Under the pieces are notes generated by a model, which saw only the letters and a program-made list of their open reading frames with translations, was not told the origin of the DNA and did not search any database. Shown in pieces: positions 1-64,000 of a stretch of 64,000 nt of DNA. The DNA is from Octopus vulgaris (taxonomy: Eukaryota). The position numbers were made by a program, and so were the translations under genes. Positions within the stretch are counted from its first letter, which is position 1, and each line of letters begins with the position of its first letter. The DNA lies in the NCBI GenBank assembly GCA_951406725.2, contig OX597824.1, positions 39,742,001 through 39,806,000 of the forward strand, in the 5' to 3' direction.

Positions 1-1680
1 TATCATGCTACAAGTGACACAGTGCATCGTTCGGGGAATAACTATTTAATATAATCTGGAAATTGTGTAAGCTTTACTGGATTATAAGAGCTACAGAAAG
101 GTTTTTAACAGATAGGCCATAAATATCGTATGATGGCGATACAACAGGTTGAAGTAGCGAAGGAATTTTTGAAATAAAATTGGGAAATGCTTATAACCTA
201 ACGCACCTTTTATCCAATCAGTTTATCCCTATAAACGTGAATAGTCACTCTCTCGACAATTAACTTCAGCGCCTTAAAATCAAGTTGAAAGAACATTGTG
301 GCACTAAAGAGAGATACGTTAGTCCTATATCTAACTAATTATTGGCTTATGGCAGAGTGTGTGAATGTAAATCGAAAACAAGCTGATTTTACTGCCTGGT
401 AACGATTCTCGACTTAAGAGATTTACGTCAATTCACTTCACTTATTGCGTTAATACATTTGTGAAAACATCAACATCACACAAACTCATTGTCTTTCTCT
501 ATAGATAAACAATCTTGCACCCTTACAAGTGAAAACAATTATATTCTTGATAGATGAGTCCAGTTGATTAAAAGTTGGATTAAAAGTAACACGTCAAACT
601 GATACAGTCTTTGTTTACTTGTTAATATTCTCTGCTATTAATTTCCCTTCAATGCCCTTCAGTTGATATCAAAATATTATTATGTATCGTTTTTAACTCG
701 GATATAACATTATTATCGTGGAATAATAGTAAGATCATGAGTATGTAGTATATTTTGAACGGGCGAAGCGTTTGAGTGCTTTAGATGCAAATGTGTGTTG
801 CCTATTGTATATATGAGATAATGACAGAACAAACGAAGAAAACACATAAAACACTCAACATATTTCGTATTTAATTTCAGCTTGACACAGCACCACATTA
901 CTAAAGTTTCTTCCCAGTCTTCGAACCCTTGACTAGGTGAGTACGTTCCACGCGCCACGAAACTTTAAGTAATGCGGAGCTGAGTTTAGGCACACTACTG
1001 ACAAATACCATCAGGATGAACCTGTTCAGCCCAGTGTTCTAGTTTTGCTTTGCTCATGGGGCAGTTATCTACTCTGTCAGAATATATATAAATGCGATAT
1101 TACGCAGCTATAAGTGGTTTAACTCTTAGTTCTAGCAATATATCTTCTTCCAGCACATAGTCACAATCAGTGACGACCAAATTTTACCTGTACGGTTTAT
1201 ATTGCACCCAGCTATCCACATTAAGTACCCTATCTATATGTGTATGTATACGTATTCAAGTGGTATACAAATTAAAAACTGTAAAGATTACATAACATCT
1301 AATATTTTATATTTTATATGGTGTGCGCATGTGCAAATATACAGCATATTGATGTTGTCAAAATGCCAACGTGAGGGAAATAACCAATGCTATGTTTTTT
1401 GGATGAATACTTAGATTTAACCATCAGTCACTTTTGCCTTTGTGACCTTTCTTACCATAAGAAATCTCGTTTGACATCTAATTTGTATTCAACCTCAAAA
1501 AGAGCTAAATAACAGTAATATTCAAACTTCGTTTGAATTTCATTTACACGAAACTATAGGTGTCGCACTAAGAGCATTTAAATATTAAGAGAAAGTATTC
1601 ATCCCAAATTTAGTGTTGATTACTCTTTTTCTAATTCGTTATTTATATGCCTGTGTGTGAATGTGTGTGTCATTCAAAAT

Positions 1681-1871
1681 GTGACCGCGTGTGTACCGTT
1701 GGCGATTTTTTTCCCTCCGTCTTCCTTTCTTTGGATCTTTCCTTTTCCTATGTTTCTGACGAAGAGCTCCGCTCGAAACGTTAAACCCGCCTTTCCTTCT
1801 TTCCTGAGCGTCCAATAATATTATACTTATTCCACGTCCTCGCGTTGTTGTGTTTTCATGTTTGGATTAAC
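1681..1871 (+). mobile_element. Short ORF-less Penelope-like pLTR/retrozyme-type element carrying a hammerhead motif, abutting (TA)n
   Basis: Pyrimidine-rich segment, then hammerhead core at 1752-1786, then a T/G-rich 3' part running into (TA)n. Same layout and similar sequence at 43330-43530. Confidence 0.65.
1752..1786 (+). ncRNA. Minimal type I hammerhead ribozyme motif
   Basis: GTTT-CTGACGA-A-GAGC(tcc)GCTC-GAAA-CG-TT-AAAC: stem I GUUU/AAAC, stem II GAGC/GCUC, palindromic ACGU in place of stem III (dimer-type). Confidence 0.7.
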
Positions 1872-1900
1872 TATATATATATATACATTCACACACAGGC

Positions 1901-1990
<90 letters not shown>
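1872..1990. repeat. (TA)n microsatellite
   Basis: Direct inspection; short interruption near 1885-1901. Confidence 0.95.
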
Positions 1991-1992
<2 letters not shown>

Positions 1993-2154
1993 ATGGAGGA
2001 ATTGTACAAAATGTATAAATTGAGATTGAGTAAAGCCCCGACACGGTTTCGATTACCTGTTGTTATACTTAGATTTACTGCAGGAACGTCGTAGTGGCGT
2101 TTGAAGTAACTGTATTAATAAAATAGGAGGGGGACTGTGTAATAGACTTTATTG

Positions 2155-2196
2155 GTTCAACACATACTTCGACCCCTTCTGGGTCTCTTCATGTAC
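2155..2196 (-). ncRNA. Degenerate hammerhead motif in a pLTR-like remnant (about 1995-2250)
   Basis: Minus strand reads ATGAAGA-GACCC(agaag)GGGTC-GAAG-TATGTGTT, followed by AATAAA. Two core substitutions (CTGAAGA to ATGAAGA, GAAA to GAAG). Confidence 0.5.
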
Positions 2197-2289
2197 ATCA
2201 ATAAAAAGTCTCACTAGAGATTTCTTGAGTCGGTTTACGTACCCGCTATATGTCCATCAAATTCAAGAATATATATTATATGTGCGCGC

Positions 2290-2339
<50 letters not shown>

Positions 2340-3909
2340 TTGTGTGCGTCTGTATGTGAGTGTGTGTGTGCTTGTGTGCCTGTATATGTGTGTGTGGGTG
2401 TGTTGTATGTGTGTGCTTGTGTGAGGTCCTTCGTTGAATAACTAAGATGACCATTATACAATGAAGTAGTCAATACATGTGACTGTGGAAAGTTTAACTA
2501 TTTCTATTTGAATCATGATTTCAGTGTTAGTATATGATATAGCTGCATTTTGTTTACATTTCTGATGTGTAATTCGTGTGTAACGCCTTGTGGATTATGA
2601 CATAGGAAGCGTCATACTTATTCCGTTGAGTGAATTATAATGTGTAAATCGATGATTTCGTTGCTGTTGTCGTTATTGTTGTTGATGATGATGATGCTAT
2701 TGTTGTTGAATTATATGAAACTTGATTATGTTTCTTGGTGAAATGCTCCCTCCAGTGATTTGAAGTTTGTAAAGAATTTTCCAATGTACATTGGTGTAAT
2801 TGTGTGTGTGTGTGTATGTGTGTGTGTGTGTGTTATGCATATGCATGTGTGTGTGGGTGTGGGTGTGGGTGTGGGTGTGTGTGTGTGTGTGTGTGAGTGC
2901 TTATCTTTTAAGGATAATGGACAAATGGTTAGAGAAAAGTTGGAAGTTGTTTGGCATGTTGTTGCGATAACTAGGTGTGTGGAACAGATGATGATGTTTG
3001 CAGAAAGGATGCTGCTGGCCTTATGACATGTGTGTATTAATGCGAGTTGTTCACCATATAAACCGAACTTAGTTGCTAGAATATTGCGACACTATGTGTG
3101 TTATCTGTATTTTTAGAGAACCAACAAGTTTCTATCGCATAATTAATAAAGAAAACAAATATTTCAGATTAAAAATGATGAACTTTCAAAATGTAAGATT
3201 GAGGTATTGAATGTGCCATTGGATACCGGAAATAAACGACGCTATAATTCATAAACTACGCTACGAAATAAATTTGTGTGTGTATGTGCGCACGTGTGTT
3301 CGAGTGTGTGTGTGCCTTTGTCTTTGTATGTGTGTGCATGCGTACGTGTGTGTGCGTGTGTGTGCGTGAGCGGGCGTACATGTAACGCAAACTCAGATTG
3401 ATCGCGTCAACGATGACGACATTCTGAGGTTGAAATCTTCAAACAAATGAGACAGCTCATTAAATCAGGTTATCCTCGATAGACATTCGAAAATATAGAC
3501 GGTCCGATTACCACAGGAATGCCTTTGAGCATTGGTCTGCTCAGTCAGGGCTAGCCTGAAGTATAATAATCATAATTTGGTTTAATAGAGGCTTACATCC
3601 AAAATTTATTGTACAAAGCGTACAACGCCTTTTACATTTTGTCTGCTGGGGCCGCGAGAAATATTTCTAAATATATTGTGAGTGGATTTCGTGGACGGAA
3701 GCTGGGAGAAGTTAATCATGTATTAAGTGTACAATTAATCGAGGCTTGCATCAAAATTTATTATACAAGTGAGAGTAAAGTTAGTAATTGAACCCGCGAC
3801 GATATCTTGGCTTGGAGAAAGCTACCTCCTTCTCAGTCACTACAAACACAGAACGATTCGCACAAATGATTTTCAACAACTGAAAGTAAGATTTGTTAGT
3901 TTTGGGTTT

Positions 3910-3910
<1 letters not shown>

Positions 3911-3972
<62 letters not shown>

Positions 3973-4039
3973 CTATTATTATTTTTATTATCATTATTAT
4001 TTTTATTATCATTATTATTATTATTATTATTGTTATTAC

Positions 4040-4087
<48 letters not shown>
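3911..4087. repeat. (TTA)n microsatellite
   Basis: Direct inspection. Confidence 0.95.
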
Positions 4088-4360
4088 CTGTGAAACAATT
4101 ATCAAACAACAGGATTGCACTTTAAAATATCCATTTTCATTCCAAATTTATCATTTTACCTCCAAGGGTTTATTGCATATGTATGTAGGTTGATACTTAC
4201 ACATAAATATTTTAGTTTGTGTGTTTGTGTTATGTATATGTATGCGTATGTGGTTGATAAGTGACATGTACGAAACTTGCAGCCCTTGAATCTCTTTTGT
4301 AAACTTTCTACTGATTAAAAATTTTAAAAATTGCATTTACATACACACGCGTTCACACGC

Positions 4361-4374
4361 GCATCATCATCATC

Positions 4375-4406
<32 letters not shown>

Positions 4407-4465
4407 CTGTTTCATCATTATTATTATTATTACTTACGAGTGTACTTATTATTATTATCATTATT

Positions 4466-4496
<31 letters not shown>

Positions 4497-4521
4497 CACA
4501 TCATCATCATCATCATCATCA

Positions 4522-4577
<56 letters not shown>

Positions 4578-4845
4578 CTGTGAAACAATTATCTGTTTTA
4601 CTATGTGTTTGCCTGTATATCTGCGTTTGCGTGTGTGTGTAGTGTACGTGCGTATGAGTGTGATGTGTGTGTATGTGATGTATGTGCGCGTGTGTGCATA
4701 TGTGCGCGCATGTGTGGTGTGTGTGTGTGTGTGTGTGTGTATATGATTGTGAATTTGTCTATTTTTATTTGAGATCATTTCTCTTTCTTCACTCCTCTCT
4801 CCATTTCTCTCTCTGTCCTTATCTCCCTATCTCCTTTTCTCCCTC

Positions 4846-4892
<47 letters not shown>

Positions 4893-4900
4893 TCTCTCTG
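4361..4900. repeat. Compound (CAT)n/(TAT)n/(TG)n/(CT)n microsatellite block
   Basis: Direct inspection. Confidence 0.9.
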
Positions 4901-5152
4901 AAGCTAATAAAATCTATATAAAAACCATTCCTCAATATCACGAACTCATCGATATAATATATTTTTGCCAAGAGATATTCATATCAACTTCCGGTAACGT
5001 GTAAGTAGCTTTAAAATAAAAAAGTATTAACTACTCTACCCTATCTATAAATAGGAATTTGAAGAAAATTTTGACGAATGTTAAAACACTAACAACAACA
5101 TACACGTCATCAATGAGGACTAAGCTACAGTATCACCGCTACAACTATGATA

Positions 5153-5208
<56 letters not shown>

Positions 5209-5271
5209 TAATAGTAATAATAATAATAATAAGTAGTAGTAGTAGTAGTAGTAGTAGTATCGGTAGTCGTA

Positions 5272-5465
5272 AGTCGGAGAGCTGGCAGTATCGTTGATAA
5301 GCTGAGGAAAAGTGCTAAGCACTATTTCTTAACTTTACGTTCTGTGTTCAAAATCCGCCGAGTTCGATTTTTATCCATCCCTTTGATCATAGGTAGAATA
5401 AAGTATTAGTTGAGCACTGAGGTCGATGTACTTGACTAACCCCTTCCCACAAAATTCCAGACCTG
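5272..5465 (+). mobile_element. Degenerate SINE family A copy
   Basis: gagctggcagtatcgtt...ttacgttctgtgttcaaaatccgccgag... aligns by eye with the intact copies at 16905 and 31993. Confidence 0.75.
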
Positions 5466-5481
5466 TAGGAAGAATTTATTA

Positions 5482-5644
5482 TTCGTAGCTGACGGTTATA
5501 AGTTTGTTGAGGGGACTTGGTCAAAGAGTGTGTATTAAAAGTGAAACAATCACACCACGGACTGTCATTTTACCCATTTTGAAAACATACGAAATTCATT
5601 GTATTTATTTCCGCTGATTTTGTAACCGTCAGCTACGAACTGTA
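5482..5644. mobile_element. MITE-like element with 17-bp terminal inverted repeats
   Basis: ttcgtagctgacggtta (5482-5498) / taaccgtcagctacgaa (5623-5639). The right end continues ...ctg|ta, as in Tc1/mariner CAG termini at TA sites. Confidence 0.55.
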
Positions 5645-7134
5645 ACATATTTTCGTGGATATTCTGCGTCCTACTCGCTGGCAGAATTCTAAGGCGTTTA
5701 CATTATTTGACACTTCATAAGGAAGTAAAATAGTAGAATCGTTAAAAACGTCTAAGAGGAAAAACTATTCCGAATCCCGCCGAGATCAACTTTAACTTTT
5801 AAACTATGTCAATATAATAAAGGACCAATCACGTACTGGGGTCGACGGTTACGATTGACACGCCCCTTACCCATAAAACTTCAGGATTTTACTTAAATTA
5901 GAAGCCGTTACCGTATTTTATCGGCATATAATTTAAATTTCCAGACCAGAGTCTATAGCCAAACGGAAGGTAGTTCGACTTATACTCCAAGATGATTTCA
6001 TAGGACCCCAAAAGATCAATGTAAAATGCAGCAAGATTTAGAAGATAGCGAAGATGTTTGAATGTTTTACGCTACATGTTTATACCACGTGCAACATCAA
6101 CTCGTATGCCGGAACATGATATTTGCTTCGTTACAGAAAATAAAACTGTTGAAAGAAATGAAACTCTTTCTGTCCTTAGTTCAAATCACGCTGATGTCAA
6201 GTTTGTCTTCCATCTTTTCGGGGTCGTTATAATGAAGTACTCGTCAAGTACTGGGATCGGTATCAACAAACACACTTCCCTCAAAATTTCTAGCGTTGTG
6301 CCAATATTTGGAACCATTATTACTATGATCATCAAAGAAAACAATAATTAACAAGGAATCATCAACATTATATTGCTGAGCAAGTTATTAACCCTACATC
6401 AGACAAGGCCTCATATTTAGAGGGCATACAAAACGTTCCCCACTTTCGTAAGACAGAGCTATAACATTCTCTTTGTCCAGTTCCATACCCTATGACTCTT
6501 CTCCCAGCCATGCTTTTTTTCTGCTTAGACCAGACATTTGTAAATCCATGTGTGCTATGCTGTGACTGTCTTTATAGTTGTTGAGTCTTTAAAATGGGCT
6601 CATTGAGTTCTAAAAGCACAATTACAGCATTATATTTCTTTTCGCTTCAAAATAATAGCGTTTTGTTTCACAACGCTTTTACTGTTTTGGGTGTGTTTGC
6701 TTTATTTGTGTGTGGGGGGGGGTCTTTTTTGTGCGTGTCATATTTTTCTTTGTATCTGTCAAAACATTTAACATGAACGTGGCATTTCTCGCCGTTGAAT
6801 GTTAATAGGAAAAAAAATTAACAAATAGTAAGTAATTATATTTTTTCAACGAAATGAGCAAAAAATTAACGAGCGACAACTACTTACCTTTCTTTCAATC
6901 AAATTGAGTAACCTGCCAGAAAGAAAAGGTCAATCAATTTTGAAAGCGAAAATAATAATCACGAAAGAATAAACCAGAAACCGCTTCGAATAAACCGCTT
7001 TGAGCGGCATATCTTATCACGACGCAATCTTATAATGAGGATGAAGATGGTGATAATGATGATGATGGTGATGTTAGTGATGATCTTTTCTTTAGTTTTT
7101 GTTTTTAATCCCTATTTATTCAGGATAATAATAA

Positions 7135-9100
7135 TGATTTCTTTATCAACTACTAAAGGGGTTATAGAAAGAGTAAAACCACTACTGGCTGATACAGTGC
7201 AATATGATATGATAATGGGTTACATAAAGGCATGTAAAGAGTGAAATAACAAAAAATAAAGAAGTAAAAACTCGAACAAGAAAATTATCCTAAAAGGGTA
7301 GAAGCCCCAAAGAACCAGTCACTCTGATTGCAGGGGCAAGTGCCCACTTTTTATTCTCCTCATTCAACCTATACGCGCATGCTGAGAGTAGATGTGTTCG
7401 CTTGGACCATTTTTGTTAATCTGATCCAAATTCGACAAATTTGCGTTAAGGCAGCAGTTCTCTCTTCAATCTCACTTTCCTTTCCAAGTGGAACTCGTAA
7501 AAGTTGACGGTTTGGTCAAATAGTCTTTTCAATCTGGTCTACTACACACCCTCTTTCGCTAAGTAAGCATTCTCCTGTCTGAGTACAGCCGTGTTTGACT
7601 AGAGATGAGAAAAAAGGTCACTTTATATTCCTAAACGTAGTTCCTCCTTCAGGCAAGGTGTGGATATTTTCACAAGCAGTTCCTTATATAGTCCTTTTAT
7701 ATTTGAAAAAAAAAAAATTATGTAAACGGAATTCTATTGCTTAATGTAACGTAGTTATTGTCTGTGATGTGTGTATTTTACTGAATATGGTTGATTAGTT
7801 CTTTATTGTTTGTATTTATGGCTGCGCAGTTCATGATTTCCTCTCTCCTTTCTTTTGTGTGTGTCGAGGTATGTGTCCTGATTGTTAGTGTCTGTGTTAG
7901 AGGTATTCTTCTATCTATTTGCTTCTGATTGTGCTTGTGATGATGGTGCCAGTGATAGCAGTGCTGATAGTTGTGCGAATGATGGTTTTGATAGCGCTGG
8001 TATAACTGTTTGGGAGCTGGTGTTGGTGAGTCGTTGCTTGAAGGCAACGTATCTCTCAATTTTTTTGGATTAGCGTACTTTTGTTTCATTTTTTTCTTTA
8101 CTTTTGTTACCATTTGTCACTTGGGGTTCTCCCATTCGCGTTCATTACTTTATAGCCTTGTGTAGTGGCAATCGGAGAAGGGCATGCTTCGGGAAGGTTG
8201 GTGGCGTTGTTTTATTACTGCTATTTTGTAATTTTTCTATTGCTGTTGTTGTTGCCACTGGGGTCTGCGGTATTGTTGTCCTTGATGTTGGTTTCTTTTC
8301 TGTTGTTTTAGTTGTTGTTGCTGATGTTGCTGCGGTGGATGTTGTTGTGGCCATCTGCCGCTATTGACGCTGCTGCTGTTTTTGCTGTGCGTGTTGATGG
8401 TATTGGCATAAGTGGTGGTCTTCCTTCTTTCCATTACTATGGAGTGAAAGCTTTGAGGGGATTTATGCCACCACATAAGTGACAACTCACCCTTCGACAC
8501 TCAGTGGCATCGTATAGTTTTGTGACGTATGGCAGATGAATCATGTCGAACATGATCCCTTAGTGATCACTGTGGATCCATAGCTCCATCCTTTTGCCCG
8601 AACATTCTGTTTTTGCAGTCTCTGTATCTCCAGAATCATGGTTTTTATTTTCTATATCGAAGATGAAAGCTACTACCAACCAGCTGATGTATATTTCTGG
8701 CGGCATGTTAACAAACTTTATTTTGACTATTCTGCGACCAATGTAGGTTAGGATGAGAACCAGTTCGTCACACTTTCCTCTGTGCTTCTTCTGTGGGGTG
8801 TCTCAACTCTACTGAGTTGAATCTTTTTCTAATGCCTTATGTTTTGCTTCCTCCGATTGATATGAAGCATATTTTAGTCTGCTGGTGTGCAACACATTCT
8901 ATTTTGCTACTTTTTGTGACTATAGTTTTAGATACGACTGTTCTAAGGCTGGTTTGTTACTGGATGTATTCTGTGGTTTTGAGTTCCACATTTCTGCATC
9001 ATTTCATGAGGGTATTTCTGCAGTTTTTAAAATCATTCAAATTGATAAAAATTGTTTCCATTATTTGGCGTTTCACGCCATCGAATACGCCAACACTAGA
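7135..9100 (-). mobile_element. Decayed, internally deleted L1/Tx1-like non-LTR element (ORF1 remnant plus probable ORF2 C-terminus and 3' UTR)
   Basis: Minus strand near 8670-8765 reads LVLILTYIGRRIVKIKFVNMPPEIYISWLVVAF, homologous to LVLLPTYVGKRISKIKIGEAPPEIDVVWVVAA in ORF 59308-59781. A degenerate knuckle (CHLCGG) lies near 8465-8485. FYEFHLERKVRLKREL near 7455-7505 resembles Tx1-type ORF2 ends. Confidence 0.55.
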
Positions 9101-9137
9101 TTTGCAAGTTTTGTTTTCATTTTGTATGAGTGTGTGT

Positions 9138-9186
<49 letters not shown>

Positions 9187-12100
9187 TGTGTGTGTGTTAG
9201 CGTTAATGATGTTGGTGGCGGTAGATGTATAACTTGTCGATGTATTGAATGGATAAATAGGTTTGTGTTTATTTGTTATACGGTCCCATTTTTGTTGTTG
9301 TTGTTTTGCTGCTGCTGTCGCTGCTTTTGTTGTTTTCTCATTACTACTACTACTACTACTACTACTACTGTCGCTACTTTTGTTCTTGTAGTTGTTGTTG
9401 AGGCTTTCGTTGTTACTGCTACCGCTGCTGCTGCTGCTGTTGCTACTGCTCTTGTTGTTGCTACTGTTGTTTCTATTGTTACTGCAGTTACCGTTTTAAA
9501 TTATGTATGAAACATTGTCTGAAAAGTTTTATAGGAGAAGCTGAGTGCGAAGGAGCAATTTATCAAAATATCTACCGTCTTCCTTTCTTCTTGGTTCGGT
9601 GATGAAAACGACGCCATTTTGATATTGCTTTTTATGTTTCGAAAGAAGACATTTTTGTCTTTTAAAATATAACCCCCCAAGGCAAGCAACAAAATCATCT
9701 AATAAAGGCCTTATAGCTCTGGTCAGCTAAAAGAAAACGTAGAACAATACTATTCACAAAAACATACTAACAAGGAAAATAATGTGTAAACTGACGGAAA
9801 TTCCGAATTACGTACTGTTTTCGTGATAAATAACAACTAAAACAACACCAACAACAATATATTTGGCACAAAAGTAGTACTTTTGAGGGGTTTAGTCAAT
9901 AACAGCATCCTTTGTACTTACTTGATAATTGATTTATCGAATGCGAAAGGATGACACGCAAAGAGGAGCTTGGTGAAACTTAATCTCAGAACGTAGTCAG
10001 TCGGAAGAAATGCTACTAGGCCTTTCGTTGGGTGGTTATTGGTTGGTTGGCTGGTTGGCTGGCTGGTTGCTTGGTTGCTTGCTTGGTTGCTTGCTTGCTT
10101 GCTTGGTTGGCTGGCTGGCTGGCTTGTTGTTTGGTTGGTTAAAGTCCCCGGCACAACTTTACTTCATATACAGTGAGAAGAAGAGGAAGACATTATATGA
10201 TAAAAACAAAGATATTTAACAGGGTGAGTGGTCATACTAAGCTTGGTGAGAGGCAATAAATAAGTGAAAGGTACACACACATGCACGCACGCACACGCCA
10301 CACATACACAATGAGAGAGGAAGAGAGAGAGCAATAACCGAGTAGTTACGGGAAGAGTAATACAAGGGCAACTTATTTCATTCATTTGGTTTATGAAATA
10401 TTTTCTCTTGAAAAATTTTCAGTTCAACATTTTGTATAAGCATCAAAAAATTTGCTAAAATTAAAAATATGATTAATATACGTTTGTCATATTTCCTAAT
10501 ATCATCCATAGTGGCAAAACTATAATTTATACTTCCAAAGTTACTTACTGAATGATGAGTAAAATTTTAGCAATCAGTAAAATTTTAAGTGTGTCATGAT
10601 TTGTATCCGTCGAGTTGAAGAAATAAAACGTCCATCAGGCAGTCCTGTTTTTGATATTACCTGTGCTATTATCCACTGCATTTGATGTGAAGATATGATA
10701 ATTGCTTAGACAATGAAGTCACCTCGGTTATTACAGAGACAATTAAGTTGAGTGAGAAATGACTATCACATTGCAGGAAGATTTGCTAGTTATCTAGACT
10801 ACCAAGCTGAATTAGTTTATACTTAGACACATAATGTGAAGTCGAATTTTATCAATGTGAAGATAAAATGGATTAACTTCTGCTTCAACCTATCCCGTCA
10901 TGATTATGAAAGATTTTAAGAAACGAATGGAGGTATGTTGAAAACAGGAAACCACTCTAATAGCAAGACTTGTAACAATATCTGTAACATGATTACAACG
11001 TTACATAATTTATGTTGTGGAGTCAATTTAATTATATCAACTCTATTAATTTGGGAACACTAGTTGAGCAAACTGAATATGACATATTTGGCTGGTTGGC
11101 TGGTTACCTGTGTAATTTGAGAGGCATCCGCCAAATGGTTTTGGCAGGTCACATGACGCAGTATTATTGGCTCGAAGTAATTATCTCCATGGCCCTCATT
11201 AGAAGCATGTCTAAAAACTTTTTACAGAGATAAAATGTTTCGATTTTGAGGAATGAGTATTTCTAATTATGTTGATACTACTAATTGGCTTGTATTTATA
11301 TTATAGCTACCGGAATGATAAAATGTAAACTTAGCAACGAGGAATTTGAAAGCAGAACGTAACGGCTCACGACGAAATACAGTTTGCTTGGCACTCCAGT
11401 AAATCTGTCGTTCTCCAGCTTTCATAATTTAATCATAGAAGCTAAGAAAATTACTTGTTGGCCACATAAAAGTAACTATTTAATAAATAACTGTTGCGGA
11501 GAGAAATAAAAACAACTGGAGGAAAGAAATAGCTTGTAGAAGGGGAAAAAAGCAGAATATAGCAATGGAGGAAGGAGCAACAGATTGACTAAGTGCATTT
11601 CATTGGAAGCAAAATCTTTCATAAATACGAAAGAAAAATGGAAAATAAAAAAATACGTATGACAACAGTTACTTAATAGAAAAATTATGAAACTTGGCTA
11701 CCTTATTTCATTCATTGACATAAAAAGCGTTGGCAAACAAAGGTGGTCTTTTTCGCTTGCACAAGCTTTCGTGAGACAGAAAACAACATGGTTGCAGCTT
11801 TTCACTCATGACTTTCAAAGGTTATGTTGCATACCAATGTTATTGCTTCATTATTTTGTATGTAATTTTGTTTCTTTGATTTTTTTTTGTATAAACATCT
11901 TGAGAAAAAAGAAGAGGCAAAATCCAACGATAAATGATTAGTGTTAAGACAGAAACTCGAAGGAATAAGATAAAAGGTTAAAAGAAAGTTATGCTTTTTT
12001 CACACCAGTCGACCATAAATTGATCAGATTTATCATTAAAGGTGTTCCAACTGTGACCATTCCTTTTCGTAGAAGGCTATAATCGATTATATTGACCCCG

Positions 12101-12189
12101 GCATATGAAGACAGCGGATATTTGATTCAATGATTGTGGAAAAAAATGAAAAGTGTTCTTCAGAGGGATTCGAAGAAAACAGAAGCACA

Positions 12190-12385
<196 letters not shown>

Positions 12386-13114
12386 TTTTCGATTACATCG
12401 ATTCCAGTATTTCACTGGTACTTAACTTATCGACCCCGAAAAGATAAAAAGCAATGTCAACCTCGGCGAAATTTTAAGAATAATAACAATAATTATTAAA
12501 AAATTAGAAATAATTATAAAAAAACAACAACAATAGTTTCTAATTTTTTAGCACAATGCTGGCAATATTCAGCAGTTGGGATTGATCTATTATACCGATC
12601 ACAGTATTAGACTGCTACTTTATTTTATCGAAATGATAAAAAGTAAAACTGATCTCCGAAGATTTTGAACTTAGAACGTGATAATGATGTTAACAACAAG
12701 AACGGAAATAATAATTTCTTCAAAATTTGGCACAACGCTGGCAAATTTTTGGAGGGCTAAATTCATTCTATGGTTCCTTTTTAGTAAAGGAATTTTCTGG
12801 AGGATGGTATCGAAGGCTTCATTGTTAAGGGGTGGGGGGCTATGTATGGAGATGTATGATAGGGCTTCTTTAGTATGGGCTGTCTGAGTTCATGGATGTT
12901 GAGTTGTAGAGCATGTTGAAAGCCTATATTAATTAGTGGAAATATAATATTAAAAAAACATTTCATTTAATTTTTTCACAATTTAATTGTTTTTCATACT
13001 TTACTCTAAGTTCAAAAAATTGCAACGACTGAAACTGGTACTAAAATATTCTTCATGATAAAATTATTTTAGCATTTTCTACCTTGTTTTACTTTCCTTA
13101 TATATACGTGTATA

Positions 13115-13196
<82 letters not shown>

Positions 13197-13203
13197 TATA
13201 TTA

Positions 13204-14627
<1,424 letters not shown>

Positions 14628-14636
14628 AATATATAC

Positions 14637-14671
<35 letters not shown>

Positions 14672-16904
14672 CTGTATATTTACATATCTATGTATATATT
14701 TATATATGTATATGTATATTTATATTTATATGTAAATATATATATATATGTGTGTGTGTGTGTGCATGCATTCATGCATACATGTATGTATGTATATATG
14801 TATGTATGTACGTATAAGAAGAATTTTAATCTGTTGATATCCAGCCTTCGGCTCGAAACATCATTTAGCAGCTTTCAAAGAGATAGGTAACATCACAGAC
14901 TTATATAATGAGCCCAGAGAAATAGGCTTAAGATCAATCCTAATGTACATCGTAGTGTTATTATGAGAATTACTTGCTGAACAAAAATAACAAAATCGTA
15001 TCCACCAACTAAAAGCCTTAAAACTGGATCCCCAGTTTTTTTGTTTTTGTTTTTCTTTCTACTTTTGAACGAAATTATCACACTGGGCAATTTGACGTCC
15101 ATTGCAGTGGATAACGCTTCCCTCTTTAGTTTTTCCCCCGCTAATGCAAACCTTTCTGGTTTGATACTTTTAACATTACCATAAAATGTTTATGGCATAT
15201 TCAATCTATATTTCTTGTTTTAAAGGGTTTAGATGTGCTAAATGCCATAAATACCATATAAACTTAAATAGAAACCCTTCACATAAATGACGTTGCATAT
15301 TGTTTTATCAACAGCGTCAGGTTACCTTGAAGATGTTCTGGATCACTGATGATCCCAAGTTTAATGTATCTCATAGTCAGGGCAATTTTCAGTGACATCA
15401 TGTTGAGTTACGTTTCGCTTTTTGCATTCTGCAACAGGTAGTCTTTTGTTATCTCTTCTCCATATATTGCAGTAGTATAACCTTCAAAATATGACGTGGT
15501 GTAGTAGCCTGTTCCAAGAACAGTTACACATCTTGCTAAATATTAACATCGGTCTTAAGTATTCGGGAAACATACCCATGCATAGATTGCTATATTTCAC
15601 CTACTAACTTTCCGTTCGCGTTGGTTCATAAGATGATGGAATGAATGGTAGGAACAATAAGGAAATGTTATTTTCTGCCATGGAAGTTAACTGCTAGATG
15701 TGTGTGTAAATTTCCATTAAACATAGTTAGAAAAGAAACATTTATGATTAAGTATATAGATTAAGTATATACATGTTGTCTGGCAACAATTAATATTTAT
15801 ATTTGTAACTATAAATATCCGTGTATATTATTATGTGAATAAATTTCTTTTTAAAACAGGATTGTTGTGTTCAGCAAAAAAAGATCATTTAACAGCTGTT
15901 CTGCAAATTCTATTTAAAAGTTAAACAGTAAAAATATGGTAGTTTTATTTTATTTATACTTTTTTTGGAGGGGGGACATGCAAAACTTATTTCTTTAATA
16001 TTGCGTAATCTATATTCCAATTATGTAGTCTTGTTTGTAACAAACCACCCACATCGTTATATAAAACTAATACATCCTTATAAAAAATTTATAATGCTGA
16101 TACAGCATACATACATACCTGAATACATGCATACATACATACACACATAATACATACATACATACAAGGAACTAATGCTACTACAGCTTATATAAAGACC
16201 ATTCACCGGGTTTTTCTAATAATTTGTAAACCCGGTGAATTAGCTTCAATTATCTTGTTAACATTGAACATTAAGAAAGATTAATTGTATTAAGGCTACG
16301 TGGAGCTATTAATTCTATGCATCATTGCTGCCGAATCAATGCGAATCACTTTAAAGAGCCCAAATCCTATAGGAACGTACAGAAGGGTCATTTCTGAAAA
16401 CTGAGAAACGATATCACGGACGCGTTTACATCATCGTAAATACGAGTTATTGATAACTTTTATCTTCGCTCGCCTTGTACGCACTTCAGTATCTTCTCGA
16501 AATATCAACTTTGTAAAATCTTCACTCGACACCGGCGACACTCTCATACATGATGGCTATGTAATATGCTAATGAGAAGTTGTTGAATCCTTTAATACTA
16601 TATAATTAAGTAAATGATTCTCTCATGTAAACTGGCTTCTTTTAAAAGTTAAAACTTCAATAAGAGCTTATACTTCATCAGTTTCGCATCGATCTGTATG
16701 CAGAAAATTATGATTGATTTTGTGAAATATACACAGATCAACACGCACTCAAGAATTTGATGAACACAATTCGTTTGTGAACGACACTAACGATTCAATC
16801 AGTCCGCAGGTATGTATTTATAATAATTAGTTATTTTCTTTTTAGATTTAGACACGAGACCAGCAATTTCCTGGGAAGATAGCCGATTATATCACATCCC
16901 ATAA

Positions 16905-17135
16905 GGCGGCGAGCTGGCAGAAACGTTAGCGCGCCGGGCGGAATGCTTTGCGGTATTTCGTCTGTCGTTACGTTCTGACTTCAAATTCCGCTGAGGTCGA
17001 CTTTGCCTTTCATCCTTTCGGGGTCGATAAAGAAAGTACCAATTTCGCACTGGGATCGATGTAATCGACTTAATCCGTTTGTCTGCCCTTGTTTGTCTCC
17101 TCTATGTTTAGCCCCTTGTGGTTAGTAAAGAAATA
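16905..17135 (+). mobile_element. tRNA-derived SINE family A, full length, with 14-bp target site duplication
   Basis: A-box-like tggcagaaacgttag, B-box-like ttcaaattc, central ggtcgactttgcctttcatcctttcggggtcgataaa. TSD tatatcacatccca at 16888-16901 and 17136-17149. Confidence 0.9.
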
Positions 17136-17946
17136 TATATCACATCCCAACATTTGACTGGTTCTTTATTTTATCGAACCTGGATGGATGAAATTAAAAT
17201 AGGCTTTCGCAGAATTAGAACCCACAACGTAAACAGCTGAAGGAAATATCGCAACGCATTTGTATCCAGCCTTCTAATGATTGTCAGGTTAATGCTATCT
17301 TTTATAATAATAATAAAAACAATTTCTTTCATAGATGATATAAGACTCCAAGAAACAGAAGATAAAAACTTTGATTGTATAAAGCACATTGCAATTAAAT
17401 ACTTTATTGAACCAGCGAGGTAAGTCAGATTCCACTCTGTCAGAATTTTCTATGTGGATACGAGAAACTAAATATACGAGGGCGTTTTATCCGGTTTCTT
17501 ATTATGTCTGCTACATTCTCGCTTTTGTTGAGATATTAACAGTAAGGCTATCATAAGCAATACCAGAAATATGTGTGTGTGTGTACAAATACACTCACAC
17601 ACACACACATATATACTGTTAATGTGTGTGTGTCTGTGCATATATATATATATATATATAATGCATTGATTTAACAATACAGACTATTATCAGGATTGGT
17701 GGCTATTTCAGTTTTATTGATCTGATTGATCTTATTAATGGCGATTAAGAATACACCTTCTGTTCCTAAAATAACCTAGTGATTCCAATTTTCTATTTTC
17801 TTAGAGGAGTGTCTTGGAAATGATTACAAGAATAAACACATAGATACACACATGGACGTATGCACAGGCACAACACAAATATTGATGTTTATGTGAGGGG
17901 GTGCATGCCTGTATACACACATATACGCACACATAAACATTGAGAA

Positions 17947-18014
<68 letters not shown>

Positions 18015-18159
18015 AATATTTTGGACTAATGGGTATATGTTGATTAGTGTGTTAATGTGTTGAATTGGGACAGTAGCAGGATGGGTCGAAAAGATTATCC
18101 GTACAACATAAGAACTAATCACAAGTCCCTCTTCTGGTTACTTAATCAATTATATATAT

Positions 18160-18690
18160 ATTGCTACATTTCAGGATGGTTATTTTTTATATTTATACCT
18201 TTTGCCAAATAAACACACGCAATATATATATATATATTGCGTCCTTTTTAACTTATTTATTACTGTTCTTATTTTAAATGGTGTCCATTGTTCGCAAATC
18301 TTTCGTCACACATCTGTGACCGCTTCCGTGACATTTTCCGTTCTCCTATATACTGCTGCTTCGTTCAGCCCATTCTGTCTTTCTATGTGTGTGTGAGTGT
18401 GTGCGCGCGCGTGCGAGTATGCCATACACAGAAGCACACACACAGATACAGACGCAAACGCATCATAGGACTAAGCGGAGCAGGATCACACACGAAGATG
18501 GAAAGTGTCGCTGAAGAGGTAACAGATGTGTGACGAAAGATTTCCAGAAAATGGGCATTAGTTAGAATAAAAACAGTAATAAACGAATGAAAACCCCATA
18601 TATAGTGCACGTGTTTATTTGGCAAAAAAAATGAAATATAACACTATGTTTCACCACAGGGTTTCACATCAGGAATCTTGCAACATAAAT
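18160..18690. mobile_element. Fold-back element (head-to-head inverted pLTR-like arms) with hammerhead motifs
   Basis: Arms about 18199-18371 and 18468-18627 are reverse complements; ORFs 18202+ and 18383- translate to similar strings. TA-rich flanks. Confidence 0.7.
18508..18547 (+). ncRNA. Hammerhead motif (right arm); degenerate mirror copy on minus strand at 18292-18331
   Basis: tcg-CTGAAGA-G-GTAACA(gatg)TGTGAC-GAAA-GATT-TC-cag. The mirror copy has a perfect stem II GTCACA/TGTGAC but a mutated CUGA box. AATAAA signals lie downstream. Confidence 0.62.
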
Positions 18691-18698
18691 TCATAAAC

Positions 18699-18741
<43 letters not shown>

Positions 18742-18770
18742 AATAGGTAGCAAGGTTGCCCGGGTATCAA

Positions 18771-18858
18771 TGAATTACTGCTGTTTCAAGCGGCTCCATT
18801 TAATTAATCAATGTAAACATTAACGTCAGTTTGAAAGAAACCGCTCTCCTCAGATTCA
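18771..18858 (-). ncRNA. Hammerhead ribozyme motif, intact core, extended stem II
   Basis: Minus strand: TGAAT-CTGAGGA-GAGCGG...CCGCTT-GAAA-CAGCAG-TA-ATTCA. 5-bp stem I (UGAAU/AUUCA), about 59-nt stem II, GUA site. Confidence 0.75.
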
Positions 18859-19060
18859 GACGACCATATAGATTTCCAATATAAAGAATGGACCATTTTT
18901 TAGCACAATTTACATTAGCATTAGAAACCAAAACTCATACATTGCTTCCCTGCTACAAGCATATCAAAAGAAAGCAATGCAAGTGTTTTAGTTTTTAGTA
19001 CTGATTAAATTGTACTAAAAAATGGGTTATCCTTTATATTGGAAACTTATATGATCGTCT

Positions 19061-19144
19061 ACGTCTGAAGAGAGCAGTCTCCTTTAAACTGATGCAATGT
19101 TTGCATTGATCGATTAAATGGACCCGCTTGAATTTCCCGTCAGG
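19061..19144 (+). ncRNA. Degenerate hammerhead motif (mirror arm)
   Basis: CTGAAGA-GAGCAG...CCGCTT-GAAT-TTCCC-GTC; GAAA is mutated to GAAT. Confidence 0.55.
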
Positions 19145-19289
19145 AATCAAAGAAATTTTATCTTCGAAAACTGCATGATGATTATCATCGATAGTCAAAG
19201 AACAGCAGTATAAAATTGGGCAGTTGAGAAAATTAAAGTCAATCGCACATGTTCTTTGGATTCCCCAAAAGCATAAGGTCGCTGTTTCA

Positions 19290-20070
19290 TCTTTTGGGCC
19301 GTTGAAGGGTGATGATTGTACTCCGCATAGTGGTGCAGAAGACATGGTTGAGATTCTGCAGAAGCAATACAGCTCCACTTTCAACAATCTCAGTGTGGTT
19401 AATCCTGACAGCATCGGTGAAGCAAACCCGCAGCACACATCTGATATCATAGCACCTCGGGTATCCAAACAGGTATTAGCAAAATTACAAACAAATGAGC
19501 TGAAGGCGCCGTCAGATTATCCGCTAGAGTCCTGAAGTAGTGCCGTCATCAACTGGCATTCCCTTTGGCTATTTTCTGGAGGAAATCACTGGCCGCTGGC
19601 CATATTCCTGAAAATTTCAGGTCCCAGACGATTGTCCGAGCTTCCGAAAAGGGCAACAAATCTTTGACAGTGAATTACCGACCGATCTTACTTATCTCTC
19701 ATATTATTTGGGAGAGTGGTGAGAACACAAGTTACTTACTTTCTGTAATGTGTCAGCACATTTATTCCCAAACAGCATAGATTCCGCAGTAGCAGGGACT
19801 ACCTTACGCAGCTCTGCATCTTTTTGATGACATCCTAAAGGCTCTGGGCGAGGGCTAAAATGCAAATATCATTTATCTCATCTTCAGCAAGGCCTTCGAC
19901 AAGGCTGATCATAGGAGCTTATTAAAGAAATTATCGAACACTGGTGTCCGAGGTAAACAATTAAATTGGATTAATTTTTTCCTGGAGAACAGAATCCCGC
20001 ATATGGTGATCCATGGTGTTCGATCAAACTCGGCAAGAGTCATCAGTAGAGTTCTGTCAATTTCCAAGTA
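19290..20070 (+). pseudogene. Decayed CR1/L2-group LINE reverse transcriptase fragment
   Basis: NYRPILLISHII (about 19673-19710) and ANIIYLIFSKAFDKADH (about 19862-19912) match the RT motifs of the 44526-45785 ORF. Multiple stops and frameshifts. Confidence 0.8.
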
Positions 20071-20072
20071 AA

Positions 20073-20455
20073 CTTATCTTCGCCTTCTTGATGCGTGTTT
20101 TTGTGTTGTCTCTCTCTTCTTTCTTTTTCTCTTTTCAAAAAAGATATTTCTTCCTGCGTTCACTATTTTCCTCTCGTTTTGGTCTAACGAGCTCCATGTT
20201 TGCCTCGTTCGGTAACCTTGTATATAACAACTGTCAAGTTTTTGTTCCCTAGATTTTATTTTAGGATTTATGAGAGCAACTGTCTTTGAAGACTTATATT
20301 GTCCTTGAATGCTCGAAATGGGGAGTGGATAGAGAGCCGAAAACTGATGAAGGGTCCTTTCTCTGTTTTTACTTGTCCAGTTTTCTTTTTTGTCGTTGTT
20401 TGCGTATTTCATGTTATTTGCACCGTTGGTAACGTCCTGTTCCCATATATGCATA
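20073..20455 (+). mobile_element. T-rich pLTR-like repeat remnant ending at a TA microsatellite
   Basis: Shares the layout GAAA...CTGATGAAGGG..., T-rich tail and gtcctgt terminus with the minus-strand element at 37982-38210. Confidence 0.45.
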
Positions 20456-20469
20456 TATCCATATATATT

Positions 20470-20532
<63 letters not shown>

Positions 20533-20617
20533 CTCATTTTTTATTATTTAACTGAACTCGATGCATCCATTTCCAATTAAGTTTATGTATATATGTATGT
20601 ATGTATGCATGTATGTA

Positions 20618-20663
<46 letters not shown>

Positions 20664-21332
20664 TATATATATTTATATGCACATACATATATGTGTATAA
20701 TTATATATATATATTTATAAAAGTACATAAATGCATACATACATACATTTGAACTTGATATATCCGCTGAAGTTTTTTCAGATGGATCAATCGGTCACAA
20801 AGAAACGGTAAATTGTCATTAAACCACTCCATTACATTGACTCATTATACAAACAAATTACATTTTCGAAGCTTGGCATTAAGAAAAAAAATTATAAGTC
20901 TCTTTGGTTAAGATATGAAAGTAACGTTGTTACTTCTCGTAAAACCAGTTTTATTTGTCAACGGTTGGGGATAAATATATGCTATGTCAAAAATACCGAG
21001 AAATCTCTCAAATGCATATGATAGTTTGTTTTTTTTTGTATTTTTGTTCTTGGTTTTAAGCTGTTAATTGACTTTTACTATTATATAGAGGTTCTTTAGT
21101 CAGTCTTAAACTAATAGTATCAAAGAGGCAAATGAACTGAAACATCTTCAAAGATTGGCTTACTCTGCTGAAAGCCGTTAATATAAAACGACCATAATTA
21201 ACCATATTATGTTTTCTTATGTTTTCTAAAAACAAAAAAAAATCATTTTATTACAGTTCCGTTTGAAAATCATTGAATTGTGGTCAACATTCAGTGTAGA
21301 TGAGACAACTTCCTACGGCAAACATTAGTTTA

Positions 21333-21391
21333 TATAAATTCCGTATTTCACACGAAGAATCAAATCAAATACAAAAACGAAATATGTATAC

Positions 21392-21440
<49 letters not shown>

Positions 21441-21486
21441 TGTATGTATATATATATACACACACATATATGTCTATATATATATA

Positions 21487-21551
<65 letters not shown>

Positions 21552-21552
21552 G

Positions 21553-21584
<32 letters not shown>

Positions 21585-21804
21585 GAAGAAATGAGGTAAT
21601 CAGAAGATCGGATGGTTCATATTTATAGATATTTATTTATAGACATTTTTTACATATATATATCATATCATTCAGATCGTATCATTCAGATTATTAGCGC
21701 TTTCTCCCATTCTAGTGGGATTTTCAAATCAAATTCAAATATATATATATAAATTCCGTATTTCACATGAAGAATCAAATCAAATACAAAAGCGAAATAT
21801 GTAT

Positions 21805-21806
<2 letters not shown>
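21333..21806 (+). repeat. Direct repeat of about 58 bp (21333-21390 and 21749-21806), each followed by (TA)n
   Basis: tataaattccgtatttcacaYgaagaatcaaatcaaatacaaaaRcgaaatatgtata occurs twice. Confidence 0.85.
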
Positions 21807-21864
<58 letters not shown>

Positions 21865-21869
<5 letters not shown>

Positions 21870-21945
21870 GAGGTTTAGTAAAAGTGTAGCAAAGTAAATG
21901 GCAGTGGTCCTGCATGGCCACAGTCCTTTGACTGAAACTTAACAG

Positions 21946-22023
<78 letters not shown>

Positions 22024-22185
22024 ATATATACATAAATATATACATATATATACATATATACATACATACATATATATACATATATACATACATACATATA
22101 TATACATATATACATACATACATATATATATGTATATATATATATATGTATGTATGTATATATGTATATATATGTATATATGTAT

Positions 22186-22264
<79 letters not shown>

Positions 22265-22345
22265 CTGTTAAGTTTCAGTCAAAGGACTGTGGCCATGCAG
22301 GACCACTGCCATTTACTTTGCTACACTTTTACTAAACCTCCTCTG
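21865..22345. repeat. Perfect inverted duplication of about 84 bp flanking a TA-rich microsatellite
   Basis: 21865-21948 is the exact reverse complement of 22262-22345. Confidence 0.9.
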
Positions 22346-22620
22346 ATATGCGACATTTAGTGGAAGAGGCAGTTTGACGTCGCTGCCCACATCTGTGTTT
22401 CTGGTCTTGAGGTAAGTTCATCCGGAACTGTTGACAAAAGGAGATCCAGTTTTTGTTTTGAAAAAGCCTGCATCCACGCCATGCAGGTCTCTCGAGCTTT
22501 GTGAGAAAATATTGAGGAGCTGTGGACCTTTGAACCCAAGATTTTGCAGCATCTAGTCTTGTATTCTGATGGCAATGTTGCGATATTTTGTCACTATGCA
22601 GTGGCGTTCCGTCTTACTGT
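22262..22620 (-). mobile_element. 3' end of a CR1/L2-group LINE
   Basis: KLDLLLSTVPDE matches KLDLFLSRVPD at the end of ORF 44526-45785, followed by the same style of 3' tail (gcatggccacagtc...gactgaaac). Confidence 0.8.
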
Positions 22621-23607
22621 TTACGTAACTGACAAGTCTTCGTCTATTGAAATATCTGAACCTTTAAAATGAAGCTGATTTTAAAGTAATATCTCAACCA
22701 AAAGGTTTCTTAAATAAAAATATTAATTCACTGTGGTTTCATTTTATTATGTGGACAATTTCAATTCAATCGTCGTAATATTGAATACATCTTAAAATAT
22801 TCAACCTCAATATTTTCCATATCTTAAATAATAACTATTGATTTTTCAGACATCAAAAGAAATAACTCTATTTCTCCATCTCGAACAACTAAATAGCAAG
22901 ACAGAAGGCTCCTAGCAACGCTTCCCTAATGGATGAGTTTTATTTAGCATCGAATTTTTTTCCACAAAAACCGTATTTATTTTGTGCTTTCTTAAACTTT
23001 ACTCCATTCTTCTGTGGTTTACAAGTTGAGTTTATTTCCGATAACAAACCAGTTAGATTATCAGAAACTAAGAAACTCCTGCTTCAAAATAGTCTTGTTC
23101 TAGTGAGAATCGTAAAATCATGAACGCTAATAAAACTTAACAATGAAACAAAAAATGCGTGAACAACATATATTTATAGCTCGACAAAGAAGAATGATAT
23201 GAAACGTAAAATTTATTGAAATGCGAAGAAAGTTAAATATATAAATAAGCGAAGAAAAGAATTATCTATACCGATGTATTAATTATGAATACTGGTAATT
23301 AATGAAAATAAATGAATAGGCACAGGCAGCATAATTGAGAAAGTGCCCAATCGTATCTATCACACCTCCGATACAATTCTGTATACCAGACAAAGCCATT
23401 CCTTTTCTCCATATCTTTAAGCTATAAAATAGGAACAATAAAGACGTACATTTAGTCGTTATAATCAGTAAGTGAATTAGATATTTAAACAAGAACATTT
23501 ACTAGTTTATAATTATGTAATAACTTACTTAATTTCAACTATTGACAGTACAATCTTTGTTGTCATTCTATCAAATAAGATAATACGATAATACTATTGT
23601 CTGTGAA

Positions 23608-23940
23608 GGCGCGTGGCTTAGTGATTAGGGTATTCGGCTCACGATCGAATAATAGTGAGTTCAATTTCCGGCGACGCGTTGTTTCTCTGAGCCAGACACT
23701 TTATTTCACGTTGTTCCAGTTCACTCAGCTGACAAAAATGAGTAGTATTCACTGTATTCACTGATTTCACTGGATCTGGGTTTGTTACACTCTGTGTCAC
23801 GCTGAATCTCGCTGAGAACTACATTAAGTGTACACGTGTATGTGGAGCGCTTAGTCACATGCACGTTAATTTCAGAAGCAGGCTGTTCCGTTGATCGGAT
23901 CAACGGGAACCCTCGTCGTCGTAACTGACAGAGTGCCAGT
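23608..23940 (+). mobile_element. tRNA-derived SINE, family B head with an alternative tail
   Basis: ggcgcgtggcttagtg A-box, gagttcaattt B-box, then gacactttatttcacgttg..ccagttcactcagctg as in 27781 and 47604. Confidence 0.85.
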
Positions 23941-23949
23941 TATTATTGG

Positions 23950-23986
<37 letters not shown>

Positions 23987-24460
23987 TTTTATTAAGAAAA
24001 TCGCTTTACAGCCTTGTGAATCATGATTTCACATTTGATCACACTGCATATCACGTTGGTAAAGCGTTGCATTTTACTTTTGCCTTGAACTGACTAATAC
24101 CTTTCGAACTAAATTTGATGGACAACAATTGTACGCAAGGCAGATGTGTATACATAAATACATTTATAAATACGGCAAAAAGAATAATCTTTAAATTTAC
24201 TCGTAGTTGGTTTCACAAGTAACAAAAAAAAAGAAACAGATTAAAACTTTAATTTAATTAACAACCAGCTAATTAGCAAACACAGACAGGTGAACAAGTA
24301 TAAGCCATATACTGCACCCTGTTTGGTGAATAGAAATATAAGGTCAGACGAAAATCGAAGTGGCATCATGAAACTGAACATGCGATAAAATATTCAGTTA
24401 TACACCCACACACACTTATATACATACATACATATATACATACATACATACATACACACA

Positions 24461-24494
<34 letters not shown>

Positions 24495-24495
24495 C

Positions 24496-24531
<36 letters not shown>

Positions 24532-24633
24532 GTGTGTATATATGGGGAGGCAGACAGAGATCGACAAAGACAGAGCCAGACAGGGACGGATAATTGATGA
24601 ATAGATTTATAGATATGCATAAAATATATATAC

Positions 24634-24634
<1 letters not shown>

Positions 24635-24719
<85 letters not shown>

Positions 24720-24760
24720 CATGGATAGATACATAGATAGACTGATTGATAGAAAGAGAT
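24635..24760. repeat. (GATA)n microsatellite
   Basis: Direct inspection. Confidence 0.95.
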
Positions 24761-25222
24761 AGAGGACATCATACATGTATATATATATATATATTATATA
24801 TATATGTATATATACAATATACATATGTTTATATATTTACATGTGTGTGTGTGCGTGTGTGTGTTAGTTTTGTCGGGCGGCTGCGTATTTTAGGCGGAAG
24901 AGAATAAAATCGAAAGGTTTTTTGTGTAAAAACACCCGAAAGTGCGTCATAGCAAAGTGAGATGATTCACATCAGATCCCTTCTTTTCGGAGCGTACGTG
25001 GCATTGATAAGTTACAACTATGACGAAACATCGATGTCTGTAGCTTCGAGAGAAAGGGATCTGATGTGAGTTGTCTCTCTTGACTATGACCAGCTTTTCA
25101 GTGTTTTTACACCAGGGGCATTGAGAGTATAATCCCGTACGCTTAAAAAATGCAGCCCCTCCCCCCGCCAAACTAACAACAAACACATATGAATACATAT
25201 ATACATTTATATATACAGATAA

Positions 25223-25274
<52 letters not shown>

Positions 25275-25508
25275 TAGGGTAATAAGAAATTATTATTACC
25301 AGTGGCCTAGCACAAAAAAACGAATTAGTCATTAGACTATATATTATTCACATAGAAATACAATAAGAGGCTTCCAAATATGAAAGCTTTGTGCTAGAAA
25401 GAGCAGTAGAAAACTCATGTCACCAAATTTATCCTTATTTGGTGGTTTGAGTTTTCTACTGCTCTTTCTAGCACAAGGCTTTCCTATTTGGAAGCCTTTC
25501 ATTGTATT

Positions 25509-25510
<2 letters not shown>
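25275..25510. mobile_element. Short fold-back of the 3' terminus of the 28.2-kb pLTR-like family
   Basis: Arms 25357-25428 and 25437-25508 are near-perfect reverse complements. The left extension (taccagtggcctag...tagtc.atagactatatatt) matches 28186-28235. Confidence 0.7.
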
Positions 25511-25554
<44 letters not shown>

Positions 25555-27634
25555 TATATACGCTAGATAGACAGATACACACACACATTTGTATATTAAA
25601 CAGCGAGATTAATAAGGGGATAGTAATCCCGGTGAAATACTTCTTAAGCTCCATGCAAATAAAAATACACGAGGCTAACAAAAAAGTATTTTCATCAGTA
25701 TTGTACTTAGGTAATTAAAAATCAAAAGCCATCATCAGTCAAATTTGTAGATCCGTGGTTCCAATACTTAGTTGAGATGGTATGTTTTTACAGAGTGATA
25801 CAAAAAACACAGAAACAATGGGTTATAAACGTTTATTTACTATAGACTTACAGCTATTTCATATATAAGGGAGAAGTTATGGTCTTAAATAACAGATGAA
25901 TAATGGTTCATTTACTACAACTATTACTAAAGAATTTTTTAGCTAATTCTTTTGACTATTACTAATAACGGAACCATGAGGTCACAGAAAATGGTAACTT
26001 TTGGACTGTTTTAAATGTGTAATTCGTGTATATTCACCTAGTGGAAATGGTATTATTGTTTTCACGTGGTGTTCATCAATTAAAATATTCCCTGGAAACA
26101 TTTGTAATGAATGAAACATTTTCCTTTTGTTGTTATTTTTATACATTATTTACCTTATTCTGAACCTCCTATTAGCGTGGATCCAGAGTTCATCTCGTGA
26201 ATTTAGCGACTAAGACGTTGAGTAGTGTATGGATACGTGAACCCCTTAAGACAATTCTCCAAACAAATCTATGTGACATCATTTTTCATGGCTGAACCTT
26301 TCATTCTCATATACAACCCAGAAGGAAAATAAAGAGGGAAGAATTGAGCCCAGTACTGAACAGGTAGTTTATTTAATGACCCTGGAAGAATATTAACCAC
26401 ACTATATTTGAGCGGAATTTTAACTCAGAACACGCGATGAAAACGATATTGCATGGAATTCTGTTCGAAGGCTTTAACTATTCTAGTAATTCGTAGTATT
26501 TGTGCGTTAGTAGAATATCAGAAATGGTTAAATACCGGAATAAATATTTAGAGTATTTAGTTTCGTCCCTCAGCATCTGTTAAGATTTTCGCAGAGAAGT
26601 CTTTATCAGTCTATCATCATTAGTCAATAAAATAAGTAGGATTATTATTTTTAGGTTAATTGAACTACATCCATCCCCTTAAGATTTATGACCATCAGCC
26701 AAAGCTAGAAATTATTTTTTAATAATGTGAAGTGAATTAAATGGCAGTGACAATACGCAGGCGGACATCTGTTGTATAGAGTTACGCTCCTTCATAACCT
26801 GAGTCCCAAAACCGTCGGTGTTCGCTGAATTTTTCATCCTTCCGAGATCACTATAACAAAGTACCAATCAAATACCGAGGTTAATACAATCGAGTGTCCA
26901 TCATCCGATGTGTAAGCCTATGTCTATGTCAGAAACCATTATCATTTAATTGTAGAACCACGACGACTCCTGATAGTTATCAAAATCTAAACTTATTCTT
27001 CGCATTGATACTTATTTTACTTATTTCTTTCTAAACAACCCCGATACTTAAAGTAAAAGTGGAATCATACAGACTGTCTGTGACCTTTGTTTTCAGATTA
27101 TTTGAAAACTCCTTGAAGATGTTGAATCAAATTTCAATACGCTTTTATTTTCCGTCTTCTCGCTGTCAATTTCATTATTGCTATTAACGAAGAACAAATT
27201 TCACATTAAACAAAATAACAATAACCTCAATAACATAAAGAAGTAGACCTTAGGAAATAAGTAATACAATAAAGATCCTTCTAGCAATATTTGAATTGAC
27301 AATTAAGTGGTTAGGCTGTCAACAATATTAAGAAATGCCTTCTTAATATATATTGCATTGTAAGCGTACTGTTCTCATTGTTATTTGAAGCAGGCAATTC
27401 TTGAAATTGAAAATATCACTGTTTCAGTATTGACATCATGTTAAGAATGGCAAAACTAAAGATCAGGTTGTGGGCAAAATATTGCACAAAACCATGAGAG
27501 TGGTGTCAAGTTGCAAAAGGCGTTGTATTTATTTCTTACAAAATTTATATCTGCATTAATGAAGTTTGCCTTGTAAACATTTACTTAAATGATATACACG
27601 AAACTTTTAATTTTTAACGTTGATCTTCTCATGA

Positions 27635-27717
<83 letters not shown>

Positions 27718-27723
27718 TGTGTG

Positions 27724-27776
<53 letters not shown>

Positions 27777-27780
27777 TGAA

Positions 27781-28110
27781 GGCGCATGGCTCAGTGGTTA
27801 GAGCGTCGAGCTTACGATTGTGAGTTTGTAAGTTCGATTCCCGGACCGGGATGCGTACTGTGTTCTTGAACAAGACACTTTATTTCACGTTGCTCCAGTT
27901 TACCCAGTTGTAGGGATGAGTTGCGACATCACTGGTGCCGAGCTGTGTCGGCCCTTGCCTTTCCCTTGGATAACATAAGTGGTGTGGTGAGGGGAGGTTG
28001 GTATGCATGGGCGACTGCTGGCCTTCAAAAACAACCTTGCCCAGACTTGTACCTCGGAGGGTAACTTTCTAGGTGCAATCCCATGGTCATTCATGACCGA
28101 AGGGGGTCTC
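27781..28110 (+). mobile_element. tRNA-derived SINE family B, full length
   Basis: ggcgcatggctcagtggttagagcg A-box, agttcgattcc B-box, CORE-like tgtgttcttgaacaagacacttta. Homologous copy at 47604-47931. Confidence 0.9.
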
Positions 28111-28380
28111 CTCCTCCATACATATATGTATATGTATATATATATAATAAATATCAGGGTATGAAAAACTTTTAGGCATTTTTTACTACCAGTGGCCTAA
28201 GCATGTAGAAAACTAGTCAATAGACTATATATTGTTCAAATAAATACAGTGTACATTTAAACACATAAGATGTAACCATCATAGGACACCTAGCACGCTA
28301 GAAGGAGTAGCCAAAATCCAAACCACTATTAGGGATAAATTTCGAAGGGAAGGAAAAATAAAAACATTTACCATCTATCT

Positions 28381-28450
28381 CCTGGACTATGGTTTCGAAC
28401 TCTAAATTAGCAAATAAAGTAATTTACTAGGCGGAGTTCTCTTCAGCAAG
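28381..28450 (-). ncRNA. Hammerhead ribozyme motif (left arm)
   Basis: Minus strand: CTTG-CTGAAGA-GAACTC..TAGTAAAT..ATTTGCTA..GAGTTC-GAAA-CCATAG-TC-CAGG. Confidence 0.78.
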
Positions 28451-28622
28451 GTCGCCAAGATTAACATATAATACGAGGCAATACAGTAAATGCTTCGTGC
28501 TTGTATATTATTTTTTTTTCAAATCCACCGCGCAAGCGCAGTATTTTTGTCGGCAGTAAATAAATATAATGCCGGCATTTCTTCCATTTATTGCCTCGTA
28601 TGTATATTTTAATCTTGGCGTC

Positions 28623-28692
28623 CCTGCTGAAGAGAGCTCCGCCTAGCAAATTAATTTATTTGCTAATTTAGAGTTCGAAACCATGGTCCAGG
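28623..28692 (+). ncRNA. Hammerhead ribozyme motif (right arm), best example in the window
   Basis: CCTG-CTGAAGA-GAGCTC-cgcc-TAGCAAAT(taattt)ATTTGCTA-attta-GAGTTC-GAAA-CCATGG-TC-CAGG. All core residues present; stem I CCUG/CAGG; palindromic ACCAUGGU; predicted GUC cut after 28688. Confidence 0.85.
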
Positions 28693-28893
28693 AGATAGAT
28701 GGTAAATGTTTTTATTTTTCATTCCCTTCGAAATTTATCCCTAATAGTGGTTTGGATTTTGGCTACTCCTTTTAGCATTCTATGTGTGCTATGATGGTCA
28801 CCTCTTATGTGTTTAAATGTACACTGTATTTATGTGTGTATGTGTGTGTGCGTGTGTGTGTGTCTGTGTGTGTATATGTGTGTGTGTGCGTGC

Positions 28894-28935
<42 letters not shown>

Positions 28936-29380
28936 TATTATGCATTTGTGCATGTTCTTTTCTGTTTTAATTACTGAAATTCTTCCTTTGAAGAAGGAAC
29001 TGGTTTCTAAAAAGACATAAAGCTCCATCGTTGGAATGTAGATAACGAAACGAATGTCACATTTTAAACCTGAGAAAGTTTTGCTTACAGACTGCAGTTG
29101 TAAAGCAAAGGTGCTTAAGTTTGCGTAAGATTCATCCCATTAATTTTAAACCACATCATATATCCGATAGAAGGGTCTTCACGGACTTTTTCATGCCATC
29201 GAAGTAAATCTTGGCTTAGATGTAGAGGAGTAATTATATATTTTTGCTTGTTTTTTGTATATATGTATGTATATATATATATGTATGTATGTATGTGTGT
29301 ATATGTGCAGACTTGTATGTTTTGCTTCATATATGTATCCTCATGCATATAGTTGCATTTCTAGACATGCTCATATATAT

Positions 29381-30335
29381 TTAAATGATAAACGGCTGGT
29401 AAGTTTTAGAGAATTTTTAAGTTCCACGGATAAGTTAGATCTGTAGTCTTCGAATTAGCTTTCTTGTTTCTGGTTTTGAGAAGTTCAGTTTCTTATGGTT
29501 GGTGTTTAAGCAGTGTGTACATATCCAAGGGCCCCAATAATTACAGATATAAATCTGAACATGTAATATATAGAGAGTAACTGCAGATTTCTCAATATTT
29601 CAGCTTAAGTATCCTCTTCTTCACTGATCTTCAACCTTATTTTAACATCCGCTGGGCAGCTAATTTCCACAATTGTACACAGTTTCTCTTCTTTATCCAA
29701 AATCATTATATCAGGACTGTTGCACCTACAATTTATTGAGATCTTCACTGGGACATTCCACCAGTACTTCTTTTTATTATTTATTATTATGGATGGCCAT
29801 GGCTTCTACCATATTGTGGTGGGTTCTTATTTCTTTGTTCTCGGGGTTATCTTTCCGACGGATTTCATTATAGAGTGTCCTAGCTATAACATCATGTCTC
29901 ATCAGTAGATTATACCTTGATGACATTTTCGGACAACTGCATCGGTTGTCACATTTTACTGCTTTGTTCATCAAGTATTTAGTTGATATTTCCTGTTCCT
30001 AGATTGCAAATGCATACCATTCAAAGTGGGAGGTAGTAATCCAGCTATTGCTCAATGATAGACTGCTTTGATGATCAATGTTACTATCATCTCGTAGCTT
30101 TCAACTAATATATCCTTGCACAATCTTCCGCTCATATAGGCTCATCCTTTCATCTGATGATACGTTGCGGTAGAGTCGTGCGACCTCTTTGGGCATGTAT
30201 TCTAGGTTATCCGACAAGGCATGTTGCTCAAGGTGCTGCCTTCTATGTCTTATGATGTTATCAGCCTCATGTATAAATACTTAGTCAAGGGATCTACTGC
30301 GACATTTGGTGGTTAAAAGATGTTGCCGAAGAGAT
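29381..30335 (-). mobile_element. 3' fragment of a REL-endonuclease non-LTR retrotransposon (R4/NeSL/R2 group), decayed
   Basis: Minus strand SCPKMSSRY..MRHDVIAR and SPDIMILDKEEKLCTIVEISCPADV correspond to the RHD and PD..D..E motifs of REL endonucleases. Frameshifted. Confidence 0.8.
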
Positions 30336-31202
30336 TATGTATGTATGTATGTATGTATGTATGTATGTATATATGTATGTATGTATGCATGCATGCATGA
30401 ACGTACGTTTACGTATCTATGTAATTAGTAAGATTAATACGGAGCCAATGTTTGGCATTAGCTACTGTTGTTTTAAAATGCTTTATCTCTCTCATATTGC
30501 ACATGTAACCTTCTAAGACATACCTACTACTTATTATCTATAGCCCGTCGGCTGGAGGTTGTCAAGAATTTTAACTCTATGACGAGGATCAAAACAAACA
30601 ATTTATACCAGATTTGAAATCATGACCAGTAAGTAATACGATATTTCTCTGCTGGGACATTTCCAAGAGTAAGTTAAGTAAATTACACATAAATTTCAAT
30701 TTGTTAGCATTAACAATGTAAATCCTTCTAAATCACAATATGATACGTTCGATATTGTAGTTCATGATACACTATGAGTGAAATATAAACTGAACTGTTC
30801 TGGGTGGAAGAAATTTTATCATAGGTCTGCTTAATTAAGGTTGATCTGGTCTTTAAACAATAGCAATAACAGCCAAAATGAAAATAAAGTAATGATACAG
30901 AATAAAAGTGACCGAGGTTTATTATGTTGCTATTAAGAATATTGAGTTTATTGCGTGTTACTGAGATCAAACTTCGAGACTCAACCAAGAGAAAACTTTT
31001 ACATTTTCACAGGATTTGTTAGAAATAACAAGCATATCACCTTTTGATTAAAACCTACCGTCTTCATGAGAAGAAAGGACATATTGAAGTTATCCCCCTT
31101 GATTTCTTTAACCAGAGTTAGTGTTTAACGTAATTACTGGTTCTCTTCAGTATAGGTATAATTTTAATTAAATGTCATTTCTAGGCTCATTAATTGCCGT
31201 AT

Positions 31203-31302
31203 ATGATACGTTGCGGCAGAGTCGTGCGACCTCTTTGGGCATGTATTCTAGGTTATCCGACAAGGCAAGTAGCTCAAGGAGCTGCCTTCCATGTCTTATG
31301 AT
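31203..31302 (-). repeat. About 100-bp internal piece of the REL-LINE, second copy of 30158-30256
   Basis: tgatacgttgcgg.agagtcgtgcgacc...atgtcttatgat occurs twice, with a few substitutions. Confidence 0.85.
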
Positions 31303-31992
31303 AAACAATGTAAATATTAGAGTAAAATTTACCAATACAACCTGAGCTTACTGCATCTTATGGCAATTCTTTGGCTTTTAAGCTTACATTCTTATTTAAT
31401 GTGACAGCAACACTAGAATGATTTACGAATTTCAAATGTATTCTCTTGCTTGAAGAAGCCTGGGATAATCTGAAATCAGTCTAGTCACTGACACTGATAC
31501 ATACTCCATCTATTTTCAGATGTAGTGTATTTTAGGCACTGGGGATATTTTTGAAAACACACATAAAAGTCAACATGTCAAAAAGACTTTAAGCCACACT
31601 TTCTGTCCGGCAACTCGGGGAAAATCTTTGGCAAGTGCTCAAACGTTTCACTTTTTTCTTCCGTGATAGGTTTATGATGAAATCCTAAGTGTCCAGCAAA
31701 ATTCTGTGAAAGTGAGTCACATATCTTTTACGACTGTAATGGTGATAATGTTGCAATGGTTTTCTACTTACAAATGTCTAGAGTTCTTTGTCAATAGACC
31801 AAGATATCTGTCAAGATCGCCGGATAATGGATGTGTAACTTCAACACCTCAGTACAAAACACTACGTACAGGTGCACTACAGATTCGCAAATTTGAAGGG
31901 CAATCATCTTATTGACCAAGAGATTGACGATATTTAATATAATGATTTTTTTAATTTTGAAGACACGGACAACTTCTGAGTGAAAAAAAGGA

Positions 31993-32412
31993 AGGCGGCG
32001 AGCTGGAAGAAACGTTAGCATGCCAGGCGAAATGCGTAGCCATATTTCGTCTGCCGTTACGTTCTGAGTTCAAATTCCGCCGAGGTTGACTTTGCCTTTC
32101 ATCCTTTCGGGGTCGATAAATTAAGTACCAGTTACGCACTGGGGTCAATATAACCGACTTAATCCGTCTGTTCTTGTTTGTCCCCTCTGTGTTTAGCCCC
32201 TTGTGGGTAGTAAAGAAATAGGTATTTCGTCTGCCGCTACGTTCTGAGTTCAAATTCCGCCGAGGTCGACTTTGCCTTTCATCCTTTCGGGGTCGATAAA
32301 TTAAGTACCAGTTACGCACTGGGGTCGATATAATCGACTTCATCCCTTTGTCAGTCCTTGTTTCTCCCCTCTGTGTGGCAATAAAGAAATAATTGTGGGC
32401 AATAAAGAAATA
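31993..32412 (+). mobile_element. Tandem SINE family A: full monomer plus 5'-truncated monomer
   Basis: 31993-32220 is complete; 32221-32412 restarts at gtatttcgtctgccg and ends with a duplicated gtgggcaataaagaaata tail. Confidence 0.9.
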
Positions 32413-32999
32413 AGAGATTGCCGATAAGGATTTTATTATTCAATGAGTATATTCAATAACTTGATAATAATATTTCACTGTTATTTTTAAACAGGTCAAC
32501 TGACGAAGTAGAGGTTCCCTAGTAACTGGTGGTGAACACAAGTTCAATCTCCGAGCGATACTTTCAACGGTAGAATGTTGCCAAGACTCAATAAAATAAG
32601 GCGTTGAATAACCATAAAAACAAATATAAATATTGTAAAAGACGTTTTCATACTATCAATAGAGTAACACTGAATCAACAGATGGAGCTAAATTTCAGAA
32701 TTCTTCGTTTTCCAACAGATTTTATGCTAAATACAACGCGCGTTTTTGGCTTTTTTTTTTTTTTTACTTAATTCTACATTTTAGCTTTTATTCGAATATT
32801 TGCATTGTTTATTTTTATATTACTTCGTGCTCTTTTTATTACTGTTGTTCCTGTTGCTAATGCAGTTACTTTTGCAACTCTCTACTATTGAGAAATTAGG
32901 AAGTGTCTAAACATTTAAATTAGACTAAATTTGCATTAATGTTGCTACTAACTAATCTTATCAATAATTGAAAGTGACATTTTTACTCTTGTTAATCGA

Positions 33000-33278
<279 letters not shown>

Positions 33279-33931
33279 ATTCTTCATCATTTTTCTATTT
33301 TCGTGCCTCTTTCCTTCACTGCTATCTTTCTTTTTGTCTTTTGGGCTATCTTTCAATTATATCTCTTCTTTTCACCGACATCGTTGGGTGTTTTATAATT
33401 TTTCTTTAATTTTCTTTGGTTTATTTATCTGTTTGTTTGTTCGTTCGTTGTTGTGTTGTGTGGTGTTGTTTGTTTGTCAACGCTAGGATGGTGAAAATTT
33501 ATGTTTTCTAAGTGGCATAAAATATCAATTAGCGAGCTAATTACCTTATTCTTCATTGAATGAAATTGTGCTTAGGACAAACATAGAAAGCGCAGAATTA
33601 TTTCTTTTTTCTTATTCTCTTATCTTATATTCTTGTTTCAAACATATTTTTTAACAAGTGCAAGTAACTTTCTTTTAGAATTAAATGCAAAAAGAAAAAT
33701 ACATAAAAAACCTAAAGGGAACAAAAATTAACAGCAACAAAAAGGTTTAAAAAAAAAAGACAATAACTAATCACTTTTGACTTATTCATGAAGTTTGATG
33801 TGGACATTCGGATGACACTACTGACGAGAAACGGCATGACATGTTGACATATTGTATTAAGTTGATTTCAGAGAAAGAAAGGAAGGAACGAAGGAAGGGA
33901 CGAAGGAAAGAAGAACCAAAGAAAAAGAAGT

Positions 33932-34150
33932 TGATGATGATGATGGTGGTGGTGGTGATGGTGGTGGTGGTGGTGGTGGTGGTGGTGGTAGTAGTGATGG
34001 TGGTGTTGGTGGACGTGGGTGGTGGTGGTGATGATGATGATGAACGAGAAGAAGAAGAAGAAGAAGAAGAAGAAGAAGAAGAAGAAGAAGAAGAAGAAGA
34101 AGAAGAAGAAGAAGAAGAAGAAGAAGAAGAAGAAGAAGAAGAAGAAGAAA
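33932..34150. repeat. (GGT)n/(GAT)n/(GAA)n microsatellite
   Basis: Direct inspection; pure (GAA)n at about 34048-34149. Confidence 0.95.
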
Positions 34151-34473
34151 ACTGAGTTCGAAAGCAAAAACAGCAATAAAAGTATTATTAACATCATCAT
34201 CATCATCATCATCATCAGCGAAAAAACAATTACAATAATAAGGAGGTTTAAGTGTCGAAAACTGAATAAAGGAAAGATCAAATTACGTGAAATTACCATT
34301 TAATTATCCAGCTTAACATTGCCATCCATGTTTGTTTTCCTGTTAAAACATTTCAACCAACAGAAGTGATCATGGAAATCAATCAATTTACGCACAATAT
34401 ATAAGTACATACACACATACATACATACATACATACATACATACATACATGCATATATATATATATAAAGATG

Positions 34474-34553
<80 letters not shown>

Positions 34554-34771
34554 TATACATATATATACATACATATATATTTACATACATATATATATAC
34601 ACACATATATATATACATATATACATATATATACATACATATATGTATATATATATATATATATATATACAGAAATAGATAGAAATGCGGATACACACAC
34701 ACACCCATATATATATATATACATACAGACACTTATAACCATGAGAGTGCTTATAAATGTATGCGCATGAG

Positions 34772-34803
<32 letters not shown>

Positions 34804-35094
34804 CATACATATATGTGTTTGTAGGTATATATATCTCCAAACAGTTCGCATACTCATACATGTATTTCACACATATACTCTACATAGATATTTGTAAATA
34901 TGTACACATATTGACATCTACACATGTACAAGTATATATATATGTGTATGTGTGTATGTGTGTTTGTATATGTATATACATATATGTTCGAATATGTGTG
35001 TATAAATACATTTATGTGATTGTATGCATGTATATATACATATATCTATATCTATGTATATCTAGGTGCATTTGTATATGTGTATATGTATGCT

Positions 35095-35151
<57 letters not shown>

Positions 35152-35182
35152 ACAAACTATTCTTCACTCCATCTCCCTCTCT

Positions 35183-35226
<44 letters not shown>

Positions 35227-35638
35227 TTCTCTGGTATCTTTTCTGTCATTTTTTTCTATTTTCTGCTCATTCATACCAGAGCTACAGCATTGACGTAATA
35301 AAAGAAACAAATTTAACATTAGGTAAAAGTAATAAAAACAGTGATGTTTGTAGACAAATAATTCTATTCATTGACAAGGTTTTTGAACCGGTCTCAACCA
35401 ACATTTCTTCGGTGATTTATTCCTCGTTCTGTATTTTACCATTCTCATCATAATCATCGCTTCTTCATTAATATCACAGAGTCATCAAAATCATCGTGAT
35501 CAAATACTTACTTTCACGTGTTTCAGTTATTGGACAGCGACCATGTAGAAGCGTCATCTTGAAAGTCTATTCATTGAAAATCGAACCAGTAGTATTTTAC
35601 ACCGATTACTTACCCTATCTCCTTCATTTTTTAACTAT

Positions 35639-35676
<38 letters not shown>

Positions 35677-35678
<2 letters not shown>

Positions 35679-35870
35679 TTGGTTGGTTGGCATCCTTTCT
35701 GTCTCGGGAGACAATGGAGTTGCGCCTAAGGTAGTCTAGTCCGGCTTTTATATTTCATGTCCTGATACATTTCCTGCTGTGGCTGTGTAGTCCTATCCTG
35801 GACAAACACTCCCTCTGGCAGGTACCGCAAATGTAGCGAAGACTGTTCCTGGCTGGTTGTAATACCATAG
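35677..35870 (-). mobile_element. 3' end of an RTE-clade LINE
   Basis: Minus strand YICGTCQRECLSRIGLHSHSRKC* is the C-terminal CxxC..SRIGL.SH motif typical of RTE ORFs. It is followed by a gtctc/gagac hairpin and a (CCAA)n tail. Confidence 0.8.
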
Positions 35871-35959
35871 TCTCTATATATTGGCCTGGACCAATCTTTG
35901 GTCGAAACATATCTAAGTTTATCTAAGTTTATATATATATATATTTATATGTTTTTATT

Positions 35960-36175
35960 TTCTCATTTCGCCCCTGTCGAATTTTATTCCTAATTTTGTG
36001 GTTATAGAACCTAGCTGTTCTTTCTAGCGTGTTGAATCCCACGAGTGGATTCCTCATGTGTTTAAATGTACACTGTATTTTATGACTAATACATAGTCTT
36101 TGGACTAAATTTTTACACGTTAGGCCACTGGAAATGAAAATTTTAATTAATTTCCATTTCCCTTTGATATGATTA
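35960..36175 (+). mobile_element. 3' terminus of the 28.2-kb pLTR-like family
   Basis: atgtgtttaaatgtacactgtattt...atagtct...taggccactgg matches the reverse complement of 28186-28266 and ends in TA repeats. Confidence 0.7.
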
Positions 36176-36897
36176 AGTATATATATATATATATGATTAA
36201 CACTGAAGAGATGAAGATAACCTGGAAGATTTCGTTGCCTCTTGGCAGAAACAGCTGCAAGAAACTAGCACCTGCACACCCATTTAGTTTTTTGCCAGTT
36301 TGCTCATTTGCTCAATTGCTCATTTGTTTCTATACGCTTACATGTATTCACACCCTTGTTTATGCAGTTACCATTTTTTCCACTCGCTAATCTGTAGTAC
36401 TCATGCATGTGTGTGTATTCATCCAATACATTTAAATAGACATACTGGAATGTTCACCGGCTAATGTCTGTCGATTTTATATCCTCTCCGTTTTCGCATT
36501 TGTCGTATAAATCAAGTATAAACCACTTTTTACCCTCGCCCATATATAATACTCAATTGTGAGACTGTCTTGCAATAACTAGCACTTGGCTATGAATAAC
36601 TGGGTAGACTACCAGCAGTATATTGGATAGGTATTATCCCTTAGTTGGTTTCTTAACCTCTAACTCACACAGAAATATATATATATATATACAAAATTTA
36701 GAGGACTGACCACTAAAAGTGGACACATAATATGCTAAACATAGACAGCAAATCGCCATTACCACGAAGAATGTGTTCTCAAGTAAAATCTCAGCAAACA
36801 ACCCAAATTGTATGGAAAACAATTTTTAATCTTCGGATTTTTTTTTAATATGCTAAGCTACTGGTTTTAATTGATAAATATCAATTTCTTCCCGTTT

Positions 36898-37355
<458 letters not shown>

Positions 37356-37378
37356 ATATTCATATATATATATATATA

Positions 37379-37442
<64 letters not shown>

Positions 37443-37981
37443 CTATATAGCGAGAAATGGACGTTATGAGAGGTAATGGTGCCATTGAGACCCAAAAGTG
37501 TCAGGTAATGCTGAATAAGTGCTATAGAGAGACCATAGTTAAGTCCCAGATTCGGTGATTATGCGAATAAAGGGTTCAACGTTGGTCATATGTCAGCGTG
37601 TGTATATAAATGTTTTTCCGTAATGCGTGTATATGAGTGTATCGGATACGTTTGAGTGAGTGTATGCGTATATGTATGTATGCGCATGAGTGAATACACG
37701 TATGTATGCAATGTATATATACCTGCGTATACAGGGGCGATAATACATGCAGATGCACGTATATGTGGGTGCGCATATGTGCATATACATACGAGTAAGA
37801 GTTGTATGTGTAGATATTGATATGTATAAACATCTGTATATATATATATATTTAATATATATACGTCTAATACATACATAACAATTTAACAAATAAAACA
37901 TATGCTTACATACATATATGTACATACCCACATCTATATGTATATATACATGCATATATATATATATATATATATATATAA

Positions 37982-38210
37982 GTACAGGACACCACAAATA
38001 AACGTAGAACACAACGAGAAACGAAAACATAAAAACAAACAAGGAAACGGACTTTTTTTAACAACGAAAAAACAGAGTACAAGACAAACAATACAAGGAA
38101 TATCCCCCTTCATCAGCTTCCCCTGGTTCGACTCAATGCGTGTTTCGAAGGTAAGGGCAGAACACGATCCGGCCGAAGCAATCCTTCCTGCAAAATACAT
38201 CTTCACATAT
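37982..38210 (-). mobile_element. pLTR-like repeat remnant ending at (TA)n
   Basis: Same layout as 20073-20455, including GAAA...CTGATGAAGGG. Confidence 0.45.
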
Positions 38211-38283
38211 ATATTTTCATATATTACTAAGCACCTGGCTTGCCAAGCCATCTAAATTCCTAAATTCTTAATTCATTGCTACT

Positions 38284-38344
<61 letters not shown>

Positions 38345-38990
38345 CATCACTTAGACTCTACCACTACACATTTGTCACTCCTTTACCTTTTATCACCCCC
38401 AAACCTTCTATCTCTTTACACTCTAATACCTTTTTCTCTCTATCACCCTTTATCTCCCCACTCCTACTTTCAAATTATCTCCATTGACCACTAACTGGTA
38501 CACTTTCCCTTATCTATATCTTTGTTTTTCTTATTTTCTTTTTTCCTTCTTTCCTTTATACCTCTCTTCCTGTTTTTAAAAAAAAATTTTATCGTATTTT
38601 TTCATTATTTTTCTTCTTACTTTCTTCTTCTTCTCTCTTTCTTCTCTTTTTTCTCTTCTTTTTCACTTTCTTTATTCCTCTCTTCCTGTTTACGATTTGA
38701 CCCTACTCATACACTTTAAATAATTTAGTTTACTTTAAATAAAATCCTTGATTCAATAACACTGTATAAACTCTATGCTTGGAATGACCAATTTTAAATA
38801 CTGGTGGATTGGGCAACAGGGTCAGACAGCTTACGCAATACTGACAACCAGCATGCGGATACGTGGGTGTACTACATATAATAATTTAAATTTTGATTTT
38901 TAATCCATATGTATCCGAATTGAGTGGCAGATTTACTTGATCATTTGTTTTAACATCACAGGTACGAAAACATATACAAGTATAAATATA

Positions 38991-39385
38991 GTCGTAGGAG
39001 CTGCCGTGTGGTAAACAGCTTGCTTTCGGGTTAGTGCCACTGCGTAGCTCCTTGAGCAAGTGTCTTCCACTAGAACCTCGGGCCGATCAAACACTTGTAT
39101 GGGAATTTGGTGGACGGAAACTGGAAACGCTTGTCTATATATATATATATATATATATAAATGTATGTATGTATGTATGTATTCGTGTATTCAGTGTTTG
39201 ACCCCCCATCATCGCTTGACAACCGATGCTGTTGTGCTTACGTCTTCGTAAGCTAGCGGTCCGGCAAAAGAGACAATTAGAATAAGTACTAGGCTTACAA
39301 AGAATAAGTTCTGGGGTCGACTAAAGGTGGTGCTCCAGCATGGCCGGAGTCAAATGACCGAAACGAGTAGAAGAATAACAGAATA
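38991..39385 (+). mobile_element. tRNA-derived SINE family C with internal TA microsatellite
   Basis: Homologous to 41113-41517; tail ggtgctccagcatggcc..agtcaaatgac.gaaac. Confidence 0.85.
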
Positions 39386-40538
39386 TAGATGTGTGTGTGT
39401 GTGTGTGTCAGTGTTACTTTTTTTTCATTTTTGTTTTTCAGTTTCCCGATTTCTGATGCCTTAACTTCAGAAATCAGTTCCGTGATTATTGGTTTTCTAA
39501 GTAGACAGAAGGTATAACGTCACCACTGTACACCAGCATTTTGTAATTTTTCTCTTATTTGCGCATTCATATATATTTATATATATACATGTAATATATA
39601 CACACACATACACATATACTGTTATTTTATTATTAATTTGTGTTACATACTGAAAAAACACTGGTTCTTTTATCTACTGACTTATCTTTATATCTTTTTT
39701 TAGTTCATTATTTTGATTCTGATTAAAATTTGCGATGTTCTTCAATAACAACGACGAAAGTTTTCCCTTGTAGCTATAAAGATAGGATAGAAACGATACA
39801 TTCTGCTTTTCTCACATATAAGACAAGCAACAAACAAAATAGTAGTCCTCTGTTAATCAGAAAACATTCAGATAACTTCTTTACATATAAATATTTGAAG
39901 AGTAACTCAGGTAGGCGTGGTAACGTACATCACATGCTAAATGAGGAAACAGCCTTCAGGGGGATCTTCCAAGTAAGAATACTTTATCAAAACGCAGTAT
40001 ATTTGAATCATAAAATAATATTTTGTTATACTGTCGTGTGCAGGGACGATATGTCGTTTTGTTGTGGTTGTCGTTGTTGTTGTTCTTCTTGTTTAGTCCC
40101 AAGCTGGGTAGGCGATCAAAGGCATTCAAACTGAGTAGGCGATCAAAGGCATTCAAACCGGAACAATTGCATTATTCTTTTCTCGAAATAAAGAGTACAC
40201 CAGATTACATAAATTCAGTGTAGTTGAAGGTACACTACTGTAAGCGTATCTCCGTCAATGTTGCCTGTCTGAGATAGAACTTACTCTCGAAGTTTCGTGA
40301 ATGAACCATATTCAGGAGCTGGAACATCAATTATTTTTCTTGTTTTCAGTCCAAGTTAACATAGTAATATGCTTGAGAGCTTGTATGTGAGAATGTGGGA
40401 AAAAAAGAAACAGAAAAAAAGGAAATAAAAATGAGAGGCAGTAACAAAATGCACGTGGGACTGGTTAACATTAGTTAAACGTACTGACACATATATATAT
40501 TTATATAAATATATATATTTATATAAATATATTTATTG

Positions 40539-40570
<32 letters not shown>

Positions 40571-40667
40571 GTTTATTTATATATATATATGTATACATGT
40601 AGTTATATAAATATATGTGCATATTTATATATATATTCATTTATATTTATGTATGTGTGTATGTATG

Positions 40668-40702
<35 letters not shown>

Positions 40703-40762
40703 ATATATATATGTATATATATATATGTGTGTATGTATATTTACATATACATATAGAATATA

Positions 40763-40916
40763 AATTAGAGATAAAAACCACTATTATGCAATTCAAACAA
40801 TGATAGACATAAACCAAAACATAAATAACAAATAAAATATATTTTCATAAAATATATAACTAAATCACAAAAAGTATAAAAATGAATAATCAATATATAA
40901 TAAGTAATAAGTAATA

Positions 40917-40979
<63 letters not shown>

Positions 40980-41050
40980 GAATTAGAGATAAAACCACTA
41001 TCATGCAACTCAAACAGTGATAGACATAAACCAATACATAAATAACAAAT
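40763..41050 (+). repeat. Two copies of a terminus of about 70 bp (40763-40832, 40981-41050) shared with 13204
   Basis: aattagagataaaaccacta.tatgcaa.tcaaaca.tgatagacataaacca, each copy preceded by TA-rich repeat. Confidence 0.8.
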
Positions 41051-41064
41051 AATGTATATAATTA

Positions 41065-41105
<41 letters not shown>

Positions 41106-41112
41106 TTTTATT

Positions 41113-41517
41113 TCTCTTTCTCTTTCTCTTTTACTTGTTTCAGTCATTTGACTGCGGTCATGCTGGAGCACCGCCTTTAGTCGAGCAAATCGACCCCGGG
41201 ACTTATTCTTTGTAAGCCCAGTACTTATTCTATCGGTCTCTTTTTTGCCGAAACGCTAAGTAACGGGGACGTAAACACACCAGCATCGGTTGTCAAGCAA
41301 TGCTAGGGGGACAAACACAGACACACAAACACACACACATATATATATATACATATATACGACAGGCTTCTTTCAGTTTCTGTCTACCAAATCCACTCAC
41401 AAGGCATTGGTCGGCCCGGGGCTATAGCAGAAGACACTCGCCCAAGATGCCACGCAGTGGGACTGAGCCCGGAACCATGTGGTTGGTTAGCAAGCTACTT
41501 ACCACACAGCCACTCCT
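41113..41517 (-). mobile_element. tRNA-derived SINE family C, full length
   Basis: Minus strand ggagtggctgtgtggtaagtagc head, internal (TA)/(TG) tract, LINE-like tail. Confidence 0.88.
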
Positions 41518-42178
41518 TAATTTTTTTTTTTATCAAAAGTATGAAATGAATGATAAATATAACGCGCGCATGTGTGTGTGGATGGGTGGGTTGTTTGTGT
41601 TAATAATATTTGATCAGTTAAAAGTTGCAAAACTACTGATAGGTCGTACATGCCCATTCGTTTAAATTACTTTTTTAACTTATTACCCATTAGAAATGGC
41701 TGTGTATATGTGTATTATTATGTAAGTATAAATGGTATTAAAAAAACCTTAAGAACATTCCATTCCGATACGAATTATGACTTTTATGTGGAATGAAAAT
41801 ATGTGAAAGCATATTTTATTGCATGGAATATTAAATATAGAAGGATCAAAGTTCGATGAGGGTAAATTATTATTTTATACTTTGATAGGTATTGTTTCTG
41901 AACTACAGAGAATAAGTGCAATTGTTTTATGTCAAACAAAGTGTCTCGCATTCATGCCCACTCTCTCATAGCTCTGTCCAAGTCGTTTCCAAAACAAGAC
42001 GGGCTCATTCATTAGAATGACTTTCTGTTATATATATATGTGTGTGAGTGTGTGCTTGTGTGTGTGCTTGTGTGTGTGCGTGTGTGTCAGAATAAATATA
42101 TATATGAATATACATGTATATATGTATATATATATATATAAGTATATATATACATATATATATGAATATATATATATG

Positions 42179-42217
<39 letters not shown>

Positions 42218-42513
42218 ATATAAATATATATAGATATAGATATATGTATATAAATAGATATAGATATATAAATATATATATAAATAGATATATATATATA
42301 GATAAATATATGTATAAATATATACATATACATATAGCAAGATATGTATATATAAATGCATATATAAACATATGTGCATAAATGCATATCTATATATATA
42401 AATATATTTATATATAAATATATATATATATATAAATATATATATATAGATATATATATACATACAAATATATATATATAAATATATATAGATATATGTC
42501 AATATATACAAAT

Positions 42514-42547
<34 letters not shown>

Positions 42548-42570
42548 CATAAACATATATATACATATAC

Positions 42571-42613
<43 letters not shown>

Positions 42614-42639
42614 CATAAATATAAATATATATATATATA

Positions 42640-42693
<54 letters not shown>

Positions 42694-43403
42694 TTCTCTT
42701 CACCCCTACTCTCTTTCTCTCTTCTCTCTTACTCTTTCACTCTCTCTTTCTCTCTTTCTCTCTTAATCCCTTCCTCTCTGCTATCTTCTCTCTTACTCTC
42801 TTTCACTCTTCCTACATACCCACCTTCCCCTTCCGCCCTCATCGTCAGCCCTCCCCCATAAGCCCACCCAACCTCTATACACTCCTACTCCACCTTCCCT
42901 ATCCTTCCCATCCCATCCCATCCCATCCCATCACTTACACCCTCTCTCACATACACCACCTCTACCCACAGCCTCTGCCTAACCACAAACGCCACCTCTA
43001 CCCCCACCCTCTGCCTACCCACATAACCTATCACCACCCCAACCCTCAACCTAACCCACACCCCACCTGTGCTTTCCCGACTCTCACCTCCCCAACCTCC
43101 CAACAATATGACACAACACTACACCATACCAAACTGCCCATCATATCACAACACACCAATTCCCATCCCCACATTTTCACACTTACATATACACACACGC
43201 ACACCTCAAGACCACCAGCCCTCTTTCACACGCACACACGTACTCTCTTATACACGCACGCATCTTCCCTGTGGGGGGTCATCTTTACTTTGTTACCTCC
43301 CCTGTTTCTTCGCACTCCTGTGTGACCCTTCTGTCCGGCAGTCGCCATGATAGATCGGCAGCCACTGCACACATCTTTTTCTCTCGTTGTTTTTTCTGTG
43401 TCC

Positions 43404-43438
43404 CTTTCAGTAGAAGAGCGTAAGCTCGAAACGTAAAG
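43404..43438 (+). ncRNA. Variant minimal hammerhead motif in a pLTR-like element (about 42700-43530)
   Basis: CTTT-CAGTAGA-A-GAGC(gtaa)GCTC-GAAA-CG-TA-AAG. Same scaffold as 1752-1786, but the CUGA box is altered. Confidence 0.55.
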
Positions 43439-43527
43439 ACTTTTTTCAATTCTTGAGAGTTATACTAATACATCTGTTTGTTTTCTACACCACCTGTCTT
43501 CGTCTTTTGCTTTTTTTTATGAACTCT

Positions 43528-43568
<41 letters not shown>

Positions 43569-43761
43569 TATATATATATGTATAAATATATATCAATATA
43601 TATTAATATACCTGAATGTATAGATATATAAATATATATATCAATATATATAAATATATACATAATTATATATATGTGTGCATGCTTGTATGTATGTATG
43701 TATGTATGTATGTATGTATGTATGTATGTATGTATGTATGTATGTATGTATGTATGTATTG

Positions 43762-44015
43762 AGTGTTAGGTGTGATGTTCAGAAATTGAATTTTGAGAAA
43801 AAATGTCAGAATTTTGGGAAAAAAACTTTTTATTTCTTCATTACTATTGGGGCTTTTGTTCCTTTCTCGAACTTGTCAAATAAAATTATGTGAATGTACA
43901 AATACCTTGTTCGCTTATATAAAACAGATGTTTTTTGGCTGGGGTGAGGTTTATTAGAAAGACAATTTTTTTCTTTTTTGATGAGGTTGCATTGACAATG
44001 GAGATGAATAGATAA
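43762..44015 (+). repeat. Dispersed repeat of about 255 bp, diverged second copy at 49118-49380
   Basis: Shared blocks aggtgtgat, gtcagaattttgg, tcgaacttg.caaata, ataaaacagatgtttt, gacaatgga. Confidence 0.75.
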
Positions 44016-44057
44016 TAATATAGGTCGGTAGATAGGCTGATAGCTAGATAGACAGAC

Positions 44058-44120
<63 letters not shown>

Positions 44121-44369
44121 CAGACAGATAGATGATTATACAAACAGATAGATAGGTAGAGAGAAGGAGATAGATAGAAAGGGATCCCCTTTTCTATTCA
44201 CTATTGATTTATGTATTTATTTAGTTATTTACCATTGTATTAGAATGGGTTTAAGGTGTGGGACCTCTTCAAAAATAAAAAAAACCACAGGTATGGTGTG
44301 GTCATCACTGAAAGTCTTTTTGCTTCCTCTTTTTCCTCCTTCTTTTTTCCTCTTTGAATTATTTTTTTT

Positions 44370-46025
44370 TTTTCTTTTTAGTTTCAGCTCAGAGCTGTGG
44401 TCATGCTGATGCACCGCCGTTTTGCTACTCTCTTATTACTAAGAGCCTCCTCTAATATGTGGCACTTGGTGAAGAATAGAGGTTGATATAGCTACTCTCA
44501 TTTGCACCTCTAGACGTCCGGTAGGCTAATCTGGGACTCTCGACAGAAAGAGGTCCAGCTTTGATTTAAAAACCCTTAGATTTACTTTGTGCAAGTTCCT
44601 CAGACTCTTTGGGAGAATATTAAAAAGCTGTGGGCCCTTGAAATCCGGGCTGTTGCAGTAACTGGTCATGGAGCGTGATGGCATTGCTGGGATCTTTTGC
44701 ACTATGCAGTGTCGTCCCATTCTGGCATTGATGTAACTTTCAATGCCAAAATTTGGCACAATTCTTTCCAGGATCTTCCAGATATATATTGCTGCATACC
44801 TCTCCCGTCTTCTCTCCAAGGAGTAGAGTCTTAGCTGTTTCAACCTTTCCCAGTAGCTGAGCCGTTGCAAAGAGACGATCTTCTTTGTGAATCTTCTCTG
44901 GATTGCTTCAAGGTCCGTTGTTAATTTCACACTGGTGGGTGACCACAGCTGTGAGCAGTAATCCAGGCGACTGATGACGAATGTCCGCCAGAGGACCATC
45001 ATGGTTTCCTTATCTCTGGTTCTGAATGTTCTTAGGATCCACCCAGCCAGTCGTCTGCACTTTGTCGCCATCCTGGTATTGTGCACTTGGAAAGAGGTTT
45101 CATCACACATGTCGATACCCAGATCCCTCACTGACTTAGGCTCTGGGATTGAAATTCCCTGTGGACCGGTGTACCCTGTAAGTTTCATATTCAGTTTTGG
45201 ATGCTGGTAGCGCAGAGCCTGGAATTCTTCAGCATTAAACTGCATATTATTATCCTCAGCCCATCTGTAGATTGAGTCCAACTCCTGCTGCAGGTGTGTA
45301 ACATCGCTGGGGTTCCGTATTTTCTGTGAGACTTTCGTATCATCTGCATAGCTTGCCAGAGTGGCTATCTGGGCATTTGAGGGCATATCTGAGAGGGTCA
45401 CTATAAAAAGCAGTGATCCCAAGGCAGTGCCCTGTAGAACACCACTCACTATTTGTGTGTTCATAGAGGTGGCTCCATTAGCCACTATTGCCTGACTCCT
45501 ATTTTCCAGGAAGTCATGTAACCACACTCCAAGTTTTCCAGCTATGCCAAGGTCACGCAGTTTGTGGCATATCATACCATGATCCACCTTGTCAAAAGCT
45601 TTTGCAAAATCAAGGTATATTATATCCCCATTTGATTTGTTGAGTAACTGCCTCAATATCCAGTCATAATGTTGTAAGAGCTGGGTCCGGCAGCTCCTAT
45701 CTGGTCGAAAATCATACTGGGTATCACTCAGCAAGTTATTTTCCTCAAGGAATGCGATTAGTTTCCTTCTGACTATCCGTTCCATAACTTTGCTGATGTG
45801 TGAAGTCAGAGAGATAGGCTTATAGTTTTTGGCATCTACTTCCGCCTTTATGTATTGGGCATATTATTCCCTTCTTCAGCTTGCTTGGCAGTTTGTCATT
45901 TGTAAGAAAGCTCTGGAAGAGAATCTTGAGGGGTTTTACCAGGGCATGCTTACACGATTTGAGGAGGATTGCTGGGAAACCATCAGGACCAGCGGCTGAG
46001 TTTGTGTCCACTTCATCTATGGCTA
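44370..46025 (-). mobile_element. 5'-truncated CR1/L2-group LINE with RT domain and 3' tail
   Basis: RT ORF plus upstream frame (AAGPDGFPAILLK..IICPIHKGG) joined by a frameshift near 45830. 3' UTR ends ggcggtgcatcagcatgaccacagctctgagctgaaac followed by an A-rich tail. Confidence 0.92.
44526..45785 (-). pseudogene. LINE reverse transcriptase domain (419-aa open remnant)
   Basis: YLDFAKAFDKVDH, SGVLQGTALGSLLF, YADD, RDLGI, LDYCSQLWSP, LYSLERRRERY. The endonuclease part is missing. Confidence 0.92.
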
Positions 46026-46378
46026 GTAGTATTATATTTAGAATACAAAATTTACTCTCTCCCCTTTTCTTTCAAACATTCAATTTTGGTGAGAATTTTT
46101 TGGATAAAATGTAGTTCTGCATGAAAACACATTAGTATAATATTTGCAAATCAAATTTTTTTTTAAATAGATAAATAGAATAAAATTATAGATAAATAGA
46201 TAGATAGTTATGCATATATATATAACTATGTATATATAAATAGATATACATAAATATATATATAAATATGTATATATAAATATATATGTATATATACATA
46301 TATATAAATATATATATATATACATATATATAATATATATAAATATATATATATATATACATATATATAAAGATATAA

Positions 46379-46415
<37 letters not shown>

Positions 46416-46426
46416 TATATATAAAG

Positions 46427-46469
<43 letters not shown>

Positions 46470-46480
46470 AATAGGTTCTC

Positions 46481-46871
46481 TATTAATTGCCAAATAAAGT
46501 AATTTGGAATCTTTAGATTATGTTGTTGCACATACATACCGAAAACACGTGCGTAAGATAAGTATACATTTACTTGTGCATATTTATGCATGCTAACCAC
46601 TGGTAATAAATTATTTTAATTTATTACCCTCATATTTACGATAGTATTACTTATACTTCTGAGGCTATATAGGACACAGTTTTAATTATGTTTATCTACT
46701 GCTGGACTATATGCTTAAGCTCGTGTACTAAGTTCGAATCCATAATGGATAAAGATATGTCTGTCTTGCTCATGTGTTTTCGGTACGTTTTTGCAACTAC
46801 ATAATTGTTCATTAATTAACGATCCCGCTGACAATCTACAGATTCGAAATTACTTTATTTAGCAATTAATA
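46481..46871. repeat. Diverged inverted repeat (46481-46560 vs 46762-46871) enclosing a pLTR-family terminus
   Basis: tattaattgc.aaataaagtaattt.gaatct / agattc.aaattactttattt.gcaattaata and taccgaaaacac / gtgttttcggta. The terminus at 46588-46642 is repeated at 47073-47126. Confidence 0.65.
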
Positions 46872-47603
46872 ATGCAACTTGAGTTCAGGATTTTCTAATT
46901 CATTTTTTGTTTGTTCTAGTTTTATAACAGCGTGTCTCATATTTTTTTTCGTGGTTTGGAGTTTAACTGCCCTTTTGTAAGGAGTCTTGTCATGGTTCTC
47001 CTCTCTGTGTATGAACATATTTTATGCACTCTTATATTTTTTAAAATATATTGTCTTATGACTTTTATTTATGCATACTAGCCACTAGTAATAAGTTATT
47101 TTAATTTAATCCCCTTATATTTACGAGATGTTTCAAGAATTCAGTCAATACTACCATCCACAACAAGTCACTTTCAGGGCACTTGACCATTTAACATCCC
47201 ACTACTATCATGGCACTCCCGCATTCGTCTTCCCCTCCTCCTCCTCTTCTTCTTCTTCTTCTTCTTCTCCTTCTCTGCCAAGAATTCACAACGACCTCCA
47301 ACCCACAAGAGAGAGAGACAGAGTCAGGCAGAAACAAGGAAAATGCCCGTTGTATTTGAATACTCTTTTAAAAATATTCTTTAAAAAAACTTTTCTTTTA
47401 ACTCTTCCAAAATGTAATTGTTTTCCATATTTGCAGTTGAAAAAGTCTCAATGACTGAAAGCGGTACTGAAATGCCTTTTATAAAATTATTTTAGCATTT
47501 TCTACCTTGACTTTTTTCTATATAGATATGTATGTATATATATATATGTGTGTGTGTGTGTGCGTGTGTGTATGTGTGTGTGTGTGTGTGTGCGTGTGTG
47601 AAT

Positions 47604-47931
47604 GTGCATGACTCAGTGGTTAGAGCGTTGAGCTTACGATCGTAAGGTTCTGAGTTCGAATCCTGGACCGAGCTGCGTGTTGTGTTCTTGAGCAAGACAC
47701 TTTATTTCACGTTGGTCCAGTTCACTCAGCTGTAGAAATGTGTTGCGACATCACAGGTGCCTAGCTGTATCGGCCTTTACTTTCCCTTGGATAACACTGG
47801 GGGCGTGGAGAGGGGAGGCCGGTATGCATGGGTGACTGCTGGTATTCCATAAACGGCCTTGCCTGGATTTGTGCCTGGGAGGATAAATCTCTAGGTGCAA
47901 TCCTATTGTCAGTCATGACCGAAGGGTTCTC
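47604..47931 (+). mobile_element. tRNA-derived SINE family B
   Basis: Collinear with 27781-28110; B box gagttcgaatcc. Confidence 0.9.
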
Positions 47932-48071
47932 AGCATATATATACATATACATGTATAAATAAATATATATATGTATATACATGTGTACATATATATATAC
48001 ATATATACACATACACATATATACATGCATATATATATATACACATATGTATATATATATATATATATATA

Positions 48072-48587
48072 TAATAAAGGGTTAATTGCAACAAGTTGCT
48101 CAAAACCACATACCGAAAATATTAGAAATAGCAGCCAAATAGGTCACTATTTCTACTACTAGAAAAAATAAGTCTCCACAAACAAACAGAATTTGTAACC
48201 CGTATATGGTAAAGAGAAAGAAGACAACGAAATCCCAGCCTATTGGATTAATTATGGACGAATTCGTTTCTGGTCCTTTGTTTCGTTGGTACTGTTTTTG
48301 TAACTCACGTGGTGATTTTGGAGAGAGACATGAATTCGCCTGTGGAGATGCTGGCATACCGTTATATCGTTCGATGTCGCCTGGTCGAGTTGATGTAATG
48401 GGTGAGTTTTTTTCCTAGCATTTCTAGATTTATAGGAAATATTATGTTGACAAGGAAATGAACTTTCGATTCTAATCCAGAAACGAATTCGTCCATAATG
48501 AATCCAATAGGCTGGGATTTCGTTGTCTTCTTTCTCTTTACCATATACGGGTAACAAATTCTGTTTGTTTGTGGAGACTTATTTTTA

Positions 48588-48590
<3 letters not shown>
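48072..48590. mobile_element. Fold-back pLTR-like element in (TA)n, about 110-bp near-identical inverted arms
   Basis: 48164-48273 vs 48477-48586; ORFs 48206+ and 48362- share MVKRKKTTKSQPIG.IMDEFVSG. (TA)n on both sides. Confidence 0.8.
48441..48499 (+). ncRNA. Hammerhead motif with decayed CUGA box
   Basis: ATTATG-TTGACAA-gga..gaa(..)ttc..tcc-a-GAAA-CGAATTCG-TC-CATAAT. 6-bp stem I, palindromic ACGAAUUCGU, GUC site; TTGACAA is two transitions from CTGACGA. Confidence 0.65.
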
Positions 48591-48636
<46 letters not shown>

Positions 48637-48654
48637 CATATATATACATATATA

Positions 48655-48810
48655 TGGCAGGCTTCTTGCAGTTTCCGTCTACTAAATCCCCTCACAAAGC
48701 TGTGATCAGCCCGAAGTTCTAGTAGAAGACATTGCCCTAAGTGCCACGAAGTTCAACTGAACCCGGGACCATGTGATTCGTAAGCTACTTACCACGCAGC
48801 CACTCCTGCA
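48655..48810 (-). mobile_element. SINE family C, 5' half
   Basis: Matches 41360-41517. Confidence 0.85.
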
Positions 48811-48823
48811 TACATATATAAAC

Positions 48824-48899
<76 letters not shown>

Positions 48900-49012
48900 G
48901 TATATATGTATATATATGTATACATGCGTGTATATATGTACATATACGTATATGTATATATATATATACATACATATATATATCTACATACATAGACATA
49001 CATATATATATG

Positions 49013-49087
<75 letters not shown>

Positions 49088-49376
49088 ATATATATATATG
49101 TCTGTGTGTGTGTAGAATGTGAGGTGTGATATACAGAATTGAATATTGATAAAAAGTCGTCAGAATTTTGGAAAGTACTTTTTTTTCTTTTTTATATCTT
49201 CATTTTCAGATCAGCGCTTTCGTTCATCTTTCGAACTTGACAAATACAATTTTGTAAATATACAGATATCTTGCTTATATATATAAAACAGATGTTTTGG
49301 GGGGATTCTGTTTATAAGAGAACATTGTTTTTGTTTTGACTTTTGGGGGTGAGGATTTGAAGACAATGGAAGATGG

Positions 49377-49419
<43 letters not shown>

Positions 49420-49444
49420 TATACATACATACATGCATACATAT

Positions 49445-49499
<55 letters not shown>

Positions 49500-49862
49500 T
49501 ATATATATATCAAAGATTTACGAAGTAAATATGCTGCCCATTATTGATATTCTGAACAGTAAGTTTTCTAAATAACCGTTGGGATTGGAAATTACTTCGT
49601 AATCGCCTTTCTTTGCTTATATGATTTTCAATGTTGTTACCCTAATATGTACTCGCTCGTACGTCATCCAGAATTCTCTCAACTACGTACGTACACATAC
49701 AGACACATATATACGCGTACGTACATGTTGCCCTGTGTGAGGTTTATAAATCATATACTTGTCTCTCTCTTACCCTCTCTCTCTCTCTTCTCTCCTTTGC
49801 TCGCTCGCTGTTGTATGCATGTTCCTGTCTCTATTGTGTATGTTTGTACGCACTGGTATACA

Positions 49863-49899
<37 letters not shown>

Positions 49900-52192
49900 A
49901 CCACACTGATACACACACAAACATACGCGCGCATGTCGGTATATATGAAAATGTTTACAAGTATACATCTATATATTTATACGATCAACAAAAGCTAAAT
50001 ATAAAAATCATAACGCAAATTTAGTGATGTTGTTTAACGTGAGAGGTATGTTAAAAGTGACAATTCTGGAAATAAATAATCACACAGGAACATATTTTAT
50101 AGGACAAGAAAGAAAAAATAAGAATATTTATGTAGGACCAGGCTTTTATTGGCGAAATATTTTTTGCTTTTTGTCTTTTCAGTATCTAAATCTATATCGG
50201 AATAAACGCCAGTTGAAGTTCATATTAAACATAATTGTAATGTAGTTCTATCAACATTTATTTTCTTTCTATTGTTAATATATCATACATCTTGCTGATA
50301 AAACAAGTGGCATAATGGTTCTCTAGCAACTCTGAATACCTCATAGAGGATTGAAAATAAAAACAACAATCAGTAGGGTTACAAAGATCGTGAGATTCTA
50401 ACAGATATTGGTGTCAACAACGTGGTTTATCCATTATATTCCCATGGCAAACAAAAACGGTAACGATGGCCGCAGCTGAAGAAGGAGAGATAGGTGAACA
50501 GAGGAGAAACTCGAAGAGGTGCATTTAGTAGAATTACAACGATATTAACACTTATGAGCAAATAAACATCGGTAAATACATTAGAATTTATACGTTTGTC
50601 AATCTCTCTATCTCTTTTTCTAATTTCTTTCCATTGTTCTTCTCTCCATTATCTTCTTTCTGTGTGTTATTGAGATTTTGATTTATAAAACGGAAAACTG
50701 GAATGAGTTAATTGACGCATTTAGATTTCAGTACTCAAAACGAAACTTTTAAGCATTCTTTTCTGAGATAAGAACTAGAATCTCCTCTCTGTTTTAATTT
50801 ATTTTTCTTTTAAGATGTTACTTAAGATAATTCCAAGCGTCTCTAATTCAATTTTGTAATATCATTTTCATTTTCCTAACATTTCTTTCCAATAATAACT
50901 TGGTTTTTTTAATCATAATTTATTTACACATATCTGATAAATTTGTTTCGCATATTTTTATAGTATTTATGTTACTCGTTTTTGTTTCTTGTATTTATTT
51001 CATTCATAGAACACAAATCAATTCGTTGAAAGGGAAAGCTTTCTTTTGAGCTCACTAAAATACATACCGGTCATTTGCTACAATCGAACACATCCTTTGG
51101 CACATTATATGGTTTTATTCCAAAAGTGTTAAACGACGTAATTAACTACGGGTGGCAGAGGGTAGCAAGCTATCAGAATAGTTAGAAGACCGATAAGAAA
51201 GGAGGGGCTTTTGATTGGAGATGATAGGTGACGAAGGGTTGTGAAGGACAGGTAAGTGATGCTAGCGGATGGGGCCGTTAGCATCGCTTTCATATTACCA
51301 TTTTTTCATTTAAAATTCATTTTCCATAGTATTAATTATAATGTTCTATGTCCCCAATGTTTTGTAATGTCCCATCTGCATCGCCCCTTGTGGGTAATAA
51401 AAAATCAGATAGAAGACCGAATAAAATGCTTTCTTTCGACCAACTCATTACGCTTTGAGTTCAAATTTTAGCAGGGTCTTTGCCTCTCCTCACCACGACG
51501 TCGCTATAAATACCGTTCAAGTATCGTGTCTCCTTACCCATTTCATTCAAAACTGTTGGCTTTATGCCGAAATTTGAAACCATTGTTTAGAGGTGGCTAA
51601 AAACTGGCATGTCGAGAAAATGATACTTATTCCTCATTGCGACGTTCTGAGTTCAAATCCCGCCGAGGTTAACTTTACCTTTCATCCTCTCAGGTTGAGT
51701 AAAATTAAGTAGCAGTCTTAAAAGATCTTTTCCCTTTCAACGGCAGATCGAGTAATTAATTTTTTGTAACTAAACACTTCCAGACTTCGGACACTGGTAG
51801 AATGTGTCATATAAAACATCTTTTACTCTTAGTGTTGTTGAGAAAAGTTTCTATTTTCAAAATTGTTTCGTGTTAAAGTTGTCGTATTTTGGTAATTTCA
51901 ACCAATCAATGAAGTGTATTCAGCTGAATAAAATTACTGCCGTTGTTTGTCAACAACAACTTTCGGTGGTGTATATTTCATTTGTCACTGTTATTTATGA
52001 CATATCTCATCTCAGTTACGTTTGTATGAATATACGAGTGTATCTGAAGCATTTTAATTTATAGCACCGCCATAATCATTCGTGCATTTCTACTGCTTTT
52101 AGGGGGTTTTTTTCTGTTTTTAAGCAACTATTTTCGGAAAGATTTTTTGCCCCCCTCCTCCTCCAATTTCTTCATTTTTCGCTTTTTTCCGT

Positions 52193-52345
52193 AACTCTAA
52201 CCCTAAAACCCTAACCCTAACCTTAATCCTAAAACCCTAACCCTAAAACCCTAACCTTAACCCTAACTCTAACCCTAAAATCCTAACCCTAAAACTCTAA
52301 CCCGAAAACCCTAACCCTATCCCTAAAACCCTAAAGCTAAAACCA
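52193..52345. repeat. Interstitial telomere-like (CCCTAA)n/(CCCTAAAA)n tract
   Basis: Degenerate mixture of CCCTAA and CCCTAAAA units. Confidence 0.85.
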
Positions 52346-52834
52346 GTACAAACACACGAACGATGTCATAAATATACACCGTCGATAGTTGGTGTTGCCT
52401 ATGTCAGAAATTATTATTAACACGATAGTTGTTGTTGCCTATGTCAGAAATTATTATTAACACTGTAATTAGTGCCGTCACACGACTGACAGCGGGTTTT
52501 AAAGGTTCGTTTGTGTCTTATTTTTGTGTCTACCATTTTTTTAAAGTTTTATTCCCGCGAATGAAATGCCAAACGACTAAACTGATCTGAATACGGAGAA
52601 GTACAGGATGCAGTCAAAGAAACCATCAACATTTACGATTCGAAAAAAGTCTCAATAGCAAACGCACAGAATGCAACAATTGAAACCCCGGTGGTAACTA
52701 CGGAAAGCGATAAAGTATTAGCTATATGAGGACACCGTTACTATTTGGCTAACTTCACTAGCGCCATACTAATAGACTTTTAAATACGGTAGGTTTTTTG
52801 AATTTATACCAGTATATTAGTAATTTTTAATGCG

Positions 52835-53045
52835 GTGTGCTGGCAGAATCGTTAGCACGCCGGGGAAAAAAGCTTAGTGGCATTTTGTCCGTCTTCACGT
52901 TCTGAGTTCAAAATCTGCCGGGGACCACTTTGCCTTTCCTCCTTTTGGAGTCGATAGAATAAGTACCAGTTGAACACTGGGTCTGATGTGATCGACTTAC
53001 TTCTTCCCCCGAAATTACTGGTCTTGTACTAAAATTTGAAATCAA
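52835..53045 (+). mobile_element. SINE family A copy (alternative tail)
   Basis: gctggcagaatcgttagcacgccggg...cgttctgagttcaaa...ctttgcctttc. Further decayed copies near 5735, 6170, 12385(-), 26740, 51630, 55710 and 62110(-). Confidence 0.85.
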
Positions 53046-53728
53046 TATATTAGTAATTCTTATTTCATTTATGGGAGGGCATGTGGCTTAGTGGTTATGG
53101 AGCTCCAATCACAATCATAATGTCGCAGTTTCAAATCCAGGGTTAGGCGGCAAGGCACTTCATTTCACGTATCTCTAGTCTTCTCAGCTTAATACGAATG
53201 CACGTGATTGCTGATGCAGCACTCTCTCTATCCATTTGTCATATTCTGGATTTATCGCTGGGTCAAAGAGTGGGAGAGTCGAGAAGGTGTACATTAGTGT
53301 ATAAAAGAATTAGTAAAAGCAGAGTACAGGTTTTATTAGCCTCCATCACAAGCACTGAGGGGAAGAAAGGTATAGCAAATGAAATAGTGAAAAAAATGCA
53401 TTCACAAGAACTTAAACGTGTCGGAGTAAAACTATAAGAACTCAAATCCGGTATTGAAATGTTATTAAGCACCGACCTCACAGTCCTAAATATGCTACAG
53501 TTTGGTTCCATCTTTGAACAAAAATATGTATATTTTACAGGAGAATAAATCGATGTTTCCATTCTTTTTTATAAGTCGCCAACAATATAAGCGGCGATAA
53601 TTGACTTTTGTAACCAACTGCTGTGAATTAGAGCCATCAACAGTTATTTCCTTTCATTTCTTTCTTTTCCTTATTACTCCCTCTACTTCATTTACAACTT
53701 TCTAGTAACTCAGCACAGAGATTCATCA

Positions 53729-55001
53729 TTCTAGTTCGGAAAATACTTTGTAACTGAACAATCAATATTCGCTTATTTCAGTGTATAATTCGTTATATTA
53801 AACTATCGTATGTCCAAATTTGGCCAAATGCGTGTTTTTTCTTTTTTTTTTTTTTTCAACATTTAATTCTGCTTGCAATAGCCGGTTATTTTGGTCAAAC
53901 TATCGTATCTCCTGCTAATTCAGATGCCAAAATATGAAAATTGTCAAAGTGTAGTACAACAGCTTAGAATTTTTCAAAAATATAAGTCCCACATACGACA
54001 GTTTTGCAAATAAATTTCTGACTGAAAATATCATACATGCATGGAGTTACGATTTCATGCACCCAACAAAGTATGATTGTTAAGCTGAAACTGTTGCTAA
54101 TGTAAAAAAGAAATGGAATGGTGAAACTATTTTTTCGTTTTCTGAAAAAGTAACGTTTTAGACTTTCGACACTTTTGCATAATAGCAACGAATTGTAATA
54201 AAACTGCAACGAGATCCAGCGAGAACATAAACCATGTCGCAACCTCTTGTCATAGTTGCTTACGTTATCTTTTATTCCACAACGGTCATAATTATATCGT
54301 TCTGCTAGATTACCCATGAAGTGCTTATATTTTAGAAAGAAAGAATCACTCGAAGTAGCAATTTCTAGTTCGGAAAATACTTTGTAACTGAACAATCAAT
54401 ATTCGCTTATTTCAGTGTATAATTCGTTATATTAAACTATCGTATGTCCAAATTTGGCCAAATGCGTGTTTTTTTTTTTTGTTTTTTTTTTCAACATTTA
54501 ATTCTACTTGCAATAGCCGGTTATTTTGGTCAAACTATCGTATCTCCTGCTAATTCAGATGCCAAAATATGAAAATTGTCAAAGTGTAGTACAACAGCTT
54601 AGAATTTTTCAAAAATATAAGTCCCACATACGACAGTTTTGCAAATAAATTTCTGACTGAAAATATCATACATGCATGGAGTTACGATTTCATGCACCCA
54701 ACAAAGTATGATTGTTAAGCTGAAACTGTTGCTAATGTAAAAAAGAAATGGAATGGTGAAACTATTTTTTCGTTTTCTGAAAAAGTAACGTTTTAGACTT
54801 TCGACACTTTTGCATAATAGCAACGAATTGTAATAAAACTGCAACGAGATCCAGCGAGAACATAAACCATGTCGCAACCTCTTGTCATAGTTGCTTACGT
54901 TATCTTTTATTCCACAACGGTCATAATTATATCGTTCTGCTAGATTACCCATGAAGTGCTTATATTTTAGAAAGAAAGAATCACTCGAAGTAGCAATTTC
55001 T
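53729..55001 (+). repeat. Recent tandem duplication, unit about 635 bp
   Basis: 53729-54362 and 54363-55001 are nearly identical (ORFs 53964- and 54599- share an identical translation); TTCT microhomology at the junction. Confidence 0.93.
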
Positions 55002-55128
55002 GCGTTGTTGTTGTTGTTGTTTTGCTGTGTTTTTGTTTTTAATTCCAGTTGTATTTGTGCTGTAACTTATACGAAACAGCTTCAAAAGATGATCAGATCA
55101 GTTTTGCTACCCAGCTTGACATCAGTTC

Positions 55129-55248
55129 CAAAATGTTGGTCATAAGCTACGTCATAGCATTAACATGAAGCTTTACACAACGTTACAAAATGTTGGTCAT
55201 AAGCTACGTCATAGCATTAACATGAAGCTTTACACAACGTTACAAAAT
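55129..55248 (+). repeat. 57-bp exact tandem duplication
   Basis: caaaatgttggtc...acaacgtta occurs twice, with caaaat microhomology. Confidence 0.92.
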
Positions 55249-56221
55249 AATCACCACTTTGTCCGAAATCTATTTTTTTTATTTATATATTTTTTCTGTT
55301 TTATTTTTGTTGTGTTTTTTTTTTCTTTTTTGTAGTAGAAACAATTTTGTTTGTTATCTTATTCTCTGCGTGAAATCCAATTTGAAATGTGATATTTTCG
55401 TTGTCGTCATCATCGTTGATTGTCGTTCTTGTTGCTATAATCTTCTCTCTAAGTATTGAAGAAGCATGAATCTAATAGGATATACATTTTAGGAAAATAT
55501 ATTATTGCAGTCACTAGTATGTCTTCATTTGATGGATGTCAATATAATTTTGACGCAATGAAATATAGACGAATAAAAAATAAATTTCGAACACAATTCT
55601 ATAGAAAACCAAATAAAATTCAACATAGAGAAAAGTACTTGTTGCCAAGGGCACTAGAAATGCTCGCTAGTAATAAATATTCATGCTGAACGTGTTCACT
55701 TAAGACAGTGGAGTGGCAGAATGGTTAACGCATCGATAAAAATGCTTAGTAACATTTCTTGCGAATCTTTACGTTCTGAGTTCAAGTCTCGGTGAGGCCA
55801 ACTCGGCGGACTTCAATAAAATAAAGTACTAGTCAGGTACAGGATGTCAATATAATCGACTTCCTCGCTTCCCTCAAAACTGTTGGCCTTGTGCCAAAAT
55901 TAGAAAGAATATGAAATACGTTCACATCATGAAATATATTAAAGTAACGCGAGGAGATGTGAATTCTGATGTTTCGAAAACTGCAACTAGATGAGTGTAA
56001 AGTACAACCACACCCGATATAGGAGCCTTAACGCGATTGTTCGACTTGCTAGAAATAGCAATCAAAATCCCTTAAAATTGTATACTACTATCTTAAAATG
56101 AGAAGAACAACGTAAACCTAGATATACAGAAAGATGGAATGGTCAAAATTTGACCAACGCTAAAACCAGGATTGAAATCAATTACAAACATTTCATCCCA
56201 ATGTTTTCTTCAAAACAAGCC

Positions 56222-56266
<45 letters not shown>

Positions 56267-56269
56267 TAG

Positions 56270-57690
56270 GGAAGAAAAACAGGGACACCAGGATCTCTAT
56301 CATAATTATTTCTTCCTAAGTGGTCCATGAACCCTGAATATAAATCAACTCTTAATTAATTTTGATGCTTTCTGATATAATACGGACGACAAACTTCTAC
56401 TTTAATATAAGCATCAACAATATACTGCTGAACTAGGTTGCCTGATTTGTGAATTGGACTAAATTCATCCCTTATTGCTAAACGATAGCAATAGTATTGT
56501 TGCATTGTGACTTTATTGCGAACTCTGGTTTGCCTCTGTTGCACATGTTCTATACTTATGTGCTAACCAATAGTATTGGATAAATCATACGATCTAAATA
56601 CAGCGAGAGATACGATATTTGCTGCCTTTGTACACCTTGTGGATGAACTGAAAGTGCACCATCTTCACCCACAAATACAGCTGCAATTTCATTATGAACA
56701 GGGTTATTGTATCTCCTGGCATCTGGGCCTGAAATGAAATGCATAGTTACTTTCTTCGGATTAGCATTTTCTCTGGCTGTTCCTTTTTCTTCTTGTTCAA
56801 CAGTGCGCATATTTAAATATGCTGCAGTATATGGATTATTCAGCATGACTGAAGAAATCTTTTCCATTACTGACTGCAAGCAATTAATATTTTCAGGCAC
56901 TTCAGCTCTTGTTTGTAAGGCTTCTTTAGAATCAACAATATAGAGTTAAGCATTTCTTCTAGGTTCATTGTTTTCAGGATGTAAGTTGCTTGCGTGATGA
57001 TAGACTTGTCCTTACAAGCGGAAACAGTATGGGCCACGACCGACCAGGGGGTAATGTAACATTGGCTCCAAATGAGGCGAATGAATACATTGAATTATAG
57101 TTCCTGATATTCTGTCAAAAGTTCATTCCTTCAATGTCGGTATTCTCCAAAAGTTGTTTTTTTTCTTGTATATATTTATGTATATTTGGCAAGGAAACCT
57201 TACCGTTAAGGCAACAATTAAGTGCTTCCTGCAGAAATCTACATGCATTACAGTGCGGACATACTACGTTCATCTCACCAATCCCAAATTGAAAATGTTA
57301 TTGTTCTTTTATTATATTCCGTCTTCTTATTTGATCTTTGTCTGTCCTAAGATAATTCTGTGTTTCAGCTTCTTCCATATTTTTCCTTCTTTGTTGAACT
57401 CTGTTTCTCAAATTTTTCTAAGAACAGCTGTCTTTGCTCGTGGCTCGTGTTCTCGATTCCTTTGATATCTATCACTCTTATTTTGAAAATACACTTCTCT
57501 TTGATCCTGGTTCATTTGTTCTATCGTTTGCTGATTTCTTACCCTCCTATGCCGTAGGATACGCTCCCTCTACTCTTCACTTATTTCGTTTCTTCAGTGT
57601 CTCACACTCGCGCGATTTTTATTCCTTATTTCCTCCTGCTGGTCTTCACGCAATCGTTCTGTGTCTCTCATGCGATTATCCATGTTTCAA
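56270..57690 (-). mobile_element. Decayed Helitron Rep/helicase N-terminal region
   Basis: Minus strand: NIRNYNSMYSFASFGA, GPYCFRL.GQVYH, NNPY, DARRYNNP..NEIAAVF, YYCYRLAIRD.F......LVQQYIVDAYIKVE, LRVDLYSG, all characteristic of Helitron Rep proteins. Stops and frameshifts present; truncated at (TA)n. Confidence 0.88.
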
Positions 57691-57753
57691 AACATGCTAT
57701 TAAAACATGTTTTAACCCAAACTATACACACACACAAATACATTCATATATAC

Positions 57754-57805
<52 letters not shown>

Positions 57806-59189
57806 GTGTGTTTCCTTTAATTTTTGTTTACTTACACGCATCAACAAATGAGCCAGAAACTCTAACTTAAAGATATAGAAAGAAAAAGACAACGTTGTAT
57901 CCCAAAGCCGAATGATGTTTTTTAGCTGACGTGTAATTTTATAATGAAATGCGAAATTTAAATTTTGGAGCAAAACACTTACCATGTTATCTGGTGTATG
58001 GTGGCAGTTGAAATGGGTTAAAACAAATGTGTGTGCGTGTGTAGTTGGGCCTTTAATAGCAATATAAGGTCAGTCGTAGAAAGGAATTCAAAACGGCAAC
58101 ACGCACAATCATATACATACAAACATACATATTCATGGACACACATACACAAACACATATATATAGAGAGAGAGAGGCAGACATACAGACATTAAGTGGC
58201 AGAGAGTTCACTAATCTCTCTCTCTCTCTTCCTATCCGTTGCTTTGCCACTGACTGGAATTGTTTTAGTAGTGTCTTCAAGCTCTTTCTCTCTCTCCCTC
58301 TCTCTCTCTTTCTCTCTCTCTTTCCCTCTAAGTTTTCTCTTGCTATTTAAACAATAAATGACCAAAATGATTCAGTGTTCCAATTGAAAATCATATACGA
58401 ATGTATTAGACAGTTTTTGTTTAGGATACGGTATCCAATGTTTGCTCTGGTTAAAAACACAAACCAAACACCACTTTCCTTTGAGTTACCACTCACTCCT
58501 CTCTCCCTCTCTCTCTCTTTCTCTCCCTCTCACTCTCACTCCCTCTCTCACTCGCTCTCTGTCCCGATTATAACAGCAGTTAATGTTTAAGAAATAAAGG
58601 ACGTCGTTTTACATATGTGCTTGTACATAATCAAGTAAACAAATGTACAAATTGAAATGCAAAAGAATGAAATAATAAATGGATTTATGAATGAAAGTTT
58701 AGTAATTGCGTTCATTTCCACCACGCGACACTTATTATTGCAAACATGTTTTAACTAACCTAAACTATACACACACATAAATACATTCATATATATATAC
58801 ATATATCGAGTTGTAGCTGTAATTCAAAGGGGCCAGTCTTGACTGAGTGAAGCTGAATCTCCCTGAGAACTCCCTTAATATCATTCATGTCTGTGGAGTA
58901 CTCAGACATTTGTAAGTTAATTTTTATCGTCGTGCAGTAATGAAAAGTGAAATTGCCATCCAATATTTGCTATGTCTATGTATCTATGAACTTTTCTTTG
59001 TATTTATGTATCTACTCTCTCACTCTCTCTCTCTCTCTCTCACTCTCTCTCTCTCCCTTTCTCTCTTACTTCCTCCCTGTCTTCCTCTCTCTCCCTTTTC
59101 CACTTCTTTGAAGTAAGTGTGACACACATATCAGATACGCACAAAAACAAAAAGCTAGCGTATTAATATTATTGATATATATATATCCG

Positions 59190-60000
59190 GAAATGTTCCC
59201 CTCCCTCCCAAGTCGCGAAACGAGGGCAAAGGATAATATACCCGAACAAGAAACACAAAAGGAAACGAAACTGCAAAATAAGTAATAACACAGTTAATTT
59301 TGCGTCTATGGCCAGTATCACGAGCGAAATAGTGCAAGTCGGCCCGGACGATCTGGAGAAATACAAGTTTTTAATACAAAAGGAGGGAACCAATGTAAAA
59401 CTGATCCCACCTGGTGAAGTGATATACATCACAAAGAGACAAACAATCGTGTTTAAAACCTTGTCACTCAAAACAAAAAAAATTGAAATTGCTACTAAAG
59501 AAGTAATCGAAAAATGCCTACAGCCGATATGGCAAAATATAATATACATAGCCAGAGGAAAGCGCTTCGGAACTGTCAAAGCATGGTTCTCTTTGGAAGA
59601 AGAAGACAATAAACATTCAACAACTCCCCTAAACACAACGGAGCTAGTACTGCTGCCAACATATGTAGGCAAGCGGATATCAAAAATCAAAATAGGAGAG
59701 GCCCCACCGGAAATCGACGTGGTGTGGGTGGTGGCAGCTGAACTGCTAAACTTGGAGGATAAAATCGCCAGGCTGCACTAGCTTAACTGGAGGGCGAGGC
59801 CGAAAACTGGTAATCCAGACCATCCAGCAAAACTTGGAAGAATTGCCAGATCAAATTTTACTGCTGGACTAAACCAAACTAAGAGTATTAGAGGTGGGAG
59901 CGAAAGCCAAGATGCTACAAGTGCGGCATGAAAGGGCATATTAAAACCGCATGCCCACAAGACAAAGCGCCAGTAGCAACCCCTACGGCAAGTAATTCCC
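59190..60000 (+). pseudogene. L1/Tx1-like ORF1 (gag-like) remnant with CCHC zinc knuckle
   Basis: ORF 59308-59781 ends at a premature stop; KPRCYKCGMKGHIKTACP (CX2CX4HX4C) follows at 59904-59957. Homologous decayed copy at 8450-9090 (-). Confidence 0.7.
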
Positions 60001-61624
60001 CACAAACTGACAAAGCCATAGTAACCTGAAATGAGACGATCACCATCACGTCAAAACAACACAACCAGTCATAGCGCGAGAAGAGACAAAATTACAAAAG
60101 AGAGACGCCCTGGAAAAAATAACTCCAACCGCATCTAAAGAAGTGGAGAGCAACTGGACGGATTTCATGACGTCAAAAACATCAAAACACCTGCATGCAT
60201 GCACGCCCCAACACACAAAAGTCAAACACCCAGTCATTACTCCCAGCTACAGTAATAAACATAACCGCATTCAACACGAACAACTCCAGCTTAGTAGAAC
60301 TGATGAATAGAAATGAACCTATCACACCATATATAGATCCAACACACCCAAACATACCAGAAAATATAAAATATACATAGACAATATCTCATACACAGGC
60401 TTAAAAGAAAAATACTCAAATGACATTGGACCATTACAGAGAACTTTTAGTAAACATCTTTACACTTAATTTTAAGAAAAGTACCCAAAACTCCGCATAC
60501 AATCCATTCATACAAGTCACATCACCCAGAAAAAACCCACCTTAGCTAAACCTACATCATTGACGCACACCTTCGGAAAGGAAGCTTTGAGCTCGGGAAT
60601 TGTCATTTGTTATATTTTTTTTCTCTCAGATTTTCATTTTCATTTGTTGAGTATGACCGTGACACGATTCAGTTGTATCCAAACCAAGATGCTATGCCTC
60701 ATGAAAGAAGGAAAGCTCTGGGTAAAATGTTTCTTAAGAGGAAGGTATGAAGGGAAGGTGTGAATGTCAGCTGTTGTACGTGTTTAAACATGCGTCTTGT
60801 ACTAGAAGGCTTCGCAATGCTTCCTAGATCTGCTACATGAAAAATGCCTACATGTTCGCAACACGAACTTTGACCCGCAGCTTATTGTATTCGGGTTAAG
60901 AAAGAATACATATACTGATGGTATCCTTGTCCTGCTAATACTTACTAGCAAAATTTTTATATATAAAGGCAAAGTATAAAAAGCCACACTTAGCCCCAAA
61001 CATTTTAGATACTTTGTACAAGACAGGTATCTTATTGAAAAATATAACATATCTTACAATAAAAGTAAGCAAGATGAGTTTTATAAAAAGTGAATGCTCT
61101 ACCATGGGTTTGCAAATGTGAAGTAATCTTGTATTATTACTTCTTGTGGAACCACAAGAGCATACTATAACTGTATTAAAATTTTATGAGTGATTGGCGA
61201 GTGAATGTGTAGTAGCGTGTAGTCTTTTTTTTCACTTTCTTCCTTTCCTCGCTTCTCTTTTCTAAGAAAAATGTCCTGTTCTGCATTTATTTTTATACAA
61301 GACTTCACAGTCCCCTAGCTGTACTGTCTTCAATTATAAAAGGGCAAGCAGGAAATTAAAAAAATGTTAATTAAAAAAAAGATGTTTCAACCAGGACCAT
61401 TAAATACTGGTATCATCTATAATCATGATGGAGACACAGAGTACGAACTTAAATTTCGATCTCCGATTGAAGAATTACGTTTGTATTCTGCGACAAGCAT
61501 TGGCTGCCGAAGTATTGTAAAATTGCTTATTAAACTTGAATTTAAAAAAAGAAATTACAACTAAAGTCTCATTTTGTATTTTGGTTATTGTTTACCAGTT
61601 TAAAAGTTTTTCGTTTATTCTTTC

Positions 61625-61729
61625 ATTTTTCCCGTAAAGTTCATTTACAAGAGAATCATATTCCAATATATTCATATATTCCATACATTATATCTACTAA
61701 CCATATATATATATTACTCCATTTTCATG

Positions 61730-61793
<64 letters not shown>

Positions 61794-61965
61794 TGTGTGT
61801 GTGTGCGTACTACATCAAACTTGTAGAATTTCTTTTATATTTTCCGACTTGATTTCCATGAAAAACAATTTTTAGCATATTCTAAACAGCAATATTCAAT
61901 TTTCACGATGTTATATTTTCCACTTATTTCTTTCTCTATTCATGTCTACTCCTTTTATTTCATTA
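61625..61965 (+). repeat. Diverged direct repeat, second copy at 63357-63735
   Basis: Shared blocks gtagaattt, ttttccgactt, agcaatattcaattt, cttatttctttctctattc, ctactcctt; each copy has a central microsatellite. Confidence 0.78.
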
Positions 61966-64000
61966 GTTAGCATAACGTTATGTTACATCTGTTTTTAAAC
62001 ACTAACTTGGTTGAAAAATAATCTATGTACTTAAATTTTGGGAATTTAGAAACTTCAAGAATGTAAAATAATTATTTTTTCAGGAACAGAGAATCGCGCA
62101 GCAAATAAAACTTCTACTATAAACACAAGGCCTGAAATTTTAGGGAAAGTGGTAAATAAACTACATCGACCCAGGTGTACAACTGATACCTTTTCATTGA
62201 TCCTGAAAGGGTTAAAAGACAAGTGGAACTCGAACTCAGAAGGTAAAGACAAGTGAAATGCATCTAAACATTTTGTCTGGCGTGCTAACGGTTCTCCAGC
62301 GTGCCGCCTCAAATAATGTTATAACTAATAGAGGGTAAAAATTGTAAAAGATATTTTCAACATTTTCTATCCAAAGCGTTTTTAACCCAATATTTGCACC
62401 TCAATTATTTATAGCGTTATTTGCTTGGAGATTCATCATTACTAAACAAAAATTGATACGCTTTATTTTTTAAACTTTGGTTTCGAACCTAATACTCCTA
62501 ATTCAGAAAGTAACGTAAAACTAAGCGTGCAGCAAACACACATATAGACACATACACAGATACGCATACATAGGTTCTTTTTTCCTCTCTAATTGAAAAA
62601 ACAACCAAATCGTGTACTTTGGTCAGGAATATCTGGCCCGTATGATACAAACTTTTAGTAACCAATTTTCTTCATTTGTTGATACAGTAAACACTGCCAA
62701 CGGGCAGAGTTCTTTTGTAGAAGTAGCAAATTGAAGAATCTTTTGTGAGTGTTGTAAAACTAACCACTTTCAAGCAGAAATGGCCGGAGCCTCCAAACAA
62801 CAATCTTACCATCAAGAATAGTTGCAGAATATTAGACTAATTTCTGTAAAGTGTTTTGTTATGTTCTGTTCTTGTTTCCATTTTACTGTTTGCTTTATTT
62901 ATTTCCTCAAATCTACACAAAATCCCAAAATATGAGCTTAATGCAAAAACAGAACAAGATTTATTGAAGAAAAAAAAAAAGAAAAGAGAGAGATGGAATT
63001 TGAATTCATGCAATAAAATAAGAACAAAAACTTTTCCTGCGGGCATAACTAAACCAAAATGAACGATGGATAGATGGATGGGAGGATAAATGGAAGAATG
63101 GATGGCAGGAACAATGGAACGAAGAAAGATTCTTCTTTATTTTTATTTGTTATATCTTTATTTTATTTTGTTCTTTTGCTATACAATTGCTCATTCTAAT
63201 AGTAACTGATTAATACAATGCAAAACAAAATTTGGCAGTAAAAAGCAAAAAAAAAAAGGGTAGAAAAAGAACACAAATGCTTGTTATTTCGATGAAGTAG
63301 TCAATTATTTTTTAAATTTTTGTTTTTCGTTTTGTTTTGATTTTTCTCCTATCTCTCATTTTCCCTACAAAGTTTATTTAAACGAAAATTTCTGTATTCA
63401 TATTCCTGTATACACATATTCCGTGCGATACACACACAACATAACATACACAGGCACACATATCACTATGTTTACCCATACACACACACACATATCTCTC
63501 TCACTATATATATATATACATATATATATCACGTATGTTTACCATACATACACACACACGCACACATTTCTTTATCATCTAGCACGTAGAATTTGCTTTT
63601 GAATTTATGTTTTCCGACTTCATTTCCAGGAAAAATATTTTTTTGAGGTATTCAGAAGAGCAATATTCAATTTCCATGTTGTTATATATTCCGCTTATTT
63701 CTTTCTCTATTCTTGGCTACTCCTTATATTTTATCATTATCAATATTATTAATTCTGCATTTACTTTTTTTCCACTAAATGTTTAATCTCTGAATAGCTT
63801 TTTTTTAAACTTTAATTTCTAAACTCTATTATATTCCTTTCTTTAGAAAAAAAACAGTATAGCTGAATATTATATCAATTAAATGAGATATTAGTTAAAC
63901 AGTGAAAGACAACAATAGCAATTAAATATAGGAATTATATATTAGGAATAATGATGTAGTGAAGAAACAGAAATAGCAGTTAACAACCAGATAAATCGCC

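Follow-up and report, generated by a model that had tools for sequence, protein, structure and literature searches.

The locus described here raises the question of whether a tight foldback with hammerhead-like motifs on both strands is a hairpin element in its own right or the joint of two copies of something else. It lies in a window of 64,000 nucleotides from Octopus vulgaris (the whole stretch of DNA that was analysed), in which AT-rich animal sequence abundant in microsatellites is interspersed with LINE fragments. We consider it likely that a single high-copy repeat is present at the locus in two copies, both old, truncated at the 5' end and lying head to head, that this repeat forms the 3' terminus (pLTR) of a Penelope-like element (PLE), and that it carries a type I hammerhead with a 59-nt stem II for which cleavage is predicted only in the dimer.

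The left copy contains a complete type I hammerhead motif on the minus strand (18771..18858), which was read base by base and also matched with a descriptor. From 18858 to 18771 it comprises, in order, the 5' strand of stem I (18854..18858, forming 5 bp with 18775-18771; pair probabilities 0.48-0.60 in context), the core CUGAGGA (18847..18853, recovered by the descriptor and in the family contigs), the 59 nt of stem II, a segment at 18776..18787 made of GAAA (18787-18784), a 2-bp stem III with loop AGCA (C-AGCA-G) and GUA, and finally the 3' strand of stem I, with cleavage predicted from the sequence 3' of 18776. The elements CUGANGA, GAAA and NUH thus follow one another in the left copy as they do in the family majority, and each base of the minus-strand hammerhead first noticed here (5-bp stem I, CUGAGGA, GAAA, GUA) was verified. 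The descriptor permits up to 90 nt in stem II and was drawn up after the motif had been seen; as a control for chance, 100 block-wise dinucleotide shuffles of the window were scanned with it. It finds four cores in the window (1756 plus, 18853 minus, 28446 minus and 28627 plus) where the shuffles yield 0.06 on average and never more than 1, and in its strict version the left-copy motif is the sole match in the window, with 0/100 in the shuffles. The left-copy hammerhead motif exceeds chance expectation. The folding energy of the isolated motif is unremarkable (z -1.2; 23 of 200 shuffles were equally good), and the hammerhead fold, when forced in context, lies 4.3 kcal/mol above the minimum. 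Rfam models recover no hammerhead family among 36 matches to the locus at E<=10, nor among the 150 listed of 203 matches to the whole window.

The foldback itself is pronounced. Its arms (18785-18947 and 18972-19132) are 81.4% alike over 161 columns and separated by a 24-nt spacer, and the predicted fold reaches -164.6 kcal/mol (z -18.3). Six sequencing runs contain at least half of the words sampled from the window; of the runs listed, three may be its own source and none is catalogued as RNA. Contigs from four sequencing runs were aligned to 18742-19200 at 80% likeness, giving 571, 640, 3 and 486 aligned contigs per run. The summed depth, which is not a copy number, reaches a maximum of 65,972 over the hammerhead (X1) and drops to 25.7 at the hairpin centre; we infer a family of hundreds to low thousands of copies. 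No further copies were found within the window. Depth declines steadily toward the 5' side and the junction, as expected of 5'-truncated retroposition, and family coverage is confined to about 200 nt. The upstream part of the left copy (18859..18947, minus) is accordingly placed by family depth as 5'-truncated at the junction, and the spacer (18948..18971, plus) is likely, from contig depth, a stretch by which the right copy extends further 5' than the left, one paralogous contig each in X2 and X11 aligning from about 18950. Pieces with zero differences span the junction in three of the four runs (X1, X2 and X10, of which X2 is possibly the window's own source), and the junction is therefore not an assembly artefact. 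What the preliminary description called a tight 350-nt hairpin element is thus a real hairpin and not a repeated unit, because its junction is single-copy while its arms are high-copy.

The same data bear on the proposal that the 350-nt hairpin is one unit, either a MITE/foldback or a rod of viroid-like kind that carries a ribozyme in each polarity. The great stability of the fold and the hammerhead cores on both strands speak for it; we nevertheless hold it to be very improbable, given that the arms are plain duplicates joined at a single-copy junction and that the right ribozyme is incomplete. Of 162 aligned columns, 30 differ between the arms (25 transitions, 5 transversions), and the mismatches that would be G-U-compatible number 11 on the plus and 14 on the minus strand; this lack of RNA-strand bias gives no sign of selection for a long RNA rod. 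The single-copy junction and the missing bias together largely rule out a MITE or a viroid-like ambisense unit, and a reading of the DNA as bacterial was likewise rejected. The hairpin itself is ordinary.

The right copy (18972..19132, plus) retains CUGAAGA (19065-19071), a 58-nt stem II (19072-19129) and GAA (19130-19132), and then ends. Arm homology stops at 19132, directly after GAA, where 39, 41 and 30 contigs with loose ends in three runs go on with A-C-GGCC-GUA, which corresponds to a normal stem III, GUA and stem I. The window enters instead a decayed LINE fragment outside the element (19133..20059, plus; tblastn and translations): tblastn with the window's RVT_1 ORF matches 19673-20059 at E 2e-13, and 19133-19670 appears, as judged from its translations, to be LINE too. 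Since homology ends after GAA, the family continues otherwise and the window passes into the decayed LINE, the right copy is truncated and has no cleavage site. CUGAAGA and stem II of the supposed mirror hammerhead are present, whereas its GAAU and its different stem I and stem III dissolve into a copy cut off after GAA with LINE-like DNA behind. A search of the window did not recover the missing tail of the right copy (35 for the best non-self match vs 86).

On its other side the locus carries the traits on which its assignment turns. The left copy extends into a 46-nt 3' tail (18739..18784, minus) that has no counterpart in the right arm according to the arm alignment and is covered by family contigs, and its 3' end adjoins a (TA)n microsatellite (18704..18738), the likely insertion target in view of the sequence and of a (TA)n preference that the supplement of PMC8557442 gives for PLE families of Hydra and for numerous Naiad families. 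The element thus reaches down to 18739 and ends at 19132, so that the bounds first given (18771..19144) missed the tail on the left and overshot the end on the right. A known form of PLE insertion is the inverted copy that is truncated 5' and extended on one side by a tail of 30-40 bp (PMC8557442; PMC3846280), and a one-sided tail has been attributed to two reverse transcription start sites, the enzyme cutting and extending both strands (PMC11167929). The locus shares with these inverted-pLTR insertions (Craig 2021, PMC8557442; PMC3846280; Frangieh 2024, PMC11167929) the head-to-head 5'-truncated copies, the tail on one end only and a (TA)n flank as likely target; it differs in that the tail, at 46 nt, exceeds the described length and overlaps the 3' half of the ribozyme, and in being known from fragments without a parent ORF. 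The one-sided tail could equally have arisen from LINE damage that truncated the right copy. No clear target-site duplication was seen; a direct repeat at 18662/19133 (14/16 identical) is not adjacent to the element on the left and lies within the end of a neighbouring element. The assignment to PLEs is put forward as probable, no RT/GIY-YIG reading frame for the family having been found in the window; a YIG-containing frame upstream of the core matched no Pfam family and was set aside as a chance occurrence.

Comparable arrangements are found elsewhere in the window. Alignment covered four additional foldbacks of the head-to-head kind, two of them with hammerhead-like cores facing outward. 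Hammerhead-bearing pairs of PLE-like form lie at 28237-28836 and 18187-18641, and at 28.5k and 25.4k non-microsatellite sequence extends past the left arm alone. The pair at 28237-28836 is younger (92% over 274 columns) and belongs to a different family, with a full type I hammerhead in both arms and a 43-nt stem II closed by G-C; its plus copy retains a palindromic loop III with a self-duplex of -11.4 kcal/mol, and none of its eight Rfam matches is a hammerhead. This pair is a better candidate for cleavage assays than the 18771 locus. The pair at 18187-18641, which adjoins the locus, is an older inverted pair (75%) with a decayed hammerhead-like core with short stem II at about 18512-18545 on the plus strand. 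The 25.4k 3' end is a foldback with a one-sided tail, and belongs to three related 3' ends with a common terminal motif (25290-25528, 28180-28370 and 35946-36140).

The absence of a reading frame, the very high copy number and the coverage of about 200 nt would also suit a non-autonomous hammerhead repeat (a non-LTR retrozyme or a SINE-like sequence) that uses PLE machinery and is not the pLTR of a coding PLE. Non-LTR retrozymes (PMC7229834; bioRxiv 10.64898/2026.07.22.740005) are likewise non-coding animal repeats with type I hammerheads, and the latter source proposes that they derive from pLTRs. They are, however, described as direct tandems, about 300 bp in length, whose loops I and II make canonical contacts, whereas here an inverted pair of fragments is present, the locus is without a direct tandem and no go-back joint occurs among the 15 joints listed. 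As PLE insertions show this 5' fall-off in depth and this inverted form, we regard such a repeat as unlikely and retain the PLE 3' end.

Within the PLE reading it can be asked whether both arms stem from one RNA. Variants were taken from a table of which 40 of 70 rows were listed, none of them right of 19095; 36 rows were mapped onto the structure, with 18898, 18984, 18990 and 18991 omitted. The stem I pair 18856/18773 is A-U in the left copy and C-G in 86-91% of the family depth at both places, a two-sided change relative to the family majority that preserves pairing. This pair bears on the possibility that the arms of the same element class come from two RNA templates (sister subfamilies), through one double-primed event or a later insertion into the first copy, in which case part of the 19% divergence would predate the insertion. 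The left arm alone has A-U, C(-G) being found in about 88% of the family depth and in the 5' strand of the right arm, and a double change by chance is, by our estimate, unlikely because both changes are transversions and the arm differences run at 25 transitions to 5 transversions; moreover, PLEs tend to land in or beside existing copies (PMC6765202). On the other hand, the arms have common non-majority letters at 18817/19100, 18829/19089 and 18880/19038, and the non-majority shares of 10-14% at the two stem I places may be independent of each other. Private departures from the family majority number 8 in the left and 7 in the right arm among the rows listed, as for decay from one template, and agree with the earlier view that the inversion is old. 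Two templates are therefore a serious possibility, and one template is somewhat the better supported; the two-template version is nested within the preferred explanation, and the confidences given to the readings do not add up to certainty.

Stem II (18788..18846, minus) is built from a 10-bp closing helix, a weak middle, a distal helix and a 4-nt loop (18817-18814). The ten consecutive pairs of the closing helix have probabilities of 0.93-1.0; the first, G10.1-U11.1 at the stem's base, is non-standard, the usual pair being G10.1-C11.1. The middle is unpaired in the predicted fold of the left copy, and two of the four positions of the apical loop vary in the family. No variant falls in the nine closing pairs of the left arm among the 40 of 70 rows listed, so that the GAGCGG/CCGCUU helix, whose loss from the family consensus had been named as grounds for abandoning the proposal, is kept; at position 19076 in stem II of the right arm, the contigs aligned there have A, which breaks the helix, more often than G. 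When the two arms are compared as two sequences, two-sided changes are seen in 0 of 16 stem II pairs, and the family data consist of pooled letter shares only. The proposal of a PLE-type hammerhead with a stem II of about 60 nt is supported, at a measured 59 nt.

The departures from the standard form suggest a further possibility, namely that the hammerhead is a vestige which U4C, the G-U pair closing stem II and the long insertion have left unable to cleave, its hairpin being kept for another use or for none. At core position U4 (18852), 20-25% of the family depth carries C, within a CpG, which represents either a non-canonical subfamily or an ancestral state. PLE hammerheads cleave weakly, and cleavage is dispensable for PAc insertion in vitro (PMC4209133; PMC11167929). 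Against this, the family majority has core, stem I and palindromic loop III intact together: the majority loop III is the palindrome GGCC (87-97% at its two variant places, 18779 and 18782), giving the 8-nt palindrome typical of dimer-type hammerheads, whereas AGCA of the left copy is not palindromic and has a self-duplex of merely -2.3 kcal/mol. Pairing in stem I survives the two-sided change, G-U likewise closes stem II in a PLE hammerhead of the coelacanth (PMC4209133, Fig. S3), and in the second family, at 28237-28836, a flawless core accompanies the 43-nt stem II. A vestige is accordingly doubtful, and a family majority predicted to cleave remains the preferred reading.

Comparison with described hammerheads shows where the locus stands. 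Those of metazoan PLEs (Cervera and De la Pena 2014, PMC4209133) share with it the type I form, a stem I of 3-5 bp, a very short stem III, a palindromic loop, dispersed high-copy families and opposite-strand pairs, dual minimal hammerheads 100-700 bp apart having been known since 2014. They differ in stem II, for which the minimal descriptor of that study allows 3-7 bp and a 3-10 nt loop, thus no more than 24 nt separating the core halves against 59 nt here; none of the motifs in the alignment of its Fig. S3 (56 according to the legend) has a long stem II, and the present motif is further set apart by having no extra nucleotide after CUGANGA and by its G-U closing pair. The core spacer used in PMC8557442 is 7-17 nt, and viral type I hammerheads termed long in PMC13725137 have 6-8 bp. 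With these limits and the lack of a hammerhead match in Rfam, the expectation that a long stem II escapes standard descriptors is borne out. In the literature covered, a scope outside which most supplements, Lunse 2017 and Arkhipova 2017 fall, no extended stem II is reported for a PLE hammerhead of metazoans. Partial precedent exists in spike-moss PLE-X1 (Craig 2021, File S2, PMC8557442), a PLE hammerhead with a long stem II region (9 bp and a 35-nt loop in PLE-X1_sMoe) that is flagged there as deviating from the canonical form; these elements are, however, from a plant, endonuclease-less and rDNA-targeted, with the motif near the 5' end, and they are listed with a large loop, not an extended helix, and without a dimer-type palindrome. 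What is new about the locus is confined to its long stem II. Four motifs of the family gave no relevant matches to the published Naiad, Chlamys and Hydra consensi covered (Craig 2021), in a comparison that motifs spanning line ends would escape; in metagenome contigs the family pattern had one match, which lies inside a bacterial coding frame and is unrelated.

A more generic long-stem-II pattern had four viral matches (one identical sequence) and seven prokaryotic ones. None of the 11 has a stem I of at least 4 bp directly at the site (1/11 has 3 bp) and none matches an Rfam hammerhead. Three prokaryotic contigs contain hammerhead-like cores with stem II regions of 38-45 nt and no Rfam match (L009 301-364, L010 301-359 and L011 301-357); judging by these cores they may be real prokaryotic hammerheads, and in L009 pairing with the 5' flank could create a pseudoknot.

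How the element might operate can be outlined from related systems. In an active element, the two hammerheads of a tandem transcript would pair through their palindromic loops III (ACGGCCGU) into a stable stem III, and this pairing across the dimer would permit the cut after GUA (PMC6765202; PMC4209133). Being directed away from the core, the long stem II would be tolerated; it is probably a selected hairpin and may serve to bind the element's protein. The RT-endonuclease of the element would then nick AT-rich DNA and copy the RNA in from both sides (PMC6765202; PMC4209133), leaving two short inverted cDNAs, one with the tail and one without, and the loop III palindrome of the left copy would have been lost in later decay. 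This locus is likely inactive, because loop III of the left copy is non-palindromic, the right copy lacks a cleavage site and a transcript reading through both would pair one arm with the other.

A bolder extension, to which we give rather little credence, is that long-stem-II hammerheads form a hidden class of active animal PLE ribozymes in which stem II doubles as the binding and initiation hairpin of the RT-endonuclease. It is suggested by the tail-less copy, which stops exactly at the base of stem II (GAA), and by two unrelated families with a long stem II (59 and 43 nt) in one 64-kb window. If true, it would account for PLE clades reported without hammerheads or with mere half cores 35-50 nt apart, the latter being described for eight Naiads (PMC8557442). 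By eye, the end of Naiad_Ovul has a hairpin and GAAAC-CAUA-GU like the 28.5k family, without a canonical CUGANGA before it, and nothing similar was seen at the ends of Naiad_Esco, Adux and Skow-1 in the same published set. Should the family cleave, a ribozyme form that numbers at least in the hundreds per genome would be invisible to Rfam and to published PLE descriptors, and counts of animal hammerheads and statements that a clade lacks hammerheads would therefore need rechecking. The conserved 59-nt arm would also offer a direct test of the purpose of PLE hammerheads, in that it can be shortened and the effects on cleavage and on RT binding followed separately.

Several other features of the window were noted. 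A textbook minimal type I hammerhead with a short stem II (GAAACGUU) is found at 1752-1786. At 20260-20330 a decayed hammerhead-like motif combines a degenerate core, a GAGCA/UGCUC-closed region of about 43 nt and GAAA, possibly marking a third long-stem-II family; it sits in a repeat (about 20036-20440) that interrupts the LINE. An open LINE reverse-transcriptase frame of 445 aa lies at 44526-45863 on the minus strand (RVT_1, E 7e-23). The near-perfect inverted repeats at 21861-22349 (87 bp at 100%) and 48164-48586 (110 bp at 98%) enclose microsatellite-rich or unique middles and represent recent insertions or assembly artefacts, and a near-perfect 635-bp tandem duplication (53729-55001, 99.4%) is either recent or an assembly artefact.

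Follow-up and report, generated by a model that had tools for sequence, protein, structure and literature searches.

Hammerhead motifs in a head-to-head fold-back of the Octopus vulgaris genome: a probable Penelope-like insertion from a dispersed ORF-less repeat family

What is a pair of complete hammerhead ribozyme motifs, one on each arm of a long inverted repeat, doing in an octopus genome? An initial annotation of a 64,000-nucleotide stretch of Octopus vulgaris DNA (contig OX597824.1, positions 39,742,001 to 39,806,000 of assembly GCA_951406725.2; hereafter the window) had noticed such a fold-back and asked whether its arms bear the marks of selection on a self-cleaving RNA. Our analysis gives a different answer: the locus is a decaying transposon copy, which is of little weight by itself, and the repeat family to which it belongs is the subject of most of what follows.

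The fold-back itself, proposed with arms of about 245 bp, was confirmed. Its ungapped arms (28237-28470 and 28603-28836) are 234 nt long and 93% complementary; when one 1-nt gap is allowed, they extend over 28237-28483 on the minus strand and 28589-28836 on the plus strand, which gives 247 aligned nt at 93.5% around a 105-nt spacer, with 16 substitutions and the gap as the differences between them. The plus-strand RNA of 28150-28836 is predicted to fold into one long hairpin of -408.6 kcal/mol (z = -44 against 20 shuffles). The left, long copy (28145-28584, minus strand) is a near-full monomer of an ORF-less repeat, covering unit positions 1-440; it is 5'-truncated at the pivot and its 3' side is the distal of two 3' termini. 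The right, short copy (28589-28836, plus strand) is inverted relative to it, covers unit positions 102-348 and ends at the proximal 3' terminus. The left copy continues for about 92 nt (28145-28236, minus strand) that are absent from the right copy and from the initial annotation, and we refer to this stretch between the two preferred 3' termini as the tail. The spacer (28484-28588), which forms the loop of the fold-back, is made of the 5' part of the left copy and a 4-nt pivot (28585-28588). A (TA)-rich microsatellite (28118-28144), a flank type shared with the family copies, and a (TG)n/(TA)n microsatellite (28833-28932) are likely the two halves of the target site; both flanks are microsatellite and no target-site duplication is readable at the locus.

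We scanned both strands of the whole window with a regular expression for the hammerhead core plus stems and found exactly two hammerhead-like sites, one per arm, with C3 at 28627 (plus) and 28446 (minus). The type I motif of the right arm lies at 28623-28692 on the plus strand and that of the left arm at 28381-28450 on the minus strand, and the cut is predicted after C17 of a GUC, at 28688 and 28385, respectively. Each motif consists of a 4-bp stem I, a full core, a stem II of 6 bp with a further helix of 8 bp beyond an internal loop, and a stem III of 2 bp. Both arms satisfy the full type I core definition as given in the cited part of PMC7151607 (C3 U4 G5 A6 N G8 A9, G12 A13 A14, an A15-U16 pair and H17), and stems I, II and III form in the predicted folds, stem I being open-ended. 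The claim of an intact hammerhead in each arm, with a GUC site and a cut after 28688 in the plus copy, is borne out as a motif and as a prediction. Rfam returned 0 matches in the whole window at the gathering threshold and 26 matches in 28000-29000 at E<=10, none of them a hammerhead; the extended stem II and the 4-bp stem I may lie outside the Rfam hammerhead models. Therefore, the hammerhead call rests on the motif, the fold and the covariation in the family. The initial annotation had overlooked one difference between the arms. The palindromic loop III, kept in the right arm and in 60 of the 76 family copies, is broken in the left arm, where a private change at 28388 gives CAUA instead of CAUG and the ACCAUGGU palindrome is lost. 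The predicted energy of helix III in a dimer is -11.2 kcal/mol for right/right, -4.6 for right/left and +1.4 for left/left. Dimeric cleavage requires this palindrome, which the left-arm change destroys.

A search of the genome (2.8 Gb in 227 contigs) indicated that this locus is not special. The arm query gave 3,078 first-look candidates and the longer query with the left copy 3,495, of which 40 were scored each, and a 22-mer across the cut site had 114 exact matches against 0 for its reversed control. The fold-back is one of many dispersed copies of a repeat of about 460-462 nt that has no ORF. The head-to-tail period of this repeat is 456-466 nt in 9 distinct tandem loci, and the tail-to-head junction, where the 3' end is joined straight to the 5' start, was matched at all 40 scored places. 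The unit in the window contains no ORF (the longest stop-free sense stretch is 41 codons). Older 5'-truncated relatives lie elsewhere in the window at 25278-25407 (minus), 35949-36146 (plus) and 46950-47095 (plus), and a separate hairpin of about 100 nt follows the relative near 25290. A diverged sister family, whose core is canonical, whose stem II differs in sequence and whose palindromic loop III is longer, was seen in another locus (L066:980-1239, minus). We found no description of this repeat family in the literature searched, of which supplements and repeat libraries may hold one. The main text of a 2026 octopus repeat annotation lists Penelope-like families without mention of hammerheads or ribozymes, and the giant squid genome paper, in the part that concerns us, reports 235 hammerhead-1 matches.

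The fold-back is the normal form of this family, accounting for about half of the copies examined. The samples consist of top BLAST matches and exact-pattern matches, not random draws; when all searches were pooled and clusters less than 60 nt from a locus edge excluded, 121 distinct clusters comprised 57 head-to-head, 64 single-orientation and 0 tail-to-tail arrangements. Two exact-pattern samples contained 12/27 and 17/30 head-to-head pairs as well as 10/27 and 10/30 tandems, and a hammerhead-spanning copy was present on both strands in 3/27 and 4/30 (the latter including the window locus). Of 135 segments, 43 have their 3' end at unit 340-359 and another 64 have it at 430-440, mostly against (TA)n, although the query stops at unit 440 and some of the latter ends continue into a tandem junction. 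The arms have two fixed termini about 95 nt apart, which lie against (TA)n/(TG)n. Both outer ends are at the preferred termini in 36 of the 57 fold-backs, and these are 31 long plus short, 5 short plus short and 0 long plus long combinations, an excess of long plus short over independent assortment (p = 4e-6). The window locus, with its long (440) and short (348) arms and 4-nt pivot, is of the long plus short class, and its short arm lies wholly inside the span of the long one.

We consider it very probable that these observations (the repeat and its period, the two 3' termini, inversions that are head-to-head only, the long plus short ends, the microsatellite flanks and the stem II compensation described below) reflect, at this locus, one insertion of a non-autonomous, ORF-less Penelope-like element of the retrozyme type, in which a borrowed Penelope reverse transcriptase (RT) primed from both cut ends. 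The Penelope RT-endonuclease would act in trans, its GIY-YIG endonuclease cutting both strands of an AT-rich microsatellite. One target end would then prime cDNA at a distal start site on the RNA (unit ~440) and the other at a proximal one (~345); both cDNAs would stop early and be joined 5'-to-5', yielding a head-to-head pair with initially identical arms. Published accounts of Penelope-like elements (PLEs) describe, in the sections cited here, insertions with an inverted 5'-truncated copy at the 5' end, a tail at one end and a bias to microsatellites (PMC8557442), with head-to-head as the most frequent arrangement and the tail on one of the inverted pLTRs (PMC3846280). The hallmarks present in our family are the head-to-head 5'-truncated copy, partial tandems, two 3' termini and AT-rich or microsatellite flanks. 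An RT/GIY-YIG ORF is absent, and because the unit has no ORF, we file it as a non-autonomous rather than an autonomous PLE. The initial annotation had recognised neither the high copy number of the arms nor their arrangement as a routine product of PLE insertion.

The genome has elements with RT and GIY-YIG domains (Pfam PF00078 and PF01541), for which a search gave 8,016 candidates; such elements end in (TA)n and carry the CxxxxCxxC linker, which PMC8557442, in the part cited, gives for Neptune-type elements. In 2 of 120 clusters (L013/L121 and L060) a Neptune-like ORF fragment is joined immediately 5' of the unit and shares its orientation; these fusions do not continue on the far side and are possible template-switch chimeras. 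In a third cluster (L025) a PLE fragment is fused 3' of the unit. The protein of this fragment looks Hydra-like; Pfam gave no match for the tested piece of it. With two Neptune-like fusions and one Hydra-like fusion, the clusters point to more than one candidate mobiliser. An nhmmer profile of the unit, run on sampled Neptune-like and Hydra-like loci, matched only where a copy of the repeat itself lies, and the alignment of the unit to one Neptune-like 3' end scored 144 against 144.7 +/- 8.2 for shuffles. No homologous pLTR of an autonomous element was found among the top-scoring copies of a few Neptune-like and Hydra-like families. Several parents were considered and rejected: the Hydra-like PLE beside L025 has a different upstream sequence in the 14 copies listed, and the Neptune-like families beside L013 and L060 have 3' ends of their own, in which homology to the unit could not be detected. 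Two pairs of motifs on the same strand, spaced 2.4 kb (L114/L115) and 0.7 kb (L165), could have been pLTR-ORF-pLTR structures but turned out to be local duplications. We also observed that Neptune-like families with RT and GIY-YIG that end in (TA)n are abundant (L122-L170 and L232-L270, e.g., L154:3759-5360 on the plus strand), that degenerate hammerhead-like motifs occur at their 3' ends, some of which share the palindromic loop III of our repeat, and that a second, AT-rich PLE-like (Hydra-like) family exists with 597 candidates (L061-L090).

Did the ribozyme matter to the elements that carried it? We aligned 76 of 79 copies, leaving out one duplicate (L114) and any copy that covered less than 66 nt of the hammerhead span. 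Comparison of the subfamilies shows two-sided changes at four basal pairs of stem II, in 25, 12, 27 and 11 of the 76 copies, and the covariation score is 0.166 against 0.112 for shuffled alignments (0/500) and at most 0.053 when the structure is slid, where the cells counted are sequences, not events, and the independent events are few. The number of pairs with a two-sided change (6) is not above that of the shuffles (167/500), and stems I and III display no real covariation in the 76 copies. True compensatory change is found only between subfamilies, in stem II. We infer that selection acted on the ribozyme in the source elements, its purpose probably being the processing of tandem precursors as a dimer or with the help of a protein. 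U replaces C at core position 3 in 47 of 78 copies, the first pair at the base of stem II is missing in 43 of 76, and 19 of 76 have the full canonical core. Natural U3 variants of the hammerhead are mentioned in the cited part of PMC7151607; with the frequency of U3 and of the missing stem II pair, the commoner subfamilies may be poor catalysts. The core diverges by 3.4% and the flanks by 6.0-10.3%, a comparison that is not usable as a measure of conservation since the sample was partly selected on core letters. Natural C3 and U3 hammerheads with a covarying stem II are material for testing whether cleavage matters to these elements.

Among the other explanations, the one that survives best treats the family as a canonical non-LTR retrozyme, which forms circular RNA and is still expressed from tandem copies, our locus being a by-product. 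The head-to-tail period, the absence of an ORF, the GC content (34% in the L093 monomer) and the type I hammerhead with a palindromic loop III all speak for it, as do partial tandems with two hammerhead spans (L093, L101, L102 and L110). However, the loci listed contain no single-orientation array longer than about 1.7 units, the U3 cores and missing stem II pairs speak against it, and the L093 monomer, taken from cut to cut, has no better a predicted fold than its shuffled versions (-96.4 vs -92.2 +/- 5.6). Additionally, copies are about 7% from the majority of their subfamily (the closest 3.7%) and no young copy was seen among those sampled. We find this explanation unlikely, and it is compatible with the Penelope-like insertion that we prefer.

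A different proposal concerns only the second arm, which could have arisen by snap-back of the first cDNA or by a later inversion through recombination or replication slippage. Self-priming has been proposed for PLE inversions in the cited part of PMC3846280, and the short arm lies wholly within the span of the long one in 15 of the 31 long plus short fold-backs, the window locus included, as a snap-back copy would. In 12 of the 31, however, the short arm extends further 5' than the long arm, while the tail is on the long arm alone. Each arm then has sequence of its own, which one snap-back could not have produced, and so neither was copied from the other in this way. Both arms also stop at the fixed termini of the family, and a later rearrangement would not yield 57 head-to-head against 0 tail-to-tail clusters. 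We regard this origin as unlikely. The 12 fold-backs with sequence private to both arms favour two target-primed events over snap-back, that is, the Penelope-like insertion with priming from both cut ends.

The third possibility is that the locus is a selected RNA switch in which transcription from within or across it gives either a self-cleaving RNA or a long double-stranded substrate for ADAR or Dicer that regulates a host transcript. It was stated in the initial annotation that transcription in either direction meets one sense ribozyme, and that a read-through RNA could instead form a long duplex that sequesters it. The second statement is supported by prediction: in a read-through RNA, forming the hammerhead would cost about 93 kcal/mol, compared with 3-10 kcal/mol when the other arm is absent (9-10 if the RNA begins at the pivot, 3-6 in short constructs). 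The prediction is that transcription of the full hairpin leaves its ribozymes silent, and a transcript across the locus would be a good double-stranded RNA and a plausible candidate substrate for ADAR or Dicer. The first statement holds geometrically, but the antisense arm is always made first and a lone copy is predicted to be a poor cutter. Hammerheads with such a stem III are described as cleaving poorly as monomers and better as dimers in the cited parts of PMC4209133 and PMC7229834, and the hammerhead of the PAc element needs a protein and is dispensable for insertion in vitro according to the cited part of PMC11167929. Cleavage at the locus is unlikely, given that stem III has 2 bp, that each strand has a single sense copy and that the antisense arm is made first.

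The differences between the arms do not rescue the RNA switch. The three stem differences given by the initial annotation exist as written, yet the suggestion that they hint at selection is unsupported, as none is two-sided and the ribozyme region is no less divergent than the rest (6/75 against 10/169 in the remaining arm, Fisher p = 0.58). The change in stem I is a C-to-T private to the left arm, and so is the distal change in stem II, the subfamily having C at these sites in 10/10 and 8/10 copies; the third (GAGCUC/GAACUC) is polymorphic within the subfamily. Among the six differences of the ribozyme region there are also one in loop II, private to the right arm, and one just outside stem I, private to the left. 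All three stem differences preserve pairing. Across the family, one-sided changes in the helices that do not covary do so in 28 of 99 cases, which puts the chance of three out of three at about 0.02, or at about 0.08 if the two private differences alone are counted. Both arms of the locus retain the core together with stems I and II, as do just 7 of the 76 aligned copies, and the duplex is very stable. However, the locus was picked for looking intact, its subfamily has C3 in 12/12 sampled copies, and a second head-to-head fold-back (L091) likewise keeps core and stems on both arms. Each arm has 10 differences from the subfamily majority, and the likeness of the arms is typical of inverted pairs (0.83-0.97), not closer in the ribozyme. 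The lost palindrome of the left arm, with its +1.4 kcal/mol for a left/left dimer helix, weighs against the switch as well. We therefore judge a selected switch to be very improbable; the arms most likely started identical, as a Penelope-like insertion would leave them, and have since drifted 6.5% apart without a sign of selection.

That the inverted arm is an artefact of assembly is practically negligible, as the initial annotation had argued from the differences between the arms. These amount to 16 sites and one gap, with private changes on each side. Although none of the contigs listed for four public runs covers the stretch in full, as expected for a repeat, 56 other clusters share the geometry with different pivots, and an independent run has 6 opposite-strand joints among the 15 listed for the family.

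Beyond the single locus, the family invites a wider, speculative reading, to which as a whole we give little credence. The genome would carry thousands of ORF-less PLE mini-elements, about half of them near-perfect hairpins of 100-350 bp, as a built-in source of double-stranded RNA for ADAR or Dicer that would silence the family; the ribozyme fold might have been retained through compensatory change even where subfamilies have drifted to a U3 core, as a handle for protein binding rather than as a catalyst; and the strict long plus short rule might mean that a single integration complex must prime at both RT start sites as a pair. The genomic copies carry no asymmetry of the kind an ADAR footprint would leave on the sense strand (A>G 125/5693 vs T>C 149/7954, p = 0.19).

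Several other features of the window were recorded. A SINE-type repeat with a tRNA-like head (27776-28115, plus; A box at 27787, B box at 27832) is oriented toward the fold-back and has relatives of about 84% in other loci. We rejected it as a promoter of the hairpin: RNA polymerase III terminates at runs of four or more T, and the T-runs at 28170 and 28179 would stop it before the arms. By eye, a 445-codon open frame (44526-45863, minus) resembles a LINE reverse transcriptase, and open frames of 201 (59176-59781, plus) and 129 codons (56556-56945, minus) look like other mobile-element fragments. A degenerate, telomere-like (TAACCC)n array lies internal to the contig at 52192-52334, and near it a duplicated segment has produced two near-identical frames (53964-54395 and 54599-55066).

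How does the family compare with known systems? As far as the cited parts of these sources go, the closest structure is the insertion unit of endonuclease-bearing (EN+) PLEs (Craig et al., 2021, PMC8557442; Arkhipova et al., 2013, PMC3846280), which has the head-to-head inverted 5'-truncated copy and partial tandems in common with the locus and the family, and also the optional tail on one arm, the hammerhead in a terminal repeat and the microsatellite or AT-rich targets. Unlike it, our repeat lacks an RT/GIY-YIG ORF, its tail joins the head in a period of about 462 nt and is about 92 nt long compared with the 30-40 nt described for PLEs, and no parent element was found among the families sampled. 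The hammerhead itself resembles the minimal, dimeric type I hammerheads of PLEs (Cervera and De la Pena, 2014, PMC4209133): both have a short stem I (4 bp), a long stem II and a very short palindromic stem III, both show compensatory change between consensus families, and pairs on opposite strands 100-700 bp apart, as in our fold-backs, are among those reported in 2014. In contrast to the type described there, stem II of our family extends past an internal loop into a second helix of 8 bp, no base is left unpaired ahead of stem II in the window copy, and most sampled copies have U3 opposite G8.

With the metazoan non-LTR retrozymes, as presented in the cited parts of Cervera and De la Pena (2020, PMC7229834) and Li et al. 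(2026, 10.64898/2026.07.22.740005), the family shares a unit of low GC content that has no ORF, is arranged head-to-tail and carries one type I hammerhead. These retrozymes are proposed there to be non-autonomous PLE derivatives, with mollusc examples of 350-390 bp, and our unit is slightly longer than the 150-450 bp quoted for them (PMC7229834). Unlike retrozymes, the family consists mostly of monomers, partial dimers and fold-backs, with no long arrays seen. With one hammerhead per strand, the locus falls outside the 'active' class of Li et al., which is defined by no fewer than two successive units whose hammerheads are complete; partial tandems elsewhere have mostly U3 cores.

Finally, the Poseidon element PAc of the green anole, in the part of Frangieh et al. 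(2024, PMC11167929) that deals with its insertion, has a tail delimited by two internal sites, downstream of the hammerhead, at which the RT starts; at AT-rich targets, cutting and extension involve both strands of the DNA, as we propose for the octopus repeat. PAc is autonomous with a tail of 30-40 nt, whereas our family is ORF-less with one of about 92 nt. In vitro, PAc shows no difference between strands in the choice of start site, while the genomic fold-backs described here have nearly always one end of each kind. The family is a clean in vivo data set on how inverted PLE insertions form.
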